Shown here in pieces: positions 1 through 57,903 of a stretch of DNA of 57,903 nucleotides (within the stretch, counting starts at the first letter, position 1; the number at the start of each line of letters is the position of its first letter). The notes beneath the pieces are model-generated. The model was given only the letters and a program-made list of their open reading frames with translations. It was not told where the DNA came from and did no database searches. Origin of the DNA: an uncultured Candidatus Saccharibacteria bacterium (GTDB taxonomy: Bacteria; Patescibacteriota; Doudnabacteria; UBA920); assembly GCA_964594755.1 (NCBI GenBank), contig CAZQMO010000006.1, positions 1 through 57,903 on the forward strand, given 5' to 3'. The position numbers and the translations under genes are program-made.

Positions 1-2
1 CT

Positions 3-395
3 ATGTATACAGATCCAATTTCCGACATGTTAACAAGAATCCGCAATGGGCTTGCTGCTGGCAAGCAGGATTTGGTAATGCCTTACTCTAAGTACAAGCA
101 CAACTTGGCTCAGGTTTTATTAGAAGAAGGTTTTCTTTCTGGAGTAAATGAATTACCAGGCCGTGTGAAGATGCTTCAGATTAACTTAAAGTATGATAAC
201 GGTGGTAGCCCAGTAATTTCTGGTATCAAACGCGTTAGCACCCCAGGCCAAAGAATTTATATGCCAGTTGGGAAGATTCCTCGCACTAATGGTGGTTATG
301 GTGTTACTGTTGTTTCAACTTCTAAAGGTCTAGTTACAGATAAGCGCGCCCGCAAGGACCGCATCGGTGGAGAAGTAATTTGCCAGATCTGGTAA
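3..395 (+). CDS. rpsH: 30S ribosomal protein S8
   Basis: TDPISDMLTRIRNG start, SKYK, RVSTPGQRIY, STSKG, GGEVICQIW; first gene of the spc-operon remainder. Confidence 0.98.
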   Translation: MYTDPISDMLTRIRNGLAAGKQDLVMPYSKYKHNLAQVLLEEGFLSGVNELPGRVKMLQINLKYDNGGSPVISGIKRVSTPGQRIYMPVGKIPRTNGGYGVTVVSTSKGLVTDKRARKDRIGGEVICQIW

Positions 396-410
396 AGATT
401 AATCAAATTT

Positions 411-992
411 ATGAGTAGAATTGGAAAAAAACCAGTTATTCTTCCAAACGGCATCACTGCTGAATTGAAAGACCAGACCCTAACCATCAAAGGTGGTAAA
501 GGTACTTTGACTATGACTGTTCATCCAAAAGTTTCTGTTGAAGTTAAGGATGGGGAAGTATTAGTTGATGTAGCTAAGAAAGAGGATAAGCGCGAAAAAG
601 CTCTTTGGGGCTTGTCTCGAGCTTTAGTTCAGAACATGGTTGATGGTTTAGAAAAAGGTTATACTAAGCAGTTAGATGTGGTTGGAGTAGGTTTTAAAGC
701 CGAAGTCCGCGGTAAGGATTTAGTGTTGTCTTTGGGTTATTCTCACCCAATTGAATTCCCAATTCCAGAAGGTATTGAAGTAAAGGCAGAAAAAGATCCA
801 GCTAAAGTTACTATTCAGCAATATCAGACCACTATTACATTGACCGGTATTGATAAGCAGTTGGTAGGCCAGGTCGCTGCCAATATTCGTGAATTAAGAA
901 AGCCAGAACCTTATAAGGGTAAAGGTGTTCGTTATAGCGACGAAAACATCTTGCGTAAAGCTGGTAAAGTCGTGAAAGCGGTAGGTAAATAA
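411..992 (+). CDS. rplF: 50S ribosomal protein L6
   Basis: [30 protein letters not shown] motifs. Confidence 0.98.
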
Positions 993-993
993 T

Positions 994-1347
994 ATGAATA
1001 AGATTCAGCACAAACAATTAAAGCATCAACTCCGTAAGGGGCGAGTGCGTAGCGTAATTTCTGGTACTGCTAGCCGTCCACGCTTATCAGTGTTCCGTTC
1101 GAATGCTCATATTACTGCTCAAGTAATCGATGATCAAACTGGTAAGACTTTGGCTACTTCTTCTACCTCTACCTTAAAGGTCACTGGTAATAAAGTAGAG
1201 CAAGCTGCTGCAGTAGGAAAAGATATCGCTGCAAAAGCGCAAGCTGCTGGTGTTAAAGCTGTTGTCTTTGACCGCGGTGGCTACAAGTATCACGGCCGCG
1301 TTAAAGCAGTTGCCGATGCTGCCCGTGAAAGCGGTTTAAACTTCTAA
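994..1347 (+). CDS. rplR: 50S ribosomal protein L18
   Basis: [10 protein letters not shown] and [28 protein letters not shown]. Confidence 0.98.
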
Positions 1348-1359
1348 TTTATAAAAACT

Positions 1360-1860
1360 ATGGAAAAGAAATCTCGCAAACCGAATAATCGCACTCCACA
1401 ACAACCTCGTGAATTTGATCAGAAGGTTGTGGAAGTTAAGCGTGTCACCCGCGTTACTGGCGGTGGTAAGCGCATGCGTTTCCGTGCTTTGGTGGTAATT
1501 GGTGACCACAAAGGCAAAGTTGGTATTGGTTTGAGAAAAGGGATGGACGTTGCCGAAAGTGTTAACAAAGCTGTTAATGCTGCTAAGAGAAATATGATTA
1601 CTGTACCGATTGTCAATGATACGATTCCTCATGAAGTGAAAGTAAAGTATAAGTCTAGCAAGCTCCTTATGATGCCTGCTCGTCCTGGTACTGGTGTAAT
1701 TGCTGGTGGAGCTGTACGTAGCGTGTTGGATATGGCCGGAATCAAGAATGTAATTAGCAAGAGAGTTGGTTCTAATAATAAGACTAATAATGTCCGTGCA
1801 GCTTACGAAGCTTTCAAGATGATGCGCAGCAAAGAAGACATTTTGTCAGCTCGTAAATAA
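1360..1860 (+). CDS. rpsE: 30S ribosomal protein S5
   Basis: KRVTRVTGGGKRMRFRALVVIGD and PARPGTGVIAGG. Confidence 0.98.
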   Translation: MEKKSRKPNNRTPQQPREFDQKVVEVKRVTRVTGGGKRMRFRALVVIGDHKGKVGIGLRKGMDVAESVNKAVNAAKRNMITVPIVNDTIPHEVKVKYKSSKLLMMPARPGTGVIAGGAVRSVLDMAGIKNVISKRVGSNNKTNNVRAAYEAFKMMRSKEDILSARK

Positions 1861-1884
1861 CACTCCTTTAATTAATATATAGAG

Positions 1885-1950
1885 TGTCATCCCCGCGAAG
1901 GCGGGAATCTCCTAAAATATAGGAGATCCTGAATCAAGTTCAGGATGACA
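1885..1950. repeat. 66-bp palindromic (REP/RPE-like) element, TGTCATCC...GGATGACA ends
   Basis: Terminal inverted repeats enclose the hairpins CCCGC-GAAG-GCGGG, ATCTCCTA/TAGGAGAT and CCTGAA/TTCAGG; relatives at 22496, 56017 and 57645. Confidence 0.9.
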
Positions 1951-1963
1951 ACACACAAGACAT

Positions 1964-2398
1964 ATGATTAAGCTACATGATTTAAAACGTCATCCAAAAT
2001 CAACCAAGCGCCGCAAAGTTGTCGGTCGCGGTGTTGGTAGTGGTCACGGTACTTATTCTACTCGCGGTGCGAAGGGTCAAAAATCCCGTACTGGTCATTC
2101 TAAGTCTCCAGCTCGATTTGAAGGTGGACGCCAACCGTTAATCCGCCAAGTTCCTAAGAGTCGCGGTTTTAAGAGCATCCACGAAAGCGCTATGGCAGTC
2201 AGCGTCAGTTCACTCAACAAGTTCACTGATGGTGATGTAATCACTGTGGCAAGCTTAAAGAAAGCTGGCTTAATTCCAAGCACTGTTAACCGCGTTAAGT
2301 TACTTAAAGGTGATCTTAAGCGCAAGCTAACAGTGGCTGTTCCTGCATCTGCGACAGCTAAAGAAGCTATCGAAAAGGCAGGCGGTTCAGTTAAATAA
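1964..2398 (+). CDS. rplO: 50S ribosomal protein L15
   Basis: VGRGVGSGHGTYSTRGAKGQKSR, FEGGRQPL, AIEKAGG. Confidence 0.98.
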   Translation: MIKLHDLKRHPKSTKRRKVVGRGVGSGHGTYSTRGAKGQKSRTGHSKSPARFEGGRQPLIRQVPKSRGFKSIHESAMAVSVSSLNKFTDGDVITVASLKKAGLIPSTVNRVKLLKGDLKRKLTVAVPASATAKEAIEKAGGSVK

Positions 2399-2407
2399 TA
2401 AATTTTA

Positions 2408-2442
2408 AGATGCCATCTTTGCCTGTGAGTAAGATGGCATCT
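2408..2442. promoter_or_regulatory. Perfect 12-bp stem-loop between rplO and secY
   Basis: AGATGCCATCTT (2408-2419) and AAGATGGCATCT (2431-2442), 11-nt loop, no U-tract; TATAAT follows at 2447-2452. Confidence 0.7.
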
Positions 2443-2458
2443 ATTGTATAATACCAAT

Positions 2459-3736
2459 ATGAATAAACTCAGTTTAATTTGGAAAACTAAGGATCTGCGC
2501 TGGAAGATCACAATGGTCTTGATTCTTTTGTTAATGACACGCGTTTTAGCACATATTCCGATTCCAGGGGTCAGTGTTGAAGGTTTGCGTACTTTCTTTG
2601 AAGGCAATCAATTCTTGAACTTGTTAAATATCTTTTCTGGTGGTGGTTTGAGCAACTTCTCCATTGCGTTGCTTGGTGTTGGCCCTTACATTACTGCTTC
2701 AATTATCATGCAATTGTTGGCTATGATTGTGCCGTCTTTGCAAGAATTACAAAAGGAAAGCGGTGAAGCCGGTCGTACTAAAATTAACCAGTATACTCGA
2801 TTTTTAACAATTCCGTTAGCTATTTTGTCTGGGTTCGGAACGATTCGGTTATTGCAGAGCCAAGGTGGCGCTGAATTACTCGGAGTGTTCACTCCATTCC
2901 AATGGTTTTTAACTTTGTTAGCGGTAACAGCTGGAACTATGCTCGTGATGTGGATTGGTGAAATTATTTCTGAATACGGTATCGGTAATGGGATTTCTTT
3001 AGTAATTTTTGCAGGTATCGTTGCTCAGCTACCAACTAGTGTTGGTTCTCTGATTGAATTATATGACCCAACTCAGTTACCGACCATTCTTGGTTTCGCA
3101 GCTGTGGCGTTGTTAGTTATTGCTGGGGTAGTTTATGTGACTGAGGCTCAGCGTAATATTCCAGTTTCGTATGCAAAACGCATGCAAGGGGAGCGTCAGG
3201 TTGGTGGGGTTAGCTCACATCTACCCCTGCGTTTAAACCAGGCTGGTGTAATCCCAATTATTTTTGCCATTTCTTTGTTATTGTTCCCAGCTATCATCGC
3301 GCAGTTCTTTGTGAACGCAAAGACTCCATTAGTGGCAGAATGGGCTCAAAAGGCCATTGATTTTACTAATAATCAAGGACTTTGGTATGGGGTTGCTTAT
3401 TTCGTGTTAGTTGTCTTGTTTACCTATTTTTACACTAACATTGTGGTAAATCCAGATGATGTCTCTCAGAACATGCAGCGCAGTGGTGGATTCATCCAAG
3501 GTATTCGTCCAGGTCGCCAAACCGCTGACTACTTGTATAAAGTGTTGAATCGCATTACTTTACCTGGTTCATTGTTTTTAGGTACCATCGCTATCTTACC
3601 GTTTTTGATGCAAACCTGGACTGGAACTCAGGCTTTAACATTTGGCGGAACTGGTTTGTTGATTGTAGTTTCAGTGGTAATTGAGTCTATTAAGCAAGTA
3701 GAAGCTCAATTAACAATGCATGACTATCAGAAGTAA
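2459..3736 (+). CDS. secY: Preprotein translocase subunit SecY
   Basis: SIALLGVGPYITASIIMQLL, GIGNGISLVIFAGI, GGFIQGIRPG, FGGTGLLIVV; ATG 2459 preferred over the upstream TTG. Confidence 0.98.
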   Translation: MNKLSLIWKTKDLRWKITMVLILLLMTRVLAHIPIPGVSVEGLRTFFEGNQFLNLLNIFSGGGLSNFSIALLGVGPYITASIIMQLLAMIVPSLQELQKESGEAGRTKINQYTRFLTIPLAILSGFGTIRLLQSQGGAELLGVFTPFQWFLTLLAVTAGTMLVMWIGEIISEYGIGNGISLVIFAGIVAQLPTSVGSLIELYDPTQLPTILGFAAVALLVIAGVVYVTEAQRNIPVSYAKRMQGERQVGGVSSHLPLRLNQAGVIPIIFAISLLLFPAIIAQFFVNAKTPLVAEWAQKAIDFTNNQGLWYGVAYFVLVVLFTYFYTNIVVNPDDVSQNMQRSGGFIQGIRPGRQTADYLYKVLNRITLPGSLFLGTIAILPFLMQTWTGTQALTFGGTGLLIVVSVVIESIKQVEAQLTMHDYQK

Positions 3737-3760
3737 GGATAATTTTTTATTTCAAAGTTT

Positions 3761-3787
3761 AAACCCCCGCAAAGCGCGGGGGTTTTT
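3761..3787 (+). terminator. Intrinsic terminator ending the spc operon after secY
   Basis: AAACCCCCGC-AAAGC-GCGGGGGTTT followed by T residues. Confidence 0.85.
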
Positions 3788-3795
3788 GCATGTTC

Positions 3796-3878
3796 GACCG
3801 AGCTTGCCGCTCAAGCCGATGGGCTACGTTTGGCTTTGCGAAACTGGGCCCAGAGCCTTTCGCTTTGCAAGCCCGGTC
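3796..3878. other. GC-rich rod-like inverted-repeat structure of unknown function
   Basis: Outer GACCGAGCTTGC/GCAAGCCCGGTC, inner TGGGC/GCCCA and GTTT/AAAC pairings. Confidence 0.5.
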
Positions 3879-3931
3879 TTACAGAAAGGGAGTTAGAAGA
3901 TTAAGATGTTTTGTGGTATAATATTGACACT

Positions 3932-4264
3932 ATGGAGCAAGAAAATAAGGAATTTCCCAATCAAATAGAGCAGTCTCCGCATGAAATCTCTACACCAGAG
4001 ACACCTGTACTTGAAACCGAAGAAGGTGTAATTGTTGAGCAGCCAATGACTGAGGAAGAGAAGCAGGAAATCACTGAACAGTTGGCTCTGGAGCAGGTTC
4101 AACCTGTTGCGCCAACCGTTCAAGAAGTTAAGGCTGTAGCAATGGAACGAGCAGCAGTAGAGCAAGAACAGTTGGATAAGGCTCATGAACACCTCCAAAA
4201 GGATAACGAGATTGAAACCAGCGCTGATGCTCACAGCATACTTAACGACTTAATGAATAACTAA
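3932..4264 (+). CDS. Acidic hypothetical protein
   Basis: Glu/Gln-rich ORF; the ORF-track start at 3911 overlaps a TGG-TATAAT element (3917-3922), so ATG 3932 is preferred. Confidence 0.7.
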   Translation: MEQENKEFPNQIEQSPHEISTPETPVLETEEGVIVEQPMTEEEKQEITEQLALEQVQPVAPTVQEVKAVAMERAAVEQEQLDKAHEHLQKDNEIETSADAHSILNDLMNN

Positions 4265-4309
4265 GCTTCAGCCCCGCAAATTACTTAAAACAAAAAGCAA
4301 AATTACCAA

Positions 4310-6868
4310 ATGTTATTTGGATTTGATATCAGCACGATACTTATAACCACACTACTACTAGCGGTTTTAGTAGTAGTCTTTGTATTGGCGGCAGTTTATT
4401 ATATTCACAGATTCTGGTATTACAAGCACGTGATTTTGCCTCGCACCAAAAATTGGGTGTTCTTGGAAATTCAAATGCCCAAGGATAACAGCGAGGATAA
4501 AGAACGAACCTTGCGCGATGAGGAGAAGAAAAAACTGATTGCTGTTGCAGAGCAGCTTTACACAACCTTGTCTGGTATAAGTCATGAGAATTGGTTTTGG
4601 CAGCCCAAGGATTATATTAGTTTTGAGATTGCCTGTTCGGCAAAAAAGATTTCCTTCTACATCAACTGTCCTAAGCATCTGCAAGATTTAATCGAAAAGC
4701 AAATTCAAGCGCAGTACCCACACGCGTTCATTGAAGAAATCAAAGGTTATAATCCGTTTCCAAAAAGCGGAGAGTTAGCCGCGGCTGAATTGCAACTCAA
4801 TAAATCTTACGTTTACCCTCTGCGCACTTATGAAGACATGGAATCAGATCCGCTCAATGCGTTGACCAACGCCATGTCTAAATTAACTGAACAAGACGGG
4901 GCAGCGATTCAAATCATTCTTTATCCAGCAGGAACACATTGGCAACTTAAGCCGCGACACATGGCTTTGGAAATTCAACAAGGTAAGAACCCTAATGTTG
5001 TGTCTAGTAGTATGGGTCAGAAATTTGCGCGTGAGGTAGGTAGTGGTCTAAAAGATAGTGTGCTCGGGTCTAGGAACCCTTCCGAATCTCAGCTACAACA
5101 ACGGAACGATTTAACCGGTCAGTATAGTGCTATTTCGCTCACTCCAATGCAGCAAGAAATGGTGAAGCGCTTCGAAGAGAAAGCGAGCCGGCCGGGGTTC
5201 TTTACAAATATTCGCATAGTTACCGCATCAGAAGTGCCTGGTCAGGCTCGTCTACATTTACAAAACATTACCTCTTCTTTTTTGGAATATAATATGGCGC
5301 CGTTTAATGGCTTTCGAATTAAATCTCGTAAGAAAAAACGCATAGTCAAGGATTATATCTTTAGAGTTTATCGTCGTTACGGCCGTAAAATGATTCTAAA
5401 CACCGAAGAACTGGCTAGTCTGTGGCATCTGCCAACTCCATACCTAGAAACGCCAAATATCAAATGGCTGTTGTCTAAAAAGGCTCCGGCACCAGTGAAC
5501 TTAGTTGATAACGGGTTGTTGATTGGTAAGAATATTTACCGCGGATTAGAAACTAAAATTCATATAGCCAAAGAAGACCGTCGCCGTCACATGTATATTT
5601 TGGGACGTACAGGTGTTGGTAAAACCGAGGTGATGAAATATATGGCCGTTCAAGATATTGCCAACGGCGAAGGACTTTGCATTATTGATCCTCACGGCGA
5701 TTTCATAGAAGACGTGTTGCCTCATATTCCTAAGCACCGTGCCGAGGATGTAATTTTGTTTGACCCATCTGACACCGAACGGCCACTTGGACTTAACATG
5801 CTGGAAGTCACTCGAGAAGAGCAAAAGGATTTTTCAGTTCAAGAAATGATTGCCATCTTCTACAAATTAGTCACTGACCCAGCTATGCTTGGTCCAATGT
5901 TTGAACATAACATGCGCAACGCCATGTTAACGCTGATGGCAGATAAAGAACAACCAGGAACTATCGTTGAGATTCCCCGAATCTTTACAGACACGGAATT
6001 TCAAAAGTACAAAGTTTCGAAAGTTGCCGACCCAGTGGTCCGTGCCTTTTGGGAAAAAGAAATGGCAAAGACTTCTGATTTTCATAAATCAGAAATGCTT
6101 GGCTACTTGGTATCCAAAGTTGGCAGGTTTGTAGAAAATAGTATGATGCGCAATATTGTTGGACAAGCCAAGAGCTCGTTTAATTTTCGTGACATTATGG
6201 ATAGCCAAAAAATCTTATTAGTAAATTTGGCTAAAGGCAAGATAGGGGAGATGAATGCCAAGCTGCTCGGGTTGATAATTGTTTCCAAGATTCAAATGGC
6301 GGCGTTGTCACGAGCCGATCAGCCCGAAGATCAGCGCCGAGATTTTTACTTGTACGTTGATGAGTTTCAGAATTTTATCACTGATGCCTTTTCTTCTATA
6401 CTCAGTGAAGCTCGTAAGTATAAACTTAATTTGATTATTGCTCACCAGTTCTTAGCACAGCTTCAGCAAGCAGCTGGTGCGCAGGGTGCGGCCAGTCAGG
6501 ATTTGCGCGATGCCGTGTTTGGAAACACAGGTTCCATGATTAGCTTCCGTATCGGCGTGGAAGATTCCGAAGTTATGGCCAAAGAATTTGCTCCAACCTT
6601 TAATGAATTTGATTTACTAAATATTGATCGCTATAACGCGTTCGTTAAGTTGATGGTCAACGGTTCAGCTTCCAAACCATTCAATATGGCCACTTATCCG
6701 TTACCAAAAGCTATGGCCGAACAAAAGCAAATTGCTGATGCTATCCGGCAATTGTCTCGATTAAAGTATGGCAGACCGCAGAATGAGGTTGAAGCTGATA
6801 TTTTAAAAGCCAGCCAAATCGCTGATATGATGGCAGCTGGGCCAGCTAGTACAGAAAAAACTTTATAA
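4310..6868 (+). CDS. VirB4/TraG-VirD4/HerA-like P-loop ATPase with N-terminal TM (CPR type)
   Basis: Walker A GRTGVGKT, IIDPHGD, Walker B LYVDEFQNF, LSEARKYKLNLIIAHQ. Confidence 0.85.
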   Translation: MLFGFDISTILITTLLLAVLVVVFVLAAVYYIHRFWYYKHVILPRTKNWVFLEIQMPKDNSEDKERTLRDEEKKKLIAVAEQLYTTLSGISHENWFWQPKDYISFEIACSAKKISFYINCPKHLQDLIEKQIQAQYPHAFIEEIKGYNPFPKSGELAAAELQLNKSYVYPLRTYEDMESDPLNALTNAMSKLTEQDGAAIQIILYPAGTHWQLKPRHMALEIQQGKNPNVVSSSMGQKFAREVGSGLKDSVLGSRNPSESQLQQRNDLTGQYSAISLTPMQQEMVKRFEEKASRPGFFTNIRIVTASEVPGQARLHLQNITSSFLEYNMAPFNGFRIKSRKKKRIVKDYIFRVYRRYGRKMILNTEELASLWHLPTPYLETPNIKWLLSKKAPAPVNLVDNGLLIGKNIYRGLETKIHIAKEDRRRHMYILGRTGVGKTEVMKYMAVQDIANGEGLCIIDPHGDFIEDVLPHIPKHRAEDVILFDPSDTERPLGLNMLEVTREEQKDFSVQEMIAIFYKLVTDPAMLGPMFEHNMRNAMLTLMADKEQPGTIVEIPRIFTDTEFQKYKVSKVADPVVRAFWEKEMAKTSDFHKSEMLGYLVSKVGRFVENSMMRNIVGQAKSSFNFRDIMDSQKILLVNLAKGKIGEMNAKLLGLIIVSKIQMAALSRADQPEDQRRDFYLYVDEFQNFITDAFSSILSEARKYKLNLIIAHQFLAQLQQAAGAQGAASQDLRDAVFGNTGSMISFRIGVEDSEVMAKEFAPTFNEFDLLNIDRYNAFVKLMVNGSASKPFNMATYPLPKAMAEQKQIADAIRQLSRLKYGRPQNEVEADILKASQIADMMAAGPASTEKTL

Positions 6869-6881
6869 AAACCTCTTAAAT

Positions 6882-6909
6882 AACCGGACTTTTTTTAAGT
6901 CCGGTTTTT
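6882..6909 (+). terminator. Intrinsic terminator
   Basis: AACCGGACTT-TTTTT-AAGTCCGGTT plus T tract. Confidence 0.8.
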
Positions 6910-6917
6910 GATTTGTA

Positions 6918-6946
6918 TTGACAAAACTACTAAAAAGTGCTATAAT
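6918..6946 (+). promoter_or_regulatory. Consensus sigma70 promoter for the 7058-9613 operon
   Basis: TTGACA (6918-6923), 17-bp spacer, TATAAT (6941-6946). Confidence 0.85.
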
Positions 6947-6956
6947 TGTGTTTCAT

Positions 6957-6974
6957 AAATTAAGATTGTTTTTC
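6957..6974 (+). repeat. 18-bp direct repeat, left copy (att-like)
   Basis: AAATTAAGATTGTTTTTC, identical at 9763-9780. Confidence 0.75.
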
Positions 6975-7057
6975 CGAATCTGCTGATCTAGTCATCAGGT
7001 TTGGCAAAGCAATTTGCCGTAGTACTTTGAAAATTTCATAGATTTAGGAGAGAGATT

Positions 7058-7666
7058 ATGTCAGAACTGAAAGGCCTAGAAGGCTTTATACGTAATTATG
7101 ACGGTAATTTTGGTTTGATTCAGCAGACCGGACCGCTATCGAAAGATGGCTCAAAGCCGGTTCGTAAAAAAGATCAAAAACCGTTTGAACAAGTTCTTTA
7201 CCTCGAGGATTGGACTAACTCCGGCCTTACGCCAGAGCAGATCAAAGTCGGACAACGTCTGAAATATGACGCAGTGCCTGATGAAAAATCCGAAGGCGGT
7301 AAACGTAAGAAAGCGATTAACTTTACGTTGAAGGACACCGCAGAACCAGTTTCTGAGGTGAAACAAGAAAAGCCAAAAGAATTTTTGGTGAAAGCAAATG
7401 GTTCAAATTTTTTGGAGCTACGAGTTATCGATGAGAAAGCTACAAATTTTACCATCGCGGCTTTAGCACCAAAGGTTGAACAAGTTGAATTCACCGTGGA
7501 TGGTGCGAAACAACCTTCGCCACCGTCCGGAAGAATTCAGATCAAAGACATCAAGTCATTTGCCGACATTGAAGTTGTGTATCCGATGGATTCACTCGCT
7601 TTAATGATTCGGTGTGATGACACCGGATCTCGTCAGCACTTGACGTTGTGGAATAAACAGAAATAG
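7058..7666 (+). CDS. Hypothetical protein with possible N-terminal cold-shock/OB-fold-like domain
   Basis: SD AGGAG; pattern GFIRNYDGNFGLI...IKVGQRLKYDAV...GKRKKAINF resembles CSD strand spacing; product is inference. Confidence 0.55.
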   Translation: MSELKGLEGFIRNYDGNFGLIQQTGPLSKDGSKPVRKKDQKPFEQVLYLEDWTNSGLTPEQIKVGQRLKYDAVPDEKSEGGKRKKAINFTLKDTAEPVSEVKQEKPKEFLVKANGSNFLELRVIDEKATNFTIAALAPKVEQVEFTVDGAKQPSPPSGRIQIKDIKSFADIEVVYPMDSLALMIRCDDTGSRQHLTLWNKQK

Positions 7667-7676
7667 GAGAACAGTA

Positions 7677-8396
7677 ATGGCAGAAAAAACATGGGACAGC
7701 GTCAAAAATTTGTTAGCGGTTATTAAAGATATGGGTCAGAGCTTTGGTGCTTTGGCAGGATTCTTTTCGCTATTCAATGATGCAAGACCGGTCGTCGAAG
7801 GAGTCCTTCGACAAGTATCACCGGAGTTTGCTTTAAAACTTCGTAGGTCTGAGCAGCAAGGTTCAAAAGGTGCCGCTGATGAAGTGATGTTTCTTAAAAC
7901 ATTACTCATCATGGACGGCGATGACCCGGATCAACAAGATCGCCCTGAACTCGAAGCTATCGTCAGTTATTTGTCGTGGGTTAATACCCGTGACTTGATC
8001 TATGGCGTGGTTTTCATTTGGGTCACTGGTCTGGAAATGGACGATGACGAGCGTCTGAGGTTTTTAAAGCAAATTGCTTTAATGACTGACGACAACGGTA
8101 ATCGTCTTACGGACGAAGCTCATCAGAAACGGTTTGAGTTTACTCAGACCATGGAGATTTTCCGAAAGCCCCTTGGTATGATTGAAGGTTTTCTTCAAAA
8201 ACATCCAGGAATACAGGAAAAAATCGAGCAGTTCCAGCAATGGGACGCAACATTCGCAGCATCGGCCGCGGCCAACCAAACCAATTTTTTGGCAAGGATG
8301 ACCGAAATTCAAGGACGAATCGCTGATCCGACAACCGTACCGAACCTTCCACAGGTAAATCGCGCAGGTTGGAAATATTGGTTTAAATTCTGGTAA
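7677..8396 (+). CDS. Hypothetical alpha-helical protein
   Basis: 239-aa ORF, SD AGGAG, 10 nt after the previous stop. Confidence 0.75.
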   Translation: MAEKTWDSVKNLLAVIKDMGQSFGALAGFFSLFNDARPVVEGVLRQVSPEFALKLRRSEQQGSKGAADEVMFLKTLLIMDGDDPDQQDRPELEAIVSYLSWVNTRDLIYGVVFIWVTGLEMDDDERLRFLKQIALMTDDNGNRLTDEAHQKRFEFTQTMEIFRKPLGMIEGFLQKHPGIQEKIEQFQQWDATFAASAAANQTNFLARMTEIQGRIADPTTVPNLPQVNRAGWKYWFKFW

Positions 8397-8413
8397 GCCA
8401 GGAGGGGATAAAA

Positions 8414-9613
8414 ATGAACGTACTGACAACTTTTGTTTTCGGCCTGGCAAACGTGCTGGGTTTAGGTTTTATTCGTGTGTATGATGCTACCGTGAATTCT
8501 TATCGCGATACTCGCGATCAGTTGAAGCGGTATGCGGTCTTTACGATCGTGATGGTTCTCGTTGGTTCTGTGTTATGCAGGGCTGGTGAGGAAAATAATT
8601 CATGGTGGCTGTTGAATCTTGGCTACGTCCTTCTCACTATCAACTACGCCCTTGGCGGGTTGATCCTAGTCCTCTTGATAAAGAAGGCTATCCCGATGAT
8701 CTTGGTTTCCAAGATTAGTATCGCTACTATCGGTCAGACATTGGCGTTATCCAGTAAAGGACACGCAGCTGCTGGTTCGGTAGAAGAAGCGGATAAGCGA
8801 TTCACTCAGGTTTTCTGGGCAATCATTGTTAGTATGCAAGCATTTTCTTTGCTACTAACATTCATTCCTTTCTACCGAAACTTTCCTGGACTCTTGGTTT
8901 TCATGGGTTCAATCGTTTTGGTTAGCTTTACAGTGGTAGCACTGGAAGCGAAAGGACCTTGGTACGAACGCTACATGATGGGGATTTTATCCCTTGGGGT
9001 GGTCTCGATGGTCGTGGTTGTTATCAACTCGATCTTACCGGGAGAACTTTGGACTCGTGTCTCGGGTTCTTGGACCGCGTTTCGCCAGCTGGAAGAACTT
9101 ACTGCAAGAACTTATTGGGTCGCATTCATTTGGTTTGTGGCTTTGATAATTTTTGCGTACGGTGTCCTTAAGGTGATTTTCCGGAAGGGTGCTGAAGGAT
9201 CTTGGAAAGCTTTAGGAATCGGAACGGTGTTACTACTGTTCATGATTTTCCTGGGACCCAGGACAGAAGCATTAGTCCGGGAATCTGGACCCATCAATGC
9301 ACCGAGCTTTAAGTTCAGTATGCAGACAATCGGCGGACAAACGAATTCCCAGAACTCATCAGTTCAGGGACCGTATCTACCGAATGCAGACAATGATCTG
9401 AAAGTTGGGGAAGCATATAAGTTTCCCGATAACACTGCTGTATTTCTTTATGGGAAGGACGGTCAACTGCACTGGTTTAAAAGCCCTAGTGCTTTCAATA
9501 GACATTACGGTTGTGCCGGGAATCCTACACCGCTGGAGTGTCACCCAATCTATGAAATGCCTACGAGTGTCTCAAAAAGAGACTCTCGATTGAAGGGTGC
9601 TCCAATTCAATAG
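8414..9613 (+). CDS. Hypothetical multi-pass membrane protein with soluble C-terminal domain
   Basis: SD AGGAGG; about 8 hydrophobic segments followed by a Gly/aromatic C-terminal domain. Confidence 0.8.
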   Translation: MNVLTTFVFGLANVLGLGFIRVYDATVNSYRDTRDQLKRYAVFTIVMVLVGSVLCRAGEENNSWWLLNLGYVLLTINYALGGLILVLLIKKAIPMILVSKISIATIGQTLALSSKGHAAAGSVEEADKRFTQVFWAIIVSMQAFSLLLTFIPFYRNFPGLLVFMGSIVLVSFTVVALEAKGPWYERYMMGILSLGVVSMVVVVINSILPGELWTRVSGSWTAFRQLEELTARTYWVAFIWFVALIIFAYGVLKVIFRKGAEGSWKALGIGTVLLLFMIFLGPRTEALVRESGPINAPSFKFSMQTIGGQTNSQNSSVQGPYLPNADNDLKVGEAYKFPDNTAVFLYGKDGQLHWFKSPSAFNRHYGCAGNPTPLECHPIYEMPTSVSKRDSRLKGAPIQ

Positions 9614-9635
9614 GAGGTATTGTTTTGAATTTTTG

Positions 9636-9661
9636 CCAGCTACACATGTAGCTGGTTTTTT
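9636..9661 (+). terminator. Intrinsic terminator of the three-gene cassette
   Basis: CCAGCTAC-ACAT-GTAGCTGG-TTTTTT. Confidence 0.85.
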
Positions 9662-9663
9662 AT

Positions 9664-9689
9664 AAAAAAAAGAGCTGTAAAACAGCTCT
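9664..9689 (-). terminator. Intrinsic terminator for the minus-strand gene ending at 9766
   Basis: On the minus strand AGAGCTG-TTTTA-CAGCTCT followed by a T run. Confidence 0.75.
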
Positions 9690-9762
9690 GATGCAAGTCG
9701 ATGTGATAATGTGATGTATAATTGCATGTGATTATGTTGACTCGCACCTTGTTACGTAAGAA

Positions 9763-9780
9763 AAATTAAGATTGTTTTTC
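9763..9780 (+). repeat. 18-bp direct repeat, right copy (att-like)
   Basis: Identical to 6957-6974; encodes the last codons and stop (EKQS*) of the minus-strand gene. Confidence 0.75.
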
Positions 9781-10782
9781 ATCAGCAGGTGGGCCAGCTT
9801 TTGGTTTGGACCTGGGAGTGACTTTTGTAAACCCATCATCTACGGATGAGTCATCAGTAGTCACATTCGGAGCTGCCGGAGGAGTCACAGATTCAGTGTC
9901 ACTGTTGATAATGCTGACGTGCTCTGTAGACTTAATCCTGAGTTCTGAATTATTGAATCTTCTATAGTTGTACTGAGAGAATTTGTCTCTGATTTTACGT
10001 GCCCATTGAGGTTTCCCCAAGAACAAGTAAGAAATTGACCCAATTACAACTATTCCTAAAAGGATGTATAGAACAGTTTCCATCCACGGATTAATCGTAT
10101 CGTAGTACAACCCAGCGATACTAGTACCTAACCGGCTAAAGAAACCTGGCTCAGAATTTTCAGTTTCATTGGCCGCTGGTGTAGCAGTTGGTTCTGACTG
10201 AGGGCTTGATCCGTTACTCGGTTGCTGGTTGGACAACTTGGCATTTATGAGATTAGCGAGCTTTTGCTGAAACTTGTCATTGGCCGGTAGTTTTGAAATC
10301 ACTCGTTCACTAGTCTTTTCGGCCAAGTCATCTAACTGTGCATCAGTCAAGTTTTCTAGCCTAGAGACAGTGGTCGTTACAGCTTGAGTTCTGGGTGTGT
10401 TTGTTTGGTTCGCTTTTCTCCTTATCGAATTTAGAGATCGGCGAGCACTCAATGATTTTTCCGCAGCCATATAGGCTCGGTACTCTTGCCATTGCCCAGA
10501 GCTTTTATCATCAAGATTGTTGCCTGAGAGTAAAGACTTTTCTAGATACATTATATTGGGACGATTCCGGGCTTTACCTTTTTTCATCCTTCGTTTGCCG
10601 TCTTTATCATAACTACTGAAAGCAAACAATCGGTAATCAATGACCTGTCCGGTTTCGTCGCGCATAACGCCTTTGCGGTCAACGCTGACCGCCATCCGTG
10701 AATCAGACTGCGAGAACGCCAGTCCTGGGCTGATAATTGCTATCAGCATCAGAACCGCGAGCGCAGTTTTAAACTTACGCAT
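9766..10782 (-). CDS. Secreted/membrane-anchored hypothetical protein (signal peptide plus internal TM)
   Basis: Start moved to ATG 10782 (MRKFKTALAVLMLIAIISPGLAFSQ, signal-peptide-like) behind AGGAGG; promoter TTGACA(10857)-17-CAGAAT upstream. Confidence 0.75.
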   Translation of the reverse strand: MRKFKTALAVLMLIAIISPGLAFSQSDSRMAVSVDRKGVMRDETGQVIDYRLFAFSSYDKDGKRRMKKGKARNRPNIMYLEKSLLSGNNLDDKSSGQWQEYRAYMAAEKSLSARRSLNSIRRKANQTNTPRTQAVTTTVSRLENLTDAQLDDLAEKTSERVISKLPANDKFQQKLANLINAKLSNQQPSNGSSPQSEPTATPAANETENSEPGFFSRLGTSIAGLYYDTINPWMETVLYILLGIVVIGSISYLFLGKPQWARKIRDKFSQYNYRRFNNSELRIKSTEHVSIINSDTESVTPPAAPNVTTDDSSVDDGFTKVTPRSKPKAGPPADEKQS

Positions 10783-10963
10783 AGATTTTATCCTCCTATA
10801 TTTTTTGGTCAATTTGGATTGACTTAATATTCTGCCATATATTTTGGCTTCTGTCAAAGTTCGCTTGTGTATCTAGAAACTTGTGTTATAATAATTCAAA
10901 GTATTCTGGATCGAAACCCAAACAAAAGTTCGCAAGAATACAAACAAAAATTCAATTAAAATT

Positions 10964-11593
10964 ATGGATAAACACGCAAATTTGGCATTAATCGTGCAGA
11001 TGATTGAAGCGGCTGAAAAAAACATTCAGTCTGCTAAGCATTTGTTGCGAGAAATGGCGGGCGGAGCACCAGTCAGAGGCAGCAGCAATATTGCCGAAAA
11101 AGTAACTGGTTTGGCGGTTTTAGATGGCGGCAAGATTATTGAAGGCGTGTTTGACGGCCAAAATATGATTGGTCCGGACAACAAGCAGTACCCAGTTCCA
11201 GCCAACTATGCTTCTAAATCTAAACTCGTAGAAGGAGATGTACTTAAACTGACGATTGCTGATGACGGTTCCTTTATCTACAAACAAATTGGTCCGGTTG
11301 ATCGCAAAAAGATGATTGGGATGCTCCTGCAAGATGAAAACGGCGACTACAAAGTTATTGCTGAAGGAAAAACCTTCCGAGTATTGTTGGCATCGCTAAC
11401 TTATTTTAAAGCTCAAGCAGGGGATGAAGTTACTATCGTGGTACCTCAAGAAGGCGATAGCCAATGGGCTGCTGTAGAAAATGTGATTAAGCATGGCGCC
11501 GGTGGTGATTCAGAATTTAGTAGCGCTGCCGGTGGAATGGATCAGGACGTAGAAGCTGAGTCTTTAGCACAGCCAGAAACTGAAGAATTTTAG
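10964..11593 (+). CDS. Conserved hypothetical protein (CPR-type)
   Basis: EGVFDGQNM..YPVPANYASKSKLVEGD motif that I recall from CPR proteins; function unknown. Confidence 0.7.
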   Translation: MDKHANLALIVQMIEAAEKNIQSAKHLLREMAGGAPVRGSSNIAEKVTGLAVLDGGKIIEGVFDGQNMIGPDNKQYPVPANYASKSKLVEGDVLKLTIADDGSFIYKQIGPVDRKKMIGMLLQDENGDYKVIAEGKTFRVLLASLTYFKAQAGDEVTIVVPQEGDSQWAAVENVIKHGAGGDSEFSSAAGGMDQDVEAESLAQPETEEF

Positions 11594-11653
11594 ATAACAA
11601 TTATGATTTTTTTCATCGGGCTTGACTCAAACTATTAACAATTAGCCATCTCA

Positions 11654-12325
11654 ATGCAAAATACCGCACAACTCACACTGAACCAGAAAATTGCCAACTT
11701 GTTGGCAGCGAAGCCAGTTATTTTACAAATCTTGCGCTTTGGGGCAATCGGTACCCTGAACACAGCGCTGGATTTTATTATTTTGAACTATGTGACAGAA
11801 AGTTTCGGGGTAGTGAGCGGGGTTTCTTTGGGCCTACTCAACATTATTAGCTTTAGCGCGGCAGTAATTCAAAGTTATTTGTGGAATCGGGCATGGACCT
11901 TTGCTAGCTTCAACCTTACACCTTTCTCTAATGCATTTCGCTTAGTGGTTGTCGGGGCTTTAGGGTTAACAGCTTTCTTATTAGTCATTTTCGGTGGTTT
12001 GCAAAACGCGAGTACTAATTATTATTTACTCATTTTAATCGTCTTTATCGTAGCTGAAATAATCATTTGGTACGGTTTTGGTTTGAAGTTGTCGAGCAAG
12101 AACGAACAAGGTGTTGGCCAACAATTTACAGTTTTCCTTTTCATCAGTTTAGTAGGATTACTAATAAACAGCGGCATTGTGGCATTAGCCTCCACTGCCT
12201 TAGCACCTTCACTGTCTAGCTTAATTAACACCGCCAGCATTAAAAATGCTGCGAAAATCTTAGCTACCGGCGTATCTCTAGTCTGGAACTTCCTTGGTTA
12301 CAAGCTGATTGTGTTCAAAAAGTAG
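11654..12325 (+). CDS. GtrA-family flippase-like membrane protein (duplicated GtrA repeats)
   Basis: ILRFGAIGTLNTALDF, SYLWNRAWTF, second repeat FLFISLVGLLIN...WNFLGYKLIVF. Confidence 0.85.
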   Translation: MQNTAQLTLNQKIANLLAAKPVILQILRFGAIGTLNTALDFIILNYVTESFGVVSGVSLGLLNIISFSAAVIQSYLWNRAWTFASFNLTPFSNAFRLVVVGALGLTAFLLVIFGGLQNASTNYYLLILIVFIVAEIIIWYGFGLKLSSKNEQGVGQQFTVFLFISLVGLLINSGIVALASTALAPSLSSLINTASIKNAAKILATGVSLVWNFLGYKLIVFKK

Positions 12326-12345
12326 TCCCTTGACTTTTTTCACTT

Positions 12346-12371
12346 AAAACCGCTCAATTAAGAGCGGTTTT
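12346..12371 (+). terminator. Intrinsic terminator
   Basis: AAAACCGCTC-AATTAA-GAGCGGTTTT. Confidence 0.8.
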
Positions 12372-12412
12372 GTTATGGTATAATTAAGTAGAGATGGAAT
12401 TATTTAATATAT

Positions 12413-12518
12413 AGCCGAAGGATCGGGCTTTGCCCGTACTGAGGCAAAATTGGAAAGGGGAGGCAGGCCGCTTGCGGCCGTTGGAAGGGGAAAACCCTTT
12501 CTGGGTTTTCCCCTTCCA
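12413..12518 (+). ncRNA. Candidate structured 5'-leader element of dnaX (homologous to 44415-44565)
   Basis: Three hairpins between an extended -10 (TGG-TATAAT 12376-12384) and ATG 12530; aligns with the mraZ leader with compensatory pairs. Confidence 0.65.
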
Positions 12519-12529
12519 AGGTTATCTTT

Positions 12530-14077
12530 ATGGCAGTTTATTATCAGACTTACAGACCCCAAAATTTTAGTGAAGTTGTTGGTCAGGAATCTTTAGTAAA
12601 AGCACTACTTTCGGCTTCAAATTTGGGCAAAATTGGGCATGCTTATTTATTTTGTGGTAGCCGCGGGGTGGGGAAAACTACCTTAGCCAGAATTCTAGCT
12701 AAGGCCGCTAATTGTCCTAATTCAAAGAAAGGTGATCCTTGCGGAACTTGCGACGTATGCACAGCTATAGCTCGCGGCGCTTTTTTAGATGTTGTAGAGA
12801 TCGATGCCGCTTCTCATACTGGTGTAGACAATATTCGAGAGCTAATTGAGCGCATTAATTTTGGTCCAGCCCAAGGTAAAACCAAAGTCTTCATTATCGA
12901 TGAAGTTCACATGTTGTCTAAGGCTGCCTTTAATGCCTTACTAAAAACTTTAGAAGAACCGCCAGCACATGCATTATTCATTTTAGCCACTACCGATATT
13001 GATAAAGTTCCTGATACAATTGTCTCCCGAACGCAACGGTTTGATTTTCGTAAGATTACCCCTCCTCAAATCCTAGAAACGTTAAAACGAATTGTAAAAA
13101 AAGAAAAATTGAAGCTTGATGACACGGCTTTGCAAATCATTGTTGATAATAGCGAGGGCGGTCTGCGTGATGCGTTGTCTCAGCTATCCATGATTGCTGT
13201 GTTAGACAAAGATTCTAGTGAAGCTGATATTCATTTGTTACTTGGGACAACTTCCCGGGCCACAGTTTTGGAACTGTTATCCTTAGTGGCTTCTGGTAAC
13301 ACCTCAGCGATGCCTGAATTTTTTGCTAAGCAAACGGAACTGAATTTTGACCCCAATAGTTTTACTAGAAAAGTTTTACAGGTTCTGCAAGAATTGCTCG
13401 AAGATGATTTGGCTAAAACTGGCGGTGATCATGAACTGGCAGGAAAGTTTTTATTACCTCAATTATTACATGTAATGCGTCTTTATTTACGTGCTTACAA
13501 AGAAATTGAACGAGCTTTGAGTCCTGAACTTCCTTTGTTACTTGCTAGCATTGAGGCTGCGTTATATATGTCTGGTGGACGAGGTACAGCAGTTGGGAGT
13601 CAACCAGTTATCAATACTAGTACACAAAAATCACCACCACCAATCAATCAAGTGGTGGTTCAGGATTCTCCAGAAGATGTTGAGGTACAGGCTGTTATAC
13701 CTGTTCAAGTTCATACCGTGGTGGATGGTAATACTCCGGTTTTGGATCAAGCCCAAGTTTCTGTTTGGTGGCCAAATTTAGTAAATGAGATGCGTAAAGT
13801 TAATGGTCCTTTGGCTACGTTGTTACGGAATTGCCCAATTGCTTCCGTAGAAGGCAATAATGTCGTGGTCGCAGTAAAGTACCTTTTCCATAAAGAACAG
13901 CTGGAAAGCACCAAAATCCGTTCATTCATCAATGAACACTTAAGTAATCAAGCTGGTGGGCCAGTAATTTTCTCGGCAATTATCGATAAGCGTTTAACAG
14001 TGAGTGAACAAATTAATGACACTGCCACTGCTGTCTCAGATGCGTTAAGGATTTTTGGCGGCGAAGTCATAGAGTAG
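12530..14077 (+). CDS. dnaX: DNA polymerase III subunit gamma/tau
   Basis: YRPQNFSEVVGQ, GSRGVGKTT, Cys4 zinc module, IIDEVHML, SRTQRF. Confidence 0.97.
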   Translation: MAVYYQTYRPQNFSEVVGQESLVKALLSASNLGKIGHAYLFCGSRGVGKTTLARILAKAANCPNSKKGDPCGTCDVCTAIARGAFLDVVEIDAASHTGVDNIRELIERINFGPAQGKTKVFIIDEVHMLSKAAFNALLKTLEEPPAHALFILATTDIDKVPDTIVSRTQRFDFRKITPPQILETLKRIVKKEKLKLDDTALQIIVDNSEGGLRDALSQLSMIAVLDKDSSEADIHLLLGTTSRATVLELLSLVASGNTSAMPEFFAKQTELNFDPNSFTRKVLQVLQELLEDDLAKTGGDHELAGKFLLPQLLHVMRLYLRAYKEIERALSPELPLLLASIEAALYMSGGRGTAVGSQPVINTSTQKSPPPINQVVVQDSPEDVEVQAVIPVQVHTVVDGNTPVLDQAQVSVWWPNLVNEMRKVNGPLATLLRNCPIASVEGNNVVVAVKYLFHKEQLESTKIRSFINEHLSNQAGGPVIFSAIIDKRLTVSEQINDTATAVSDALRIFGGEVIE

Positions 14078-14120
14078 ACATTTTTTTCCAATCAAAAGTC
14101 AAAAAATTAATTTAAAAAAC

Positions 14121-15767
14121 ATGTTTGAAGACAAAAATAAAACTATAATGGCCGCGGTAATTGGATTCGCAGTTTTGGCCTTGGTTGTTGTCACTGTTTG
14201 GGAACCTGGGAGTTTATCCTTCCGTGATCCCACTGATTATGAGGAACAAGCTCGTTTGGCTCAAGAAGAACTCGAGCAGTACCGCGAACTGTTGGCTTCT
14301 ATTGAGCCAAATGTAGAAGCTAGTCAGCAGTTCTTGCAGAAAGTGGCAACCGAAGATTTGGTGCGAGAGGAAGTAGAAACAGCTTTGCAAACCAACCAAA
14401 GGATCACAATCCCACAAGTTGCTAATTCAGAAATAAATATCGCCAACCGTGATGATCGTGACTTTGTAGTCAATTACCTGAACGACACTCGTTCTATGAT
14501 GGCGAATTATTCAGAGTCAATTAAGGGAAGCGTTGATGACTTGTTTGCGCCCACTGGTAGTCCATCCGAATTGGCTCGTGCCGAAGCTTTGACAAATGAT
14601 TTTGTCAGTAATTGGAAAACGGTCAGTGTACCACCGTCAGCGGCAGAGCTACATAAGGCTAGTTTGGTTGCCCTGGATCAGTATGGAGATGTATTTACAG
14701 CGGCCAAAGACTACTCGAGTGTCCAGACCGAACAACCATGGTCAACGGTCTATAACAGGTATGCAGTAATTGATAACCGTTTAGCTACAGTTAAAACCGA
14801 ACTCGAAAAACTTAACGCCACCTTTGCGTTTGCGCCCCAAGAAGTAGAGTTACCTGATTTTAGTTTAGTAAAAACTGCCCAAGCGCAATTTGGCTTTGGT
14901 ACTATAGTCACCATAGACTGGCAGATGATTCTTTATGAAGGGATTCGTACTGGTCTAGCTCGTTCCTTCGCGCAATTTAGTATCAACATGATTGACAAGC
15001 TGGTGGGGCATATCGAAAAGAACTTTGCAATTGCCAGCCAACTTTATTATTCCAACGAACTTGGCCGTTTCTATTCGGTTGAGTACATGCAAAAGTTCGT
15101 ATCTGATCCATTAGATAGGGATATTATTTCTAAGTTTATACCAGAATATTTTTGTGTAAATCCGGACGGCCGGCAACTGCGTGATATTTTCGTTGCCAAA
15201 GCCAGGGAAAATGTCGGAACAGATTTAGTTATTAACCCATCTGACCCTGATTTCTTGCAGAAACTGGCTCGTCTTGGAGCTGATGAAAAAAATTATCCAC
15301 TCTGGTGGGAAGGTTATTATCAATCCTTAGCAGCACAAACTAAAGCAGAGGCAGACAGAGCTGCCACTAAAGAAGTGGTCAGTCCAGGTTTAAAGAGTGG
15401 TCGTGATATCGTGAATACTCAGATTCAGAAGACAGTTTCTTCAATTTTAGGGGTCCAGGAATCGGCCATTAGTGGAGCTATGCAACTTGGTACTAATAAC
15501 GCCGAAAACATTGCCAGTCAGTTAGTGGCCAGCATAGTTCAAAATTTGGTGAATAAGTTCATCTTTACCCCGTTATCCGGCGGGCAAACTTCTGGCCCGA
15601 GTGGTATTGGGATTATTGCTGAACGAAATGTCTGTTTGGGTACTGCGCAAATTAAACCATTAATTCCACTTCCTGAAGGTGGCTACCAAAATCCTGACCG
15701 ACCAACAGTTCCGCCACAAACCAGTGATCCAGGTAATTACCCTGGTACAGGTTTACCGCCGCGTTAA
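14121..15767 (+). CDS. Membrane-anchored extracellular hypothetical protein
   Basis: N-terminal TM, long helical body, Pro-rich tail. Confidence 0.75.
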   Translation: MFEDKNKTIMAAVIGFAVLALVVVTVWEPGSLSFRDPTDYEEQARLAQEELEQYRELLASIEPNVEASQQFLQKVATEDLVREEVETALQTNQRITIPQVANSEINIANRDDRDFVVNYLNDTRSMMANYSESIKGSVDDLFAPTGSPSELARAEALTNDFVSNWKTVSVPPSAAELHKASLVALDQYGDVFTAAKDYSSVQTEQPWSTVYNRYAVIDNRLATVKTELEKLNATFAFAPQEVELPDFSLVKTAQAQFGFGTIVTIDWQMILYEGIRTGLARSFAQFSINMIDKLVGHIEKNFAIASQLYYSNELGRFYSVEYMQKFVSDPLDRDIISKFIPEYFCVNPDGRQLRDIFVAKARENVGTDLVINPSDPDFLQKLARLGADEKNYPLWWEGYYQSLAAQTKAEADRAATKEVVSPGLKSGRDIVNTQIQKTVSSILGVQESAISGAMQLGTNNAENIASQLVASIVQNLVNKFIFTPLSGGQTSGPSGIGIIAERNVCLGTAQIKPLIPLPEGGYQNPDRPTVPPQTSDPGNYPGTGLPPR

Positions 15768-15772
15768 ATTTT

Positions 15773-17005
15773 ATGACTGAATTAGAAACCCCTACAACTC
15801 AACCAAAGGAGACTACTCCGAAAGTAGAAACTTCAACTCATCAAGCACCTTATTGGGTGGTTGTGTTAGCCTTGCTGGCTGGTATAGTTGGTGGTATGTA
15901 TGGTGCGCTAGATTTGGCTCAGCGACCGTTTTTTCAAAATCTTTTCGGACAAGGACCACAAGGTGTTGGTCTAAGTCAGACTGTTCAGGTCACGGAGGAA
16001 TCAGCGGTTACTAATGTAGTTAAAGAAGCAGGGCCAGCTGTGGTTTCGATCGTGATTTCAAAAGATGTTAGTCAGCAATTTGATTTTGATGCTTTTCGAT
16101 TCTTTGGGATTCCCGCTCCGCCTTCTTCACAGCCAAACATTCAAGAAGTTGGCGCAGGCAGTGGATTCTTTGTGAGCGATGATGGTTGGATAATGACCAA
16201 TAAGCACGTGGTCTTAGATGAAACCGCTACTTATACTGTAGTCACTAAAGACGGTGAGTCATATGAAGCTCAGGTGATGGCCCGCGATCCAAGTAATGAC
16301 CTTGCTCTGTTAAAGATTGAAATTAGTAATGCGCCGTATCTGCGTTTCGCTGATTCCGACACTTTACAGCTTGGTCAAGGGGTGGTGGCTATTGGGAATT
16401 CTTTGGGACAATATCAAAATACTGTGACATACGGGATTATTTCAGGTGTAGGGAGAAGTATTCGCGCTGGTGGTGGCGGAATTTCGGAGTTGCTTGAAGG
16501 GGTTATTCAAACTGATGCCGCGATAAATCAAGGAAATTCTGGTGGACCGTTGCTTAACTTAGCAGGTTTTGTGGTTGGTATTAATACTGCAGTGGATGTT
16601 AGTGGACAGTCAATCGGCTTTGCTATCCCTGCTAATGATGCCCGTATTGCTCTTGAAAGTTATCAAGCCAACGGTAAAATTTTGAGACCTTATTTAGGGG
16701 TTCGTTATACCATGATTACTCCAGCCTTGGCTAAAACCGATGAGCTGCCGAAGGATTATGGGGCTTTGATTGTTAGAGGTAGCGGTACAACTGATTTTGC
16801 GGTTTTACCTGGTAGTCCTGGCGATCGTGCTGGGCTACGAGAGGGTGATATAATCTTAGAGTTAAACGGACAGCGATTAGATGAAGATAATTCTTTAGCC
16901 AGAGCCCTACGCCGCTTTAAACCCGGGCAAAGAGTAGATGCAAAAATTTATCGTGATGGTGGCGAACAAACAATTACGATTGAGGTAGGAGAACGAACCC
17001 AATGA
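15773..17005 (+). CDS. htrA: HtrA/DegP-family serine protease with PDZ domain
   Basis: GSGFFV, TNKHVV, DLALLK, IQTDAAINQGNSGGPL, C-terminal PDZ (GDRAGLREGDII). Confidence 0.93.
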   Translation: MTELETPTTQPKETTPKVETSTHQAPYWVVVLALLAGIVGGMYGALDLAQRPFFQNLFGQGPQGVGLSQTVQVTEESAVTNVVKEAGPAVVSIVISKDVSQQFDFDAFRFFGIPAPPSSQPNIQEVGAGSGFFVSDDGWIMTNKHVVLDETATYTVVTKDGESYEAQVMARDPSNDLALLKIEISNAPYLRFADSDTLQLGQGVVAIGNSLGQYQNTVTYGIISGVGRSIRAGGGGISELLEGVIQTDAAINQGNSGGPLLNLAGFVVGINTAVDVSGQSIGFAIPANDARIALESYQANGKILRPYLGVRYTMITPALAKTDELPKDYGALIVRGSGTTDFAVLPGSPGDRAGLREGDIILELNGQRLDEDNSLARALRRFKPGQRVDAKIYRDGGEQTITIEVGERTQ

Positions 17006-17379
17006 AGATTTTAGGCATAGATTATGGTGAAAAACGGATTGGTTTGGCAGTCAGTGATGAAACTCAAACACTCGCAAGGGAACTAGATATTTGGGATCCG
17101 GAAAAGTTTTGGTCCCATATTGTAGAGTTGATCGACACAGAAGCCATCGTGCGGGTTGTGGTTGGATTGCCTCTAAACATGTCTGGAGAAAAAACTCAGA
17201 AATCAGAAGAAGTTCAGGCGTTCGTAGATGAGTTGAGTAAGTTAATAAGTCAACCTGTGGAAGTAGTAGATGAACGGCTTTCTAGCGTGATGGCTCAGCA
17301 AATTGCTGGCCAAGATAAAAATATTGACAGTTTAGCCGCCCAAATATTTTTACAAGGGTACTTAAATAGTAAGAAGTAA
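17002..17379 (+). CDS. yqgF: YqgF/RuvX RNase H-like nuclease
   Basis: ILGIDYGEKRIGLAVSD, VVGLP, VDERLSS, IDSLAAQIFLQ. Confidence 0.93.
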   Translation: MKILGIDYGEKRIGLAVSDETQTLARELDIWDPEKFWSHIVELIDTEAIVRVVVGLPLNMSGEKTQKSEEVQAFVDELSKLISQPVEVVDERLSSVMAQQIAGQDKNIDSLAAQIFLQGYLNSKK

Positions 17380-17393
17380 AGAGTAAAAAGTAA
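17368..17393 (+). repeat. Four AGTAA-core heptamer units upstream of the four-helix-bundle gene
   Basis: AGTAA at 17368, 17375, 17382, 17389 (exact 7-bp period). Confidence 0.8.
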
Positions 17394-17749
17394 TGAAAGA
17401 TACTAATTATCAACATTGGCCAGTATGGCAAAAGTCTATGGAATTAGTACTTAAGATTTATCAGTTAACTAATAATTTTCCAAAGTCTGAAATGTTTGGT
17501 TTGACTTCACAAATGCGCAGATGTGTGACTTCTATTCCTGCTAATATAGCCGAAGGAAGTAGAAGGAATTCTAAGAAGGAATTGCATAGATTTTTATCTA
17601 TAGCTTTTGGTTCTGGGGCAGAACTAGAAACTTTTTTACAGATAGTTTTATCGCTAAAATTTATAAAATCATACCAATTTAATGAATCATATTTGCTTTT
17701 GCAGGAAGTGATGAAGATGTTAAATGTAATGACCAAAAATACCAGGTAA
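17393..17749 (+). CDS. Four-helix-bundle protein (23S rRNA IVP/Avd-like family)
   Basis: VWQKSMEL..IYQLT..FPKSEMFGLTSQMRR..SIPANIAEG; markedly AT-rich. Confidence 0.92.
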   Translation: MKDTNYQHWPVWQKSMELVLKIYQLTNNFPKSEMFGLTSQMRRCVTSIPANIAEGSRRNSKKELHRFLSIAFGSGAELETFLQIVLSLKFIKSYQFNESYLLLQEVMKMLNVMTKNTR

Positions 17750-17755
17750 AACTGA

Positions 17756-17782
17756 TTACTTCTTACTATTTACTTTTTTACT
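17756..17782 (-). repeat. Four inverted TTACT-core heptamer units downstream of the four-helix-bundle gene
   Basis: TTACT at 17756, 17763, 17770, 17778 (7,7,8-bp period), reverse complement of the upstream units. Confidence 0.75.
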
Positions 17783-17785
17783 TTT

Positions 17786-18790
17786 ATGAGTCAATTTAGA
17801 CAAAATCCAATCAATAAACAATGGGTCTTAATTGCACCTAGTCGCAGTAAACGTCCGGAAGACTTTCGCACTTATAGTGTTGGTTTCGGCCTGCCTGAGT
17901 TAGATCCAAGTTGCGTATTTTGCCCAGGAAATGAGCACAAGAATCCGGATCTATGTGAGGATGTTTGTCGTGTCCCTAATGATAATAATTGGCAGCTACG
18001 CGTGATTTCAAATAAGTATTCAGCTTTAGAGGAAGCGAAGCTGTATCGGAATCGTGACTTTTATCATTCTCAAGCTGGTTATGGTGAACATGAAGTCATT
18101 ATTTCTCGTAAGCATAACGAACCACCAGCATTGCAATCTGCGGTGTTGGTCCAACAGACTTTAAAGATGTTCCAGGATCGCATCAAGACTATTCATCAAG
18201 ATCCCAAAATCAATTATGTGCAAGTTTTTCATAATCATGGTCGTGACGCCGGGGCCTCTTTAATTCACCCACATTATCAAATTTTAGCTACCCCAATGGT
18301 GCCACCACATATTCATGATGAAATGCGCGGTTGTTATCATCATTATCAGCTAACAGGACATTGTATTTATTGCGACATCATCAAGGAAGAAACAAAGATG
18401 CGTGATAGGATTGTTTATGAAGATGATTACTTTATTGTCATGTCGGCGTACGCTTCACGTAGTCCGTTTGAAACTTGGGTGTTACCTAAGCGACATCATG
18501 CGCGATTTGAAGCTACTTCTGATGTAGAGTTGCTTCATTTGTCACACGTGCTAAAAAAAGTGCTCGGTTCACTCTATGTAAAGTTATCTGATCCACCATT
18601 GAATTTTTATTTTCATTCCATGCCAAAGTCTTCAGATAAACATATTATTCAAGAAGAAAAAAGTTATCACTGGCATTTAACCATTTTCCCAAGACTAACG
18701 ATCTGGGCAGGGTTTGAATATGGTACTGGGATTCCAGTTAACCCAATGGCTCCAGAAATGACTGCTCAGTTCTTAAGAGGGGAGTTGTAA
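17786..18790 (+). CDS. galT: GalT-like hexose-1-phosphate nucleotidylyltransferase (HIT superfamily)
   Basis: WVLIAPSRSKRP, CVFCPGNE, GASLIHPHYQ (HxHxQ). Confidence 0.85.
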   Translation: MSQFRQNPINKQWVLIAPSRSKRPEDFRTYSVGFGLPELDPSCVFCPGNEHKNPDLCEDVCRVPNDNNWQLRVISNKYSALEEAKLYRNRDFYHSQAGYGEHEVIISRKHNEPPALQSAVLVQQTLKMFQDRIKTIHQDPKINYVQVFHNHGRDAGASLIHPHYQILATPMVPPHIHDEMRGCYHHYQLTGHCIYCDIIKEETKMRDRIVYEDDYFIVMSAYASRSPFETWVLPKRHHARFEATSDVELLHLSHVLKKVLGSLYVKLSDPPLNFYFHSMPKSSDKHIIQEEKSYHWHLTIFPRLTIWAGFEYGTGIPVNPMAPEMTAQFLRGEL

Positions 18791-19470
18791 TGGGGAAATT
18801 GATTATTGCTAACTGGAAACTTAATCCACTCACTGAACGTGAAGCAATTGCCTTAGCAGAGCGAATTACACAGGTTAGTCCTTATGAAGTAGTAATTTGC
18901 CCGCCATTAGCATTTCTGAACTCTGTCAAATATCTACATTTAGGAGCCCAGGATGTTTCCCCGCAAATAAAAGGCGCTTATACTGGGCAGATTTCACCCA
19001 GTCATCTGGCTAGTTTAGGAATTGAATATTGCATAGTTGGCCACAGTGAAAGACGGGCAATGGGTGAACGAGATGATTTGATTAATCAAAAACTCCAAGC
19101 TTTGATTCACTACAAAATTACTCCGGTGCTGTGCGTTGGTTACGGCACTACTGTGAGTCAGGATGAATTAGAAGTTACCGATGTGTTAGGTTCGCAGCTT
19201 ACTCAGGATTTGGATGGGGTTGATCCAAAGAAAATAATTGTTGCTTATGAGCCTGTTTGGGCGATTGGTAGCGGCCGACCAGCAACCCCAGAGCACGCAG
19301 AACAGATTGCCTTGTATATTCAAACCAAGTTCGGAGTAAAAAAAGTATTATACGGCGGTAGCGTTAATAGCACCAATAGCGAAGCTTATTTGTCGCAACA
19401 CCATGTTGATGGTTTACTTGTTGGAGGTGCTTCGTTGTTACCAGATGATTTTAATAAAATTATTAGTTAG
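18790..19470 (+). CDS. tpiA: Triosephosphate isomerase
   Basis: ANWKL, VGHSERR, AYEPVWAIG, LVGGASL. Confidence 0.97.
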   Translation: MGKLIIANWKLNPLTEREAIALAERITQVSPYEVVICPPLAFLNSVKYLHLGAQDVSPQIKGAYTGQISPSHLASLGIEYCIVGHSERRAMGERDDLINQKLQALIHYKITPVLCVGYGTTVSQDELEVTDVLGSQLTQDLDGVDPKKIIVAYEPVWAIGSGRPATPEHAEQIALYIQTKFGVKKVLYGGSVNSTNSEAYLSQHHVDGLLVGGASLLPDDFNKIIS

Positions 19471-19551
19471 TAAGTCATGAGTAAATCGCAATCAGTATTT
19501 TGGAATCCTAATTTTTAGAAATCTCTTACTACTATTCTTTACCATTTAATT

Positions 19552-20001
19552 ATGATCTACATTGCAGCCGACCACGGTGGATTCAAACTCAAACAACATC
19601 TCGCAAGGTTTTTGCAAAAACAAAAGCTGGATTTTAAGGACCTTGGCCCAGCAAAGTTTAAAGATGGCGATGATTACCCTGACTTTGGAGCCAAAGTTGC
19701 TAAGCAAGTTTCAAAGAATCCGGTGAGTAATCTTGGTATTTTAATTTGTCGTAGCGGGCAAGGGATGTGCATTGTTGCCAACAAGTATCCAAGAGTCAGA
19801 GCTGTCCTGGTATGGAATCAGGCTGCAGCAAAGGTTAGTCGTAATGATGACATGGCTAATATATTATGTTTACCTAGTGATTTTATGAATTATTCACAAG
19901 CAGAAAGTATTCTGAAGACTTGGCTAAACACAGCTTATTCAACAGAACCACGTCATATGAGAAGGGTTCATAAGATCAGTAAGATAGAGGAGTCTTTGTG
20001 A
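19552..20001 (+). CDS. rpiB: Ribose-5-phosphate isomerase B
   Basis: IAADHGG, DDYPD, ICRSGQGM, ANK, NILCL. Confidence 0.93.
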   Translation: MIYIAADHGGFKLKQHLARFLQKQKLDFKDLGPAKFKDGDDYPDFGAKVAKQVSKNPVSNLGILICRSGQGMCIVANKYPRVRAVLVWNQAAAKVSRNDDMANILCLPSDFMNYSQAESILKTWLNTAYSTEPRHMRRVHKISKIEESL

Positions 20002-20642
20002 TAATACCGGCAATTCTAGAAACCAATGCCAAGCAATTTCAGGCAAAATTAAAGGAAGTTTTAGCTTTAAAGGGAATCAAAACGGTGCAGGTGGATTTTG
20101 CTGATGGAAAATTTGTTGCCACTAAAACTGTTGATGTTTCCGAAATCAAATTACCCAAGAATAAAATTGAGTTTGAGGCCCACTTAATGATTAGTAATCC
20201 TAGCAATTTTGCAGATTACAAAAAGAAGGGTTTCGATAAAATTATCTTGCATTACGAATCATTTGATAATGAAACGGATTTAGAAGACTCGTTAGAAGAA
20301 ATTCGTAAGCTAAAGATGAAACCAGCATTGGCAATTTCTCCTACCACAGCTGTGTCTGTATTGCGTTATTTTTCGGATAACATTTTAAATTTTACTTTAT
20401 TATCGGTTGTCCCTGGCAAGCAAGGACAAAAAATGTTACCAGATACACTGGAACGATTAATGGAACTACGCGATCATGCTAAAGCAGGAACCGTAATCGA
20501 AGTAGATGGTGGTGTGAATGCCGATAATATTGCCAAGTTGATTGATGCTGGTGCTACTGATTGTGTGGTTGGTTCAGCTTTAGTTTCCGGCGATATCAAG
20601 GAAAATTACAAAAATTTATTGGAAGCAATTACTAATGGCTAA
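19998..20642 (+). CDS. rpe: Ribulose-phosphate 3-epimerase
   Basis: VQVDFADG, EAHLMI, VPGKQGQ, IEVDGGVN, VVGSAL. Confidence 0.9.
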   Translation: MIIPAILETNAKQFQAKLKEVLALKGIKTVQVDFADGKFVATKTVDVSEIKLPKNKIEFEAHLMISNPSNFADYKKKGFDKIILHYESFDNETDLEDSLEEIRKLKMKPALAISPTTAVSVLRYFSDNILNFTLLSVVPGKQGQKMLPDTLERLMELRDHAKAGTVIEVDGGVNADNIAKLIDAGATDCVVGSALVSGDIKENYKNLLEAITNG

Positions 20643-21486
20643 GCTATCTTCAGTAGAGTTACAACTTACGGCTAACAACATTCGTCAAAGTATTATTGAA
20701 ATGTTGGTAGAAGCTGGCAGTGGACACAGTGCCGGTCCTTTGGGTATGTCGGATGTCTTCACGGCACTTTATTTTGAGTTGATGAATATTGATCCAAAAA
20801 AACCTGATTGGGATGAGCGCGATTGGTTAGTATTGTCTTGTGGTCATATTTGTCCGGTGTTGTATGCCACTTTGTCCGAACGTGGTTATTTCCCAAATTC
20901 AGAACTCAAAACTTTACGTAAACTTGGTACGCGACTACAAGGCCACCCACATAATTTATCTTTACCTGGCATTGAAACTACAAGTGGTCCCTTGGCACAA
21001 GGTTCTTCCCAGGCAGTGGGGATTGCCTTAGCTTTCCGCATGAATAAGCAAAGAAATCGGGTTTATTTAGTTATGAGTGATGGCGAACAGCAAGAAGGTC
21101 AGACTTGGGAAGCAGTGATGCTGGCTGGTAAAGAAAAACTTCACAACCTAACTGCAGTAATCGACCGTAACAATATTCAGATAGACGGTTACACCGAAGA
21201 CGTGATGCCATTAGATGATCTTAAAGCTAAATATGAAGCCTTTAATTGGCATGTGATTGAAGTCGATGGTCATAATATTCAAGCTGTGATAAACGCTTAT
21301 CGCGAAGCTGAAGCCATCTACGAAAAACCAACTGTGATTATTGCGCATACTATTCCAGGTAAAGGCGTTGACTTTATGGAAGGTAAATATGAATGGCACG
21401 GCAAACCACCAAAACCAGAGGAAGCTAAAGTTGCGCTACAAGAATTACGAACTTTGCAGGGAAAGATTAAATCTGAGCATGAATAG
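20635..21486 (+). CDS. tkt: Transketolase, N-terminal subunit
   Basis: GSGH, LSCGH, LQGHP, TPP motif SDGEQQEGQTWE, DRNNIQIDG. Confidence 0.93.
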   Translation: MAKLSSVELQLTANNIRQSIIEMLVEAGSGHSAGPLGMSDVFTALYFELMNIDPKKPDWDERDWLVLSCGHICPVLYATLSERGYFPNSELKTLRKLGTRLQGHPHNLSLPGIETTSGPLAQGSSQAVGIALAFRMNKQRNRVYLVMSDGEQQEGQTWEAVMLAGKEKLHNLTAVIDRNNIQIDGYTEDVMPLDDLKAKYEAFNWHVIEVDGHNIQAVINAYREAEAIYEKPTVIIAHTIPGKGVDFMEGKYEWHGKPPKPEEAKVALQELRTLQGKIKSEHE

Positions 21487-21500
21487 TATCCGTAATAATT

Positions 21501-22493
21501 ATGTTAAACCCTAAACAAAAATTAAATCCTGCGTTAGGAAACGGTACGATTGAGCAAAAGGCGACTCGCGATGGTTTTGGCGACGCTCTTTTGGAGCTGG
21601 GCGAAAAAGACGATCGCATCGTTGCCCTTACTGGAGACTTGGCAGAATCCACGCGCGTTCTGCCTTTTGCAGAAAAATTTCCAGAGCGGTTTATTGAGTG
21701 CGGCGTGGCTGAGCAAAACATGATGGGCGTGGCAGCTGGTTTGGCCTTAGCAGGAAAAATTCCATTTGCAGCAAGTTACGCTACCTTTAGCCCTGGTCGT
21801 AACTGGGACCAATTGCGCGTGTCAGTTTGCTACAGCCAGGCCAATGTAAAAATTATCGGAGCGCATACAGGTGTGTCGGTCGGTCCGGATGGAGCAACTC
21901 ATCAGGCTCTGGAGGATATTGCTATTACCAGAGTTCTACCGAACCTGACAGTGATTCAGCCCTGTGATGCTCATGAAGCTCTTAAAGCAACTTCAGCTAT
22001 TGCTCATGCGAATGGTCCTCATTATTTACGACTCACTCGCGAAAAAACACCACTCATTACAACTGAATATTCACCGTTTCAAATTGGCAAAGCCAATATT
22101 CTAAAAGAAGGTAAGGATGTTGCCTTAATCGGTTGCGGCCCCGTCCTGTATAATGGTATTAAGGCTGCGCTAGATCTAGAGCCGGGAAATATTAATGTTT
22201 TAGTTATAAATTTACATACCATTAAACCGCTTGATGAATCAGTATTAATTTGGGCAGCGAAATTAACTGGCGCAGTAGTTACTTTGGAAGAGCATCAGGT
22301 TAATGGTGGGATGGGAAGTGCAGTAGCAGAATTTTATGCCAAGAATTATCCCGTGCCAATTGAAATGGTTGGAATGCAAGACAGTTTTGGAGAAAGTGGT
22401 AAACCTGAAGAGTTGTGGGAGAAGTACGGCATGGGTGTTGAAGCAATTAAACAAGCAATAAAAAAGGTAATTAACAGAAAAGTTAAGAAATAA
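21501..22493 (+). CDS. tkt: Transketolase, C-terminal subunit
   Basis: GVAEQNMMGVAAGLA, GPDGATHQALED, LEEH..GGMGSAV. Confidence 0.93.
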   Translation: MLNPKQKLNPALGNGTIEQKATRDGFGDALLELGEKDDRIVALTGDLAESTRVLPFAEKFPERFIECGVAEQNMMGVAAGLALAGKIPFAASYATFSPGRNWDQLRVSVCYSQANVKIIGAHTGVSVGPDGATHQALEDIAITRVLPNLTVIQPCDAHEALKATSAIAHANGPHYLRLTREKTPLITTEYSPFQIGKANILKEGKDVALIGCGPVLYNGIKAALDLEPGNINVLVINLHTIKPLDESVLIWAAKLTGAVVTLEEHQVNGGMGSAVAEFYAKNYPVPIEMVGMQDSFGESGKPEELWEKYGMGVEAIKQAIKKVINRKVKK

Positions 22494-22495
22494 TA

Positions 22496-22603
22496 TGTCA
22501 TTCCTGGCGCGCTTCACGAAGTGAAGGCCGACCGGGAATCCATTAGACTTCTAGTGGATCCCCGGTTCTCGCCGCTTTACAAGCGACTCGCCCGGGGATG
22601 ACA
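22496..22603. repeat. 108-bp palindromic element, TGTCATTCC...GGGATGACA ends
   Basis: Same termini and GGGAATCC/GGATCCC core as 1885-1950, with longer internal hairpins. Confidence 0.85.
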
Positions 22604-22612
22604 GGAGAAAAT

Positions 22613-23638
22613 ATGCCAAAACCAAAATATGACATGATTGCCATAGGTGATCCGACAATAGATACGTTTCTTTTCGTAGATGATATTGAAGTAAAAAAAA
22701 TCAATGGTCAGCTCAAAGCAATTATTAGCTGGGGTGATAAATTACCCGTTCAAAAATTCGCTCGCACTGTTGCGGGTAATGCTGCTAACGCTGCGGTTGG
22801 CTCAAGTCGTTTGGGTTTAAAAACTGCTTTTTATACAGTTTTAGCACATGACACTGGTGGTCGTGAGATCACTCATAAAATGCGTAAAGAAAAAGTTGCT
22901 ACTGATTACATTGTGATTGATGAGGACCACCCCACTAATGCTTCAACAGTGCTAAGTCATGATGGCGAAAGAACAATTTTTGTTTATCATGAACACCGGA
23001 AATATAAGTTACCCAAATTAGCCCCATCGGCTTGGGTTTACTTAACTAGTATGGGTGTTGGATTCGAAAAAATTTATAAAGATTTAGCTAAATATTTAGA
23101 CAAGACTGGCGCGAAGTTAGCTTTTAATCCTGGTACCTTCCAACTTCGCAAAGGCCCAAAGTCTAATAAGCAAATTTTAGAACGCACCACAGTGTTGTCA
23201 ATTAATAAAGAAGAGGCGCAGAGCTGGGTTGGCAAAACCGAAGATTTTGAAGTGCTTAGTAAAAAGCTTCAAAAATTGGGACCAGAAACTGTGGTAATTA
23301 CCGATGGTCGTAAAGGTGCTTATAGTTATGGACCAGAAGGCTACTATTACATTACTGAATTTCCAGGACCACGTATTGAAGCTACAGGTGCAGGGGATAG
23401 CTTTACTACTGCATATGTTGGAGCCTTGGCATTAGGTATGACTCATCTTGAGGCGTTGCGTTGGGGACCTGTTAATGCGGGCAGTGTAGTTATGGCGATA
23501 GGCCCGCAAGAAGGTTTACTAACCAAGAAACAAATTTTGGCAAAGTTGTCTCGTCGGAGGAGTTTTAAACCCGTGGCTTTGGTTGATGAGAGAACCAAAT
23601 CAAAAATTGCGGCCATGGTTGGCAAAATGAAAGACTAA
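22613..23638 (+). CDS. PfkB-family carbohydrate kinase
   Basis: GNAANAAVGSSRLG, TDGRKG, EATGAGDSF signature; ATG 22613 behind AGGAGA (the ATG at 22598 lies inside the repeat). Confidence 0.88.
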   Translation: MPKPKYDMIAIGDPTIDTFLFVDDIEVKKINGQLKAIISWGDKLPVQKFARTVAGNAANAAVGSSRLGLKTAFYTVLAHDTGGREITHKMRKEKVATDYIVIDEDHPTNASTVLSHDGERTIFVYHEHRKYKLPKLAPSAWVYLTSMGVGFEKIYKDLAKYLDKTGAKLAFNPGTFQLRKGPKSNKQILERTTVLSINKEEAQSWVGKTEDFEVLSKKLQKLGPETVVITDGRKGAYSYGPEGYYYITEFPGPRIEATGAGDSFTTAYVGALALGMTHLEALRWGPVNAGSVVMAIGPQEGLLTKKQILAKLSRRRSFKPVALVDERTKSKIAAMVGKMKD

Positions 23639-23639
23639 C

Positions 23640-24506
23640 ATGTTAGTTCACATCAAAGAACTGTTCGAAAAACCAGTCCGGGGCAAGTTCGCTTATCCTG
23701 CGTTTAACACAATCAACTTTGAGACCACTCGGGGCATTATTGATGCTGCCGAGGAAATGGGAACTCCGGTAATAATCGAAACAACTGAATCCACTGTGAA
23801 GTATGCAGGTTTAGAAACCATTTTTGAAACTGTGGCTAGTTTGGCTATCAAGTCAACGGTGCCGATTGTACTTCATTATGATCACGGTAAAGAGGCGGAT
23901 CATCTAAAGAGGGCTATCCAATTAGGATACTCGTCAGTTATGATTGACCATTCTGCCCTGGATCTCGATCAGAATATCAAAGATACTAAAGAAATGGTTG
24001 AGTTCGCTCATAAGGAGGGTGCTTGGGTTCAAGGCGAGGTTGGTAAGATTCGAGGTAATGAAGATTGGGTTTCCGTTTCAGAAACGGAAGCGTTACTGAC
24101 CGAACCAGAGGAAGCGGAGAAGTTTTGGCAAGCTACTGGAGTAGACACATTGGCTAGTGCAGTCGGGACTATTCACGGTATAATAAAAATGACCGGAAAC
24201 GTTAAAGCTCATGTTGATATTGAAAGAATAGAGCAGATTGCCAGCCGAGTTCCTGTGCCTTTGGTTCTTCATGGAGCAAGTGGGGTTCCAGATGATATAA
24301 TATTGAAAGCGATTAGTGCTGGTGTATCGATAATCAATATTGATACGGAAATTAGAATCGGATTTTCTTCTGAACTTCGCAAAGCTTTAGCAGACCATCC
24401 AGATGAGATTGACCCGCGCAAATATTTAACCCCGGCTATTGAAGGCGTGAAAAATGCCGCTATAAGGAAGTTAAAAGCTTTTAAAACTATTAATCAAGTA
24501 ACTTAA
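23640..24506 (+). CDS. fba: Class II fructose-bisphosphate aldolase
   Basis: LHYDHG, SSVMID, GTIHG, LVLHGASG, NIDTE. Confidence 0.93.
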   Translation: MLVHIKELFEKPVRGKFAYPAFNTINFETTRGIIDAAEEMGTPVIIETTESTVKYAGLETIFETVASLAIKSTVPIVLHYDHGKEADHLKRAIQLGYSSVMIDHSALDLDQNIKDTKEMVEFAHKEGAWVQGEVGKIRGNEDWVSVSETEALLTEPEEAEKFWQATGVDTLASAVGTIHGIIKMTGNVKAHVDIERIEQIASRVPVPLVLHGASGVPDDIILKAISAGVSIINIDTEIRIGFSSELRKALADHPDEIDPRKYLTPAIEGVKNAAIRKLKAFKTINQVT

Positions 24507-24510
24507 ATTT

Positions 24511-24747
24511 ATGATCCAAGGAAGTGGGCTACAAGAAAAAAACGCCAGGTTGAGATTTTTGTTATATATTTTTATGGGAGTCATAGCTTTTGGCTCATTG
24601 TTATACTGGCGGACTGCGGCATTGGACTCAGCTGAGTACGTTGAGTTTGCCACACCAAAGAAAACCAAAACCGAGAAGTTGGAAAATAACTTACGTTCAA
24701 ATCGATACCAAATTGAAACTTTCGACAGTTCGCCGAGCATTAATTAA
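24511..24747 (+). CDS. Small single-TM hypothetical protein
   Basis: Tightly packed between fba and gap; one hydrophobic segment. Confidence 0.6.
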   Translation: MIQGSGLQEKNARLRFLLYIFMGVIAFGSLLYWRTAALDSAEYVEFATPKKTKTEKLENNLRSNRYQIETFDSSPSIN

Positions 24748-24763
24748 TTAGTAATAAAACAAA

Positions 24764-25795
24764 ATGCCAAAAACCAAGCTCGCGATCAACGGCTTTGGCC
24801 GTATTGGCCGCCAAGCTTTTAAGATCGCCTTACAAAAACCAGATTTAGAAATCGTTGCTATCAATGATTTAACCAGCCCAGAAGCCTTGGCTGGTTTGTT
24901 GAAATATGATTCGAACTACGGCAAATACTCAGAAGCTGTAGATTTTGATGAAAAGCATGTGATTGTGGGTGGTCAAAAGTTTCCGGTGTATGCAGAGAAA
25001 GACCCAAGCTTGTTGCCTTGGAAAGATTTAGGTGTAGATGTTGTAATCGAGAGTACTGGCCGCTTCACAGATAGTGAGAAAGCCGGAGCTCATCTACAAG
25101 CTGGTGCGAAGCGAGTGATTATCTCTGCGCCCGCGAAAGATGAAGGAATGACTAAAACTTTTGTATTGGGTGTTAATGAAGATAAGTATTCTGATGAAGC
25201 AATTATTAGTAACGCTTCTTGTACAACTAATTGTATCGCACCAGTTGCGCATGTTTTGCACACCAAGTTCGGGATTCAAAAGGCGATGATGACAACAATC
25301 CACAGTTATACTGCGGAACAAAATTTGGTTGATGGTCCGCCTCCTGGTGGACACGCAAATGATATGCGTCGCGCCCGCGCTGCAGCTACAAATATCGTAC
25401 CGACAACAACTGGCGCCGCGATTTCCGCTACAGAAACTATCCCTGCGTTAAAAGGTTTGTTCGATGGAATGGCGATTCGCGTACCGACACCTGTTGGAAG
25501 TTTGTCTGACTTCACTATGTTGTTGGCGAGAGACGTCACAATCGAAGAAGTTAATCAAGCTTTCACTGATGCTGCAAATCATCCTTTGTATAAAGATAGA
25601 ATTTCCGTGACGACAGATCAAATCGTATCTACCGATATCGTTGGCAATCCTTCATCTGCAATCGTAGATTTATCTCTTACTAAAGTAGTAGGCGGTAATA
25701 TGGTAAAGGTGATTGCTTGGTATGATAACGAGTTTGGTTATTCAAACAGATTAGTAGAGCAGTGTGTGTTAGTTGGTGAAACTTTGAAAAAATAA
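24764..25795 (+). CDS. gap: Glyceraldehyde-3-phosphate dehydrogenase
   Basis: INGFGRIGR, catalytic ASCTTNC, WYDNEFGYS. Confidence 0.98.
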   Translation: MPKTKLAINGFGRIGRQAFKIALQKPDLEIVAINDLTSPEALAGLLKYDSNYGKYSEAVDFDEKHVIVGGQKFPVYAEKDPSLLPWKDLGVDVVIESTGRFTDSEKAGAHLQAGAKRVIISAPAKDEGMTKTFVLGVNEDKYSDEAIISNASCTTNCIAPVAHVLHTKFGIQKAMMTTIHSYTAEQNLVDGPPPGGHANDMRRARAAATNIVPTTTGAAISATETIPALKGLFDGMAIRVPTPVGSLSDFTMLLARDVTIEEVNQAFTDAANHPLYKDRISVTTDQIVSTDIVGNPSSAIVDLSLTKVVGGNMVKVIAWYDNEFGYSNRLVEQCVLVGETLKK

Positions 25796-25823
25796 AAACC
25801 GAACGTGGGAGCGTCCGGTCGGT
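25787..25823 (-). terminator. Probable terminator of the antisense small-ORF pair
   Basis: ACCGA/TCGGT stem followed on the minus strand by TTTTATTTT; stem is weak. Confidence 0.45.
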
Positions 25824-25831
25824 CTTATGGT

Positions 25832-25942
25832 TTAGGCAATACTTGTGAATACCTTATAGAGGAGAATCCCTCCAAAGATGTAGAGTAATGCTAAAAAAAT
25901 GTTCGGAGATTTGGTCTCTAGCCTCTCTAGCCATTGAACCAT
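25832..25942 (-). CDS. 36-aa membrane peptide B (MVQWLERLETKSPNIFLALLYIFGGILLYKVFTSIA)
   Basis: Hand-translated; AGGAGG SD, ATG 25942, TAA 25832, one TM-like segment; below the ORF-track cut-off. Confidence 0.65.
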   Translation of the reverse strand: MVQWLERLETKSPNIFLALLYIFGGILLYKVFTSIA

Positions 25943-26037
25943 AGCAAGCCTCCTATAGCAAGAATGGTCGTAGCTAGGACTCCGAAAGCAACGAGTTTGT
26001 TAAAGAGATTTGCCCCAGCAATCCCTGATAGTTTCAT
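25927..26037 (-). CDS. 36-aa membrane peptide A (MKLSGIAGANLFNKLVAFGVLATTILAIGGLLWFNG)
   Basis: Hand-translated; AAGGAGG SD, ATG 26037, TAG 25927, one TM-like segment. Confidence 0.7.
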   Translation of the reverse strand: MKLSGIAGANLFNKLVAFGVLATTILAIGGLLWFNG

Positions 26038-26085
26038 TTTTCAAGCCTCCTTAAAAAAATAAAAAACGCTCCGAGGAACATACTT

Positions 26086-26114
26086 ATTAAACCATAATTT
26101 ATAAACATTGTCAA
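26086..26114 (-). promoter_or_regulatory. sigma70 promoter for the antisense peptide pair
   Basis: Minus strand TTGACA(26114-26109)-17-TTTAAT with TG extension; overlaps the pgk TTG start. Confidence 0.65.
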
Positions 26115-27340
26115 TTAAGCAGATATCCACAAATAAAAACCTCAAAAATAAGCGCATAATTTTGCGTTTAGATTTGAATGAGCCTATAGATAATAATGGA
26201 AAGTTATTAGATGATTTTCGGATTTCTTCAGCTATACCTACTATCAAAGCTCTTTGGAATAATGGCAATAAATTGATAATCGTCTCTCACTTAGGTCGCC
26301 CTGATGGAGAAGTCGTGAGTGGAATGACCTTACGGCCTGTAGTAGAACGTCTGGCTGAATTATTGGAAACAAAATTTGTAGAAACCAGTAATCAGTTACC
26401 AGATTATGCGATTAAGCATACAATTTTTTTTACCGGTGATCTTAATGACGCGTCTGTTAAAGATTTGTTAACGGCGCAATCCGCCAAGGACATTGTTGTG
26501 TTAGAAAATATTCGATTTTATCCAGGCGAAGAAACTTCGGATCAAAGTTTTGCAAAACATTTGGCCGTGCTGGGTGATGTTTTTGTTAATGAGGCGTTTA
26601 GTGTATCCCATCGTAATGCAGCTTCAATTACAGTTTTGCCAGAATTATTACCAGGCTACGCCGGACCTTTGCTAGCCAGGGAGACGGCAGCTTTGGATGT
26701 GCTGTTGTCGGGTCGTTACAAGAAACCTTTTGTACTCTTGATGGGTGGGATTAAAATTAGCGACAAATCTCAGACACTTATGAACTTAGGAAAATCAGCT
26801 GACCAGATTTTAGTTGGCGGTGGATTAGCGAATTTGTTTCTGGCGGCTCAAGGTTATAATGTCGATGTCCAAAATGATAAGGCCAGTATTTCCGCGGCTA
26901 AACAGATTTTATTAAATTTCAAATCCAAAATCGTACTGCCGATTGACGCGACTTGCTATAGTGCTGGTCAACGTACTGGCAGTAAAGTTGTGGTAAAGAA
27001 AATTCCGGCAATATCCAAAACTGATAAGGTCTATGACATTGGCCCAGCAACAATTTTGGCATTCACCAAAGTATTGCAAACTGCCGGGACGATTTGCTGG
27101 AATGGACCAATGGGCTACTTTGAAGAAAAGCCTTATCGGGCCGGGACTTTAAGCATGGCTAAAGTGGTCGGCGGACTTGGCAAGCGCAAAGCTTATGTTG
27201 TTGCTGGCGGCGGCGAAACTGTGGCGGCGATTAGGCAATCTGGACAACTTGATCATCTGGACCATGTTTCTACTGGCGGCGGCGCCATGTTGGAATATTT
27301 AGCCGGCAGTAAACTTCCAGGTATAGAAGTATTAAAATAA
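26108..27340 (+). CDS. pgk: Phosphoglycerate kinase
   Basis: RLDLNEP, SHLGRP, LENIRFYPGE, GGIKISDK, WNGPMG, GGGET, STGGGAMLE; start uncertain. Confidence 0.96.
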   Translation: MSIKQISTNKNLKNKRIILRLDLNEPIDNNGKLLDDFRISSAIPTIKALWNNGNKLIIVSHLGRPDGEVVSGMTLRPVVERLAELLETKFVETSNQLPDYAIKHTIFFTGDLNDASVKDLLTAQSAKDIVVLENIRFYPGEETSDQSFAKHLAVLGDVFVNEAFSVSHRNAASITVLPELLPGYAGPLLARETAALDVLLSGRYKKPFVLLMGGIKISDKSQTLMNLGKSADQILVGGGLANLFLAAQGYNVDVQNDKASISAAKQILLNFKSKIVLPIDATCYSAGQRTGSKVVVKKIPAISKTDKVYDIGPATILAFTKVLQTAGTICWNGPMGYFEEKPYRAGTLSMAKVVGGLGKRKAYVVAGGGETVAAIRQSGQLDHLDHVSTGGGAMLEYLAGSKLPGIEVLK

Positions 27341-27428
27341 CGCCTCGGGCGTTTTTTTATTTGGCGCAAAAATGGTATAATTAATTTGAAATCTGACTTA
27401 AGAAATAAAAACTGCAAAAAGAAAATTC

Positions 27429-28676
27429 ATGCCTAAGCTTACAAAACTAGTGGCTCGACAGATTTTGGATAGCCGTGGAAACCCTACTATCGAAGTGAGG
27501 GCCTATTCAGGTAAAGCATTTGCAGCTGCAAGTGTGCCTAGTGGTGCATCTACTGGTAGCCATGAAGCAGTGGAGTTGCGTGATAACGGAAAAACTTTTG
27601 ATGGAGCTGGCGTGGCCAAAGCTGTTCGAAACATAGAAACCAAACTTTCCAAAAAACTCAAAGATTTCGATATAAATGACCAAGAAGCATTGGATATGGC
27701 GATGGTTGAGCTTGATTCAACCGAGCAAAAAAGCCGACTTGGCGCTAACGCCATCTTGGGAGTATCGTTGGCAGTGGCTAGGCTGGCCAGTCAATTGAAT
27801 GATCAACCGCTCTATGTTTACTTGGCCAAAGTTTATGGTTATAAGCAACCAAAAAAATTACCAACCCCATTATTGAATGTGCTCAATGGTGGACTGCATG
27901 CTGATAGCGGCACTGATGTGCAAGAATTTTTCTTGATTCCGAAAAAAGGTAATTTATGGAACAGGCTTGATGCGGCCCATAAAGTCATCTCAGCTCTAAA
28001 GTCAGATCTAGCAAAGAAGAAATTATCTGTTTCGGTTGGTGATGAAGGCGGGTTTGCGCCTAAATTAAATTCTAACGAAAAGGCTTTGCGATTCTTGCAC
28101 GCGGCTGTTCATCACGCTGGTCTGCGATTGGGACGTGATATGGCTTTAGGGATTGATGCAGCAGCTACTGTCTTCTTTGATGTCGACAAGGAGATTTATC
28201 GATTCAAAGCTGATAAACGAAACTTTAAGCCGGTCAGTGTTTATCAATTGTATGCCCGCTGGGCCAAGAAGTATCATTTAGAAGTAATCGAAGATGGGTG
28301 TAGCGAAGATGATTTGCAGGGTTGGCAAAAATTGACTACGCAATTAGGGAGTAAACTTTGTTTAGTTGGCGATGATTTGTTTGTAACGAACCCTTATCGT
28401 TTACAAGCTGGGATTATTGCAGGCGTGGCTAATGCCGTCTTAATCAAACCTAATCAAATCGGTACCCTGACTGAAACTATGACCACTATTGCCTTGGCGC
28501 AACGTTATGATTACAAAGTGATTGTTTCGCATCGGAGCGGGGAAACGTGTGATGACTTTATTGCCGACTTAGCTGTAGCTGTAGGCGCTGACTATATCAA
28601 AGCTGGTAGTTTGGCGCGGGGTGAAAGAATCGCTAAATATAATCGCTTGTTAGAAATTGAGCAGGAGTTAATTTAG
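27429..28676 (+). CDS. eno: Enolase
   Basis: ILDSRGNPTIEV, VPSGASTG, GDEGGFAP, VGDDLFVTN, SHRSGET. Confidence 0.98.
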   Translation: MPKLTKLVARQILDSRGNPTIEVRAYSGKAFAAASVPSGASTGSHEAVELRDNGKTFDGAGVAKAVRNIETKLSKKLKDFDINDQEALDMAMVELDSTEQKSRLGANAILGVSLAVARLASQLNDQPLYVYLAKVYGYKQPKKLPTPLLNVLNGGLHADSGTDVQEFFLIPKKGNLWNRLDAAHKVISALKSDLAKKKLSVSVGDEGGFAPKLNSNEKALRFLHAAVHHAGLRLGRDMALGIDAAATVFFDVDKEIYRFKADKRNFKPVSVYQLYARWAKKYHLEVIEDGCSEDDLQGWQKLTTQLGSKLCLVGDDLFVTNPYRLQAGIIAGVANAVLIKPNQIGTLTETMTTIALAQRYDYKVIVSHRSGETCDDFIADLAVAVGADYIKAGSLARGERIAKYNRLLEIEQELI

Positions 28677-28677
28677 T

Positions 28678-28908
28678 ATGGTGGAATTAGGAATTTGGGA
28701 ACACTACAAGGGTGGCCGATACGAAGTAGTAATCAATGCCTTACTAGAAAACAGTGAAGAACCTGCAGTAGTTTATCGAGCTTTGTATGAAAACAACAAG
28801 TCAGAATACTGGATTCGGACCGAGCAAGATTTTTTAGCTATGGTTGAAGTCGCAGGCCAACAAGTACCAAGATTTAAATTAGTGGAGCTTCATGGCAAAG
28901 ACTTATAA
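28678..28908 (+). CDS. DUF1653-like small protein
   Basis: HYKGGRYEV...VVYRALY...WIR...F pattern. Confidence 0.75.
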   Translation: MVELGIWEHYKGGRYEVVINALLENSEEPAVVYRALYENNKSEYWIRTEQDFLAMVEVAGQQVPRFKLVELHGKDL

Positions 28909-30508
28909 AAAAATTGTCTTAGTAGTTTTGGATGGCTTCGGTGTGGCAACTTATAGTCATGGTAACGCCATTGCCTTGGCTAATCCAGAAGCCCTTAATG
29001 ACATGATTGCTAATTACCCTTCGTTAACTCTATTGGCTTCTGGACCAGTAGTGGGTTTGCCATGGGGAGAAATGGGTAATTCTGAAGTAGGTCATTTAAA
29101 TATGGGAGCAGGTCGAATCGTTGGTCAGGATCTGCCTCGGATTAACACGGCGATTTCGAATCGTTCATTTTTTTCTAATCCAGTTTTACTACAATCGATT
29201 GAACATGTGAAAAAGAATAACTCTAAACTCCACCTAATTGGTTTAGCTAGTGAAGGCGGAGTTCATGGAAGTAGCGAGCATTTGTATGCCCTGCTTGGCC
29301 TGGCAGCTGAGCAAGGAATTCAAGATGTATTCATTCATTTGATTACTGACGGGCGGGATAGTGGTCCGAAGGTCGCTTTGGAAGGTCTCCGTAAATTGCG
29401 TGGCAAGATCGAAGAAATTGGTGTGGGTAAAATTGCTACGATTACTGGTAGATTTTACGCGATGGATCGCGGTGGACATTGGGAGCAGACTATGGCGGCG
29501 TACCGAGCCATGGTATTTGGTAGCGGTTCAGCTGCAGAAACTGCTGAAGATGCAGTACTTAATAACTACAATCAAAATGTATTTGATGAAATGATTCCGC
29601 CAACTGTCATTGTTGACCGCTCGGATAGCAGCCAAATCAAACCAACCGCAGTGGTTGGTCCTAATGATGCAGTCATTTTTTACAACTTCCGTTCTGACCG
29701 TGCCTTGCAGTTAACTGAAGCGTTTATGAAGCCTGAGCAGGTGCCGGTTGAACCGGGCCCGGCTCACCTGGATAATCTGTTCTTTGTCACGATGACCGAG
29801 TATTTTGAGGATTTACCAGTACACGTGGCATTCCCTCCTACGAATTTACAGAATAATCTTGCCGAGGTTTTGGCGGCTAATGGTTTAAAGCAATATCACA
29901 TTGCAGAAACAGAAAAATATGCCCACGTCACTTCGTTTTTTAATGGCGGTGCTAGTGAATCACTGGTGGGCGAGCAGCGCACTATTGTGCAGAGTCCTGT
30001 GAATGATAAAAATTACGTTGATCGTCCTGAAATGTCTGGTCTGGAAATCACTACGAAATTAATTGAAAAAATTACTAATGAAGACTTTTCATTTTACTTG
30101 GCTAACTTTGCCAATGCTGACATGGTCGGCCACACTGGCAGTATTGAATCAGCCACTAAAGCGATTCAATATTTGGACAGATTTTTAGAGCAGATTAGGC
30201 GGGCGACCTTAGATGCCGGGGCCTTGTTAATTATTACGGCAGATCATGGTAATGCAGAATATATGATTGAAGCCAAGACAGGTGATATTAATAAAGAGCA
30301 CACTACTAGCCCGGTGCCGTTCGTAGTAGTTGCTAAAGAGCTGGCTTTTGATAAACCAAAGCAGCGCAATTATTTATCCTTATCTGGGATGGTTCCATCA
30401 GGAGTGATTTCAGATATTGCCCCAACAGTTTTACAATTTTTTGGTATAGATAAGCCAAAAGAGATGACAGCAGTAAGCTTGGTTGATCAAATTGAGAGCC
30501 AGCTGTGA
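28892..30508 (+). CDS. gpmI: 2,3-bisphosphoglycerate-independent phosphoglycerate mutase
   Basis: LDGFG, MGNSEVGH, GRFYAMDR, NFRSDR, ETEKYAHVT, DMVGHTG, TADHGN. Confidence 0.97.
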   Translation: MAKTYKKIVLVVLDGFGVATYSHGNAIALANPEALNDMIANYPSLTLLASGPVVGLPWGEMGNSEVGHLNMGAGRIVGQDLPRINTAISNRSFFSNPVLLQSIEHVKKNNSKLHLIGLASEGGVHGSSEHLYALLGLAAEQGIQDVFIHLITDGRDSGPKVALEGLRKLRGKIEEIGVGKIATITGRFYAMDRGGHWEQTMAAYRAMVFGSGSAAETAEDAVLNNYNQNVFDEMIPPTVIVDRSDSSQIKPTAVVGPNDAVIFYNFRSDRALQLTEAFMKPEQVPVEPGPAHLDNLFFVTMTEYFEDLPVHVAFPPTNLQNNLAEVLAANGLKQYHIAETEKYAHVTSFFNGGASESLVGEQRTIVQSPVNDKNYVDRPEMSGLEITTKLIEKITNEDFSFYLANFANADMVGHTGSIESATKAIQYLDRFLEQIRRATLDAGALLIITADHGNAEYMIEAKTGDINKEHTTSPVPFVVVAKELAFDKPKQRNYLSLSGMVPSGVISDIAPTVLQFFGIDKPKEMTAVSLVDQIESQL

Positions 30509-30560
30509 GTAGTTGGCAGTAAAGATTGTTATGCTATGATGGAAAGAGTAAGATTCCATT

Positions 30561-32363
30561 ATGGCAAAACACTGGCAGCTCAAAAATCCAGTTCCTGCGC
30601 ATATTCTAGAGCAATTCCCAGAATTATCTGGTTTGCAGGTACAATTACTCTATAATTTAGGTTTGTCCGATCCTGATCGGGTGGATTGGTTTTTAAATCC
30701 GGATTACCATAATTTGTATGATCCGTTTTTATTTAGCCAAATACAGACAGCAGTCGAGCGAACTTGGCAGGCGATTTCAAAAAACGAAAAAATTCTTATT
30801 TATGGTGATTATGACGCTGATGCTGTAACAGCCAACGCTTTATTGACGCAAACTTTTCGTTACTTAGGGGTCGAAGTGGAAAGTTATATCCCAGATCGGT
30901 TTAGCGAAGGTTATGGTTTGAACCTAGATGCATTTCAAAAGATTAAAGATCAAGGTGTAAAGGTTGTGATTACTGTGGATTGTGGGACAAATTCAGTGGC
31001 CGAAGCCGAGTTTTGTAAAAACAATGGTATTGATTTAATTATCACTGATCACCACGAAATTACCGGAGACATACCAGATGCATTTGCATTAGTTAATCCA
31101 AAAAATCCTAATGAGCTTTATCCGGACAAACAAATTACTGGAGTTGGGGTTGCATATAAATTTGCCAAAGCTTTATTGAGTGATCATGATAAAGTGATTG
31201 CCCAGCGAGGCATTGAACCATCCGAGCATATTCCTGAATGGGATAAGTGGCTACTTGATTTAGTAGCGATCGGTACGGTGGCGGATTGTCACTCATTATT
31301 GGGTGAGAATCGCATCTTAGTAAAGTTTGGTTTAAAGGTTTTACAAAAAACCAAATGGTTGGGCTTACGGTTATTAATGGAAAATGCCGGGATTGATGTG
31401 AATAAAAAATCTCCCGACACAGTCACGCTCGGCTTTACCATTGCGCCGCGCATTAATGCTGCTGGTCGGTTAGAGCATGCCAATGTGGCGTTAGATTTAT
31501 TAACTACAAAAGATTATGCAGAGGCCATTGATTTAGCTAATCGGATAGAGGAAATCAATCGCCGTCGTCAGGATATCACGGCCCGAATGGTCTCCGAGGC
31601 TAAAGAAAAAGCAGAGAATATTTCGGACCGAAAAATTTTAGTCCTCTCTGACTCAGCTTGGCCAAAAGGTGTGGTTGGTATTGTTGCCGGCAAGCTGTCA
31701 GATTTTTACCAAAAACCTGTGATTGTCTTGGAACGTGGCGAAAATGAAAGTACTGGCAGCGCCAGAAGCGCCCGCGGTTTTGATATTGTGGCTGCGCTCA
31801 AAGCTGTGAGTGAGCATTTGTCCAGATACGGTGGTCACAAAGAGGCTGCCGGTCTAACTTTAGCCAATGAGAAATTCGATGATTTTTATTTAAGCTTATT
31901 GAAGTATGCCGAAACTCACTGGCCAGAGGAATTGCCCGACGCTATTTTAGAGGTCGATGCAGAATTAACTGAATCTGATCTATCTTTCGATCGCTATGCG
32001 GAGCTAGAAACATTAGAGCCTCACGGCGCTGGTAACCCCAAGCCAAAGTTTTTAATTTCCGGAGTAACCATAGGTGGTTTTCGTACCGTTGGAACAACGC
32101 AGAATCATTTGCAGATGCAGTTGTTGTGTGGAGAAAAGTTGGTGGAAACTATTGGCTTTGGTCTAGGGTTTTGGGCTGGTCAATTGGAAGTTGGTCAGAC
32201 ATTAGATTTGGTTGGTGAAATGTTGGTAGATTCCTGGAACGGAACAAAGAAATTAAAATTAAGAATTATCGATTTAAAAATCCTCCCCGCAGAAACGGTG
32301 AGTGAAGAAAGTACTATACAAGATGAGTCAGCCAAACAAGTTGAGCAAGCGTCTGTTTCTTAG
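30561..32363 (+). CDS. recJ: ssDNA exonuclease RecJ
   Basis: YGDYDADA, TVDCG, ITDHH (DHH), GTVAD, PRINAAGR, GSARS, GGHKEAAG. Confidence 0.96.
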   Translation: MAKHWQLKNPVPAHILEQFPELSGLQVQLLYNLGLSDPDRVDWFLNPDYHNLYDPFLFSQIQTAVERTWQAISKNEKILIYGDYDADAVTANALLTQTFRYLGVEVESYIPDRFSEGYGLNLDAFQKIKDQGVKVVITVDCGTNSVAEAEFCKNNGIDLIITDHHEITGDIPDAFALVNPKNPNELYPDKQITGVGVAYKFAKALLSDHDKVIAQRGIEPSEHIPEWDKWLLDLVAIGTVADCHSLLGENRILVKFGLKVLQKTKWLGLRLLMENAGIDVNKKSPDTVTLGFTIAPRINAAGRLEHANVALDLLTTKDYAEAIDLANRIEEINRRRQDITARMVSEAKEKAENISDRKILVLSDSAWPKGVVGIVAGKLSDFYQKPVIVLERGENESTGSARSARGFDIVAALKAVSEHLSRYGGHKEAAGLTLANEKFDDFYLSLLKYAETHWPEELPDAILEVDAELTESDLSFDRYAELETLEPHGAGNPKPKFLISGVTIGGFRTVGTTQNHLQMQLLCGEKLVETIGFGLGFWAGQLEVGQTLDLVGEMLVDSWNGTKKLKLRIIDLKILPAETVSEESTIQDESAKQVEQASVS

Positions 32364-32757
32364 CACTGATGGCGGTGCGCGTGGTAATCCTGGACCAGCA
32401 GCCGCTGGTTATGTGTTGTATAACCAAGCAGGGGAAATCCAATTTGCTGGAGGAAAATATTTAGGAGAGAATACCAATAACGTAGCAGAATATACAGCTT
32501 TAATTTTAGGCTTACAAAAAGCTTTGGAGTTGGGAGCCACCGAAGTAGTGGTAAAAATGGATTCTGAGTTAATAGTTAAACAGATGAGCGGTGAATATAA
32601 AATTAAACAACCTCACCTTCAGGAATTAGCTCATCAAGTTAAGGATTTACTTCAGCAATTGGATTTCTACGAAATCAAACACGTTTTGCGGCATTTAAAT
32701 AAAGCTGCTGACCAGCAGGTGAATAGGGCTATTGATGAAGCGCTGGGTTTAAAATAA
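32323..32757 (+). CDS. rnhA: Ribonuclease HI family protein
   Basis: TDGGARGNPGPA, TNNVAEY, DSELIVKQM, NKAAD; ATG 32323 preferred. Confidence 0.9.
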   Translation: MSQPNKLSKRLFLSTDGGARGNPGPAAAGYVLYNQAGEIQFAGGKYLGENTNNVAEYTALILGLQKALELGATEVVVKMDSELIVKQMSGEYKIKQPHLQELAHQVKDLLQQLDFYEIKHVLRHLNKAADQQVNRAIDEALGLK

Positions 32758-32773
32758 ATATTTTGAACTAACC

Positions 32774-32894
32774 TTGGTGGAGTTTTTTAAGCTTGTTCGC
32801 CGTGCTCTGTATCCTAGTTTTTGTTCTAGCTTAGCGTAGCCTATGACGCTTTTTAGAACGAATCTCTAAGCTGGCTTGAGCTTACAACTCCCAA
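32774..32894. ncRNA. Candidate rod-shaped structured RNA with central bubble
   Basis: Nested pairings TTGG/CCAA, GGAGTT/AACTCC, AAGCTT/GAGCTT, GCC/GGC, GTTCTA/TAGAAC, AGCGT/ACGCT between convergent genes. Confidence 0.4.
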
Positions 32895-32901
32895 CTTTGA
32901 T

Positions 32902-34197
32902 TTATCGCTGTATCAACACGGAGTAAAGATTGTTTTCTGATTTGACTATCAGAGCTTTTTGGTTTGAGGTAATGAAAAGTTGTTGGCTTGGTCCAGTATA
33001 CAGCATGTAGCGATTTTGATTTCCTCGAGAATCAATTTCGATCGCTTCAGTACCATTGGGCCCAGCAATGAACCCGTAACCAAACAAGGGAATCACATTG
33101 GCTGCCATCAGGTTTTCTGTGGTTCTAGCCAGCAGTTCGCTGCGGTTTGAGGTAAAGTTATAGAAGAAAATTTCTGTAGGGGTTACGTAGGTTAAGCGTT
33201 GGCTATTGGGGTCTAACTCAACAACTTTCACGAAACTGTTTAAGAGCTCTAGAGTCTGGTTAACTCGGTAAAAACTTTCTCCTGCTAACATAAATAACTC
33301 CTTTTGATTTGTTAAAAAGAATTTTAACTCTTGTTGTTGCGGTAAGCCCTCTGAAACAATTACCAATTGTTTAGTAATAGTTGTACCTGTCCAAAGATAA
33401 GTTGCCAGTTGATAGGTAGCTTCAGTTTCGGACGCTACATAAAAAGTTCCGTCTTTAATAGTGTAGCCCCAGACATTGCTCAGCAACGTTTGGGTTTGAT
33501 TGCTGCCAAATCGCCCAATAACCAAGTTGTTATCAATGATTCCAGTAACAGAACTGCTGTCTAGGAGTGAGATTTGAGTTGCACTATTAAACACAGTTGG
33601 CAAAGCTGTTGTTTGCCAATTACTGCTATTCATTAGATAGCGCTGATTTTGGTCAGTTGTAACAAGCCAAAGATTATTGTCTTGTGTAGCTTGGAAGTTG
33701 GTAATAACAAACGGTAAGGTGGTTTGATTAGAAATCCTTTCATTAATAACATCATATAAAATTATTTCTTGGCCTTTGCTGTACAAAATTTGGTTGTCGC
33801 GCATTGCTACGGCATTGATTGTAGTATCAATAGCAATCGGTTCGGCTTCAGGTAGAAGTCTGATGGCGTCATTAATACTGCCGGCGTAGGTTACTTCTCC
33901 TGCTTCAATAAATAATTGTTTTTGCCAAGGACGAAAACCCTCCATAGTCACTCGCACGGTTTGCCAGCCTTGCTTCACAAACCGAATAGTGGTTGGAGTA
34001 GAACCAGCTTCTTGTTCGTTTAAGAATACAGTTGCACCGTCAGGTTCAGACTGGACATCGATAATTCCGGTATTAGTTGGTGAGGGGTCAAAAAAAGGTA
34101 GAGTACGCCCAGTCACATACAGAAGGATAAGGGGAGAGAGAACTATAAAGACCACAACCAGTAAGGCAATGATGAAATAACGAGCTTTTGAATCCAC
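32902..34197 (-). CDS. PEGA-domain membrane-anchored protein
   Basis: N-terminal TM; IDVQSEPDGATVFLN...G.QTVRVTMEGFRPW (PEGA) followed by a beta-rich body. Confidence 0.8.
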   Translation of the reverse strand: MDSKARYFIIALLVVVFIVLSPLILLYVTGRTLPFFDPSPTNTGIIDVQSEPDGATVFLNEQEAGSTPTTIRFVKQGWQTVRVTMEGFRPWQKQLFIEAGEVTYAGSINDAIRLLPEAEPIAIDTTINAVAMRDNQILYSKGQEIILYDVINERISNQTTLPFVITNFQATQDNNLWLVTTDQNQRYLMNSSNWQTTALPTVFNSATQISLLDSSSVTGIIDNNLVIGRFGSNQTQTLLSNVWGYTIKDGTFYVASETEATYQLATYLWTGTTITKQLVIVSEGLPQQQELKFFLTNQKELFMLAGESFYRVNQTLELLNSFVKVVELDPNSQRLTYVTPTEIFFYNFTSNRSELLARTTENLMAANVIPLFGYGFIAGPNGTEAIEIDSRGNQNRYMLYTGPSQQLFITSNQKALIVKSENNLYSVLIQR

Positions 34198-34318
34198 AAT
34201 AAAAAATTAGTTGGTAATTATCAATTCTGCTGTACAGAAGTGTATATATTATAACAGAATTTAAGGATTGTCGAGACCTAGACCAGATCGGCTATTCTAG
34301 CTACAATTGGAAAGCTAT

Positions 34319-35596
34319 ATGACTTCCAAAGACGATAAATTTTTAATTACTGGTAACCAAATTTTAGGTGGGGAAATTTCAGTGGTGGGTGCTAAGAATG
34401 CAGCTTTAAAGGCTTTGGCTGCAAGTTTGATTATGACCGGACCAAGTACTATTAAGAATGTCCCACAGATAGAGGACATTCAACGGCTTTTAGATATCAT
34501 TGAAGATCTCGGGGTGAAATTGGAGTATGGCGATCATGAAGTCAAGATTATTGACCCAACGATAAAAAAATCTAAACTCGATCCAGATTTGCATCAGCGT
34601 ACTCGTTCATCGATTTTATTGGCAGTCCCGACTCTGCTTCAACATGGTGAGGTGGAATTTGCTTACCCTGGTGGTTGCGTAATTGGCAAACGCCCAATTG
34701 ATTTTTTCTTGAATGGCTACAGAAAGTTTGGAATTGCTATTGAAGAACGGGAAGATGGTTTTATGCTACGTGCTGGTAAGTTACAACCGGCAACAGTGGT
34801 GTTTACCCGCGTGAGTGTTACTGGGACTGAAGCTATGATGATGTTAGCTGCACGAATACCAGGGCAAAGCGTGATTGTGAATGCAGCTATGGAGCCGGAA
34901 GTTGTTGCCTTAGGTGAGTTGCTTAATAGTTGTGGGGCAAAGATTTCTGGATTAGGTACACCGCGCTTAACTATTGATGGCGTGACCGATTTAGCGGGCA
35001 GTACTTTTACAACTCCGCCAGATCGAATTGAAGCCGGAACTTTCGCAATTTTAGCGGCAGCAACCAATGCGGAACTTTTAGTACAGAATATCATTCCTGC
35101 ACACCTCGAGGTTTTTTGGCAGCTACTTTCGCAGGCTGGGGTACGGTTTGAGCTTGGGGATAATAGTGTTAAGATAAACCCATCGCGCAGTCAATTGGTA
35201 GCTATTTCGAAAGACATAATTACGCATGAATATCCGGGTTTTCCCACTGACCTCCAGGCTCCTATGGCAGTGCTGATGACTCAGGCAAAAGGTCAATCAC
35301 TCATTTTTGAAACCATCTACGAAGGCCGGCTGTTCTATGTTGATTTGCTTAATAGTATGGGCGCGAACATTTTTATGGCTGACCCTCACCGGGTAATGAT
35401 TTCTGGGCCAACCAAACTTAGCGGTGCCAAACTCACTTCACCAGATATTCGCGCTGGTATCGCCATGGTGATTGCTGGATTAATTGCTGAAGGGCAAACC
35501 GAGATTGATAATATTTACCAAATTGATCGCGGTTACGAAGATATTGAGAATCGATTAAAGGCGATTGGTGCAAAGATAGAAAGAATTACTACATAA
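34319..35596 (+). CDS. murA: UDP-N-acetylglucosamine 1-carboxyvinyltransferase
   Basis: GAKNAAL, PGGCVIGKRPID, DRIEAGT, YPGFPTDLQ, DIRAG, IDRGYE. Confidence 0.96.
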   Translation: MTSKDDKFLITGNQILGGEISVVGAKNAALKALAASLIMTGPSTIKNVPQIEDIQRLLDIIEDLGVKLEYGDHEVKIIDPTIKKSKLDPDLHQRTRSSILLAVPTLLQHGEVEFAYPGGCVIGKRPIDFFLNGYRKFGIAIEEREDGFMLRAGKLQPATVVFTRVSVTGTEAMMMLAARIPGQSVIVNAAMEPEVVALGELLNSCGAKISGLGTPRLTIDGVTDLAGSTFTTPPDRIEAGTFAILAAATNAELLVQNIIPAHLEVFWQLLSQAGVRFELGDNSVKINPSRSQLVAISKDIITHEYPGFPTDLQAPMAVLMTQAKGQSLIFETIYEGRLFYVDLLNSMGANIFMADPHRVMISGPTKLSGAKLTSPDIRAGIAMVIAGLIAEGQTEIDNIYQIDRGYEDIENRLKAIGAKIERITT

Positions 35597-35597
35597 C

Positions 35598-36605
35598 ATG
35601 CTACAGAACAAAATTGGAATTGATTTAGGGACAGCGAACGTATTAGTACACGTACCCAAACGCGGCATTATTATTAATGAGCCAACTGTAGTTGCCATCT
35701 CTGTGGATGACAACCGCGTTTTAGCAGTTGGTCAAGAAGCCAAGGAAATGTTGGGGCGCACTCCCGAAACCATCGTGGCACATCGGCCGATGAAAGATGG
35801 GGTAATTGCTGATTATCGCGTGACCGAAGCCATGATTCGCTACTTTATTAATAAAGCTTTGGGGAAGGTACGTTTCTTTCGTCCCGAAGTGATGATTAGC
35901 GTTCCTGGTGGAATTACCTCAACGGAACGTCGCGCAGTTATTGATGCCGCGCAAAGCGCTGGTGCCAAAACTGCTTTTGTAATTAAAGAAACTGTGGCTG
36001 CAGCCATCGGGGCAGGCATCCCGATTTCTTCTGCCAGTGGTAACTTGATTATTGATATGGGCGGTGGTACTACTGATGTGGCCGTATTGTCTCTTGGGGG
36101 AATCGTGAATTCAACTTCTGTGCGCGTGGCTGGTAATCGAATTGATCAAGCTATCATCGAATACGTTCGTAAAAAGCATGGCCTGGCTATTGGTGACCGT
36201 ACTGCCGAAGAAATTAAGATTTCAATTGGTAGCGCTCTGGCTTTACCAGAAGAAGAAGTCGCCGAAATTAAAGGTCGTGACAACATCACTGGCTTACCAA
36301 AAACTGTAACAATCTCCACTAATGAAGTTGTGGAAGCAATTCAAGAAGAACTTAAAGCCATTGTTCGGGCAGTAAAAACGGTTTTGCAAGAAACCCCTCC
36401 AGAACTAGCTAGTGATATTATCGATAAAGGCATGATTATGACTGGTGGCACAGCGCAACTTCGTAATTTGGATCAATACATTGCTAAAGCAATTGGTGTA
36501 CCGTGTTACGTGGCCGAAGAACCACTGTTGTGTGTTGCTAAAGGTACAGCTATTGCCTTGGATCACTTAGATAGTTACAAGAAGAGCATTCTCAGTATCA
36601 AATAG
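35598..36605 (+). CDS. mreB: Rod-shape actin homolog MreB
   Basis: GIDLGTANV, DMGGGTTD, TPPELASDI, TGGTAQL. Confidence 0.97.
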   Translation: MLQNKIGIDLGTANVLVHVPKRGIIINEPTVVAISVDDNRVLAVGQEAKEMLGRTPETIVAHRPMKDGVIADYRVTEAMIRYFINKALGKVRFFRPEVMISVPGGITSTERRAVIDAAQSAGAKTAFVIKETVAAAIGAGIPISSASGNLIIDMGGGTTDVAVLSLGGIVNSTSVRVAGNRIDQAIIEYVRKKHGLAIGDRTAEEIKISIGSALALPEEEVAEIKGRDNITGLPKTVTISTNEVVEAIQEELKAIVRAVKTVLQETPPELASDIIDKGMIMTGGTAQLRNLDQYIAKAIGVPCYVAEEPLLCVAKGTAIALDHLDSYKKSILSIK

Positions 36606-36690
36606 CACCTCCGGGTGTTATTTTATTTTTAGTACTGATTGTGTTATAATATTTTTACAAAAGTTCGTAAACGAAATAAATATCAAACCA

Positions 36691-37251
36691 ATGGAGATTA
36701 CGCGTAGAAAGGCTCTCTACTTATTTTTAAGCTCATTGCTAGGCATGATGCTGGTGTTAATGTTTCATCGCTCAGTTTTTGTTATTTACGAAATTTTGGG
36801 TGATTTTTTCCCGCGGCAGCAATGGCTAAACCTTCCGTATTATCATGTGGCGATTTCAGATTTTCTAACAATGTTATTAGCGATGTTTATTGGCGGTTGG
36901 TATGGTATTTGGCTAGGCCTGCATTGGTATAAGATTGTTTACGAAGACAGGCAGGTTCGCTCTTGGTTCCATGGTTTTGTCCCGCACGCTTGGCGGTCTC
37001 ATAAGGTTAAGGACAATCCGAGCCAGGCCGCTGCCACTGGCATGCCTCGCAAGATTGTGGCAACCTCTAACTCAGATGATGTGTTTCAAACTATGCGCAC
37101 AACAGGCATCAAGCCAGTCTGGAGTTTTGATGATTTTAAAAAAGTTGAAACCAACGAGACACCCAAAAAGCGCGTAGTTAAAAAGCGTACTGTCAAAAAG
37201 CGCGTAGTTAAAAAGACAGCTAAGAAAACTTCTGAGCCGGAAGCGGAGTAA
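36691..37251 (+). CDS. Membrane protein with Lys-rich C-terminal repeats
   Basis: Two TM segments; tail KKRVVKKRTVKKRVVKKTAKK with a 21-bp exact repeat (37165, 37195). Confidence 0.75.
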   Translation: MEITRRKALYLFLSSLLGMMLVLMFHRSVFVIYEILGDFFPRQQWLNLPYYHVAISDFLTMLLAMFIGGWYGIWLGLHWYKIVYEDRQVRSWFHGFVPHAWRSHKVKDNPSQAAATGMPRKIVATSNSDDVFQTMRTTGIKPVWSFDDFKKVETNETPKKRVVKKRTVKKRVVKKTAKKTSEPEAE

Positions 37252-37255
37252 TTCC

Positions 37256-37627
37256 ATGACACCTGGTCAACTCATTTCCAAAACAGTACTTATGCAGCTA
37301 TTTTTGGTGATCATCAAGATCATCTTTTTTGGTTTCTTAAACATTGAGTTGTTATCAATTCTTATAGTCTATTATCTGCTTTTGGCAGCTTGTGCCATCG
37401 CTTTGGTTCGTCGCTTCGGCCCGCTTAATTACTTTGAGGCATTCCTGGCCATGGGACTATGGTTAATACTCAGCCTTGTAACGGATTACTTAATTACAGC
37501 TTCCATTATCGGCAGGGAAGTGTTTAGCGATTATCATTTTTGGATTTCATACGCCGTAGTGCTCCTGGCCATGCTGATCTTTCATAAAAAACAGCATGTG
37601 GAAATGCGCAAAGCTCTAAAGAAATAA
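37256..37627 (+). CDS. Four-TM hypothetical membrane protein
   Basis: Hydrophobic ORF followed by terminator AAAACCGCT-TACTGG-AGCGGTTTT. Confidence 0.75.
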   Translation: MTPGQLISKTVLMQLFLVIIKIIFFGFLNIELLSILIVYYLLLAACAIALVRRFGPLNYFEAFLAMGLWLILSLVTDYLITASIIGREVFSDYHFWISYAVVLLAMLIFHKKQHVEMRKALKK

Positions 37628-37699
37628 TTACAGAAAACCGCTTACTGGAGCGGTTTTAAAATAGTTGAATTTAGGTGAACAATCGTATACCATAATGGT

Positions 37700-39097
37700 A
37701 TGCAGCCTATAATTGCGCATATAGATATGAATTCGTATTTTGCCACCTGCGAACAGCAGGATAATCCGTCGTGGCGTGGCAAGCCGGTCGGGGTGTGTGA
37801 ACACCTTGGCGGGATTATTATTGCAGCCAGTATAGAGGCAAAACGTTGGGGGATTAAGACCGGCACTCCGGTTTGGGAAGCGCGCAAGCTGTATCCGCAG
37901 GTTATCTTAACTAAAACTAACCCAGACCGTTATCGGTTCTATACTGCGCGGTTTTTAAGAGTGTTCGCAGATTATACCGACCGTATAGAAAAGTACAGCA
38001 TAGACGAGGCGTTTTTGGATTTAAGCAAGGCCTGCAATATTCGCGTGCCGGTTTCTAAAAACCCCCCTCCTTTTAAGGAGGAGTTGGGGGAGGTGAATTC
38101 TCACCCTCACCCAACCTCCCCCTCAAGAGGGGGAGGAGTTACATATGAATACGTTGATCCTTGGGAAGAAGCTATGCGGGTGATTGGTGAGATTAAGTTA
38201 AGAATGAAGACCGAAGTCGGGGATTGGATTACTTGCAGCGCTGGCGTTTCTTATAGTAAGTTGGTGGCAAAGATTGCTTCGGATTTGCAAAAACCAGATG
38301 GCTTGGTGGTTGTCCGACCAGAAGATAAAGCCAGTTTGTATGAAAGATTGGAATTAACTGACATTCCGGGGATTGGTAATCGTCAAAAACGTAATTTAAA
38401 TAAGCTGGGAATTTTTACACTCACAGATTTGCGCGATTACCCGCTCAGTAAATTAGTAACGCATTTTGGTATCGGCGGTTATCATTTGCACAGTATGGGT
38501 CAACTCGAAGGCAGTTGGAAGGAAGGTTTTGGTGATGATCCGCCAGCTGGCGGAGTAGCTTCACCAATGAAATCTATGGGCCATATGTACACTGTGCCGC
38601 TAGAGTATCGTAAAAAAAATATCATGCGACCAGTTTTGTATAAACTTTCGGAGATGGTCGCAGCACGCTTGCGGATTAATGGCTTAATGGGTAATCAGAT
38701 TTATGCACACGCATATAATGGCAATGAAGTTCACGCTGGTCGTGGCGCCAAGATTGGTTATTATGTTCAGGATGGCCGAGATATTTATTTGGAAGCTTTA
38801 GCTTTGCTACGCGCTACTGCGAGTTTGCGAGAGTTAGAAACTAATACTTATTTTGTAGGTGTCACAGTTGGCGGTTTAATGCCTTATTACCCGCAAGCTA
38901 GTTTATTTGAAGATAAACCTCGCCGCGAACGCCTGGCTGCAGCTTTGGATAAAATTAATCAAAAGTATGAGGATTTTACTGTGGCGCGCGTGCCAGCGTT
39001 TTTGGCGCGCGATATTATTCGCGACAGCGTTGGGTTTGGTCGTATGAAAGAATTCAAAACTACATTTATGAAAGGCGGACATGGACGGTTTCGGTAA
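37700..39097 (+). CDS. dinB: Y-family DNA polymerase IV
   Basis: HIDMNSYFA, AASIEAK, SIDEAFLD, KIASDLQKPDG, IPGIG. Confidence 0.93.
   Translation: MQPIIAHIDMNSYFATCEQQDNPSWRGKPVGVCEHLGGIIIAASIEAKRWGIKTGTPVWEARKLYPQVILTKTNPDRYRFYTARFLRVFADYTDRIEKYSIDEAFLDLSKACNIRVPVSKNPPPFKEELGEVNSHPHPTSPSRGGGVTYEYVDPWEEAMRVIGEIKLRMKTEVGDWITCSAGVSYSKLVAKIASDLQKPDGLVVVRPEDKASLYERLELTDIPGIGNRQKRNLNKLGIFTLTDLRDYPLSKLVTHFGIGGYHLHSMGQLEGSWKEGFGDDPPAGGVASPMKSMGHMYTVPLEYRKKNIMRPVLYKLSEMVAARLRINGLMGNQIYAHAYNGNEVHAGRGAKIGYYVQDGRDIYLEALALLRATASLRELETNTYFVGVTVGGLMPYYPQASLFEDKPRRERLAAALDKINQKYEDFTVARVPAFLARDIIRDSVGFGRMKEFKTTFMKGGHGRFR
38062..38137. repeat. In-frame palindromic insert in dinB (PPPFKEELGEVNSHPHPTSPSRGGG)
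   Basis: Hairpins CTCCTT/AAGGAG and CTCCCCCTC/GAGGGGGAG flank GTTGGG..GGTGA/TCACC..CCCAAC; lies just after SIDEAFLD. Confidence 0.75.
38539..38554. repeat. 16-bp perfect palindrome TCCGCCAGCTGGCGGA in dinB
   Basis: One base from TCCGCCAACTGGCGGA found in all three tRNA-derived repeats. Confidence 0.7.
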
Positions 39098-39131
39098 ATT
39101 TTGATATATTAAAACAAACGGAGGAAACATT

Positions 39132-39353
39132 ATGGATGAAAAGAAAGAACCCGCAGAAATTGTCTGCGAAAAGATTCGTAATGGCGAATTAAAATCAATT
39201 ATTAACCCTGATGGTACTCTCACGGCTGAGGCGCAGGCGTTTGTTGATAAACGTTTCGCCGAGTCAGAGATAGCTTTTGAGCCTTTAGTTGAAAAGCTTC
39301 GTCAGTCTCGACGAATTACTGCGGAAGACTTAGCATTCAGAATCAGTATATAG
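39132..39353 (+). CDS. Small hypothetical protein (paralog of next gene)
   Basis: SD GGAGG; DGTLTAEAQA...SRRITAEDL. Confidence 0.7.
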   Translation: MDEKKEPAEIVCEKIRNGELKSIINPDGTLTAEAQAFVDKRFAESEIAFEPLVEKLRQSRRITAEDLAFRISI

Positions 39354-39362
39354 GAGGGAAAG

Positions 39363-39563
39363 ATGGTTAATGAGATTGATGGTAAATCCAAGAGGGTTTC
39401 CATTCAGAAAGATGGAGATTTGACTCCTCAAGCCGCGGCGATCGCTAATCCACAATTTGTAGCTGCCCAAAAGGCAATTCAGCCCATGCTTAAACGCATT
39501 GACGATTCTCGTCGTCTGAGCGGGGAAGATATGATGTGGACAGCCAATACCAAAGCTGATTAA
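39363..39563 (+). CDS. Small hypothetical protein (paralog of previous gene)
   Basis: SD AGGAGG; DGDLTPQAAA...SRRLSGEDM; terminator GACGC..GCGTC-TTTT follows. Confidence 0.7.
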   Translation: MVNEIDGKSKRVSIQKDGDLTPQAAAIANPQFVAAQKAIQPMLKRIDDSRRLSGEDMMWTANTKAD

Positions 39564-39650
39564 TAATCAGCCTATGACGCACCTTCGGGCGCGTCTTTTG
39601 TTTTTGTGGTATAATTAATGCAGTAAATAGAGAATTCGAAACCAAAATCA

Positions 39651-39983
39651 ATGGCAATATTGCCAAAATATAAACAATTCATCAGCGAATTCGTTCGTCA
39701 GCAAATGACTGTACTTGGTCCTCAGATAGCAGTGAGTACTGCCAACCGGACCGAGGGCCTTCAGGTAGACCCAAGAGGTTCTGTAGTTGTAATTGAAGGT
39801 GACGCAGCTTTGGTATTGAAAGATTTATTATCAGAATTTAGCAAGTTAACCCCCCAACTTACTCCATATTTTGTTGAGGGATTTTTTAATAAATTCCCAG
39901 ACATTGCCGAAGAGTATGGAGATGTTCCAGCTAAAAGTAATTTTCATTGCGTTTTAAAACAATCTAAAGCTTTAACCAAATAA
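39651..39983 (+). CDS. Small hypothetical protein upstream of the sensor kinase
   Basis: Translationally coupled (TAATG) to the kinase; TGG-TATAAT upstream. Confidence 0.7.
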   Translation: MAILPKYKQFISEFVRQQMTVLGPQIAVSTANRTEGLQVDPRGSVVVIEGDAALVLKDLLSEFSKLTPQLTPYFVEGFFNKFPDIAEEYGDVPAKSNFHCVLKQSKALTK

Positions 39984-41650
39984 TGATTGTCGTCGTTTTA
40001 TTACTCGTAGATTTTGCCTTACTAGCCTTAGTGTTAGCTTTTTACTTGCGTAAAATTTATAAGGAACGACAAGAATTGCTAGGTCATGCCCACGAATCTT
40101 ATCAGCTTCAGCAACAGATGTATCAAGTGGAAGTGTTGCAAGAAATTAGCGAACGTTTAGGTTACTCGCTTGAGGGTAGTAAAGTTATTGAAATCATTAC
40201 TAATAGTATTGGTAACTTGCTGGAGTATGAAACGGTGTCATTCATGTTGTATGACCAAACCGATAAGGTTGTATTTAAGTGTCATGTTCATCAAAGCGTC
40301 AATCATCGGTTTATTACCGAAGTCAAAGAACACATGGTTAGTGCAACGGAACTGCTTTGTGGCGGTTTAGATTCAAACATTAAGTTTGACGACACAATCG
40401 GAGGATCCCTGTTACAAGATCACTTGGATGTCGATGTGCAGTCCTTTGTAAATATTCCTGTTATTATAGGTAACGAGCTGCTAGGTTTAATTAACATTTC
40501 TTCATCCAAGCCGAATTTGTTTAACTACGATCAGGCAGCAATCTTGTTTAACATCACCAATCAAGCTGCTAAAGCAGTTAGTCAGTTACAAACTTTATTG
40601 GAAAGTGAAAAAGGCAAACTAACAGGTATTATTGCAGCAATGACTGACGGGGTGATGATGGTGGATTTAGAAAATAGGCTGGAGATTTATAATCCGGCAG
40701 TAGTTGATTTACTGGAGTTGCCAGTGGGCCGGGAAATTACCATGTTTGATATCGTTGACTCTTTGGCTGGAAAAGTGGATCTTCGCACCAAGATTGATGA
40801 ATCATTGGCCAAAAGTTCACCAGTTACTATTAATGAATTAGTCCTGCGCGACAAAGCTTTCGAGATTACTATTACACCAGTACGAGACCATGCTGGTAAT
40901 CAGCGCGGTGCGGCAGTTATTCTACATGATGTGACTTCAGAAAAATCTTTGGAAAAATTGCGCCAAGAATTTACCGCTATGATGGTACACGAGTTGCGCG
41001 CGCCACTTACTGCTGTGCGCTGGAGTGCGGAAAGTCTACTTAAGAATCTTACTGAAGCCAAAGCTCAATTAGAGGCTGCCAAATTAAAAGAAAGTATTTC
41101 TAACATCGATATCTCAGCTACCAACATGCTGGATTTGGTCAATGATTTGTTGGATGTTGCAAAAATTGAAGCAGGTAAGTTTGATTTGAATATCCAAGAG
41201 TATGATCTTTCGGAAATCGTGAAAGATGAAGTTGCAACTTTTAAGGCTCTCGCAGAGAGTAAGCACTTAACAATTAATTTTATTACGCCAGGAGTTACTA
41301 AAGTTAAGTGCGATAAGATACGTATTGGTCAGGTGATTAGTAATTTGCTTAGCAATGCCATTAAATATACTGATAGCGGGCAAGTAGATGTGCAGATATC
41401 TACTGATACTGCAGAGCAGCGGGTTGTGGTCGCGGTTAAGGATAGTGGTCTGGGTGTGAGCCGTGAAGATTTGGCGGTCTTATTTTCCAAGTTTAAACAG
41501 CTAAAGAGTTTTGATCGAACTAAAAAGGGAACTGGTTTAGGTTTGGTTGTAAGCAAAGGGATTATCGAAGCTCATAATGGAAAAATCTGGGCAGAGAGTG
41601 CTGGGGAAAACTTGGGCTCAACTTTCTCTTTCAGTTTGCCCCTAAATTAA
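39983..41650 (+). CDS. Sensor histidine kinase (TM-GAF-PAS-HisKA-HATPase)
   Basis: HELRAPL H-box, NLLSNAIKYT N-box, DSGLG G1, GTGLGL G2. Confidence 0.93.
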   Translation: MIVVVLLLVDFALLALVLAFYLRKIYKERQELLGHAHESYQLQQQMYQVEVLQEISERLGYSLEGSKVIEIITNSIGNLLEYETVSFMLYDQTDKVVFKCHVHQSVNHRFITEVKEHMVSATELLCGGLDSNIKFDDTIGGSLLQDHLDVDVQSFVNIPVIIGNELLGLINISSSKPNLFNYDQAAILFNITNQAAKAVSQLQTLLESEKGKLTGIIAAMTDGVMMVDLENRLEIYNPAVVDLLELPVGREITMFDIVDSLAGKVDLRTKIDESLAKSSPVTINELVLRDKAFEITITPVRDHAGNQRGAAVILHDVTSEKSLEKLRQEFTAMMVHELRAPLTAVRWSAESLLKNLTEAKAQLEAAKLKESISNIDISATNMLDLVNDLLDVAKIEAGKFDLNIQEYDLSEIVKDEVATFKALAESKHLTINFITPGVTKVKCDKIRIGQVISNLLSNAIKYTDSGQVDVQISTDTAEQRVVVAVKDSGLGVSREDLAVLFSKFKQLKSFDRTKKGTGLGLVVSKGIIEAHNGKIWAESAGENLGSTFSFSLPLN

Positions 41651-41691
41651 CAGGGTAGTATAATAAAATCACGTAATTAAGGATATAAAAA

Positions 41692-42072
41692 ATGCCTAAA
41701 ATTGTATGCGCTGAAGACGATCAGATGATTGCCGCTTCCTTAGTGGAAGGGTTTAAGGGCGCTGGTTTTGAAGTAACTTCTGCCTATGATGGCGAAGAAG
41801 CTTTAGTAAAAATTAAGGAAGTTAAGCCAGATGTTGTGATTTTAGATATTATGATGCCTAAACTAGATGGGATTGGTGTGGTGTGGGAGCTGAAAGCTGA
41901 CGCCGACCTGGCCAAAATCCCAGTGGTTATGCTTACCAACTTAAGCGATCCAGCCACCGTGAGTAAAATCCTTGAAGCTGGGGTAACTGATTACCTGCTT
42001 AAAAGTGAACAATCCATAGATGAAATCGTTACCAAAGTCACCGAAGTAATGAATCGTGGCAAAGGTGAATAA
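41692..42072 (+). CDS. Stand-alone response regulator receiver
   Basis: AEDD, LDIMMPKLDG, VMLTN, DYLLK. Confidence 0.93.
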   Translation: MPKIVCAEDDQMIAASLVEGFKGAGFEVTSAYDGEEALVKIKEVKPDVVILDIMMPKLDGIGVVWELKADADLAKIPVVMLTNLSDPATVSKILEAGVTDYLLKSEQSIDEIVTKVTEVMNRGKGE

Positions 42073-42074
42073 TT

Positions 42075-42620
42075 ATGGATGTATTTGCGCACACGCTGTG
42101 GACTAACGCAGTGTTCCATCTCAAATATAATCAAGCCAGAAAGATGCGGTACTTAGCCGCATTTTTTGGTGTGATACCTGACCTAGTTGGTTTTGCACCG
42201 CTGTTTATTTACATGATTTTTTCTGGACGATTTTTTTCAGGTGAGCAATTTCCATTCACGCCAACTAATTGGACGTTTGGTTTTGCTGAACAAGCTTATA
42301 ATTTCACACACAGTGCAGTAATCTTTTTTGCAGTTATGGTGCTAGTGAATTTAATCGTCAATCTTGTTAGGTATTATCGCAATCCATTAACTTATCGGTT
42401 TTATTTCTTTTGGCCCATTTTGGGCTGGTTATTACATATCTTGCTTGATATTCCAACTCACCCAGACTTTTATCACACGCCATTCTTGTTTCCGCTGTCC
42501 GATTATCAGTACACGGGCGGTGTGAGTTGGGCTCATCCAACTTTTATGGCCATAAATTATGGTTTGTTAATTTCTGCTTATATTGCGATTTATATCTACC
42601 AAAGAAAAAAGTATGCCTAA
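42075..42620 (+). CDS. Membrane-bound metal-dependent hydrolase-like protein
   Basis: H(TLW), PDL, H-x-x-LD-x-x-TH pattern within TM segments. Confidence 0.6.
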   Translation: MDVFAHTLWTNAVFHLKYNQARKMRYLAAFFGVIPDLVGFAPLFIYMIFSGRFFSGEQFPFTPTNWTFGFAEQAYNFTHSAVIFFAVMVLVNLIVNLVRYYRNPLTYRFYFFWPILGWLLHILLDIPTHPDFYHTPFLFPLSDYQYTGGVSWAHPTFMAINYGLLISAYIAIYIYQRKKYA

Positions 42621-43083
42621 GAATGAATTATTTTTAATCGCTCATAATATCCGCTCGCTTCACAATGTGGGGGCGATTTTTCGAACTTCGGATAGTTTTG
42701 GGGTGAGTAAAATTTACTTAACTGGTTATACTGGGATTCCCGAAGGTAAGAACGCAGAAAAAATTTCTAAAGTTGCTCTTGGCGCAGAGCAGTTCATTCC
42801 TTGGGAGAAGGCAAAGAACCTTGGGCCACTGCTCAAAAAACTAAAAGCTCATGGCGTGCGCATCGCTGTGTTAGAAAACAATGTGAACTATAAAACTATT
42901 CCGTTGCCAAAATATAAACCAAAATTTCCTCTAGCCTTGGTATTAGGGGAAGAGACCAAGGGGAATACAAAAAAGATTTTGGATTTAGCTGATGATATCA
43001 TCGAAATCCCGATGTATGGCCAGAAAGAAAGTTTGAACGTTTCCGTGGCTTGTGGCGTTGCACTCTATCAAATACGAAAATAA
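42613..43083 (+). CDS. TrmH/SpoU-family RNA methyltransferase
   Basis: HNVGAIFRT, LGEETKG, IPMYGQKESLNVSVACG; ATG 42613 preferred. Confidence 0.92.
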   Translation: MPKNELFLIAHNIRSLHNVGAIFRTSDSFGVSKIYLTGYTGIPEGKNAEKISKVALGAEQFIPWEKAKNLGPLLKKLKAHGVRIAVLENNVNYKTIPLPKYKPKFPLALVLGEETKGNTKKILDLADDIIEIPMYGQKESLNVSVACGVALYQIRK

Positions 43084-43110
43084 AAAGAGCCGAAGCTCTT
43101 TTTTCTTGAT

Positions 43111-43314
43111 TTACTTGTACTCAAATTCGAACTGGTCTGGACGACCAGCTGCCATCCATTTGGCGAGTGATTCTGAAGTTGGCTCTCGCTGGCATTCGCA
43201 ACCACAGGGGCCAGCGTGAATTTCGCCACCTATAGAAATTTGATCTGCACCATGACAACGGTGTTCATATGGCTCATGAACGTTACAGCCATCACAGATA
43301 TTATTTGTATTCAT
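43111..43314 (-). CDS. Small Cys/His-rich hypothetical protein
   Basis: SD AGGAGG; CxxC, HxC and CxCxC motifs; bidirectional terminator AAAAGAGC-CGAA-GCTCTTTT downstream. Confidence 0.65.
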   Translation of the reverse strand: MNTNNICDGCNVHEPYEHRCHGADQISIGGEIHAGPCGCECQREPTSESLAKWMAAGRPDQFEFEYK

Positions 43315-43341
43315 TCGAAAATTCCTCCTGTAGTGTGTAAA

Positions 43342-44139
43342 TCACGACAACTTTTTAGAAGCCATTAGTTCTTTTGTGGTTCGAATGAACTGTATTAGCT
43401 CTTGATAGTTCAGGGTGTCGTCGTGCGGATGTCTGAGTTTGCTTTCGGCATCAATCGACAGCGAATCATACTTTTCGACAAGCGGGCGAATGCTTTCGAG
43501 GTTTCCAGAGTGCAATCCACCGGCAATGCCAAAACGAAGCTTTTTGTTTAATCCATGTCCGTAGAGTTCGCTCAGGTAACCATCGGTTCCAGCGATACTC
43601 ATTTCTTTCCCTGTACCTCCCGATGGATCTAGTAAGACGTAATCCACCAGTTCATAATATTCTGTACGGATTTTATCTGCGAGCTTAACAGGATTGTTAT
43701 CGATGGCCTCGAAAGCTTTTTCTCCGACTTGCAAGACCACTGTGTGCCCACGACCTTCGGTGCGAAACTTTTGAAGTTCTTTTGGGTCGGGCCAGCAAAT
43801 ATTGAGCTGAAATCCTTCCAGATTCTGACCACAAATATCCACCAACATTGCTAGTTGATCAGATAGGTTGGGCTGTTTCGAGTTGTAGTGAATCAAGTAG
43901 GTTAGGAATCCGCCTGGGTTCAAGTCTAACAGCCTAGGAATGCTCTCAATCGCAGGGTATCGATTGGGGAATTTCTCACTCCGTCTCCCTGACATAGTAT
44001 TATAACTCACTAACACACCAACCATTAGTTGATAGTTTGTAGGGAATGGCGTTTGGCGGTTATAAAACGCTTCTCGTATGGTTACTACTAAATCTTCTAA
44101 GTCGAAGATTCCAGTTACTCCAATATACGGTTTTTTCAT
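43342..44139 (-). CDS. TrpF(PRAI)-like TIM-barrel protein
   Basis: IGVTG start, LLDPSGGTG, AGGL..GN, SIDAES.LR; ATG 44139 behind AAGGAGG. Confidence 0.6.
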   Translation of the reverse strand: MKKPYIGVTGIFDLEDLVVTIREAFYNRQTPFPTNYQLMVGVLVSYNTMSGRRSEKFPNRYPAIESIPRLLDLNPGGFLTYLIHYNSKQPNLSDQLAMLVDICGQNLEGFQLNICWPDPKELQKFRTEGRGHTVVLQVGEKAFEAIDNNPVKLADKIRTEYYELVDYVLLDPSGGTGKEMSIAGTDGYLSELYGHGLNKKLRFGIAGGLHSGNLESIRPLVEKYDSLSIDAESKLRHPHDDTLNYQELIQFIRTTKELMASKKLS

Positions 44140-44291
44140 AATTCCTCCTTTTGTGGGATAAATATACCACAACTTATCAAAAAGTCACTAATTTTGTCAA
44201 GGACTGGGGATAGCTGGGGAGCAATTCTGGAAAACATCAAAAAACCTTTTAATTAAAAAGGTTTTTTTGTTTTTCGGGCATTAGTATTAAA

Positions 44292-44374
44292 TTGAAAAAT
44301 GGGTGAAAGTGGGGTATACTGACTTCAAGTGGAATGAAGTGGGGGAAAGTGGGGATAAGTGGGTGGATAAGTGG
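44292..44374 (+). promoter_or_regulatory. mraZ promoter overlapped by a MraZ-box array
   Basis: TTGAAA(44292)-17-TATACT(44315); AAGTGG at 44307, 44327, 44337, 44347, 44357, 44369. Confidence 0.85.
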
Positions 44375-44414
44375 ACAACTCAAACCATACAGATTTCTAG
44401 AAACTAAAAGTAAC

Positions 44415-44565
44415 AGCCGCGAAGACATCTGGCTTTGCCAGGGTCTGAGCAACCAAGGAAAGGTGAGGCAGACCGCGAAGCGGTCATTGGAAGGGATCCG
44501 GGTTAAGTCCAAACTAGGTTTGGACTGCTAACCGGTGAAAACCCTTCCCGGGTTTTTCCCTCCAA
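44415..44565 (+). ncRNA. Candidate structured 5'-leader element of mraZ (homologous to 12413-12518)
   Basis: Same three hairpins and linkers plus an extra ~40-nt hairpin; ends 8 nt before ATG 44574. Confidence 0.65.
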
Positions 44566-44573
44566 ACTGCATT

Positions 44574-45005
44574 ATGTTTATTGGTGAATTTCAAGCTTCA
44601 ATTGATGACAAGGCCCGCGTTGCCATTCCAGCAAAGTTCCGCAGTTCTTTGAAATCAAAGGTCGTCGTAACCAGAGGGTTAGATAACTCCTTGGTTCTGT
44701 ACACATTAGACGAGTGGAAAAAGTTAGCCGAGAAGGTGGCTAGTCTCCCAATTTCTACTGCCAACACGCGTGCTTTTTCTCGTCTGATGCTTGCAGGAGC
44801 AATGGATTGCGATATCGACAAACAAGGTCGAATTGTTCTCCCAAGTTACCTCAAGAGTTTTGCTAAGATTTCCAAAAAGCTCGTGTTCGCCGGTTTGTAT
44901 AACCGTATCGAAATTTGGAGCGATGAAGCTTGGCAGAAGTATAAAACACAAACAGAAAAACAAAGTAATCAAATTGCCGAACAATTGGGTGATCTAGGAG
45001 TATAA
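44574..45005 (+). CDS. mraZ: Transcriptional regulator MraZ
   Basis: MFIGEF..SIDDKARVAIP, DKQGRIVLP, RIEIW; precedes rsmH. Confidence 0.96.
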   Translation: MFIGEFQASIDDKARVAIPAKFRSSLKSKVVVTRGLDNSLVLYTLDEWKKLAEKVASLPISTANTRAFSRLMLAGAMDCDIDKQGRIVLPSYLKSFAKISKKLVFAGLYNRIEIWSDEAWQKYKTQTEKQSNQIAEQLGDLGV

Positions 45006-45006
45006 A

Positions 45007-45936
45007 ATGTTTGCTCATATTCCTGTATTACTCAATGAAGTTTTAGCACTGCTGGGGCCCGAAGCTAATCAAAATTTTGTTGATGCAACTTTGGGCGGCG
45101 GCGGTTACACTAAAGCTTTACTCGAGCAGTCTGCTCCAAATGGTAAAGTCTTGGCCATTGATTTAGATCATAAAGCTCTAGAGAATGCCCAAACTAAATT
45201 GCCGAAAGGCCGAGTGGTCTTGGTCCATGGAAACTTCCGCGACATTGCTCATCATGTCACTAGGCACAAGTTCTCAGATATTTCTGGGATTGTAGCCGAC
45301 ATTGGACTCTCTAGTTTCCAGCTTGATCAGTCTGGCCGTGGTATCAGCTTTCAAAAAGATGAACCACTGGATATGCGCTTTGATGAAAGTTCCCAAGAAC
45401 CTGATGCTAGGTTCATTCTCAACAATCATAGTACTGCGGAAATAGCGACCATCTGCCAAGATTATGGGGAAGAAAAATATAGCCACAAGATTGCAGACCG
45501 GATTGTAAGGAGTAGGGAACAAGAGCCAATCAAAACTACTTTCCAGTTAAATGATTTGATCAAAGCGGCTTTGCCAAAACCAGTACAGCATAAGTGGCAA
45601 GATACTGCTCGCAGAATTTATCAAGCTCTGCGAATCGAGGTGAATCACGAATTAGCCAACTTAGAAAGATTTCTTCCTGAAGCTTTCAATATCTTGGCCC
45701 CTGGTGGTACTCTCGTAGTTGTCACTTTCCATTCCTTAGAGGATCGGCTTGTAAAAAATTATTTTAAATCTCTGGCTACTGGCTGTATCTGCCCTCCTGA
45801 ATTTCCAGTTTGCCGCTGCGGTCGAACCCCGCAAGGCAAAATCCTCACAAAAAAAGCGGTTATGGCTACGGAACAAGAACTTGAGCAAAACTCCCGCGCT
45901 AAACCTGCCAAACTCCGTGCTGTTAAAAAATTATAA
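45007..45936 (+). CDS. rsmH: 16S rRNA m4C1402 methyltransferase
   Basis: HIPVLLNEV, DATLGGGGY, PLDMR, QALRIEVN, FHSLEDR, AKLR. Confidence 0.97.
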   Translation: MFAHIPVLLNEVLALLGPEANQNFVDATLGGGGYTKALLEQSAPNGKVLAIDLDHKALENAQTKLPKGRVVLVHGNFRDIAHHVTRHKFSDISGIVADIGLSSFQLDQSGRGISFQKDEPLDMRFDESSQEPDARFILNNHSTAEIATICQDYGEEKYSHKIADRIVRSREQEPIKTTFQLNDLIKAALPKPVQHKWQDTARRIYQALRIEVNHELANLERFLPEAFNILAPGGTLVVVTFHSLEDRLVKNYFKSLATGCICPPEFPVCRCGRTPQGKILTKKAVMATEQELEQNSRAKPAKLRAVKKL

Positions 45937-45942
45937 AATTCA

Positions 45943-46344
45943 ATGTTTAAAACCAACACTCTAAAATTTTTGTCCCCATTCGTAAGTTCCAAAACTACTT
46001 CCCGAAATATTTCGGCAGTATCATGGAGTGCTCGTAAAGATGCTCCGGCCAGAGTAGCTTCTAACAACAACGCGATTGCCAAGGCATCTTTGCTCGGTGT
46101 CATTGCAATTGGTGCCATGCTGGCACTTCACTTGTACTGGGTTAATACCTATTCAGACAAAGGTTTTGCTTTAAGTGAAGTTCAGGGTTCTATTAAAGAA
46201 CAAACAGAATTACAAAAGAAGTTATTGGTACAACAGTCGTTGTTGAACTCAACAACTGGCTTAACTGAATCTGCACAGAATGGTTTAGTCGCTATTACTG
46301 ATGAGGAATACTTAGCAAACAATAATTTTGCCGCTGTTGAATAA
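45943..46344 (+). CDS. FtsL-like single-TM coiled-coil protein
   Basis: Position between rsmH and ftsI; one TM followed by a coiled-coil. Confidence 0.6.
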   Translation: MFKTNTLKFLSPFVSSKTTSRNISAVSWSARKDAPARVASNNNAIAKASLLGVIAIGAMLALHLYWVNTYSDKGFALSEVQGSIKEQTELQKKLLVQQSLLNSTTGLTESAQNGLVAITDEEYLANNNFAAVE

Positions 46345-46353
46345 TTTACAGAT

Positions 46354-48084
46354 ATGGTGAGCCGTCCTTCTTTCGAACACACCTTCAGGAAAAGAATAGT
46401 CGTTTTGGCTGTTTTTTTCGTATTGTGCATGGTGATTATTGTTTTACGTTTGGCCAGCATGCAGTTATGGAGTGGTGATAAATATAAGGCTTTAGCAGAG
46501 AACCAGCGAACAGGTCAGCAACAATTAGAACCAACCCGGGGAGAAATACAAATTTGGGACAGTTTTAACAATTTACCCTACACGGTCGCAACATCAAGCG
46601 AAAAAATTATGGTTTGGGTGAATCCGAGTCAAGTTGAAAATCCCGAAGAGATTGCCACTAGACTTTCCGAACTTCTCGGCAATCCTATGGAAGAAATTCT
46701 TGCCAAAATTTCAGATAACACTAAGAAGTATGTGGTAATTAAAAAAGATTTGACCGAACAGGAGCAAACTGCAATCAAAGACGCGGCTCTTACAGGTGTG
46801 AGTTTTGATCGTGAAACCTCAAGACTTTATCCAGAAAAATCCTTTCTTGCTCATCTGCTCGGGTTTGTGGGTTATGTTGGTGATATCAAGCAAGGTGCTT
46901 CAGGTTTGGAATTGGCCTACAATAATGAACTATCAGGGAGTCCAGGTTTGTTATTAGAAGAAACAGATAATGCTGGGCGTTGGATTTTTGGTGGGAAGAG
47001 AGACCGGGTACCGGCGAAAGACGGTGACTCAATTATGTTAACCATTGATAAAACTGCTCAGCTCAAAGTTGAGGCAGTGCTAAAAGAAGCTGTAGAGAAG
47101 CATAGTGCAGATAGTGGTAGTGTGGTAGTGATGGATCCGAAGACTGGGGCTATCATTGCTATGGCAACTTATCCGACTTTTGACTTAAACAACTATTCTA
47201 AAGTAGAAAACCCGGAGATTTATCTTAACCAAGTTACGGTTGGCGCGTATGAGCCTGGTTCAATTTTTAAGCCATTAACCATGGCCGCAGCTATTAACGA
47301 AGGCCAGATTACTCCAACTACGACTTTTACAGATACTGGGGAGGTTAAGGTAGATCAATATACAATAAAAAATTCTGACTCCAAGTCTTATGGTCTACAA
47401 ACTATGACTCAGGTCTTAGAGCAATCTTTGAATACTGGTACGATTTTTGCCAAAGATTCGATTGGTAATGCTAAGTTCTTGGAATATGTTGAAAGATTTG
47501 GATTTGGCAAAAAAACAGGCTTTGAAGTTGTGGAGAGTGCAGGTAATCTCGCCAACTTAAAAGGGAATATTAAAGTAAATTATCATACTGCGAGTTTTGG
47601 ACAAGGGATTAGTGTGACCCCATTACAAATGGTGCAAGCATTCTCAGCAATCGCTAATGAGGGTAAGATGAGGGCTCCTTATGTGGTCAGTAAAATAATC
47701 CGCGCCTCCGGTGAACTAGAGGAAATTGGTCCGGTAGAAGCCCAATCAGTCATTTCTAGCAAGACCGCATCAGAAGTTGCCGCTATGATGGTGAATGTAG
47801 TGGAGAATGGTCATGGGACCAAAGCAGCTGTGCCAGGTTATTACATTGCTGGCAAAACTGGCACAGCACAGGTTCCTCGAAAGGATGGCCGAGGTTACGA
47901 AGAAAATAATAACATAGGTTCGTTTATTGGCTTTGGACCGGTAGAAGATCCTAAGTTTGTAATGCTCGTTCGTATCAATCATCCTCGCACTGTCAAATTT
48001 GCTGAGAGTACAGCAGCTCCCGCTTTCGGTGAAATTGCTCGCTTCCTAGTTCAACATTACAATATTCCTCCAAGTCGAAAGTAG
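46354..48084 (+). CDS. ftsI: Class B penicillin-binding protein (FtsI/PBP2 type)
   Basis: YEPGSIFK (SxxK), SLN, AGKTGTAQ; dcw position. Confidence 0.92.
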   Translation: MVSRPSFEHTFRKRIVVLAVFFVLCMVIIVLRLASMQLWSGDKYKALAENQRTGQQQLEPTRGEIQIWDSFNNLPYTVATSSEKIMVWVNPSQVENPEEIATRLSELLGNPMEEILAKISDNTKKYVVIKKDLTEQEQTAIKDAALTGVSFDRETSRLYPEKSFLAHLLGFVGYVGDIKQGASGLELAYNNELSGSPGLLLEETDNAGRWIFGGKRDRVPAKDGDSIMLTIDKTAQLKVEAVLKEAVEKHSADSGSVVVMDPKTGAIIAMATYPTFDLNNYSKVENPEIYLNQVTVGAYEPGSIFKPLTMAAAINEGQITPTTTFTDTGEVKVDQYTIKNSDSKSYGLQTMTQVLEQSLNTGTIFAKDSIGNAKFLEYVERFGFGKKTGFEVVESAGNLANLKGNIKVNYHTASFGQGISVTPLQMVQAFSAIANEGKMRAPYVVSKIIRASGELEEIGPVEAQSVISSKTASEVAAMMVNVVENGHGTKAAVPGYYIAGKTGTAQVPRKDGRGYEENNNIGSFIGFGPVEDPKFVMLVRINHPRTVKFAESTAAPAFGEIARFLVQHYNIPPSRK

Positions 48085-48166
48085 TTTATAGCCTTGACAG
48101 AATGCTGATTTAGGTTATGCTAAGCACACAAGAGCCATGTGAATTTGGCTTAAATAAGGAGGTATT

Positions 48167-48508
48167 ATGGGTAGTAAACATGAACGACGTTACGTTGGTC
48201 GCGATATTCGCAGATCCCGTTCGTTGTATCGAAAATCATTGGTCCGAAATCGGCCCCTAATGATGGAAGTTGTTGAAGACCTACCCATGGCCAGAGAAAT
48301 CACGGCTAAGGGGTTAGAACTCGCAACACTTCCCAAAGGACGATACGAGGTCCGCATTCAGTCTCATCCCAAACCAGAGATGCGCGGCCGCCAAACCAAG
48401 TGGGTTGTGGCAGACTGCAATGGTCATCAAGTCGGTTTGGCGAAGAATTTTATTCGCAAGTCCCTTGAACCTTACGGTGTGGTTAGATTTTTTCTCTTAG
48501 GCACCTAG
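48167..48508 (+). CDS. Basic orphan hypothetical protein
   Basis: Promoter TTGACA(48094)-16-TATGCT, SD AAGGAGG, terminator GCGAGCG..CGCTCGC downstream. Confidence 0.65.
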   Translation: MGSKHERRYVGRDIRRSRSLYRKSLVRNRPLMMEVVEDLPMAREITAKGLELATLPKGRYEVRIQSHPKPEMRGRQTKWVVADCNGHQVGLAKNFIRKSLEPYGVVRFFLLGT

Positions 48509-48594
48509 CGCGAGCGCGTCACTCCCGACCGCTCGCCATTTATTTTTTAAAAACTATTCCCACAATAATTTATTTACTCTATAATTAAGTCAAC

Positions 48595-50892
48595 ATGTTC
48601 ATCGTTCGTACCATCAACTCTGTTGCCAAGTCACTCGGCTTGCTGATAATCACTGCAGCAACAGGTTTCATGATGGTATTTTTTGTGCTTGGTGTTGGTT
48701 CGCTAGTGTATTTATACATGGTCAACCAATCTTTACCAACGTACGAAGAATTAGTGGACCGTGATGTACCTGAATCAAGTAAACTCTATGCCCGCGATGG
48801 CACATTGATTTACGAATTTTACGGTGAATACAAGCGTTCGCGCATCCCATTGGAGCGCGTCTCTCCTTATCTGGTTAATGCTACGTTAGCTATAGAAGAT
48901 AAGGATTTTTATAATCACGGAGCTATTTCTCTACCAGCGATTGCTCGTGCAGTAATCGCAAATTATGAGACTGGTGCACCTGTGCAAGGTGGTAGTACGA
49001 TTACTCAGCAGTTTGTTAAGAACGCATTGCTGGATCGAAAGAAACTTTACAGCCGTAAAGTCCGTGAAGTGTTATTAGCCTATAAAGTTGAATCACACTT
49101 TACTAAAGATGAAATTCTGGAACTGTATTTGAATGAAATTCCTTATGGCCGCAACAGTTATGGCGCTGAGGCAGCTGCTAAAATTTATTTCGGTAAGTCT
49201 GCTTCAGAGTTGAGTTTGTCAGAAGCGGCCTACTTGGCAGCGCTACCACAAGCACCAAGTTATTACAGTCCAACTGGTAAGAATCGCCAAGCTTTGGACG
49301 CGCGTAAAGATTTAGTTTTACAAAATATGCTTGAGCAAGGGTATATCACAGAGAACGAAATGTATCAGGCGCGTACAGTCCCTGTAGCATTCTTAGATAA
49401 CACTAACAAGTTGGTGGCACCATACTTTGTGGCTTATGTTCAAACTTATCTTACCCAAAAATACGGTGAAGCGTTCTTGAAAGAAGGTGGTTTAAAAGTT
49501 TATAGTGCTTTAGACATGAACCTTCAAACTTTAGCAGAACAGGTCGTTAAAGATGGGGCCGAGGAGAATAAGTTAAAAAATCGCGCCTATAACGCGGCAT
49601 TAGTGGCTGTTGATCCTGCCAATAATAAAGTGGTGGCAATGGCAGGTGGAAAAGATTTTTGGGGCGAACCTGAGCCAGCAGGGTGTATCGTAGGCAAAAA
49701 CTGCAAGTTTGAACCAAACGTAAATGTGGCCACTAGCTTGCGACAGCCAGGTAGTAGTTTCAAGCCGTATGCCTATCTAACTGCTTTCAAACCAGAACAT
49801 GGCTATACGCCATTATCTCGGGTGTTGGATGCGCCAATTACCTTTGGTGTAATTGGGAGTCGGCCTTATTCGCCACAAAATTATGATGGAAGTTTCCGTG
49901 GACTTATGACAATTCGTAAAGCTCTTGCTGGTAGTTTGAATGTTCCTGCAGTGAGAACTTTAAATGCCGTAGGTGTAGAAAATGTGGTACAGACTGCCAA
50001 AGATTTAGGAATTACTTCACCTATGAAAAACTGTGGGTTGTCGTTAGTACTTGGTGGCTGCGAGGTCCGGTTAATGGATCATACGATTGCCATGAGTGTA
50101 ATTGCTAATGGCGGTAAGGCCAATTTGAGCAGTCCGTTTATTCGAATCGAAGATAAACACGGCAAGGTTTTAGAAGATTCTACAGCGCCGCCAGAACAAG
50201 TCGTTAATCCTGAAGCAGTCTATTCTTTAATTAGTATTATGTCTGATGATCAGTCTCGCCAGTATATTTTTGGTCCAAAAAATCCGTTAGTTTTACCTGA
50301 TGGACGACCAGTTGCAGCAAAGACTGGGACAACTCAAAATTGGAAAGATGGTTGGACTATGGGTTTTACCCCACAACTCGCAGTGGGTGTGTGGACAGGG
50401 AACAATGATAGTACTGTGATGCGTGCTGGTGCGGATGGAGTCTTTACAGCGGCGCCGCTTTGGCAAAGGTTTATGACTGAAGCCCATAAGAATTTACCTG
50501 CTAAAGATTTTGAAGTTCCTGATGGGATCATTCAAGTTGCTTACGATATTTATTCAAATAAACCAGTAACCCGCGATTCCAAGAATGTGCGCATGGAACC
50601 AATCGCTTGGTATGCCCTGCCAAAAGATATTCAGGTGAGCGCGGCGCCACGCAATATGCCAAAGTCATTGATTGGCCCGATTGATAATCAACCTATTCCG
50701 ACCAATGGAGAGGGGACAGTGGGCGGGATTTCTACTGAGATTCCTTCAACAGAACCTGAGTCAGTTCCAGTGATTCCGTTTGAGCAAGCTTTTCCGCAGA
50801 CCTCTAGCCCGTATTTTGACTCGGGTGGGCTGCCAGAAGAAGAATCATCTGCCACAGATATTCCAGCTACGCAGAGACCTGGGTTGTGGTAA
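48595..50892 (+). CDS. Class A PBP (PBP1A-family transglycosylase-transpeptidase)
   Basis: EDKDFYNH, GGSTITQQ, RKVREV, YLNEI, QPGSSFKP, SLN, KTGT. Confidence 0.95.
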   Translation: MFIVRTINSVAKSLGLLIITAATGFMMVFFVLGVGSLVYLYMVNQSLPTYEELVDRDVPESSKLYARDGTLIYEFYGEYKRSRIPLERVSPYLVNATLAIEDKDFYNHGAISLPAIARAVIANYETGAPVQGGSTITQQFVKNALLDRKKLYSRKVREVLLAYKVESHFTKDEILELYLNEIPYGRNSYGAEAAAKIYFGKSASELSLSEAAYLAALPQAPSYYSPTGKNRQALDARKDLVLQNMLEQGYITENEMYQARTVPVAFLDNTNKLVAPYFVAYVQTYLTQKYGEAFLKEGGLKVYSALDMNLQTLAEQVVKDGAEENKLKNRAYNAALVAVDPANNKVVAMAGGKDFWGEPEPAGCIVGKNCKFEPNVNVATSLRQPGSSFKPYAYLTAFKPEHGYTPLSRVLDAPITFGVIGSRPYSPQNYDGSFRGLMTIRKALAGSLNVPAVRTLNAVGVENVVQTAKDLGITSPMKNCGLSLVLGGCEVRLMDHTIAMSVIANGGKANLSSPFIRIEDKHGKVLEDSTAPPEQVVNPEAVYSLISIMSDDQSRQYIFGPKNPLVLPDGRPVAAKTGTTQNWKDGWTMGFTPQLAVGVWTGNNDSTVMRAGADGVFTAAPLWQRFMTEAHKNLPAKDFEVPDGIIQVAYDIYSNKPVTRDSKNVRMEPIAWYALPKDIQVSAAPRNMPKSLIGPIDNQPIPTNGEGTVGGISTEIPSTEPESVPVIPFEQAFPQTSSPYFDSGGLPEEESSATDIPATQRPGLW

Positions 50893-50985
50893 TACTAGAC
50901 TTGCGTAATTTTTTTTGACCTGAGTATTGCGGAGTACGTGCGGTTTTGATATTCTTTTCCTATTCAAACGGGATAGGAGGATGAT

Positions 50986-51555
50986 ATGAGTTCACTCGAG
51001 GTTGATGATAAGACCACTTTTCGCTGGCGTTATTTTTTGTCCGAAATCAATAACGAATCTATTGGTAACCTAATTGATCAACTGGAAGCTCACCACCAAG
51101 AAAACTCGGAGAAGCCGGTTTGTTTATTTGTTTCTTGTCGTGGAGGTGAGATGTCCTTTGCAAATGGGTTTTATCGGTGGGTGAAGTTTTTAGGTTTGAA
51201 GTTGGTGACCATTGGGATGGGTGAAATTGCTTCGTCCGGACTTTTAGTATTTTTGGCAGGGACAAAGCGGTTTATTCTTCCCGATACCTATTATTATTTT
51301 CACGTCGGGCAAACAGGGATTACCAAGGTTCATTCGCCAGAGGAGTCTAAAGCTTTGCTCGCCGCCTTTGAATATGAAGTAAAGTGCATGAAAAACATCG
51401 TGCTTCAGGAGACAAGTATTCCACTTACTCAGCAGCAAGAATTTGATGAAGGTTGTGGTATATGGTCAAGCGATCAGCTCGTGGAATACGGTTTTGCCGA
51501 AGCAGTTGTTAGTTCATTAACTGATCCTATTATTCAATCACAAACCCTGCCTTAG
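50986..51555 (+). CDS. Divergent ClpP-like protease
   Basis: LFVSCRGGE, TIGMGEIASSG (putative catalytic Ser), AGTKRFILP..YFH; SD AGGAGG. Confidence 0.65.
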   Translation: MSSLEVDDKTTFRWRYFLSEINNESIGNLIDQLEAHHQENSEKPVCLFVSCRGGEMSFANGFYRWVKFLGLKLVTIGMGEIASSGLLVFLAGTKRFILPDTYYYFHVGQTGITKVHSPEESKALLAAFEYEVKCMKNIVLQETSIPLTQQQEFDEGCGIWSSDQLVEYGFAEAVVSSLTDPIIQSQTLP

Positions 51556-51623
51556 CGGGGTTCTTTTATTTTTTAGTCAATACAAAAAACGCCTCTCTGA
51601 TTTCGCAGTCGGTGTCTTTTTGT

Positions 51624-52268
51624 TTATTGTTTGTTGATGCTATTGAGACATTGGGTTTTGGCAGGCTCGGCCAGAGAATTGCAGATGGCACTAGGGTCAA
51701 TGTCCATTTGGGTTGGAATGTTAGAGTCTGGAGAAGCAGCTGGCAAAGATGGGATATTAAATTCCTGGAAGTTGATGTTGCTTGGCGGTTCAAAGAATGA
51801 ACTGTCAGCGTTCCATGATTTGCAGGAGTAATCATAGTTCTCATTTGGATCCATGCCTTGAGAGCTGTTGGCTTCGGTGGTGTTTTCAAATGACATCTTG
51901 AAACCTTTATCTTCGCCGTCCATCCAGACATAACTGGTGTTGGTGCTGCCAGCCATAAAGATCATATGACCAGTACGGGTTTGACCTTCGTCTGTGGAGG
52001 TAAAGTTGGCGCGGCCTTTATCTTTGGTTACGTAGATTGTGCCAGAGCTTTGGTTGTTGGCGTCGGTGCTGTTCCAAGAGCACTCAATGTCTCGACCGCG
52101 AGTCATTAACTCTTTTAGGGAAGTGGTTTCCATGGCTAGCTCTGATTCTCTCTCTGTGGTGGCAGAATCATTTTGCACTTCGCCGGAGTTTTGGTTTTGA
52201 GTGAAGTACCACACTCCAGCCCCAACCACGACGATAGCAGCAATTATGCCAATAATTTTCGTGTTCAT
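51624..52268 (-). CDS. Membrane-anchored extracellular hypothetical protein
   Basis: N-terminal TM; two Cys pairs; Ser/Thr/Asn-rich. Confidence 0.75.
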   Translation of the reverse strand: MNTKIIGIIAAIVVVGAGVWYFTQNQNSGEVQNDSATTERESELAMETTSLKELMTRGRDIECSWNSTDANNQSSGTIYVTKDKGRANFTSTDEGQTRTGHMIFMAGSTNTSYVWMDGEDKGFKMSFENTTEANSSQGMDPNENYDYSCKSWNADSSFFEPPSNINFQEFNIPSLPAASPDSNIPTQMDIDPSAICNSLAEPAKTQCLNSINKQ

Positions 52269-52331
52269 ATTGTTTAGTTAATAATCTTGGCTCCAGTATA
52301 ACAAAAAATCGCCCCGAAGGCGATTAGTTAT

Positions 52332-52406
52332 TGGCTGGGGTACCAGGATTCGAACCTGGGAATGAGCGGACCAAAACCGCTTGCCTTACCACTTGGCTAT
52401 ACCCCA
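52332..52406 (-). tRNA. tRNA-Gln (TTG), CCA encoded
   Basis: TGGGGTA acceptor, AGCGG-TTTTGGT-CCGCT anticodon arm, CCAGG-TTCGAAT-CCTGG T arm, TACCCCA-G-CCA; 75 nt. Confidence 0.97.
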
Positions 52407-52530
52407 TTACGTTAAATTTTTCACTGACCTGGCTATTTGTCCGCTGAGCGGACCTCTATGATGAACGGCTTACCGGCGTAAGCCTATGGCGCTTGCCTAC
52501 CTCCGCCAGTTGGCGGATGGCTATACCCCA
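52407..52530 (-). repeat. tRNA-Gln-derived 124-bp repeat unit A
   Basis: Retains tRNA blocks TGGGGTATAGCCA, GGTA-GGCAAGCG, GTCCGCTCA and CCAGGT in order, separated by three hairpins; lacks the TTCGA loop and acceptor 3' strand. Confidence 0.88.
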
Positions 52531-52552
52531 ATAATTTTCAATTAGCCTTGAT

Positions 52553-52581
52553 ATGATACCGAAAATACTGGTTTTTGGCAA
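52553..52581 (-). promoter_or_regulatory. Promoter for repeat unit A plus tRNA-Gln
   Basis: Minus strand TTGCCA(52581)-17-TATCAT(52558-52553). Confidence 0.7.
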
Positions 52582-52631
52582 GAATGCGCGCGTTTTTGTA
52601 TGGTATAATTTACCTATATTTAACAAGATTT

Positions 52632-53492
52632 ATGCCTATCTCAAGTCCTAAGCGTAGCAGTAATTGGAATTACGGTGGTAATAACTGGAAGCTGTCTCGC
52701 TCCAAAATTGAATTATTCATGCAGTGCCCGCGTTGTTTTTATTTAGACAACAAACTGGGTATTCGCCGGCCGTCTATGCCAGCGTTCTTGCTTAACTCAG
52801 CCGTTGACTCACAACTTAAAAAAGAATTCGATGTTCATCGCGCCCAAGGAACCAAGCATCCGTTTCAAGATGAATATGGGATTGATGCAGTTCCGGCGCA
52901 ACACGACAAAATAAATACTTGGCGAGAAAACTTTGAAGGGGTGCAGTACTTCCACGAGCCTACTGGGTTGTTGGTTAGCGGAGCGATTGATGACCTGTGG
53001 CTTAACAGCCAAGGAGAATATATAGTAGTTGACTACAAAGCTACTGCTAAAGACGCACCGGTAAAAGAGTTGAGCGGTATTTGGCACGAAGGCTACAAGC
53101 GTCAAATGGAAATTTATCAGTGGCTACTTCGCAACAACGACCTGAAAGTTTCAGATACAGGTTACTTTGTGTACTGTACGGGTAAAGCTGACCAAGAAGC
53201 TTTTGATAAAACTATTGAGTTTGATGTAGTGTTAATTCCTTACACCGGTAAAGCTGATTGGGTGGAAGGTATTCTGTTTAAGATTAAAGATTGTTTGGAT
53301 AGCTCAAAGATTCCAGATAGCGGTTCAGATTGTGAATATTGTGGTTGGTACTATGCTCGTGCTTCCGAAGAAGGTGAGTCTGTTGATTCAATTCCCCAAC
53401 CTCGGTTAAAACCAGATTTAAAAACCAAAATCGCTCGGAAAACTTCTAAATCTAAAAAGTTAACCGATTCTGGTTCAACTCCTTTATTTTAA
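52632..53492 (+). CDS. PD-(D/E)XK nuclease, Cas4/AddB-like
   Basis: LSRSKI, CPRC, GAIDDL, VVDYKAT, QMEIY, C-terminal C..CEYC; ATG 52632 after TGG-TATAAT. Confidence 0.8.
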   Translation: MPISSPKRSSNWNYGGNNWKLSRSKIELFMQCPRCFYLDNKLGIRRPSMPAFLLNSAVDSQLKKEFDVHRAQGTKHPFQDEYGIDAVPAQHDKINTWRENFEGVQYFHEPTGLLVSGAIDDLWLNSQGEYIVVDYKATAKDAPVKELSGIWHEGYKRQMEIYQWLLRNNDLKVSDTGYFVYCTGKADQEAFDKTIEFDVVLIPYTGKADWVEGILFKIKDCLDSSKIPDSGSDCEYCGWYYARASEEGESVDSIPQPRLKPDLKTKIARKTSKSKKLTDSGSTPLF

Positions 53493-53546
53493 TTGAGTTT
53501 ACTTACACTTAGGCATATAATTAAGAAGAGCATTAATAAGACGATT

Positions 53547-54743
53547 ATGAACAAATATGCGCGCATTTTAGGAGGCATTGGTGCGGGAATTATGACTTTG
53601 GTCATGGTTTTGGCACTAAGTACCCCTGCTTTGGCTGCAGAATTTTTGAAACCAGATGAAAGCGGGAATATCACGGTTTCAGCAGATAGTCAGTACCGCA
53701 ATCTTTATACTGCTGGTGGTAGTGTGCTGATGAACAATTCCACCTTAGGTGATGCCGTTGTGGTTGGCGGTGATGTTACAATTGAAGGTAATGTTGAAAG
53801 TGACCTTATAGTAGCTGGCGGTAGTGTGTACATTAACGGTCCAGTTGGTGGAGATATTCGAGTAGCTGGTGGTGACGTAATTATCAATAATTCAGTTGGC
53901 GGTGATGTAGTCGGTGTTGGCGGAACAATCCGTTTGAGTGATCGAGCTGTGGTGGGCGGTGATGTTGTAGTAGCTGGCGGTCAAGTTGAAGTGCTTGGCC
54001 CAGTTGCAGGAAAACTTACAATCCTTGGTGAGATGGTTACCATGAATAACGCTGTCGCTGGAGCAGTAGCAATTACTGCTAGTGAGAAGTTATCTCTTGG
54101 CGAAAAGACTAATTTTGCTGGCGAAGCAAAATACAAGTCGTGGCAGGAAGCCCAGATTGCAGACGGTGCCCAAACTGGCAATTTGCAGTACGAACAAATT
54201 CCTCGTAAACAGAACGAAGGCGGCAAAGCATTGGCCGGTGTTTTGACTTTAGGGTTTGTATTCAAGCTCTTGGCCATGATTTTGGCAAGCTTGGTACTGC
54301 TCAAGCTGTTCCCAAAGACCAGCACCGAGCTGGTTACTCATCTTAAAGAAAACGTATGGGCTAATTTGGGTATCGGCTTCGTTGCATTTATTGCCATGCC
54401 AATTATGGCGCTACTGTTGCTGTTCACCTTTGTTGGGTTTTACGCGGCTTTGATTGTGTTCGTTCTCTGGCTGCTATGGTGCATGGTCGGCGCATTGGTG
54501 GGTATGGTCTTTGTCGGAGCTTGGATTAATCAGAAGTTTATCAAGAAGGAACAACTGACTATTGATTGGCAAGCAGTCGTGCTGGGTGTTGTTATTGTTT
54601 CTATCTTGGCGTTGATCCCAGCCATCGGCTGGCTAATCAGCTTATTGATTGTTTGGGTAGGTTTTGGTACAATCATTCGGCATATTACTGCGATCAGTCG
54701 CGGTCAACAAGCAACACCAACAATTAATAACGAAACTGTATAA
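53547..54743 (+). CDS. Membrane protein with bactofilin-like beta-helical repeats
   Basis: Signal peptide, repeated GDxxVAGGxVxIxGxV, five C-terminal TMs. Confidence 0.8.
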   Translation: MNKYARILGGIGAGIMTLVMVLALSTPALAAEFLKPDESGNITVSADSQYRNLYTAGGSVLMNNSTLGDAVVVGGDVTIEGNVESDLIVAGGSVYINGPVGGDIRVAGGDVIINNSVGGDVVGVGGTIRLSDRAVVGGDVVVAGGQVEVLGPVAGKLTILGEMVTMNNAVAGAVAITASEKLSLGEKTNFAGEAKYKSWQEAQIADGAQTGNLQYEQIPRKQNEGGKALAGVLTLGFVFKLLAMILASLVLLKLFPKTSTELVTHLKENVWANLGIGFVAFIAMPIMALLLLFTFVGFYAALIVFVLWLLWCMVGALVGMVFVGAWINQKFIKKEQLTIDWQAVVLGVVIVSILALIPAIGWLISLLIVWVGFGTIIRHITAISRGQQATPTINNETV

Positions 54744-55021
54744 TGGGAATATTCGATAAGCTTAAAGATGTAAACGAGAGGCGTAAGCAGGCTAAGCAGA
54801 TTGAGATGATGCTTGGCCAAGAAGAAGTTACTGGTAAATCTTCAGGAAGTAAAATTGAAATCACGATTGATGGCAATCAGAATGTTAAAAGTGTAAAAGT
54901 TGATGATTCAATTGTTGGAGATAGGGGAGATATTGCTCGCAACATCCGTGACGCATTAGAAGACTTGAACAAAAAGCATAAAAAAATGTTGCAGAGTAAG
55001 TTCGGCAGCATGATGCAATAA
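54743..55021 (+). CDS. ybaB: YbaB/EbfC nucleoid-associated protein
   Basis: VTGKSSGSKIEITIDGNQNVKSVKVD pattern, ~90 aa. Confidence 0.85.
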   Translation: MGIFDKLKDVNERRKQAKQIEMMLGQEEVTGKSSGSKIEITIDGNQNVKSVKVDDSIVGDRGDIARNIRDALEDLNKKHKKMLQSKFGSMMQ

Positions 55022-55106
55022 AAAAAGAACCCCGACGCATAATGTGTCGGGGTTTCGGTAAAAGAAAGAGCAGGGAGAAACAAAGTTCTCTCTGCTCGCA
55101 GTTGCT

Positions 55107-55493
55107 TTATTGGTAGACCTTTCTTACATACACGTTCTTGAATATGATGCCGAGTACGAGACCCGCAATCAGTCCGATGATGTACGTGAGTGATGAACCA
55201 AGCGATTCAATCACGTAGAAATGGTAGACAACTATAAAGCTAAAGTAGAATAGTCCACTCAACATTGCGTAAGCGTGTGAGCGACTAAATTCTGTCTTCA
55301 CGATCGGGAAGATTCCCATGCCTGCGCCACATATAATGGCCAGGGCTAACGTTAGGATAGCCGATGGCTCCCGGTTGGCCCAGTTGGCCACGATCTCGTT
55401 AGGAGTTGGGTAAACCAACGCGACAGAGATATAAACCAATGCCACCGCAGCCGCGGCCGACAAAAGGATCTTTCCTATTTCGTTATTATTCAT
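55107..55493 (-). CDS. Four-TM orphan membrane protein
   Basis: ATG 55493 behind AAGGAG; promoter TTGACA(55549)-17-TATAAT; hairpin GAGCAGGGAGAA/TTCTCTCTGCTC downstream. Confidence 0.75.
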   Translation of the reverse strand: MNNNEIGKILLSAAAAVALVYISVALVYPTPNEIVANWANREPSAILTLALAIICGAGMGIFPIVKTEFSRSHAYAMLSGLFYFSFIVVYHFYVIESLGSSLTYIIGLIAGLVLGIIFKNVYVRKVYQ

Positions 55494-55552
55494 AAGTCTC
55501 CTTAAAGTTGTATTTTGTATATTATAGCATAAATCAGCATATTTGTCAATAA

Positions 55553-56734
55553 ATGAAACAGGGAAGTAAGACAACTAAAAAGCGCGTACTTATGGCGCTT
55601 TCAGGCGGAATTGATTCTGCTGTTTCGGCGTATTTGCTGCAAAAAGCGGGTTACCAAGTTGAAGCCGCATTTATGAAAAACTGGTCCTCAACGGCTGGTT
55701 TAAAATATTCAGATTGTCCTTGGCTGATTGACCGCCAAGATGCGTTGCGCGTGGCTGCTCATTTGGGTATCCTTATGCACACAGTGAACTACGAAAAAGA
55801 ATATAAAAAGAGCGTAATGGATTATTTCTTTAAGGAATATCAGGCAGGACGCACGCCGAATCCCGATGTGATGTGCAATAAAGAAATCAAATTCAAAGTT
55901 TTATACAACTGGGCCATGAAGAACGGTTTTGATTACGTGGCAACCGGTCATTACGCCCAAGTCAAAAAAATAAAAAATAAGGCAGGGGAGGATTACCAAC
56001 TTAAGCGAAAATCCTCTGTCATTCCCGCGAAGGCGGGACTCCAGATTCCGAATCAAGCTCAGGATCACAATGGGTATACTTACCAACTCGTGCGGAGCAA
56101 AGATGAATTCAAAGATCAAACTTACTTCATTTATAATATCCAGCAATCACAACTCCCCCACTTGCTGTTCCCTATCGGCTCAAAGAAAAAATCCGAGGTT
56201 CGCGCTTTGGCCAAGAAGCTTAAGCTTCCGAATGCGGATAAAAAAGAAAGCATGGGGCTCTGCTTTGTGGGTCAGATTCGCTTAAAAGATTTTTTGTCAC
56301 AAAAAATTAAACCAAAAACCGGCCCAGTTGTTACCCAAGATGGCCAAAAGATTGGCGAGCATCAAGGCTTGCCGTATTACACGATTGGCCAGCGCCAAGG
56401 GATTAACGTTGGTCAAGGCGGACCCTGGTATGTGGTGAGCAAGAATCTAAAAACTAATACTTTGGTAGTTACCAATGACCCTAATGATCCGGCTTTGCAG
56501 ACTAAGGAGATTGAAATTCATAGCGTAAATTGGATTAGCAAGCCGCAATCATTTCCAGCTAAGCTTGTTGGTCGCTATCGCCATCAAGGCCAATTAGAAA
56601 AACTGACCATTATTCCAAAGGGCCGCAACCATTATGAAGTTAAGTTTGCCAAGCCTCAGACAGCTGTAGCTAGTGGCCAAAGTTTGGTGCTATACGACAA
56701 AAAAGTCTGCGTGGGCGGCGGGGTAATAAACTAA
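55553..56734 (+). CDS. mnmA: tRNA 2-thiouridylase MnmA
   Basis: SGGIDS PP-loop, TPNPDVMCN, ATGHYA, KDQTYF, ESMGLCF, YYTIGQRQG, SGQS. Confidence 0.97.
   Translation: MKQGSKTTKKRVLMALSGGIDSAVSAYLLQKAGYQVEAAFMKNWSSTAGLKYSDCPWLIDRQDALRVAAHLGILMHTVNYEKEYKKSVMDYFFKEYQAGRTPNPDVMCNKEIKFKVLYNWAMKNGFDYVATGHYAQVKKIKNKAGEDYQLKRKSSVIPAKAGLQIPNQAQDHNGYTYQLVRSKDEFKDQTYFIYNIQQSQLPHLLFPIGSKKKSEVRALAKKLKLPNADKKESMGLCFVGQIRLKDFLSQKIKPKTGPVVTQDGQKIGEHQGLPYYTIGQRQGINVGQGGPWYVVSKNLKTNTLVVTNDPNDPALQTKEIEIHSVNWISKPQSFPAKLVGRYRHQGQLEKLTIIPKGRNHYEVKFAKPQTAVASGQSLVLYDKKVCVGGGVIN
55993..56088. mobile_element. 87-bp in-frame insertion in mnmA carrying a TGTCATTCCCGCGAAGGCGGG palindromic element
   Basis: TTACCAACT direct repeat at 55993-56001 and 56080-56088; element at 56017-56069 resembles 1885-1950. 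Confidence 0.85.
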
Positions 56735-56756
56735 AACGACCAGGACTCTGGTCGTT

Positions 56757-57320
56757 TTATTCTGAGCTTAAGTCTGCGGTGTTAACAATGCCTGCCAGTT
56801 CGGCCCGGTAGTTTTGGGCAGCACTACCGTCAAAGACATAGTAATATTCACCATACTTAATTTGATAAATATTATTGTAATAGTTGGTGGCTTCATAACC
56901 ATTGGCTGTGACGAAGGTCATTTTGCCAAAGGCGCGAGGCTCGGCTGGCTCGGTTTTAGTTAAATAAATTTTAATCTGTGCGCGAGGATCATTGCGGGTG
57001 ACATAAACAATATACAAGTCATCAATGTCATCATTCCAAGTAACGTTCCAACCCTGCGGCCGGAGAAAAGTGAGCGGGTAGTCTTGATCTACGAACTCAT
57101 TCCATCTAGCTGTATCAGCTGGTTGAACTTGAGGAAACTCTGGTTCTGGAACTGATTCTTTTGTTGGAGTTTGTTCCTGGCTTATAGTCTTATCAATTTC
57201 ATCTTGAACATAGAGTTTGTTAATCCGGGTCAAAACTAAAGCTGCATACACTGTGCAGAGTACGATAATAATTAAGATTATAAAGCTTCTACTGGGAGTT
57301 GAGTGATGAGTCAATTTCAT
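56757..57320 (-). CDS. Membrane-anchored extracellular hypothetical protein
   Basis: N-terminal TM followed by a small globular domain. Confidence 0.7.
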   Translation of the reverse strand: MKLTHHSTPSRSFIILIIIVLCTVYAALVLTRINKLYVQDEIDKTISQEQTPTKESVPEPEFPQVQPADTARWNEFVDQDYPLTFLRPQGWNVTWNDDIDDLYIVYVTRNDPRAQIKIYLTKTEPAEPRAFGKMTFVTANGYEATNYYNNIYQIKYGEYYYVFDGSAAQNYRAELAGIVNTADLSSE

Positions 57321-57552
57321 CGTATGTTTCTTTAGCTTGATCGAATTTTTGTTTGGCGTCTACGCTGTTGCCATAAACGTCGGAGATATTACTTTCGTTA
57401 CCGCAATAATAGAAATTGTTTGTTAAGGCTACACAATAACCGGGATTCTTTTGAACATAAGAGTATTTTGGCAAAAACCAAACTAAAAATATCACCACGG
57501 CAATTACGACTAAGTAAAATACGTATTTAGCGATATGGAACATATGAGGCAT
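57289..57552 (-). CDS. Small single-TM hypothetical protein with a Cys pair
   Basis: Hydrophobic N-terminus, C-x9-C, overlaps the next gene by 32 nt. Confidence 0.65.
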   Translation of the reverse strand: MPHMFHIAKYVFYLVVIAVVIFLVWFLPKYSYVQKNPGYCVALTNNFYYCGNESNISDVYGNSVDAKQKFDQAKETYDEIDSSLNSQ

Positions 57553-57607
57553 TGGTTTGGTTTCAGGTGTCGGACTTTTGTTTATTATAGCACAAACAAG
57601 GGTTAGG

Positions 57608-57636
57608 TTGAAAATAACTGCAATCTAGATTATAAT
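57608..57636 (+). promoter_or_regulatory. sigma70 promoter upstream of the tRNA-derived array
   Basis: TTGAAA(57608)-17-TATAAT(57631). Confidence 0.75.
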
Positions 57637-57644
57637 AGTCCTAC

Positions 57645-57699
57645 TGTCATTCTGGCAGCTACAAACGAGCCGTAGGCGAGTGCGGGCTAGCCGGAATCT
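57645..57699. repeat. Half copy of the TGTCATTC...GGAATC palindromic family
   Basis: ATTCTGGC/GCCGGAAT stem enclosing GCC-GTA-GGC; no terminal GACA. Confidence 0.6.
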
Positions 57700-57711
57700 A
57701 TTTGTAAATGA

Positions 57712-57903
57712 TGGGGTATAGTCATCCGCCAACTGGCGGAGGTAGGCAAGCGCCATAGGCTTACGCCAGTAAGCCGTTAATCTTAGAGGTCCGCTTTGAG
57801 CGGACAAATAGCCAGGTCAGTTAAAAATTGAAATCGATGGGGTATAGCCATCCGCCAACTGGCGGAGGTAGGCAAGCGCCATAGGCTTACGCCAGTAAGC
57901 CGT
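57712..57903 (+). repeat. Tandem tRNA-Gln-derived repeat units B (57712-57837) and C (57838 to window end)
   Basis: 126-bp period; near-identical to the reverse complement of 52407-52530. Confidence 0.9.

Follow-up and report, generated by a model that had tools for sequence, protein, structure and literature searches.

Replacement flexible genomic islands are loci for variable surface structures, e.g. the O-antigen or the S-layer, which occupy a fixed site between core genes. The locus described here resembles them in its fixed site, its syntenic flanks, versions which can barely be aligned and a distribution incongruent with that of the flanks, and also in that its products are predicted membrane or putative surface proteins and mobility genes are lacking. 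It differs in being not a cluster for glycan biosynthesis but a three-protein set. With att-flanked elements and integron cassettes it shares variable genes which lack a promoter of their own and depend on one in conserved DNA, and three genes with a short, exact direct repeat on either side. It differs from these in that the copies of the repeat lie off the junctions, a recombinase is missing, the island alleles have no core sequence in common, and both copies have orthologous contexts in relatives. The upstream flank is like the orphan T4CP (VirD4-like) genes of Patescibacteria, lying far from a recognisable virB4 cluster and beside housekeeping genes. Most T4CP homologues in these bacteria lie at a distance from virB4, and exaptation is suspected for them (PMC12102498). 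A variable island 3' of the T4CP gene was not described by Quinonero-Coronel et al. 2025 (PMC12102498), and the present one is a lineage-specific addition to the conserved adjacency of the T4CP gene and a core gene, E209. Lectin-type host binding has already been proposed for episymbiotic Patescibacteria, with lectin-like pilins as the current lead (PMC11623550).

The window, i.e. the whole stretch of 57,903 nucleotides which was analysed, comes from a Doudnabacteria-like member of the Patescibacteria. A first-pass annotation had singled out the interval 6957–9780 as an integrated cassette of three orphan genes, called A, B and C here, bounded by an 18-bp direct repeat and read from a flanking promoter. 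With moderate confidence this interval is now read as the operon half of a replacement-type genomic island of about 3.9 kb, which lies between the T4CP-like gene and E209 and encodes a surface ligand-binding membrane complex. From the integrated cassette the exchangeable genes and the promoter in the conserved flank have stood; the repeats turned out not to be junctions, and neither copy is a piece of a displaced gene. The protein families of the island are undescribed.

Conserved flanks and variable content

In blastn alignments with the related loci L065 and L001 the similarity of the window extends to position 6947 and resumes at 10877/10879, leaving a variable island at 6948–10876 to which the convergent gene D belongs. 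Of the two copies of the 18-mer only the left one comes close to a boundary, starting at most 10 nt from the end of this similarity; the right one is internal to the island by about 1.1 kb. Direct repeats at both junctions (6947/6948 and 10876/10877) were not found. The cassette is thus not bounded by the repeat. The position of the repeat at both boundaries, which had been put forward as the real evidence, does not hold, as the exchangeable segment has its junctions elsewhere.

The upstream flank consists of a gene for a T4CP-like (VirD4/TraD-type) orphan membrane ATPase of 852 amino acids (4310–6868, plus strand), located after the ribosomal-protein/SecY cluster. The protein matches the Pfam families TrwB_AAD_bind, DUF87, T4SS-DNA_transf and TraG-D_C, each above the cut-off, and has 542 confirmed relatives in the genome contigs searched. 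On the other side lies E209 (10964–11593, plus strand), which has its own conserved promoter from about 10885, is 95% identical in L065 and adjoins the T4CP gene across the clade. The gene order SecY, T4CP gene, variable segment, E209, GtrA, dnaX holds wherever both flanks were captured, and among 80 relatives the spacing between T4CP gene and E209 is as short as 0.1 kb and in others exceeds 10 kb. In many relatives the T4CP gene is kept beside E209 without an island. The base composition of the island in the window resembles that of the rest of the window.

The flanks of the window are closest to those of L065 and L001 (T4CP 93 and 90% identical), whose island is of a different type and contains no homologue of A, B, C or D. 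The island itself is related only to those of L081, L010, L046, L009 and L014. When L065 is compared with L001, T4CP is 90% and E209 92% identical, and the island proteins 27–44%; for the window and L046 the respective values are 68% for T4CP and 25–35% for A to D. Over all comparisons island proteins are 25–45% identical or unrecognisable between genomes with flanks 70–95% identical. The same site between conserved core genes thus holds different content, and the island type does not track the phylogeny of the flanks. A closer relative of the locus was sought and not found.

The three genes are not orphans. Orthologues of A, B, C and D with 25–36% identity are found in the same order, 3' of the same T4CP-like gene, and without the repeat: in L081 the A gene directly follows the T4CP gene, and L046 and L010 carry A, B, C and D with no match between the leader and the end of D. 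The first-pass annotation had itself named such an outcome as one which would speak against its reading. The plan which recurs in related genomes begins with a beta-rich protein, in which a cold-shock/OB domain may be present or absent, followed by a soluble protein of the B type and a protein of the C type, i.e. a polytopic membrane protein which ends in an ectodomain; often the far end is occupied by a convergent gene, D, for a membrane protein with a single pass. All islands of this type have the same architecture, and no swap of unrelated systems was seen.

The absence of an integrase from the interval, which had been noted before, was confirmed, and integrase or recombinase domains were found neither in A, B, C, D and the flanking genes nor, in the case of recombinases, in ten further open reading frames of the window, including five between inverted repeats near tRNA-Gln. 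An empty site with a single repeat copy, for which a search of relatives had been recommended, was not present among the 80 related loci, and the island has no phage, plasmid or viral relatives. Under the preferred reading as a replacement island, versions would be swapped by homologous recombination in the conserved flanks without a site-specific integrase. A target of a diversity-generating retroelement was also considered; island-involving repeats longer than 18 nt were not found, nor was a reverse transcriptase (RT) domain among the island and flanking proteins.

Promoter, leader and the repeated 18-mer

The T4CP gene ends in a terminator (6882–6906, plus strand; 10-bp stem and T-run) which is conserved in L065 and L001 and belongs to the flank. 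It is followed by a consensus sigma-70 promoter, TTGACA-17-TATAAT (6918–6946, plus strand; 12/12 match), in conserved DNA, which lies just outside the left repeat as first annotated and reads into the island. Terminator and promoter are both common to L065, L001, L002 and L081, and the genes downstream differ. The predicted leader of the A-B-C operon begins at about 6953 and contains a hairpin of 22 pairs (6963–7015, plus strand), the 5' arm of which, AGATTGTTTT, is inside the left 18-mer. The minimum free energy of the hairpin has a z-score of -2.6, none of 200 shuffles folding equally well, and comparison with L081 gave two compensatory changes, six one-sided changes and no broken pairs. No Rfam family was found for it. 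The operon ends in a terminator after the three reading frames, also correctly placed before (9635–9656, plus strand; 9-bp stem and T-run), and is met by the terminator of gene D (9671–9689, minus strand; 8-bp stem and T-run). The island is read from this flank promoter by way of a structured leader.

The 18-mer AAATTAAGATTGTTTTTC occurs exactly twice in the window, on the plus strand at 6957–6974 and 9763–9780, at the very starts reported originally. The left copy lies within the 5' leader of the A-B-C operon. The right copy comprises, as had also been noticed, the last codons and the stop of the convergent gene: with D read on the minus strand, these are the codons for E, K, Q and S, the stop (9766–9768) and 3 nt beyond. 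Chance recurrence of such an AT-rich 18-mer had been conceded. When the window was simulated 200 times with a third-order Markov model, 7.5% of the simulations contained at least one exact direct 18-mer, so that the repeat by itself is just marginally unusual. Chance is an unlikely reason for the two copies to lie at either end of one transcription unit, the joint event being estimated roughly, and post hoc, at well below 1%.

A site-specific recombination event would place the A-B-C cassette in the 3' end of D, with the 18-mers as attL and attR and an integrase acting in trans. The geometry of gene 3' end, element and second copy fits, the left copy starts close to the end of the similarity to L065 and L001, an exact 18-mer without further similarity around the two copies (p=0.18 and 0.24) looks like an att core, and the third-position GC content (GC3) of the C gene is raised, at 0.47 compared with 0.37±0.04, a value compatible with recent import and one which also weighs against the preferred reading. 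This reading is very improbable nevertheless, and on the boundaries it is already contradicted: the right copy is internal to the variable unit, and the closest relatives have no D at all. No recombinase is encoded in the island. The left copy, an arm of the conserved hairpin, lies within a leader which is homologous in L081 over about 100 nt and is thus native to its place; the corresponding position in L081 reads AAGTTGAGATTGTTTTGT, 14 of 18 letters being the same. The coding part of the right copy aligns with the tail GAT GAT AAA AAA TCT of the D-like gene of L014 and is native by the same argument. The 18-mer is absent from all 80 related loci, including those with T4CP gene and E209 about 100 nt apart. 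In 17 further islands of this family no direct repeat of more than 13 nt links the start (the first 250 nt past the T4CP gene) to the remainder, and no repeat longer than 11 nt was found around the D stop in L010, L014 and L046.

The 18-mer is therefore rejected as an att site; it is a real repeat, yet not the mark of an inserted mobile element. It is a match of two sequences native to their contexts: the 5' arm of the hairpin, which is rich in T, and the final codons of D, which are complementary and rich in A. The case calls for caution: an exact 18-bp repeat flanking an operon resembled an integration scar, and the comparison with relatives overturned this impression.

The orthologous versions of the two copies in L081 and L014 agree at just 9 of 18 positions, compared with 18 of 18 here. 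Full identity is hard to reach by drift, which weighs against the preferred reading; this lineage may have undergone a conversion, or complementarity may have been selected for. An explanation which concerns the repeat only takes the identity as functional: as D is convergent, a first region of 18 nt in the leader RNA of A-B-C would be perfectly complementary to the stop region of the D mRNA, and pairing in trans would open the leader hairpin or trigger cleavage, thereby coupling expression. In its favour both copies are inside predicted transcripts, the leader from its start and the D mRNA up to its terminator, the leader copy includes the 5' arm of the conserved hairpin, and the match is complete here in spite of the divergence between L081 and L014. 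It is considered unlikely: no comparable match between the island leader and the D-like 3' end exists in L010, L014 or L046, and a single case is indistinguishable from a coincidence of a T-rich leader with an A-rich tail of lysine and glutamate codons.

The island proteins

The three reading frames between the repeats had been described as preceded by Shine-Dalgarno (SD) sequences, and an AGGAG-type SD is indeed found before each of A, B and C, all on the plus strand. Protein A (202 amino acids, 7058–7666) has a divergent cold-shock/OB domain in about residues 1–95 and a beta-rich C-terminal domain, with no signal peptide or transmembrane segment. The original guess of an OB/cold-shock protein holds at the profile level: a profile from five N-terminal A sequences gave 25 matches in the PDB, all 25 to cold-shock or Y-box proteins, and the best one (E=0.0041), weak but specific, covers residues 3–70 of a 70-residue chain. 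In Pfam the protein itself has no match to the cold-shock domain (PF00313), and the orthologue in L010 reaches E=2e-5 and 24.6 bits, below the gathering score of 27. The AlphaFold2 model is poor, with a strand order that would fit a five-stranded OB barrel; the models of A and C are both unreliable, with pLDDT values of 46 and 40. Like the cold-shock proteins (CspA/CspB, Y-box), the approximately 95 N-terminal residues of A and its relatives align over the whole domain. In contrast to them the domain scores under the Pfam threshold, has an insertion of about 20 residues between strands and keeps the RNP motifs only in part, and it is joined to a further part made of one or two beta sandwiches, where the C-terminal motif …C-x-D/E-x-G-…-T-x-W is conserved. 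The A homologue in L081 (P0004) is 36% identical over the full length. OB/cold-shock domains bind single-stranded nucleic acid, and A may be a cytoplasmic adaptor or a nucleic-acid-binding partner in the complex. That a surface complex should include a cold-shock/OB protein is counted against the preferred reading.

Protein B (239 amino acids, 7677–8396) is soluble and ends in an aromatic and basic tail, …GWKYWFKFW, of a kind which is conserved at the end of B and its relatives. It has no relatives in Pfam or the PDB; similarity to the B-like protein of L046 amounts to 27% identity over 82 residues (E=0.002). In L065 the equivalent of B is fused to a C-like protein, and in L032 it bears a C-terminal transmembrane helix. 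B is probably bound to the cytoplasmic face of C.

Protein C (399 amino acids, 8414–9613) has about eight hydrophobic segments by hydropathy, as the first-pass annotation had said, followed by a C-terminal domain of about 110 residues which contains cysteines. The AlphaFold2 model, of low confidence, gives nine helices and then a beta region. The transmembrane domain is 26–27% identical to that of L046 and L010, and the C-terminal 80 residues are 40% identical to L009; C is a mosaic of two allele families, with the membrane domain from one group of relatives and the ectodomain from another. The C-terminal domain is probably extracellular, judging from charge distribution, cysteines and analogy alone. 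In the C-like proteins of L010, L046, L001, L065, L007 and L014, as in most relatives, the ectodomain is a PA-IL/LecA lectin domain (PDB profile match to PllA/LecA, E=8e-11; Pfam PA-IL, E=2e-4). Known PA-IL/LecA lectins (PF07828; PDB 1l7l, 5odu) resemble this domain and are small and soluble, whereas the version in the relatives is fused to a polytopic membrane domain. The C protein of the window differs from them in its C-terminal domain, which has no PA-IL match, is common only to L009 and matches nothing in the PDB; this non-lectin ectodomain is also counted against the preferred reading.

Gene D (9766–10782, minus strand, 338 amino acids) starts with an ATG at 10782 preceded by AGGAGG and is a member of the island. 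Hydropathy gives a layout of a signal peptide or N-terminal anchor, an extracytoplasmic domain, one transmembrane segment and a charged tail; the topology of both C and D is a prediction from their putative transmembrane segments. Homologues of D in L010, L014 and L046 are on the same strand and at the same end of the island.

Possible functions of the locus

According to the reading as a replacement island for a surface complex, the locus probably encodes a swappable cell-surface binding protein and two inner partners. C would be a surface-exposed ligand-binding protein for adhesion or sensing, the ectodomain of which is exchanged by recombination, being a PA-IL/LecA lectin in most relatives and another cysteine-containing domain here; B would sit at its inner face with A as a partner. 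The variation might be due to diversifying selection where the cell meets its host or a phage.

The nucleic-acid-binding plus membrane-protein layout had been thought compatible with a defence or stress system, i.e. A, B and C, with or without the HerA/T4CP-type ATPase, as an undescribed anti-phage or abortive-infection system in which the OB protein would be the sensor of nucleic acid and the membrane protein the effector. Defence hot spots typically have hypervariable content flanked by conserved core genes, and the core of the T4CP-like ATPase matches the PADLOC model mad8 (E=1.6e-15). For the island proteins PADLOC gave no match for A, C and D and for B only a stretch of 30 residues at E=0.04, and PHROGs gave none for all four. 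A single architecture recurs in the islands of this type, the ATPase belongs to a core gene which is kept in relatives without an island, and the lectin ectodomains of the C orthologues, which indicate surface binding, are ill fit for an intracellular sensor and effector. A defence function is thus improbable.

The products of the island could also be substrates of the orphan coupling ATPase next to it, or its partners, either as a minimal translocation device, in which the ATPase, A as OB adaptor and C as membrane channel would exchange nucleic acid or protein with a host cell, or as exchangeable sets of effector and immunity proteins, analogous to the variable modules 3' of essC in type VII secretion loci. 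The island is always located directly 3' of the T4CP-like gene, the suspected exaptation of such homologues and the nucleic acid binding of OB domains would suit this role, and the conserved tail of the B relatives could be a recognition signal. This remains doubtful: the conservation of the ATPase gene beside E209 without an island means that the ATPase does not need A, B and C, its 3' end does not co-vary with the island type, a terminator and a separate promoter precede the island, and C has no VirB6/TrbL signal in Pfam and NCBIfam. A search for a VirB6/TrbL-type polytopic protein with virB4 nearby, as in type IV secretion systems, covered part of the reading frames of the window and gave none, the neighbours being ribosomal proteins, SecY, GtrA and dnaX.

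A more speculative and unlikely idea combines these elements into an undescribed host-contact machine of episymbiotic Patescibacteria made of A, B, C and optionally D. C would dock on host glycans through its exchangeable ectodomain, with inner coupling through B and A to the T4CP ATPase, which would move nucleic acid or protein across the contact, and the 18-nt complementarity might add an mRNA-mRNA switch. If this were true, island exchange would reset host specificity.

The locus may bear on host recognition and host binding by ultra-small episymbiotic bacteria, about which little has been learned so far. Its fixed site, ectodomain swaps which include bona fide PA-IL lectins, and evolution several times faster than that of the flanks make the replacement island a concrete candidate for a determinant of host range or a phage receptor in an uncultivated lineage. 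In addition it provides a convenient marker of variation at the population level.

A variable island at a fixed site

The genes A, B, C and D lie in a variable segment between two conserved neighbourhoods. Upstream are ribosomal protein genes (S8, L6, S5, L15), secY and then the gene of an 852-amino-acid membrane ATPase (4310-6868), which has the domains of a TrwB/TraG/VirD4-type coupling protein, and downstream follow E209 (10964-11593), which is conserved and has no assigned function, a GtrA-family gene and dnaX. Among species-representative genomes 542 relatives of the ATPase were confirmed and 80 of these were retained, all of them from Patescibacteria MAGs labelled Doudnabacteria or, in bulk submissions, Saccharibacteria. 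Wherever both flanks had been captured in these 80 loci, the variable segment comes after secY and the ATPase gene, in this order, and is followed by E209, GtrA and dnaX; the distance from the ATPase gene to E209 varies between about 100 nt and more than 10 kb. For Patescibacteria 5,713 VirD4-type homologues have been described, only 148 of them near virB4, and exaptation was suggested (PMC12102498). The ATPase gene of the window is one of these orphan VirD4-type copies, a conserved core gene which adjoins secY and stands outside any T4SS cluster. In a PADLOC search its core hit the model mad8 (E=1.6e-15) and, weakly, HerA models; for the orthologue on the related contig L081 the precomputed annotation gives an N-terminal DUF8128.

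In the nearest relatives, the loci L065 and L001, the ATPase is 93% and 90% and E209 95% and 94% identical to the window proteins. The blastn alignment of the window with these loci is unbroken to position 6947 and resumes at 10879 and 10877, respectively, so that the exchangeable unit ranges from 6948 to 10876. The conserved left part takes in the ATPase terminator and a perfect TTGACA-17-TATAAT promoter (6918-6946, 12/12 match), the conserved right part begins at the E209 promoter, and the unit itself comprises the leader, the genes A, B and C, the two terminators, and D together with its promoter. The first-pass annotation had described a cassette of three orphan genes, integrated site-specifically between two copies of an 18-bp repeat and read from a flanking promoter. 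Transcription from that promoter was read rightly, as it lies inside DNA conserved in L065 and L001. An att-type integration between the repeats is unsupported and is contradicted at the boundaries, the left 18-mer starting 10 nt inside the exchangeable unit and the right one lying 1.1 kb from the right end of the unit. The phenomenon is a replacement-type flexible island that probably encodes surface proteins, which is an already known kind; undescribed are the protein families and the combination of an OB protein, a B-type protein and a polytopic lectin-display protein.

Protein families and island types

The operon consists, as had been proposed, of three reading frames each with an AGGAG-type ribosome-binding site, A (7058-7666, 202 amino acids), B (7677-8396, 239 amino acids) and C (8414-9613, 399 amino acids), and it closes with a terminator at 9635-9656. 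The convergent gene D most likely starts with the ATG at 10782 behind AGGAGG, giving 338 amino acids, and has its terminator at 9671-9689 on the minus strand. In its 3' untranslated region, between stop and terminator, ATGTGAT occurs three times within 35 nt (9700-9740).

None of the four genes is an orphan, as all have homologues in related islands. An exhaustive phmmer search of 1.84 billion representatives yielded for A the homologue P0004 (206 amino acids, 36% identical over the full length), the gene of which is found on the 3.8-kb contig L081 directly 3' of an ATPase gene 85% identical to that of the window. The membrane domain of C is 26-27% identical to 457-amino-acid proteins of L046 and L010, and over the last 80 residues C shares 40% identity with the C-terminal end of a 432-amino-acid protein of L009, the membrane domain of which belongs to another family. 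B matches the equivalently placed protein of L046 (27% over 82 amino acids, E=0.002), and D has homologues on the same strand and at the same island end in L010, L014 and L046. The families are extremely sparse, since word-indexed searches of 5.8 billion proteins with C alone, with an alignment of C and with an alignment of A returned the query and one relative each. An exact look-up of protein C gave no record, a family scan for A found nothing in genome_contigs, metagenome_contigs and viral_contigs, and one for C recovered no locus from genome_contigs beyond L010 and L046, which were known before, and none from viral_contigs.

No Pfam match was obtained for A. A profile of its N-terminal 95 residues or so, built from A, P0004, a further homologue (P0006) and the L010 and L046 orthologues, gave 25 matches in the PDB, all of them cold-shock/Y-box proteins (best E=0.004, full domain covered), and the L010 orthologue stays just under the Pfam CSD threshold with 24.6 versus 27 bits. 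The remainder of A is beta-rich with a conserved terminal motif. AF2 prediction failed for A (3 sequences, pLDDT 46) and for C (2 sequences, pLDDT 40) because the alignment depth was too low; Foldseek with the low-confidence model of A returned OB-fold matches only, none of them significant (E above 0.1). In L010, L046, L001, L065, L007 and L014 the C-terminal domain of the C-like proteins is a lectin of the PA-IL/LecA type (E=8e-11 against PllA and LecA by profile; Pfam PA-IL E=2e-4). The corresponding domain of C itself is common to L009, contains two conserved cysteines and had no other known relatives; a basic loop ahead of the last transmembrane segment suggests that it faces outward. D has a hydrophobic segment at its N-terminus, followed by a conserved domain, one transmembrane segment and a charged tail. 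The first-pass annotation had considered a defence or stress system. Searches of A, B, C and D against PADLOC, PHROGs and NCBIfam gave nothing significant, the sole listing being a match to 30 residues of B (E=0.04), and with the lectins in relatives and the conserved architecture speaking against it, a defence role is unlikely.

The islands of L046 and L010 contain, in this order, one or more coiled-coil proteins, A-like, B-like and C-like proteins, membrane enzymes (PAP2 and large polytopic proteins) and a convergent D-like gene. L065 and L001 carry a second type built on the same plan, with a coiled-coil/transmembrane protein, an all-beta protein of about 220 amino acids, a B-type protein and a polytopic protein with a C-terminal beta domain. 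Phmmer iteration and hhalign of A and B against the island proteins of L065 and L001 gave nothing significant, and the equivalence of the window island to this type is drawn from gene order and architecture only. The B-type and polytopic components form, in L065, a single 699-amino-acid protein (14798-16897), a natural fusion linking B-type and C-type components, the L001 counterparts of which are adjacent genes for a 222-amino-acid B-type protein (10532-11200) and a 528-amino-acid polytopic lectin protein (11200-12786). The B-like protein of L032 has a C-terminal transmembrane helix, which together with the fusion would place B at the cytoplasmic face of C. A third island type is found 3' of the coupling protein gene in L004 and L005, with a giant reading frame of about 1,500 amino acids and a 630-646-amino-acid protein, neither with a Pfam match. 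Seven more distant loci (L025, L026, L029, L041, L044, L048, L069) have two or three small genes instead of an island between the coupling protein gene and E209, including proteins of about 90 amino acids with His/Gly-rich ends (…GGGHGGGHGGHH) and a conserved protein of about 147 amino acids.

Divergence, exchange and a candidate role

Between L065 and L001 the ATPase is 90% and E209 92% identical, as compared to 27-44% for four island proteins; between the window and L046 the respective values are 68% for the ATPase and 25-35% for the island proteins. The window flanks group with L065 and L001 over the full ATPase gene without a switch near its 3' end, whereas the island is of the L081/L010/L046 type, and C is a mosaic of a membrane domain of that type and the L009 ectodomain. 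This mismatch of flanks and island and the mosaic structure of C indicate that lineages have exchanged whole islands as well as domains, and that divergence was fast in addition. The base composition of the island resembles the rest of the window, and phage, plasmid and viral collections contained no relatives, so that a recent import from a source beyond the clade is not indicated. The only gene with clearly raised GC3 is C (0.47, the highest measured, versus 0.37±0.04 in 31 other genes), and C or part of it may have arrived recently from another lineage.

What has to be accounted for is an island at a fixed site, read from a conserved promoter and with a recurring plan of A, B, C (and D), together with extreme divergence, incongruent types, domain mosaicism, lectin ectodomains in relatives and a B/C fusion in one relative. 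In the reading we propose C would be a surface protein presenting an exchangeable binding domain, with B bound on its inner face, A as an inner adaptor which possibly binds nucleic acid, and D as an accessory envelope protein. Selection at the cell surface, exerted by host-cell glycans or phages, would keep up the diversity, which would be moved by homologous recombination within the conserved flanks. For cultivated Saccharibacteria, binding to hosts through lectins has been proposed (PMC11623550), which makes a role in surface binding plausible but is no proof of it. It is also possible that the island proteins are partners or substrates of the adjacent coupling ATPase; against this, the ATPase gene is kept where the island is missing and shows no co-variation with it, nor was co-variation with island type seen in the 3' end of the gene. 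With surface binding as the preferred reading, the locus is a good candidate for a determinant of host specificity or a phage receptor in an uncultivated lineage.

The leader and the repeats

As claimed, the 18-mer AAATTAAGATTGTTTTTC is present at 6957-6974 and 9763-9780; these two exact copies both lie on the plus strand, and a third site is not found in the window even at up to two mismatches. By itself the repeat is marginal, since at least one exact direct 18-mer occurred in 7.5% of 200 windows simulated with a third-order Markov model. The flanks of the two copies resemble each other at chance level (p=0.18 and 0.24). The unusual aspect is the occurrence of copies at both ends of one transcription unit, a joint event which we estimate, after the fact, at well below 1%. 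The 18-mer was found in none of the 80 related loci. In 17 other islands the first 250 nt past the ATPase gene share direct repeats of at most 13 nt with the remainder of the island, and in L010, L014 and L046 matches between the 3' end of the D-like gene and the interior of the island do not exceed 11 nt. Two dispersed 16-mers in the window are without obvious meaning.

The left copy lies in the leader of the A-B-C operon, to which the leader of L081 is homologous along the full stretch between promoter and start codon, with a conservation exceeding that of protein A (36% identical). At the position of the 18-mer L081 reads AAGTTGAGATTGTTTTGT (14/18), GGCAAAGCAATTTGCC being identical, and the minus-strand stop of the left copy is not kept. 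The leader forms a predicted hairpin of 22 pairs (6963-7015) with its 5' arm AGATTGTTTT within the left 18-mer; the fold has a z of -2.6, none of 200 shuffles folded equally well, and between the window and L081 there are two compensatory changes, six one-sided ones and no broken pair. Rfam contained no family matching the leader, and a pattern scan of genome_contigs and metagenome_contigs gave no match. Because of the leader homology and the conserved hairpin the left copy is not a displaced fragment of gene D. The right copy contains the end of D, as the first-pass annotation had stated, and covers its last four codons and the stop (GAA AAA CAA TCT TAA). The aligned counterpart in the D-like gene of L014, which continues for eight codons beyond this stretch, is GAT AAA AAA TCT GAC, and by this comparison the codons of the right copy are ordinary D sequence. 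The versions of the 18-mer in L081 and L014 are equal at 9 of 18 positions with a common AGATT-TTT core, as compared to 18 of 18 for the window copies.

This identity of 18 nt could be a chance match of a T-rich hairpin arm with the complement of the A-rich sequence of a Lys/Glu tail, the result of a short conversion, or the product of selection for complementarity; the last option is biologically meaningful since D is convergent and the leader RNA and the D mRNA would thus be perfectly complementary over 18 nt. RNAduplex, run with the leader against the full window, gave spuriously long duplexes, as it does with long sequences. A gapped in-frame extension of the repeat ('ADSEKQS*' versus 'ADEKQS*') is unsupported by the flank statistics and contradicted by L081, which is without the minus-strand stop, and a diversity-generating retroelement was rejected because there is neither a long repeat nor an RT.

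Other repeats of the window include a family of 76-84 nt with 95% identity, for which no Rfam family and no recombinase were found. One copy (52447-52530, minus strand) adjoins a tRNA-Gln(ttg) gene at 52332-52406, and two more (57712-57795 and 57831-57903) lie at a distance of 5.2 kb, where the window ends, in tandem with 126-nt spacing and in inverted orientation. Each copy opens with a tRNA-like 5' part (GGGGTATAGCCA), and between the copies lie genes for a PD-(D/E)XK nuclease, a 416-amino-acid protein with repeats and MnmA. A perfect tandem duplication of 22 nt, CAAAAAGCGCGTAGTTAAAAAG, is located at 37164-37185 and 37194-37215, 30 nt apart, within the reading frame 36691-37251.

Follow-up and report, generated by a model that had tools for sequence, protein, structure and literature searches.

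What does it mean that a replication gene and a cell-division gene carry the same leader? In the stretch of 57,903 nucleotides analysed here (the window), the DNA directly before dnaX resembles that before mraZ, and the preliminary description had suggested that a structured RNA common to both might couple the expression of replisome and division.

Two homologous leaders precede dnaX and mraZ

Copy 1 (12414-12519) and copy 2 (44419-44565), both on the forward strand, are homologous end to end in an alignment, with three hairpins and a common linker as had been described, only at coordinates that differ by a few bases. Three results exclude chance as the source of this likeness: an 18-base core pattern has two matches in the window compared with none in 100 shuffles, the covariance model returns E-values of 4e-26 (copy 1) and 4e-23 (copy 2), which are to be read as rough figures, and the folding z-scores are -4.6 and -4.9, respectively. 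A covariance-model search of the 58-kb window recovered no full copies beyond these two; a weak match at 2324-2443 before secY (E 0.017), which overlaps the end of rplO, was taken as chance. According to their Pfam domains the genes downstream are dnaX (12530-14077; DNA_pol3_delta2, DNAX lid and gamma3 domains) and mraZ (44574-45005), the latter followed by rsmH and ftsI, and both copies lie in sense orientation in the 5' leaders of these genes, in agreement with the first account. The spacer between copy 2 and its ATG measures 8 nt as reported (44566-44573; 44566-44576 with the mraZ start codon), while that of copy 1 is 10 nt long (12520-12529; 12520-12532 with the dnaX start codon) instead of 11 nt. 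Neither spacer contains an SD.

Hairpin 1 (P1) occupies 12414-12445 in copy 1, where the MFE fold is GCCGA-AGGA-U-CGGGC UUU GCCCG-UACU-GAGGC with a tandem G.A/A.G internal loop, and 44419-44450 in copy 2, which folds as GC-GA-AGAC-AU-CUGGC UUU GCCAG-G-GUCU-GA-GC, a P1 type common to the orthologous mraZ copies L032 and L034. The P1 cores, CGGGC-TTT-GCCCG and CTGGC-TTT-GCCAG, differ by a change from G-C to U-A. Between P1 and hairpin 2 (P2) both copies have the linker GGAAAGG(G/T)GAGGCAG. Sequence and core pattern place in this junction (12446-12465 and 44451-44470) a purine tract, R1, which reads GGAAAGGGGAGG at 12452-12463 and GGAAAGGUGAGG at 44457-44468. R1 is SD-like, with a perfect SD in GGAGG and also GAAAGG, and it mirrors the purine arm of hairpin 3 (P3). 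In P2 the stem GGCCGC/GCGGCC of copy 1 (GGCCG-CUUG-CGGCC, 12466-12479) corresponds to GACCGC/GCGGTC in copy 2 (GACCGC-GAA-GCGGUC with a GNA triloop, 44471-44485), a change from G-C to A-U. P3 has the form TTGGAAGGG...AAAACCC/GGGTTTT...CCAA in both copies, its arms being UUGGAAGGGGAAAACCC/GGGUUUUCCCCU(U)CCAA. In copy 1 (12481-12519) the MFE fold is a 17-bp homopurine/homopyrimidine hairpin, UUGGAAGGGGAAAACCC-UUUCU-GGGUUUUCCCCUUCCAA; in copy 2 (44487-44565) an extra 41-nt hairpin, P3a (44497-44537; CCGG-GUUAA-GUCCAAA...UUUGGAC-UGCUAA-CCGG), is inserted within the 5' arm.

A promoter had been claimed upstream of both copies. This stands for copy 2: a sigma-70-like promoter, TTGAAA-17-TATACT, lies about 95 nt upstream and is followed by about seven AGTGG(G) direct repeats that resemble MraZ boxes (44292-44377, outside the element). 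A strict sigma-70 scan before copy 1 returned no promoter, although the AT-rich, -10-like region at 12376-12413 contains a discernible TGGTATAAT box (12376-12384) as well as TTTAATATATAG (12403-12414). Since the mraZ promoter is conserved and lies 95 nt upstream, the 5' end of the transcript does not coincide with the element in every case.

The leaders belong to a lineage-restricted multicopy family

Beyond the window, pattern and covariance-model searches brought the number of additional copies to more than 40. When one genome per species was scanned with an exact pattern, about 12 metagenome-assembled genomes (MAGs) proved to contain 23 true copies, several per genome; a second pattern added more, and the covariance model identified 31 full-length copies on the fetched loci. 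Exact patterns over-represent canonical copies in the sample. In metagenomes, a pattern restricted to P3 gave 22 loci, and the purine tract is present upstream in all 22. In the fetched loci of 8-20 kb, at least eight copies were counted in the MAG CAZQZS and at least six in CAZBOT. Two scans of viral contigs found no copies.

The carriers are all close relatives, labelled Saccharibacteria, "Doudnabacteria" or Patescibacteria, and these MAG labels are unreliable. CAZBOT shares 100% identity in MraZ and 96% in SecY with the window, and in the MAGs labelled "Doudnabacteria" MraZ and SecY are 80-93% identical to the window proteins, so this label does not mean a broad distribution. The element is missing from the ribosomal-protein clusters of CPR bacteria that are less closely related, and a broad spread across CPR phyla was rejected on both grounds.

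With Rfam 15 at gathering thresholds, the whole window gave one tRNA only; at E <= 10, both element regions gave just sub-threshold hits, attributable to chance, in which the P3 hairpin resembled microRNA and sRNA models, and loci L003-L018 and L193-L207 gave none. The earlier impression that the element fits no known riboswitch or ribozyme family is thus confirmed by covariance-model search. No description of the element was found in the literature on RNA motifs, SD usage and repeats in CPR bacteria and Saccharibacteria, or by searching for its literal sequences. The two window leaders are therefore members of a hitherto undescribed, lineage-restricted multicopy family of three-hairpin repeats of about 105-200 nt.

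Structure and covariation across the family

The order of parts is constant: an AT-rich, -10-like box is followed by P1 with its tandem G.A loop, the purine tract GGAAAGGGGAGG, a variable P2, the long P3, a spacer of about 8 nt lacking an SD and the start codon. In a model-based alignment 89.8% of the cells were paired, compared with 78% after shuffling and 32-58% with slid partners. The compensatory base pairs noticed in the window recur throughout the family, with changes on both sides in 12 of the 13 P1 pairs and a P2 hairpin in all 30 parsed copies. At locus L014 the G.A/A.G pairs of P1 are swapped for U-A/A-U. P2 comes in at least 12 different sequences of 13-26 nt, either plain Watson-Crick or with a tandem G.A loop, and its loops are mostly GNA triloops; it is missing from three divergent L127 copies. 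P3 is nearly invariant and shows few compensated changes (UUGG/CCAA to UCGG/CCGA in three copies, and G-C to A-U). The module seen as P3a in copy 2 is itself conserved: GGUUAAG-stem-CUGCUAACC is inserted in P3 in at least nine copies from other genomes. The purine tract is invariant or nearly so, including in copies found by the P3-only pattern. Because G.U pairs are just slightly commoner in the stems than A.C pairs (13 and 7), the data do not single out the RNA strand.

Several other readings of the conserved parts were discarded. A protein-coding function, including a leader peptide, is excluded because the length changes (P2 of 13-26 nt and the inserted modules) are not multiples of three, and the stem substitutions are compensatory. 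RNAalifold offered an alternative pairing, GGAGG-CCUCC; it was not accepted as the main fold, since in copies with CCUUCC or CCUUC P3 is perfect again and the alternative is disrupted, and since the bases at the foot of P3 show covariation. Pairing of the linker with the spacer or start codon, as predicted in single-sequence folds, is not kept between orthologues. A DNA palindrome serving as operator of a dimeric protein was rejected on two observations, namely that UUGG/CCAA and UCGG/CCGA variants occur in one genome and that the 41-nt modules break the symmetry. For a G-quadruplex, the canonical copies offer just tracts of two tiers and a loop of zero length.

Three helices with conserved junctions might also suggest a self-cleaving ribozyme, and the P3 of copy 1 was flagged as terminator-like with a T-rich spacer behind it, as expected of an intrinsic terminator or attenuator. 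Either function is highly improbable. The absence of family matches extends to E <= 10, and a hammerhead-like reading of CUGAG fails for lack of the core motifs CUGANGA and GAAA. As to termination, copy 2 was not flagged, there is no conserved U-tract (the spacers of 30 copies are of other composition), and a terminator 8 nt before the start of essential genes would be implausible.

Copies abut the start codons of growth and housekeeping genes

The members of the family are clade-restricted structured repeats with a strongly non-random placement: retained copies are overwhelmingly in sense orientation and immediately precede the start codon of a gene that is essential and highly expressed. In at least 33 sense copies the 3' end lies 5-13 nt (mode 8) upstream of an ATG, a placement found in about three quarters of all copies; four copies are antisense. 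The genes behind the sense copies include dnaX, mraZ, nusA (in at least four genomes), nusG, nrdR, frr and secY, the eight ribosomal-protein genes rplB, rplD, rplJ, rplN, rplO, rplP, rpsB and rpsL, and genes for TerC-like, MBOAT, methyltransferase and PrgI-like proteins. Compact spacers do not account for this adjacency: of 26 sense copies, at least 16 abut the ATG although 60-430 nt of the intergenic DNA upstream is free. The four inverted copies lie inside operons (rplN/rplX, rpsJ/rplC, rpsH/rplF and rpsR/efp), where P3 follows the upstream stop codon after 3-6 nt, and they retain the purine tract. About ten copies have no adjacent ORF, and no start codon adjoins the two copies with a decayed purine tract (L203 and L027:2625-2743).

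The search with a covariance model and the tabulation of downstream genes, both proposed in the preliminary description, thus returned a multicopy family in front of mostly growth and housekeeping genes, and they bear directly on its main idea. The same element precedes at least 19 different genes and is present in 6-8 or more copies per genome, so there is no specific link between dnaX and mraZ. The proposed coupling is further undercut by the absence of the element from the mraZ leader in 75 of 80 related species, by the inverted copies and by homogenisation within genomes (see below). Many copies in random orientation had been named as a sign of a mobile repeat rather than a regulator; the many copies were found, the random orientation was not. 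As the copies are placed and oriented in a clearly non-random manner, we still regard a function within the mRNA as likely. We infer that the element is a generic expression module and not a device that couples dnaX to mraZ.

The generalised form of the coupling idea would be a regulon leader that answers a trans factor, either a small molecule or a global RNA-binding protein, and coordinates the translation of ribosome, Nus, replication, division and secretion genes. The composition of the downstream gene set agrees with this, the same genes recurring in several genomes and metagenomes, as do the highly conserved junction nucleotides between variable and covarying stems and the tandem G.A motifs, often protein-binding sites, in P1 and in half of the P2 helices. 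We nevertheless consider a regulon leader unlikely. Occupancy is patchy gene by gene and among close relatives, the genes that carry the element vary by genome, unrelated genes (MBOAT, TerC-like and PrgI-like) are included, and inverted copies exist. Consensus and single-sequence folds contain no conserved pairing with the spacer or AUG that could serve as a riboswitch expression platform and mask the start region, the predicted pairings differing between copies. P3 is conserved in sequence, unlike a typical aptamer stem, P2 is dispensable (L127), and large modules are freely inserted.

The 15-20 nt before P1 (positions -4 to -19) are 80-95% A+T across 37 copies and often resemble a -10 box, nearly every copy having such an AT-rich box. 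No SD was found in the spacers of family copies. Among the 46 genes of the window, 8-12 have AGGAG(G) at normal spacing and the others have A/T-rich leaders; AGGAG(G) is the SD consensus of this genome, and its use by other genes implies the matching anti-SD. Relatives lacking the element have short, A-rich mraZ leaders with no SD; as they translate mraZ from these leaders, an SD is not required for such genes.

Occupancy changes between close relatives

The family has been gained, lost and homogenised between copies within genomes. Only five of 80 related mraZ loci have the element; in their alignment the promoter and the MraZ-box repeats are conserved with or without it, and the element appears as an extra block before the ATG in a subset. 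In the ribosomal-protein operons the occupied junctions differ between genomes: the rpsE-rplO spacer of CAZQZS contains the element, and the window and CAZBOT have a different small structured insert there. The secY site of the window is empty and reads TATAAT-ACCAAT-ATG, whereas the filled site (locus L028, MAG DAOLDG) reads TATAAT-TAAAAAAGACT-element-GGTATTATCT-ATG, the element lying between TATAAT and ATG. Copies of one genome have P2 types in common and some are near-identical, among them three copies in CAYHVH that are nearly identical over a unit that includes TATAAT.

These observations invite a comparison with transposable repeats. The ends, ATAG-CCGAG on the 5' side and CCUCCAA on the 3' side, are not inverted repeats of each other, and no target duplications were seen when filled and empty secY, mraZ and rplO sites were compared or around the near-identical CAYHVH copies; a MITE was rejected for both reasons. 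Ends of the IS200/IS605 type were likewise rejected, P1 and P3 being unrelated in sequence and no fixed flanking target being seen. Copies do occur intergenically in either orientation as in MITE- or REP-like repeats, but in the proportion of at least 33 sense to four antisense.

Small structured intergenic repeats that are co-transcribed with genes are familiar from other bacteria: pneumococcal BOX and RUP, Neisseria Correia, enterobacterial ERIC and mycobacterial MIRU elements and the so-called mobile promoters. The present family resembles BOX/RUP, Correia, ERIC and MIRU in size (100-200 nt), in being multicopy and modular with optional modules (here P2 and P3a), in its location in 5' leaders and between cistrons, in that some have promoter-like boxes and in an occupancy that varies by strain. 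It differs from them by the lack of visible terminal inverted repeats and target duplications, by a much lower copy number, by strict sense orientation and adjacency to start codons and by the conserved internal SD-like tract.

The purine tract mirrors one arm of P3

Read in reverse, the purine tract matches the P3 purine arm over 8-13 nt; with the bulged A left out, canonical copies give 10 layers, and the match is an 11-mer in L127:7899-7997 and a 13-mer in the GC-rich metagenome group. Against shuffled linkers this mirror relation has p <= 0.02 in six of seven lineages, compared with three of seven in which a direct-repeat relation is significant; low-complexity G/A tracts inflate chance mirror matches, and the canonical copy alone gives p = 0.08. 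At locus L121 a change of G6 to U in the tract coincides with a change from G-C to A-U in the layer that faces it in mirror register (G.G-C to U.A-U). Uncompensated single changes in R1 or P3 occur in L007, L197, L206, L210 and copy 2 of the window (U at 44464).

The element contains the three blocks of an intrastrand triplex, namely a third strand, a purine strand and a pyrimidine strand in mirrored arrangement. The connector between R1 and P3 is 20-33 nt long and includes P2 in the canonical and both window copies, exceeding the 1-6 nt of ITxF, and is as short as 3-4 nt only in L127:449-542 and the GC-rich metagenome group. The order of the blocks, RH-R-Y, corresponds to a class I intrastrand triplex (Holder et al., 2015; PMC4666352). 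The BoxC/PIT/TMECO repeats of Enterobacteria and Cyanobacteria (Hoyne/Maher, 2000; Holder et al., 2015; PMC4666352) are like the element in being intergenic, multicopy and highly conserved, in having three consecutive homopurine/homopyrimidine blocks with a mirror relation and in an occupancy that is strongly different between close relatives; they are found at rearranged or unstable loci, and their function is unknown (PMC4666352). A link to known mobile-element genes is recorded neither for them nor for the element. TMECO itself is unlike the element: it belongs to class II (Y-R-RH), measures about 37 nt, has loops of 3-6 nt and shows neither strand bias nor a preferred distance to ORFs (PMC4666352). 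The element for its part adds P1 and usually a P2 hairpin in the connector, is mixed G/A and not G-rich, and has a third strand that is also a perfect SD; at least 85% of its copies are sense-oriented, and it ends 5-13 nt before start codons.

One explanation of the mirror relation moves the function to the level of DNA. The hairpins and a class I purine-motif triplex of R1 on P3 would arise in DNA that is single-stranded, as it is during recombination or on the lagging-strand template, and would have no role as RNA; such a REP- or PIT(BoxC)-like repeat would spread or convert between sites and destabilise loci, and its leader position would reflect tolerance of insertion. We hold this to be rather unlikely, though it is the main rival of the reading that we favour below. 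GCGAAGC-type hairpins are exceptionally stable as DNA, and most P2 loops are GNA triloops of this type. The mirror statistics, the L121 layer, the class I order and the similarity to BoxC/TMECO agree with this explanation, as do the purine tract kept in inverted copies, the patchy occupancy and the other small elements that occupy the same spacers; purine-motif triplexes are moreover stated not to form in RNA (Holder et al., 2015; PMC4666352). The strong sense bias is at odds with the absence of strand and distance bias in TMECO (PMC4666352), and P3 keeps a fixed distance to the ATG even when there is unoccupied DNA upstream. Terminal inverted repeats and target duplications were not seen, no transposase was identified, the copy number is low, and an insertion 8 nt before the ATG of an essential gene should be purged unless initiation stays good.

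The same relation could be realised in the transcript. A three-strand constraint would explain why P3 and the tract are near-constant while P1 and P2 drift with compensation. That the leader RNA folds into an antiparallel purine-motif triple helix of about ten layers, R1 lying on P3, and thereby provides a natural all-RNA R.R-Y triplex in a bacterial mRNA that gates the SD-like tract and/or blocks 5' exonucleases before the essential genes of an ultra-small episymbiont, nevertheless seems to us distinctly unlikely. The view that this fold-back into the major groove of P3 (G.G-C, A.A-U and U.A-U layers) is chiefly a stabiliser, which would halt 5'-3' exonuclease, protect the downstream cistron and release the SD-like tract upon melting or through Mg2+, overlaps with our preferred reading below and is in itself improbable. 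The mirror statistics with the triple covariation at L121 favour it, as does the short connector of copies lacking P2, which is the classic fold-back geometry. Working against it are the uncompensated changes listed above, the inflation of chance matches by low-complexity tracts with the modest value for the canonical copy, and published evidence: the literature on purine-motif triplexes with RNA strands is described as contradictory in a review (PMC7583470), in addition to the negative statement of Holder et al. (PMC4666352).

A candidate portable leader for ribosome binding or mRNA stability

The explanation that we favour, tentatively and at slightly less than an even chance, is that the family is a propagating promoter-proximal leader cassette which would supply ribosome binding and/or mRNA stability. 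The element would be transcribed as a 5' leader, often from its own promoter-like box, which would place P1 at the very 5' end of the mRNA or close to it. The purine tract, left exposed, could then pair with the anti-SD of 16S rRNA and recruit the 30S subunit, and P2 and P3, if stacked base to base, would bring the tract to an effective distance of about 10 nt (about 2 + 8 nt) from the AUG, resulting in a discontinuous ribosome-binding site. The terminal hairpin P1 together with the bound 30S subunit may shield the mRNA from 5' decay. We infer the transcription starts, the 30S binding and the effects on translation and stability from sequence.

Three features are consistent with a discontinuous SD: GGAGG is present, P2 and P3 are supported, and stacking of the helices would leave an effective spacing of about 2 + 8 nt. 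The reading also draws on the covarying P1 and the ever-varied P2 hairpin, on sense copies that abut the ATG across SD-less spacers, on the AT-rich box before P1, on the decayed-tract copies with no start codon beside them and on the turnover between genomes. That a 17-bp GC-rich hairpin 8 nt before the AUG is tolerated by essential genes argues that the element itself provides for initiation. The inverted copies that keep the tract and the roughly ten copies away from any ORF argue that the tract is conserved for a reason other than, or beyond, ribosome binding. Weighing against the reading are also the SD-less mraZ leaders of relatives, the mraZ promoter 95 nt upstream and the small excess of G.U over A.C pairs.

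Both parts of the proposed cassette have counterparts elsewhere. In genes 38 and 25 of phage T4 the ribosome-binding site is split, and a stable hairpin brings a far-upstream SD to working distance. The arrangement GGAGG-CA-(P2)(P3)-N8-AUG is analogous, differing from the T4 sites by two intervening helices, a distance of 60-150 nt from SD to AUG and its nature as a multicopy cassette. The cryIIIA STAB-SD and the aprE leader of Gram-positive bacteria are 5' mRNA stabilisers that act against 5'-end-dependent decay, and by analogy the element has an SD-like sequence of the GAAAGGAGG type far from the start codon and a hairpin that would lie close to the 5' end. The Gram-positive leaders differ from it in being single-locus, in having no homopurine hairpin and in lacking a fixed spacing to the AUG.

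Implications for gene expression and annotation

The signals that govern gene expression in Patescibacteria (CPR) are, to our knowledge, almost uncharted. What is new here is that a clade of Saccharibacteria sets one elaborate structured module of about 105 nt directly before the start codons of essential genes, in contrast with the short SD-less leaders of most other genes in the same genome. Should the module recruit ribosomes or stabilise mRNA, it would give the genetics now emerging for these organisms a portable expression cassette of natural origin, and would at the same time exemplify a repeat element that rewires translation signals over short evolutionary times. A triplex built by the purine tract, whether in single-stranded DNA or in RNA, would add to the little-understood BoxC/PIT class a case with a clear positional logic and would make its function testable. 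For annotation, the two window copies should not be over-read as a regulatory link between dnaX and mraZ, and the element explains unusually long GC-rich "intergenic" stretches within compact operons.

Sequences flanking the dnaX and mraZ leaders

Between the GtrA-like gene and the copy of the structured leader repeat that precedes dnaX lies a hairpin that has a T-run (AAAACCGCTC-AATTAA-GAGCGGTTTT, 12343-12370), which looks like the terminator of the GtrA-like gene and makes it probable that the dnaX leader forms a transcription unit of its own. At mraZ, about seven direct repeats AGTGG(G/A) come after the promoter TTGAAA-17-TATACT (promoter and repeats together 44292-44377). They resemble an MraZ operator array and are kept in relatives with and without the leader repeat. 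Other short repeats, made of GTTATCCATCC...GGATTATCC units, were seen in the mraZ leader or promoter region of relatives (L033, 1250-1360; L034, 1160-1330, where the units are arranged in tandem). It seems that small intergenic elements of several families are present in the clade of the window organism.

Within the mraZ leader itself, P3, the long homopurine/homopyrimidine hairpin at the 3' end, is interrupted by the insertion of a conserved hairpin module (44497-44537) whose internal loop, GUUAA / UGCUAA, is asymmetric. The module recurs in loci L004, L008, L010, L023, L029, L111 and L113 from other genomes, its insertion point in P3 is identical across many copies, and L023 carries a second module of this type in the P3 loop.

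The rpsE-rplO spacer and the secY start

The rpsE-rplO spacer (1878-1958 in the window; about 3100-3190 in locus L112), the place of rpmD (L30) in most bacteria, holds in the window a small structured insert distinct from the leader repeat. Its predicted fold is a four-way junction with the closing helix GUCAUC/GAUGAC (z = -5.6). Of the close relatives, CAZBOT has a diverged version of this insert and CAZQZS has the leader repeat in its place.

Directly upstream of secY, a site occupied by the full leader repeat in two relatives, the covariance model gave a weak match (2324-2443; 14 bits, E 0.017) that is probably due to chance, since part of it falls within the 3' end of rplO. A perfect TATAAT ends 6 nt upstream of the secY ATG (2438-2461), the spacing expected for a leaderless mRNA. 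Similar -10-like boxes lie 5-9 nt upstream of the start codons of several further window genes, and 34 of the 46 genes in the window are without any SD.

Mirror-repeat hairpins in GC-rich contigs

Six GC-rich metagenome contigs (L193, L195, L196, L199, L204 and L207), for which an Rfam search returned no match, carry a hairpin CCAGGGGAAGGGGAAAACCC...GGGUUUUCCCCUUCCCCUGG with the mirror image GGAAAGGGGAAGGGG immediately 5' of it, which is the classical layout of a putative class I intrastrand triplex. The L195 copy adjoins recA/recX, and tract and arm co-vary between L204 and L207.

What the first reader, a model, noticed from the sequence alone, without database searches (positions are those of the whole stretch)
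25832..26114. Hidden antisense operon of two 36-aa membrane peptides splits gap from pgk
Seen: on the minus strand a TTGACA-17-TTTAAT promoter precedes two ORFs of 111 nt each that overlap by 16 nt. Both are preceded by the same AGGAGGCTTG, and the second SD is embedded in the first ORF (codons IGGL). Each has one hydrophobic helix, and a terminator-like stem faces gap. The -35 box overlaps the pgk start codon. Both ORFs are missed by the ORF track. Inference: a small-protein module (type I toxin-like, holin-like or enzyme-modulating) whose transcription would also collide with gap-pgk read-through.
Basis: partly seen in the sequence, partly recalled or inferred. Interest (0 to 1): 0.72.

Follow-up and report, generated by a model that had tools for sequence, protein, structure and literature searches.

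The report
Conserved pair of tiny membrane proteins
Two overlapping 36-codon genes on the opposite strand between gap and pgk are real, conserved genes for single-helix membrane peptides found in only one clade of candidate-phyla-radiation (Doudnabacteria-like) bacteria; they form a new small-protein family of unknown function, and the first peptide comes in swapped 'head' versions.

Summary

**The two ORFs are real genes.**
- The same opposite-strand unit fills the gap-pgk spacer in 11 further lineages, with GAP 80-94% and PGK 63-87% identical. A 13th lineage keeps pepA with a different second gene.
- The unit is promoter, SD, pepA, SD inside pepA, pepB start overlapping a pepA Trp codon, then a hairpin with a U-tract.
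- The least-diverged pair gives pN/pS of 0.14 and 0.17 in the proposed frames; the other five frames give 0.45 or more.
- Terminator stems covary. The promoter and terminator match the clade's own style, as seen at pgk/eno.

**The family is new and narrow.** There are no hits in Pfam, NCBIfam, PHROGs, PADLOC, PDB, phages or plasmids. Only five clusters match among 1.84 billion protein representatives.

**Unexpected result.** The pepA N-terminal head falls into discrete classes that cut across the well-supported GAP+PGK tree.

**Most likely mechanism (inferred).** The peptides are a translationally coupled, stoichiometric pair of small membrane proteins, expressed as an independent unit. This fits a vertically inherited accessory or regulator better than a classical type I toxin or a holin. 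Collision with gap-to-pgk read-through is plausible but untested.

The parts
26109..26114 (-). -35 hexamer TTGACA of the peptide operon; overlaps the pgk TTG start codon (26108-26110) by 2 nt
   Evidence: Read directly. It is invariant in all 13 lineages. It belongs to one of only three exact TTGACA-17-TWNAAT sites in the window.
26086..26095 (-). Extended -10 block ATGGTTTAAT (TG + TTTAAT); predicted transcription start about 26079
   Evidence: It differs by one base from the clade's invariant eno promoter block ATGGTATAAT. The motif with at most 1 mismatch occurs 13 times in the window against 4.5 expected. The block is conserved as TTTAAT, TTAAAT, TTCAAT or TTTTAT in relatives.
26038..26079 (-). 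Short 5' leader (about 42 nt) with a small 5'-terminal hairpin (26079-26068, GTTCC-TC-GGAGC) and SD1 AGGAGG (26051-26046)
   Evidence: A GTTC-loop-GAAC hairpin recurs in L084, L085, L088 and L089. An SD precedes pepA in every lineage.
25927..26037 (-). pepA (pep1), 36 aa: polar N-terminal head (class I), one TM helix (residues 15-33), C-terminal W-x-x-G
   Evidence: pN/pS is 0.14 in this frame for L082 vs L092, and at least 0.45 in the other five frames. Mean hydropathy of the best 19-residue stretch is 2.16.
25945..25954 (-). SD2 (AGGAGG + CTTG) embedded in the pepA codons I-G-G-L, 6 nt upstream of the pepB ATG
   Evidence: A GGAGG-type SD sits 6-12 nt before the pepB ATG in 10 of 11 complete lineages. 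It is absent in L089.
25832..25942 (-). pepB (pep2), 36 aa: short head with an S-P motif, then one TM helix with an invariant Gly. Its ATG overlaps the pepA Trp codon (A-TGG), giving a 16-nt overlap
   Evidence: pN/pS is 0.17 in this frame. It is already a called gene in the public collection.
25787..25820 (-). Intrinsic terminator: hairpin 25820-25797 plus U-tract 25796-25787. The U-tract overlaps the gap stop codon (25793-25795)
   Evidence: One search lists it on the minus strand only. Hairpins of -10 to -21 kcal/mol with compensatory upper-stem changes and a U-rich tail occur in all 9 lineages examined. The tail style matches the pgk terminator.
24764..25795 (+). gap (GAPDH), convergent neighbour; no plus-strand U-tract follows the shared hairpin
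26108..27340 (+). pgk, divergent neighbour; TTG start, no SD. Only a -10-like CATAAT (26093-26098) lies upstream on the plus strand

Best explanation
The gap-pgk spacer is filled by an independent minus-strand transcription unit. It encodes two translated small membrane proteins, pepA and pepB.

**Shown**
- Both ORFs, their ribosome-binding sites, the promoter block and a minus-strand-only terminator are conserved across a whole clade of Doudnabacteria-like CPR bacteria.
- Both ORFs evolve under purifying selection in their proposed frames.

**Inferred**
- Transcription starts near 26079, driven by a consensus -35 and an extended -10, and ends at the hairpin inside the last gap codons.
- Ribosomes load at a strong SD, which is rare in this genome, and translate pepA.
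- pepB is translationally coupled to pepA. Its SD lies in pepA codons and its ATG overlaps a pepA Trp codon, so the two peptides are made in a fixed ratio.
- Each peptide is too short for co-translational targeting. Each inserts post-translationally as a single C-terminal TM helix carrying a short polar N-terminal head.
- The two helices associate in the membrane. The pair then acts as a small accessory or regulatory subunit of a larger membrane component, or of the membrane itself, rather than as a tightly repressed toxin.

The pepA head is an exchangeable module. Its discrete classes do not follow the species tree.
For: **Conservation**
- The same architecture sits between gap and pgk in window, L082, L092, L094, L085, L088, L089, L090, L096, L097 and L098. 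L084 is cut by its contig end. L099 keeps pepA only.
- Independent gene callers had called one or both small genes in several contigs.

**Coding signal**
- For L082 vs L092, non-overlapping parts: pepA has 7 synonymous changes per 24.7 sites against 3 nonsynonymous per 74.3. pepB has 4 per 20.2 against 2 per 60.8.
- These frames give the lowest pN/pS of all six frames.
- In distant pairs, pN was below pS in all but one comparison.
- Conserved peptide motifs are W-L-E-x-H-S-P-[LV]-K-F with an invariant Gly in pepB, and G-G..L-W in pepA.

**Signals**
- Only 11 of 50 large ORFs have an SD, and all nine AGGAGG-N4-9-ATG sites in the window open ORFs.
- The promoter block is invariant and matches the clade's eno promoter style.
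- The terminator covaries and is U-tailed only on the minus strand.

**Against a toxin or mobile reading**
- The unit is present in every clade member sampled, at one fixed locus.
- It matches no phage or plasmid sequence and no known family.
- The mRNA fold is ordinary.

**Insertion route**
- The post-translational route for peptides under 45-50 aa is taken from PMC12648545.
Against: - There is no expression or proteomic evidence of any kind.
- Heteromer formation is inferred only from translational coupling and co-inheritance.
- The pepA Gly-Gly may be kept by the embedded SD rather than by helix packing. It is lost in L099, where pepB is absent, and in L089, where the SD is absent.
- L099 replaces pepB with an unrelated 78-aa ORF, so pepA can exist without pepB.
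- The -10 lacks the canonical A at position -11.
- No candidate partner protein was identified.
- The discrete, tree-incongruent pepA head classes are more typical of loci involved in antagonism or recognition than of housekeeping subunits.
Confidence: 0.6

Rival explanations
1. Type I toxin-like or excludon-like module. One or both peptides are membrane-damaging toxins. The gap-to-pgk read-through transcript is fully complementary to the peptide mRNA and acts as its antisense antitoxin. Head-on RNA polymerase collision adds further repression. A fall in glycolytic-operon transcription would then release peptide synthesis.
For: - The peptides have type I toxin size and shape: 32-42 aa with a single TM helix.
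- gap has no plus-strand U-tract after the hairpin in any lineage.
- The spacer has no canonical plus-strand promoter, so pgk transcription probably crosses the cassette in antisense.
- Overlapping, translationally coupled ORFs recall mok/hok (own knowledge).
Against: - No dedicated sRNA promoter or conserved antisense block was found.
- The SD is strong, the leader is about 42 nt, and there is no unusual mRNA structure. Type I toxin mRNAs typically need processing and are translationally locked (PMC12648545).
- The unit is single-copy, strictly syntenic and intact in all 13 lineages. It is not patchy, multicopy or associated with mobile elements.
- It matches no known toxin family.
Confidence: 0.15
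2. Polymorphic interaction module for antagonism and immunity, kin or host recognition, or phage-receptor variation. pepA presents a variable head. pepB, or the 78-aa protein in L099, is its cognate partner or immunity factor. Alleles are kept by balancing or diversifying selection and are exchanged between lineages.
For: - The pepA heads form discrete classes: class I in window, L084, L089 and L099, class II in L082, L092, L094, L090, L096 and L097, class III in L088 and L098. L085 is an orphan.
- Within a class, z is 7-21. Between classes, z is below 3.
- No class is monophyletic in any of 500 bootstraps of a well-supported GAP+PGK tree.
- This is not a frameshift artefact.
- The second gene is replaced in L099.
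Against: - There is no double-glycine leader, lipobox, transporter, immunity gene or receptor gene nearby.
- pepB is a single family that diverges continuously.
- Nucleotide identity shows no recent transfer, so the classes are ancient. Differential loss of ancestral paralogues could give the same pattern.
- Only 13 lineages were sampled, and the tree rests on two genes.
Confidence: 0.15
3. The peptides are not functional proteins. The spacer is conserved as a regulatory region (a bidirectional promoter, the pgk leader, or an antisense RNA), and the ORFs are by-products.
For: - The most conserved nucleotides are the promoter block next to pgk and the terminator. The ORF interiors are highly diverged.
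- No expression data exist.
Against: - The ORFs, their SDs and the ATG/Trp overlap are kept even though nucleotides are saturated.
- pN/pS is lowest in the proposed frames, and amino-acid motifs are conserved.
- No Rfam match was found, and the fold is not more stable than shuffled sequence.
- Chance rate is 2 in 5000 for one sequence alone.
Confidence: 0.04
4. Holin-like or phage-derived lysis peptides.
For: The only support is the general shape, a small single-TM peptide.
Against: - There is no significant PHROGs hit and no match in phage genomes or viral contigs.
- There are no phage genes nearby; the locus sits within a glycolytic cluster.
- The peptides lack the charged C-terminal tail typical of holins (own knowledge).
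Confidence: 0.02

Closest known systems
Bacterial small membrane proteins that act as accessory subunits or regulators (for example CydX, KdpF, AcrZ, MgtS; reviewed in PMC12648545)
   Same: They are under 50 aa, have a single TM helix and come from overlooked sORFs with their own ribosome-binding site. They are vertically inherited, and being too short for co-translational targeting they insert post-translationally.
   Different: There is no sequence relationship and no adjacent partner gene. Here two peptides are encoded as an overlapping, coupled pair in their own opposite-strand operon. One of them has swapped head classes.
hok/mok/sok and other type I toxin-antitoxin loci
   Same: The product is a small hydrophobic peptide. 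Two overlapping reading frames are translationally coupled. An RNA complementary to the peptide mRNA could plausibly exist.
   Different: No dedicated antisense sRNA gene was found. There is no long structured leader or sequestered SD. Both products are TM peptides, whereas Mok is not. The locus is fixed, single-copy, universal in the clade and shows no link to mobile elements.
Class IIb two-peptide bacteriocins (for example lactococcin G, plantaricin EF)
   Same: Two adjacent genes encode two small helical, membrane-active peptides made in equal amounts. Small-residue motifs lie in the helices. Allelic diversity is present.
   Different: There is no double-glycine leader and no immunity or ABC-transporter genes. 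The peptides are classical hydrophobic TM anchors rather than cationic amphipathic peptides. The setting is a housekeeping gene cluster in a CPR bacterium.
Excludon-type convergent/divergent antisense arrangements (described in Listeria)
   Same: An opposite-strand unit sits between co-oriented genes, so a read-through mRNA for the downstream gene would be antisense to it.
   Different: Read-through is only inferred here. The classical excludon involves long antisense transcripts that have been mapped experimentally.

Membership tests
Bacterial small membrane proteins (sORF-encoded, 50 aa or less) | Conserved ORF under purifying selection | tested here: met
   The ORFs are kept in 12-13 lineages. 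pN/pS is 0.14 and 0.17 in the proposed frames only.
Bacterial small membrane proteins (sORF-encoded, 50 aa or less) | One hydrophobic TM segment | tested here: met
   The 19-residue windows have mean hydropathy 2.16 and 2.05. A TM core is conserved in all homologues.
Bacterial small membrane proteins (sORF-encoded, 50 aa or less) | Translated and membrane-located in vivo | not testable with these tools
   Needs tagging, Ribo-seq or mass spectrometry.
Type I toxin-antitoxin | Dedicated antisense or divergent sRNA antitoxin gene | tested here: not met
   No plus-strand promoter-like site lies in the spacer. No conserved nucleotide block exists apart from the peptide promoter and terminator. Read-through antisense RNA from gap remains possible.
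Type I toxin-antitoxin | Translationally locked or processed toxin mRNA (PMC12648545) | tested here: inconclusive
   The leader is short (about 42 nt) and the SD is AGGAGG. The whole-transcript fold gives z = -1.33, with 19 of 200 shuffles folding as well. No lock is evident, but this rests on prediction only.
Type I toxin-antitoxin | Toxicity on expression | not testable with these tools
   Needs expression assays.
Type I toxin-antitoxin | Sequence membership in a known toxin family | tested here: not met
   Pfam, NCBIfam and PADLOC gave no significant hits.
Holins | Homology to phage holin families or a phage lysis-cassette context | tested here: not met
   PHROGs gave only hits with E above 0.05 to unknown-function families. 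There are no phage or viral matches. The neighbours are glycolytic genes.
Class IIb two-peptide bacteriocins | Double-glycine leader plus adjacent immunity and ABC-transporter genes | tested here: not met
   The peptide N-termini carry no leader motif. The flanks are gap and pgk in every lineage.
Entericidin A/B-type toxin/antidote lipoprotein pair | Signal peptide with a lipobox Cys | tested here: not met
   No lipobox or conserved Cys appears in either family alignment.
Known non-coding RNA families | Rfam covariance-model match | tested here: not met
   The gathering-threshold scan of the window found only a tRNA. The relaxed scan of 25700-26250 gave only hits with E above 2.

The most novel reading that the evidence does not exclude
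The cassette is a polymorphic, exchangeable small-peptide module. Discrete pepA head alleles are maintained across species boundaries. Its expression is wired antisense into the glycolytic gene cluster, so the gap-to-pgk read-through RNA and head-on transcription repress the peptides, which in turn impede pgk. This would couple central-carbon transcription to a strain-specific membrane activity such as toxin/immunity, dormancy or host/kin recognition in an episymbiotic CPR bacterium.
Probability: 0.15. Interest if true: 0.75.

Novelty: new member of a known kind. Interest (0 to 1): 0.5.

Why it matters
CPR/Patescibacteria genomes are tiny and most of their lineage-specific genes are uncharacterised. 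Genes under 50 codons are also routinely missed by annotation.

This case adds several things:
- It is a comparatively well-supported pair of clade-specific small membrane proteins. Only one of the two was annotated.
- It comes with a full map of its promoter, coupled ribosome-binding sites and terminator.
- It shows that strong SDs in an SD-poor genome flag real small genes.
- It gives a usable promoter and terminator grammar for this clade.
- It raises two testable questions: why the pepA head exists in tree-incongruent classes, and whether an opposite-strand unit wedged exactly between gap and pgk modulates expression of the glycolytic genes.

If the peptides prove to be accessory subunits or strain-specific factors, they would offer a handle on CPR membrane biology.

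Tried and rejected
**Searches that found nothing**
- Direct homology searches with the window peptides found nothing: the word-indexed protein search and the metagenome pattern scan.
- tblastn against 80 gap loci from GTDB representative genomes gave only chance hits. The nearest of those genomes (L001-L003, PGK 48-55% identical) lack the cassette and have short spacers or a different insert.
- The second metagenome scan, with the PGK N-terminus, gave one distant locus, L081, which I did not use.
A single-sequence scan found nothing.

**Methods that failed**
- RNAalifold on the terminator alignment failed because loop indels broke the register. I replaced it with per-sequence folds.
- My first extended -10 pattern had the wrong spacer length and missed the site itself. 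The corrected search is.
- The first bootstrap script timed out and was re-implemented.

**Hypotheses rejected**
- pepA and pepB as tandem paralogues: hhalign probability 0.5%.
- pepA head classes as frameshifted versions of each other.
- A conserved plus-strand ORF antisense to pepA: the products are unrelated, have no SD, and give a higher pN/pS.
- The 26-aa TTG ORF at 26034-26114: it starts inside the -35 and therefore lies upstream of the transcript.
- The weak PDB hit to the glycophorin A TM helix (E = 0.018): I treat this as compositional, not as homology.

Full report
**1. Observation**

On the minus strand of the 312-nt gap-pgk spacer there are two ORFs of 111 nt each.
- pepA is at 25927-26037 and encodes MKLSGIAGANLFNKLVAFGVLATTILAIGGLLWFNG.
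- pepB is at 25832-25942 and encodes MVQWLERLETKSPNIFLALLYIFGGILLYKVFTSIA.
- They overlap by 16 nt.

Each ORF is preceded by AGGAGGCTTG, at 26051-26042 and at 25954-25945. These are the only two copies of that decamer in the window. The second copy lies in the pepA codons I-G-G-L.

TTGACA (26114-26109), 17 nt and TTTAAT (26091-26086) lie upstream, and the -35 overlaps the pgk TTG start by 2 nt. A minus-strand terminator follows: a hairpin at 25820-25797 and then TTTATTTTTT. Its U-tract overlaps the gap stop codon.

Two caveats apply. The generic promoter scan did not list the promoter, because TTTAAT lacks A at position 2. pepB, but not pepA, already exists as a called gene for this contig in the public protein collection.

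Shuffling the spacer gives two SD+ATG ORFs of at least 30 aa on one strand in only 2 of 5000 trials.

**2. Context**

Most large ORFs in the window are on the plus strand. The local order is pfkB-like kinase, fba, a 78-aa membrane ORF, gap, [pepB pepA on the other strand], pgk, eno, DUF1653, iPGM.

The nearest genomes among GTDB representatives are CPR MAGs labelled Doudnabacteria or Saccharibacteria, with about 70% GAP identity. They lack the peptides and have a 62-nt spacer, a 165-nt spacer or an unrelated 136-aa insert.

**3. Conservation**

A PGK search found closer relatives, at 61-85% identity. Their contigs, together with contigs reached through peptide hits, give 12 further lineages.

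Eleven lineages, counting the window, have the complete architecture: window, L082, L092, L094, L085, L088, L089, L090, L096, L097 and L098. That architecture is:
- TTGACA, 17 nt, TT[T/A/C]AAT;
- a short leader, an SD, and pepA of 34-42 aa;
- a GGAGG inside pepA (absent only in L089);
- a pepB ATG overlapping a pepA Trp codon (A-TGG), with pepB of 32-36 aa;
- a hairpin plus U-tract abutting the gap stop codon.

L084 is cut off by its contig end. L099 keeps pepA, but pepB is replaced by a non-overlapping 78-aa basic, Cys-rich ORF with its own SD. That ORF has no Pfam match.

Gene callers had independently called one or both small genes in several of these contigs.

In a GAP+PGK tree, all cassette-bearing lineages form one clade with 100% bootstrap support, separate from the cassette-less L001-L003.

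**4. Coding evidence**

The least-diverged informative pair is L082 vs L092. In the non-overlapping parts:

| ORF | Synonymous changes / sites | Nonsynonymous changes / sites | pN/pS |
|---|---|---|---|
| pepA | 7 / 24.7 | 3 / 74.3 | 0.14 |
| pepB | 4 / 20.2 | 2 / 60.8 | 0.17 |

All five other frames give pN/pS of 0.45 or more and mostly contain stop codons.

Distant pairs are saturated, with pS 0.6-1.0 against pN 0.3-0.55.

pepB is a single family with the motif M-x-x-W-L-E-x-H-S-P-[LIV]-[KR]-F, followed by a TM helix with an invariant Gly. pepA shares a TM helix ending in G-G-x-x-L-W-x-x-G. The two families are not detectably paralogous.

Each window peptide has one strongly hydrophobic 19-residue stretch at residues 15-33.

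**5. Expression signals in the clade's own grammar**

The pgk-eno spacer supplies an internal standard. It holds a canonical plus-strand terminator (hairpin plus TTTTTTTATTTGG) and an invariant AAAATGGTATAATTAA block, which is an extended -10 promoter.

ATGGTATAAT with at most one mismatch occurs 13 times in the window against 4.5 expected, mostly upstream of genes. The peptide promoter is the same block with one change (ATGGTTTAAT) plus a perfect -35. It is one of only three exact TTGACA-17-TWNAAT sites in 58 kb.

The peptide terminator has the same tail style as the pgk terminator. It folds at -10 to -21 kcal/mol in all nine lineages examined. Upper-stem positions change in a compensatory way, for example G-U, G-C or A-U at one position and C-G or U-A at another. 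A U-tract is present only on the minus strand.

The genome is SD-poor. Only 11 of 50 large ORFs have an SD, and gap, pgk and eno have none. All nine AGGAGG-N4-9-ATG sites in the window open ORFs. The two strong SDs here are therefore meaningful.

No Rfam family matches the spacer. The predicted transcript is not unusually structured (z = -1.33).

**6. Distribution and relation to known families**

| Search | Result |
|---|---|
| pepA profile vs 1.84 billion protein representatives | Five clusters, all peptides of this type |
| Word-indexed profile search | Only clade members |
| Pfam, NCBIfam, PHROGs, PADLOC | No significant hit |
| PDB | Weak, compositional match to the glycophorin A TM helix |
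| Phage and plasmid genomes, viral contigs | No match |
| Literature on CPR small proteins or type I systems in Patescibacteria | Nothing specific |

**7. An unexpected feature: pepA head classes**

The first 20 residues of pepA, covering its polar head, fall into discrete classes.
- Class I is G-[IL]-A-G-A-[NH]-L-x-[NK]-K, in window, L084, L089 and L099.
- Class II is M-N-[FL]-N-P-K-..-[ED]-[ED]-D, in L082, L092, L094, L090, L096, L097, P0126 and P0127.
- Class III is in L088 and L098.
- L085 is an orphan.

Within a class, similarity gives z = 7-21. Between classes, z is below 3.

The concatenated GAP+PGK tree (739 columns, 500 bootstraps) has these supported groupings:
- window with L082/L092 at 100%, then adding L085 at 100% and L088 at 97%;
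- L089 with L098 at 94%;
- L090 with L097 at 100%.

No head class is monophyletic in any bootstrap replicate.

The window's head DNA resembles that of distant L089 (z = 7.2) but not that of its sister L082 (z = 0.6). No other-class head is hidden in another frame.

Segment identities show no recent transfer, so the classes are old. Ancient allelic exchange, or differential loss of ancestral paralogues, could each explain the pattern.

**8. Mechanism**

The following is shown: a conserved, selected, two-cistron small-protein unit with its own promoter-like, SD and terminator signals on the minus strand.

The following is inferred:
- Transcription runs from about 26079 to the hairpin.
- pepA translation is efficient.
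- pepB translation is coupled to pepA through the embedded SD and the ATG/Trp overlap.
- Both peptides insert post-translationally, since peptides under 45-50 aa cannot use co-translational SRP targeting (PMC12648545).
- The two helices associate in the membrane as a small accessory or regulatory complex.

I rate the 'real coding unit' part at 0.9 or higher, and the full mechanistic statement at about 0.6.

The toxin/excludon rival is kept alive by two absences. gap has no plus-strand terminator, and the spacer has no canonical plus-strand promoter; only a -10-like CATAAT at 26093-26098 is present. pgk mRNA may therefore be antisense to the peptide mRNA.

Against that rival, the accessible SDs, the short leader, the strict synteny and the universal presence in the clade differ from the type I hallmarks summarised in PMC12648545. 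The head-class pattern and the gene swap in L099 support a polymorphic-interaction rival instead.

**9. Verdict**

This is a new, clade-restricted family pair within the known kind 'bacterial small membrane proteins'. It has an unusual placement and an unexplained allelic structure.

No expression data exist. The function and the antisense interplay remain hypotheses.

Noticed in passing
window 24511-24747 (+): A 78-aa ORF with an N-terminal TM segment sits between fba and gap. It is conserved at the same position (72-79 aa) in all cassette-bearing relatives and has no Pfam match. It is a third uncharacterised small membrane protein embedded in the glycolytic cluster.
   Followed up: partly
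window 26108-26161 (+): The deposited pgk product for this contig is 392 aa (P0002). It starts 18 codons downstream and so truncates the conserved N-terminus. Relatives are 410 aa, and the only plausible start is TTG at 26108, which has no SD.
   Followed up: partly
whole window: The genome is SD-poor: 11 of 50 large ORFs have an SD-like motif, and glycolytic genes have A/T-rich leaders. All nine AGGAGG-N4-9-ATG sites open ORFs.
   Followed up: partly
window 39363-39563 (+), 43111-43314 (-), 48167-48508 (+): Three further small ORFs (66, 67 and 113 aa) are preceded by perfect AGGAGG SDs in otherwise 'empty' intergenic stretches. The 67-aa one is Cys/His-rich. They are possible unannotated small genes.
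   Followed up: no
window 27339-27381 (+): The pgk terminator (27339-27353 plus a T-run) is followed by an invariant extended -10 promoter block, AAAATGGTATAATTAA (27372-27381 core), for eno. It is conserved in six lineages. pgk and eno are therefore separate transcription units.
   Followed up: partly
L099 2077-2313 (-): In one lineage pepB is replaced by a 78-aa basic, Cys-rich ORF (MFRGRKRRKKKYDGALVFCPKCC...) with its own SD. It has no Pfam match.
   Followed up: partly
window 26068-26079 (-), and the same position in L084, L085, L088, L089: A small GTTC-loop-GAAC hairpin lies at the predicted 5' end of the peptide mRNA. It may be a 5'-end stabiliser.
   Followed up: no
L001 5030-5440 (+): In a more distant Doudnabacteria MAG, the gap-pgk spacer instead holds an unrelated 136-aa plus-strand ORF. 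This spacer is a recurrent insertion point.
   Followed up: no
window 28678-28908 (+): A 76-aa DUF1653-type ORF lies between eno and iPGM and overlaps the iPGM start by 17 nt. It is conserved in all relatives.
   Followed up: no

What the first reader, a model, noticed from the sequence alone, without database searches (positions are those of the whole stretch)
52407..52530. A tRNA-Gln 5' fragment inflated by three hairpins sits in the leader of the intact tRNA-Gln
Seen: on the minus strand the unit reads TGGGGTATAGCCA [TCCGCCA-AC-TGGCGGA] GGTA-GGCAAGCG [CCATA GGCTTAC-GCCG-GTAAGCC GTTCATCATAGAG] GTCCGCT-C-[AGCGGAC AAATAG] CCAGGT. The real tRNA reads TGGGGTATAGCCA AGT GGTAAGGCAAGCG GTTTTG GTCCGCTCA TTC CCAGGT. 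The tRNA blocks are collinear, and the hairpins occupy the D-loop, the anticodon loop and the variable loop. The unit lies between a TTGCCA-17-TATCAT promoter and the mature tRNA. Known: tRNA-linked repeats such as those at E. coli tyrT usually duplicate tRNA 3' ends. Inference: this unit is co-transcribed, and its TGGGGTA could compete for the tRNA's 3' TACCCCA or act as an RNase P decoy, giving a processing switch or a separate small RNA.
Basis: partly seen in the sequence, partly recalled or inferred. Interest (0 to 1): 0.85.

Follow-up and report, generated by a model that had tools for sequence, protein, structure and literature searches.

The report
Repeated tRNA-Gln-derived leader RNA module
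The "inflated tRNA fragment" is real. It is one copy of a repeated, structured RNA module derived from the front half of tRNA-Gln, and it sits in one to four or more tandem copies between the promoter and both tRNA-Gln genes in a small clade of tiny-genome (Patescibacteria-like) bacteria, where no described RNA family matches it.

Summary
The unit at 52530-52407 (-) exists exactly as described. It is not a one-off. Two more copies lie in tandem at 57712-57903 (+), where the contig ends inside the array. By synteny with relatives, that array precedes the second tRNA-Gln gene (CUG).

In related genomes (MnmA 70-77% identical) homologous units lie upstream of 14 of 22 tRNA-Gln genes, in 1 to 4 or more tandem copies, and nowhere else in 289 kb searched. 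The conserved core is:
- tRNA nt 1-30;
- CCAUAGG, hairpin P2, CCGUU-N6-7-AGA;
- tRNA nt 36-43, locked into hairpin P3;
- a variable AU-rich tail.

P2 and P3 show compensatory changes (7 of 13 pairs; 0 of 500 shuffles). The tRNA-derived blocks follow the sequence of the adjacent tRNA. The core is 71-97% identical between species whose MnmA third codon positions are 45-49% identical. Hairpin 1 (D-loop) is not conserved.

There is a promoter upstream, no terminator between unit and tRNA, and a terminator after the tRNA. No Rfam family matches.

Best reading: a co-transcribed, self-folding pre-tRNA-Gln leader module under selection, removed by RNase P. Whether it regulates maturation, acts as a released small RNA, or is merely a neutralised scar of recombination at tRNA-Gln remains open.

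The parts
52553..52581 (-). Sigma-70-like promoter TTGCCA-17-TATCAT upstream of the unit
   Evidence: 10 of 12 matches. Analogous promoters precede the first unit in relatives (read).
52531..52552 (-). Short 5' leader between the -10 box and the unit
   Evidence: Its role as transcribed leader is inferred from the promoter position.
52407..52530 (-). Leader unit u1 (124 nt): tRNA-Gln-derived module plus tail
   Evidence: Covariance model R1 scores 85.3 bits on the core at 52433-52497.
52518..52530 (-). Copy of tRNA nt 1-13 (5' strand of acceptor stem and 5' strand of D stem)
   Evidence: 13/13 identical to the tRNA.
52502..52517 (-). Hairpin 1 (TCCGCC-AACT-GGCGGA) inserted in the D-loop. A lineage-specific insertion, not part of the conserved core.
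   Evidence: Absent from internal units of L012 and L019 and from L006-CTG, L022-CTG and L014. Replaced by about 95-nt or 29-nt inserts elsewhere.
52490..52501 (-). Copy of tRNA nt 17-29 (end of D-loop, 3' strand of D stem, 4 nt of the 5' strand of the anticodon stem), with one A deleted
52467..52489 (-). Invariant CCAUA motif plus hairpin P2 (GGCUUAC-GCCG-GUAAGCC)
   Evidence: Six different P2 sequences in relatives all fold as hairpins. Covariation.
52455..52466 (-). Junction GUU-CAUCAU-AGA (conserved ends, variable middle)
52439..52454 (-). Hairpin P3. Its 5' arm is a copy of tRNA nt 36-43 (GGUCCGCU). Its 3' arm AGCGGAC is a novel complement.
   Evidence: 99% of cells paired and 4 pairs with compensatory change.
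52407..52438 (-). AU-rich tail or spacer. It contains CCAGGT at 52432-52427, a relic of the 5' strand of the T stem (tRNA nt 48-53).
   Evidence: The tail varies between loci and species.
52332..52406 (-). Intact tRNA-Gln(UUG) with encoded CCA
52307..52325 (-). Intrinsic terminator-like hairpin with T-run after the tRNA
57608..57636 (+). Promoter TTGAAA-17-TATAAT of the second locus
   Evidence: 11 of 12 matches.
57646..57698 (+). Palindromic GTCATYC...GRATC element inside the leader of the second locus
57712..57837 (+). Unit u2 (126 nt), 93% identical to u1. Differences lie in hairpin loops and the junction.
   Evidence: (80.2 bits).
57838..57903 (+). Unit u3, truncated by the end of the contig. 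By synteny, tRNA-Gln(CUG) is expected beyond it.
   Evidence: 37.6 bits, cut at the 3' end. Synteny. The window is the whole contig.

Best explanation
The unit is one member of a lineage-specific family of structured RNA modules. The family arose from a partial copy (about nt 1-54) of tRNA-Gln and now lives in the 5' leaders of both tRNA-Gln genes.

Shown here:
- It occurs in 1 to 4 or more tandem copies between a promoter and the tRNA, with the terminator only after the tRNA.
- Its core is tRNA nt 1-30, then CCAUAGG-P2-CCGUU-N6-7-AGA, then tRNA nt 36-43 folded into P3.
- P2 and P3 are kept by compensatory substitutions.
- The tRNA-derived blocks follow the sequence of the adjacent tRNA (concerted evolution).
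- Copy number and presence vary between close relatives.

Inferred:
- The module is transcribed with the tRNA.
- RNase P, cutting at tRNA +1, releases leader and unit(s).
- P3 locks up the copied 3' strand of the anticodon stem, and P2 replaces the anticodon loop. The copy therefore folds on itself as a compact, nuclease-resistant RNA and does not mispair with the real tRNA.
- The one copied segment left free, the 5' acceptor strand, can still pair with the tRNA's 3' end. The module can therefore slow or redirect RNase P processing, and each unit boundary is a potential RNase P site.
- Arrays grow and shrink by slippage or unequal exchange between the 12-30-nt tRNA-identical blocks.

I consider a cis-acting leader module, with a released unit RNA as by-product or effector, the most likely reading. 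Its physiological role is not established.
For: - Three copies in the window.
- The contig ends inside the array, and another contig (L008) starts and ends inside units.
- Conserved synteny places a tRNA-Gln(CUG) gene just beyond the window end.
- Units lie upstream of 14 of 22 tRNA-Gln genes in 12 genomes.
- Covariance model R1 finds 25 true hits, all in tRNA-Gln leaders, and none elsewhere in 289 kb.
- Covariation: 7 of 13 pairs have changes on both sides, 93.5% of cells are paired, 0 of 500 shuffles reach the observed values, and slid controls give 26-59% paired. Six unrelated P2 sequences all form hairpins inside invariant flanks.
- The unit follows its tRNA. L006-TTG: tRNA has TATCGCC, CACGG and CCGTG; the unit has the same blocks and P3 is GTCCGTG-C-CACGGAC. 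L014-TTG: tRNA has TGTCGCC and ACCGT; P3 is GGTACCG-TGG-CGGTACC.
- The core is 71-97% identical between species whose MnmA third codon positions are 45-49% identical.
- Promoters and terminator.
- A 'young' plain copy of tRNA nt 1-57, without hairpins, in L022-TTG shows how such units start.
- The folding model shows the unit's 5' strand can compete for the tRNA's 3' strand.
Against: - There are no expression data. Transcription, RNase P release and RNA stability are inferred.
- The module is dispensable and patchy. It is absent from both loci in L013 and L025 (whose tRNA-Gln(UUG) is 100% identical to the window's) and from one locus in each of L014, L017 and L021.
- Degenerate forms exist. 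L024 lacks P2 and the 5' arm of P3. L021 lacks the invariant motifs.
- Identity to the tRNA can be explained by gene conversion alone.
- tRNA-Gln loci in this clade carry other recombination scars: 3' partial copies and a serine-recombinase element. A scar origin without a host function is therefore credible.
- Other tRNA genes of these genomes could not be examined, so specificity for tRNA-Gln is unproven.
- Energies for very large multiloops are unreliable, so the competition probabilities are only indicative.
Confidence: 0.5

Rival explanations
1. A neutral or tolerated recombination scar. tRNA-Gln is a hotspot for site-specific or illegitimate recombination in this clade. A partial 5' copy (nt 1-54) was left upstream and later broken up by small palindromic insertions. 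It survives because the insertions shorten the direct repeats that would otherwise delete it. It is homogenised with the tRNA by gene conversion and has no function of its own. Any selection acts only to keep it harmless.
For: - The 5' copies end in the T-loop and the 3' copies begin there.
- A plain young copy of nt 1-57 plus two 3' partial copies flank L022-TTG.
- A large serine recombinase element, and three different 3' flanks among near-identical strains, lie at tRNA-Gln(CUG).
- Palindromic elements insert freely in these genomes, even in frame in MnmA.
- Presence is patchy, copy number varies and degenerate forms exist.
Against: - P2 and P3 keep pairing through multiple compensatory changes, inside invariant single-stranded flanks.
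- The core is far more conserved than synonymous sites.
- Direct repeats of 12-30 nt should delete single units readily, yet units persist at both loci across species.
- No copy of the X/P2 module occurs elsewhere, as would be expected of a mobile palindrome.
Confidence: 0.25
2. A trans-acting tRNA-Gln mimic. RNase P, guided by the tRNA's own 3' half pairing in turn with each unit's UGGGGUA, cuts the array into unit RNAs. These act as decoys or sponges for a factor that recognises the D-arm and anticodon-stem side of tRNA-Gln, for example an anticodon nuclease, a modification enzyme or an aminoacylation factor. The cleavable or decodable anticodon loop has been replaced by P2.
For: - Every unit starts exactly at tRNA position +1 with the cognate acceptor strand, including the L014 variant UGGGGUG.
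- The D-arm and anticodon-stem strands follow the cognate tRNA.
- The anticodon loop is precisely replaced.
- Tandem arrays would multiply the dose.
- The homologue lacking TGGGG (L017/L020) starts at the predicted transcription start, so it would need no 5' cut.
- The folding model allows the register shift.
Against: - No partner is known and there are no expression data.
- P3 competes with an anticodon-like stem, and mismatches in that stem are tolerated (L004, L020).
- The acceptor 3' strand and the T-arm are missing, so most tRNA-binding proteins would not bind.
- Gene conversion explains the tracking without any need for mimicry.
Confidence: 0.13
3. A DNA-level element. The hairpins are recognition sites (cruciform or single-stranded DNA) for a recombinase or transposase, and the arrays are tandem pseudo-attachment sites or products of repeated integration and excision at tRNA-Gln.
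For: tRNA-Gln genes here are integration targets. Hairpin structure is conserved while sequence varies, as in integron attC sites or IS200/IS605 ends.
Against: - No recombinase gene lies between or beside the units in the window or in most relatives.
- Loops of 1-4 nt are too short for tyrosine-recombinase cores.
- The units are always in the sense orientation inside the transcription unit.
- No copies were found in IMG/VR viral contigs.
Confidence: 0.07

Closest known systems
tRNA-linked repeats of the E. coli tyrT operon and their RtT RNA (Rfam RF00391). Cited from my own knowledge; Rfam was scanned here.
   Same: Tandem repeat units sit inside a tRNA transcription unit. Each unit carries a short segment identical to the adjacent tRNA. 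They are co-transcribed with the tRNA, and their RNA is released by tRNA processing.
   Different: The tyrT repeats lie downstream and copy the 3' 19 nt of tRNA-Tyr. Here the units lie upstream and copy nt 1-30 and 36-43 (originally about 1-54) of tRNA-Gln. They carry covarying hairpins and occur at both isoacceptor genes in several species. No Rfam hit.
Spacer-derived RNAs of tRNA operons, such as the 3'ETS-leuZ sponge of E. coli (own knowledge: Lalaouna et al. 2015)
   Same: A functional or stable RNA is cut out of a pre-tRNA transcript by the tRNA-processing enzymes.
   Different: Those spacers are not tRNA copies and are not tandemly repeated. No target or partner is known here.
Partial tRNA duplications flanking integrated elements (att sites; own knowledge: Williams 2002)
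   Same: Partial tRNA copies next to an intact tRNA, with breakpoints in the T-loop or anticodon loop. Such 3' copies, and a serine-recombinase element, occur at tRNA-Gln in relatives.
   Different: att duplications are 3' parts separated from the gene by the element. Here 5' parts lie 20-50 nt upstream, in tandem, inside the transcription unit, with conserved structured inserts.
Type III toxin-antitoxin antitoxin arrays (ToxI; own knowledge)
   Same: Tandem arrays of structured RNA repeats, transcribed as a precursor and cut into units.
   Different: ToxI repeats are 34-45 nt and precede a toxin endoribonuclease gene. Here the downstream gene is a tRNA and no toxin gene is linked.

Membership tests
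tRNA (Rfam RF00005) | Complete cloverleaf: both acceptor strands, D arm, anticodon arm and T arm | tested here: not met
   ARAGORN and Rfam call only the intact gene at 52332-52406 and not the unit, even at E<=10. The unit lacks the T-loop, the 3' strand of the T stem, the 3' strand of the acceptor stem and the anticodon loop.
tmRNA or other tRNA-like RNAs in Rfam | Match to a curated covariance model or to the ARAGORN tmRNA search | tested here: not met
   No match in the window or in three related loci.
RtT RNA / tyrT-type tRNA-linked repeats | Repeats downstream of the tRNA that contain its 3'-terminal segment; match to RF00391 | tested here: not met
   The units are upstream and copy the 5' part. 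No Rfam hit.
att-site partial tRNA duplication | A 3' partial copy separated from the intact tRNA by an integrated element that encodes an integrase | tested here: not met
   The copy is a 5' part, 20 nt from the tRNA, with no ORF between. True 3' copies and a recombinase element exist separately in relatives.
CRISPR array | Short identical repeats alternating with unique spacers | tested here: not met
   Whole 111-126-nt units, tails included, are repeated nearly identically within an array.
MITE / REP-type dispersed palindromic elements | Many dispersed copies in intergenic DNA, independent of one gene | tested here: not met
   Model R1 finds the core only in tRNA-Gln leaders across 289 kb. 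blastn finds no other copy in the window. Hairpin 1 alone has one near-copy at 38539-38554.
Type III TA antitoxin array | Tandem RNA repeats followed by a terminator and a toxin endoribonuclease gene | tested here: not met
   The array is followed directly by tRNA-Gln and then a terminator. The neighbouring genes are a PD-(D/E)XK protein (divergent) and a membrane protein.
Riboswitch or attenuator leader | Aptamer plus an expression platform (terminator/antiterminator) before the regulated gene | tested here: inconclusive
   No Rfam riboswitch matches. P3 has no U-tract. P2 is followed by a weakly U-rich GUUxAU that the crude scan flagged once. No alternative pairing is supported by covariation.
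Structured non-coding RNA under selection (generic) | Helices maintained by compensatory substitutions across species | tested here: met
   7 of 13 pairs have double-sided changes and 0 of 500 shuffles reach the observed values. The slid controls are far lower. RNAalifold agrees.

The most novel reading that the evidence does not exclude
The arrays are biogenesis cassettes for a new class of tRNA-Gln-mimic small RNAs. The single downstream tRNA's 3' half acts as a built-in guide, pairing in turn with each unit's copied acceptor strand. RNase P then cuts the leader into unit RNAs with exact tRNA-like 5' ends. These anticodon-less mimics act in trans, for example as decoys for a factor or nuclease that targets tRNA-Gln.
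Probability: 0.12. Interest if true: 0.85.

Novelty: new variant of a known kind. Interest (0 to 1): 0.62.

Why it matters
tRNA leaders are usually short, unstructured and unconserved. Here a 5' partial tRNA copy has become a conserved, covarying, tandemly amplifiable RNA module at both genes of one amino-acid family, in bacteria with very small genomes where non-coding DNA is scarce.

If functional, it would be a new way to tune tRNA maturation, or to make tRNA-mimic RNAs using RNase P. It would also be a candidate new RNA family for Rfam.

If it is a scar, it is a clear case of how partial tRNA duplications arise, are neutralised by hairpins and evolve in concert with their gene.

Practically, these repeats break assemblies. 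The window and contig L008 both end inside them. They can also hide the second tRNA-Gln gene from MAG annotations.

Tried and rejected
1. Exact 19-mer GGTAGGCAAGCGCCATAGG against the GTDB species genomes gave three chance hits only.
2. A block pattern with variable gaps against the metagenome contigs gave 0 hits. A second, motif-based pattern gave 4 true loci and 2 chance hits.
3. Viral contigs gave 0 hits, then one chance hit inside a coding region.
4. Exact-protein look-ups of two window proteins found nothing on record.
5. Tandem Repeats Finder missed the terminal array because fewer than two full copies lie in the window.
6. Rfam at E<=10 and E<=1 found no family for the units, the D-loop inserts or the longer leader modules.
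7. A closing helix between the unit's 5' end and its tail (GG.UAU/AUA.CC in the minimum-free-energy fold) is rejected. It is absent from L012-TTG, L006-TTG and L014 units.
8. An anticodon-like stem (27-30 with 40-43) as the selected structure is rejected in favour of P3. L004 and L020 carry mismatches in that stem while P3 stays perfect.
9. Coding potential is rejected. The period is 124 or 126, there are indels between copies, and the overlapping ORFs are short and not conserved.
10. Literature searches found no description of such leaders.
11. Taxon names could not be obtained for the close relatives. The nearest named MnmA homologue is from a 'Patescibacteria group bacterium' at 65% identity.

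Full report
**1. The observation**

It is followed at 52406-52332 by an intact tRNA-Gln(UUG) with encoded CCA (Rfam tRNA 63.4 bits).

Unit and tRNA share four collinear blocks:
- TGGGGTATAGCCA;
- GGTA-GGCAAGCG;
- GGTCCGCTCA;
- CCAGGT.

A gapped local alignment scores 45.75, against 20.3 +/- 4.1 for 2000 shuffles (z = 6.2). The three insertions are perfect hairpins at 52517-52502, 52484-52467 and 52453-52439. The unit folds with z = -3.2.

A TTGCCA-17-TATCAT site lies at 52581-52553. The only terminator-like site, 52325-52307, follows the tRNA.

**2. It is a repeat family, not a single duplication**

Searching the hairpins and the 5' block in the window turned up two more copies on the plus strand, in tandem. 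They lie at 57712-57837 and 57838-57903, with period 126 and 93-98% identity to the first unit. They follow a TTGAAA-17-TATAAT site at 57608-57636.

The window is a whole contig, so the assembly breaks inside this array.

MnmA (55553-56734) served as a synteny anchor for fetching related contigs. The gene order is conserved: PBP1, ClpP, tRNA-Gln(UUG, minus), PD-(D/E)XK, DUF8173, YbaB, MnmA, small ORFs, tRNA-Gln(CUG, plus). In every relative a tRNA-Gln(CUG) lies where the window ends. The terminal array is therefore almost certainly the leader of the second tRNA-Gln gene. This is an inference from synteny.

**3. Relatives**

Homologous units lie upstream of 14 of 22 tRNA-Gln genes in 12 genomes.

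| Genome | UUG locus | CUG locus |
|---|---|---|
| L012 (GCA_022842405.1; MnmA 73% identical) | 4 or more units | 2 units |
| L019 | 3 units | not in the locus held |
| L004 | not in the locus held | 1 unit |
| L006, L022, L024 | 1 unit | 1 unit |
| L014 | 1 unit | none |
| L017, L021 | none | 1 unit |
| L013, L025 | none | none |

L013 and L025 (MnmA 69% and 67% identical) have plain 20-nt leaders. This holds even though L025's tRNA-Gln(UUG) is identical to the window's.

A covariance model of the core found 25 true hits in 289 kb, and all are in tRNA-Gln leaders. One further contig (L008) starts and ends inside units.

No Rfam family matches the units or the surrounding leaders. There are no copies in IMG/VR.

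**4. Anatomy from comparison**

The conserved core is, in order:
- tRNA nt 1-30, identical to the adjacent tRNA;
- CCAUA;
- hairpin P2, always closed by GG...CC;
- GUU-N6-7-AGA;
- tRNA nt 36-43;
- a short loop and a complement that completes hairpin P3;
- a variable AU-rich tail of 20-45 nt.

*P2.* It has six unrelated inner sequences: GGCUUAC/GUAAGCC, GGCCUCGC/GCGACGGCC, GGUCCC(C)GC/GCGGGACC, GGACUUGC/GCAAGGCC, GGCCUGC/GCAGGCC and GGUCUGCC/GGCAGGCC. All fold as hairpins inside invariant flanks.

*P3.* It changes together with the anticodon stem of the cognate tRNA:
- GUCCGCU/AGCGGAC (the common form);
- GUCCGUG/CACGGAC (L006-UUG);
- GGUACCG/CGGUACC (L014-UUG);
- GGUCCGC/GCGGACC (L020).

*Covariation.* On the model-based alignment:
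- 7 of 13 pairs show changes on both sides;
- 93.5% of cells pair;
- none of 500 shuffles reaches any measure;
- sliding the partners drops pairing to 26-59%.

RNAalifold on an independent MAFFT alignment finds the same two helices.

*Conservation.* The core is 71-97% identical between the window and species whose MnmA third codon positions are only 45-49% identical. The core is therefore either under purifying selection or recently exchanged.

**5. What is not conserved**

- Hairpin 1 (D-loop) is present in all three window copies and in L006-UUG. Internal units of L012 and L019, and the units of L006-CUG, L022-CUG and L014, have an intact D-loop. The first units of the L012, L004 and L019 arrays instead carry an insert of about 95 nt. 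L024 carries a 29-nt insert.
- The CCAGGT block does not follow the CUG tRNA, whose T stem is CUAGG. It is missing from the L012-UUG tails. It looks like a relic of an origin from the UUG gene.
- The copied acceptor strand is missing in L017/L020, where the unit begins at TATAGCC just after a TATAAT box. It is mutated in L024-CUG.
- An anticodon-like 4-bp stem is possible, but it carries mismatches in L004 and L020 while P3 stays perfect.

**6. Origin**

L022-UUG has a plain copy of tRNA nt 1-57 (98% identical), with an intact anticodon arm, 46 nt upstream of the gene. It also has two 3' partial copies downstream and long leader-trailer inverted repeats.

Other 3' partial copies lie downstream of tRNA-Gln genes in L013, L014 and L012. 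A large serine recombinase element abuts tRNA-Gln(CUG) in L022, L023 and L009. Strains with identical MnmA have three different 3' flanks.

tRNA-Gln is therefore a recombination hotspot in this clade, with breakpoints in the T-loop. The canonical unit is best seen as an old copy of nt 1-54 that acquired loop insertions.

Mosaic units show exchange between the two loci:
- L019's last UUG unit is of the CUG type;
- L024's UUG unit has a CUG-type anticodon-stem block;
- both loci of a genome tend to share one P2 variant.

**7. How it most likely works**

*Shown:* the position inside a promoter-to-terminator unit, helices kept by selection, and concerted evolution with the tRNA.

*From established knowledge:* RNase P cuts at tRNA +1 and so releases everything upstream.

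*Inferred:*
- P3 sequesters the copied 3' strand of the anticodon stem, and P2 replaces the anticodon loop. The copy therefore folds on itself.
- The free copied acceptor strand can still pair with the tRNA's 3' end. A ViennaRNA equilibrium model gives that pairing p = 0.92 in the window precursor, 0.59-0.98 in the other canonical single-unit precursors (0.04 for L022's plain copy), and 0.16-0.26 in arrays. Energies for such large multiloops are unreliable.
- This pairing could delay maturation, or let RNase P cut at unit boundaries.

I rank the readings as follows:

| Reading | Weight |
|---|---|
| Cis-acting leader module, with a possible released RNA | 0.5 |
| Tolerated recombination scar | 0.25 |
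| Trans-acting tRNA-Gln mimic or decoy | 0.13 |
| DNA-level recombination site | 0.07 |

**8. Comparison with known systems, and limits**

The nearest analogue is the tyrT tRNA-linked repeats with their RtT RNA. Those are downstream and copy the tRNA's 3' end, and Rfam gives no match here.

The module is not a tRNA, a tmRNA, a CRISPR array, a dispersed palindromic element, a type III antitoxin array or an att duplication. Each defining feature was tested and not met.

I file it as a new variant of tRNA-operon-embedded repeats and a candidate new RNA family.

Limits:
- there are no expression data;
- only tRNA-Gln loci could be sampled, so specificity for tRNA-Gln is unproven;
- the taxon is known only as Patescibacteria-like.

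Noticed in passing
window 56018-56047 (inside MnmA, 55553-56734): MnmA carries a 29-aa in-frame insert (…KRKSSVIPAKAGLQIPNQ…) created by a palindromic element, tgtcattcccgcgaaggcgggactccagat. Relatives have different inserts at the same site, or an insert elsewhere in the protein.
   Followed up: partly
window 22497-22540, 22557-22602, 57646-57698: Copies of a GTCATYC…GRATC palindromic element family (3 matches against 0.02 expected). One copy lies inside the transcribed leader of the second tRNA-Gln locus. Similar elements sit in the leaders of L012 and L014.
   Followed up: partly
window 38539-38554 (inside ORF 37700-39097): A perfect 16-nt palindrome, TCCGCCAGCTGGCGGA, one mismatch from hairpin 1 of the unit, lies within a coding region.
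   Followed up: no
L022 3792-4281 (also L023): tRNA-Gln(UUG) is flanked by a plain 5' copy (nt 1-57, 98%), two tandem 3' partial copies and long leader-trailer inverted repeats. Each 3' copy is preceded by the hairpin CCGGAGCTTGTCTCCGG. The inverted repeats are 18 nt (94%) and 29 nt (79%) and would enclose the tRNA in a long stem.
   Followed up: partly
L022 10923-12565; L023 9211-10853; L009 from 5306: A large serine recombinase (Resolvase, Recombinase, Zn_ribbon_recom) plus an HTH_17 gene lie directly 3' of tRNA-Gln(CUG). Strains with identical MnmA (L006/L007, L009, L010) have three different sequences right after the CCA end.
   Followed up: partly
L012 20813-20838; L013 6023-6038; L014 5412-5427: Isolated 3' partial tRNA-Gln copies (T-loop to CCA) lie 0.2-8 kb downstream of tRNA-Gln genes. 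A recurring flank, (a/c)ctcgggctagc…, follows the CCA end at several tRNA-Gln genes. Both are suggestive of att remnants.
   Followed up: no
L006 12700-12880; L022 4290-4420 and 10520-10745; L024 5425-5700 and 11560-11790: Further conserved, apparently structured leader modules of about 120-200 nt lie upstream of the units (for example CCAAACUUUCGCUUGGGCC…CAAGGUUAAGUGAAAGUUUGAGAGGAGAAAU…AAUUUGGACGA). They are exchanged between the two loci. No Rfam match.
   Followed up: no
window 52553-52604: The tRNA promoter and a promoter-like site for the divergent PD-(D/E)XK gene overlap back to back, sharing the palindromic TTGCCAA/TTGGCAA -35 region.
   Followed up: no
L017 5505-5520; L020 3420-3440; L012 6467-6476: Runs of N or NN scaffold gaps fall exactly at the repeated tRNA 5' blocks. 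The window and L008 both end inside units. These repeats systematically break or confuse short-read assemblies.
   Followed up: partly
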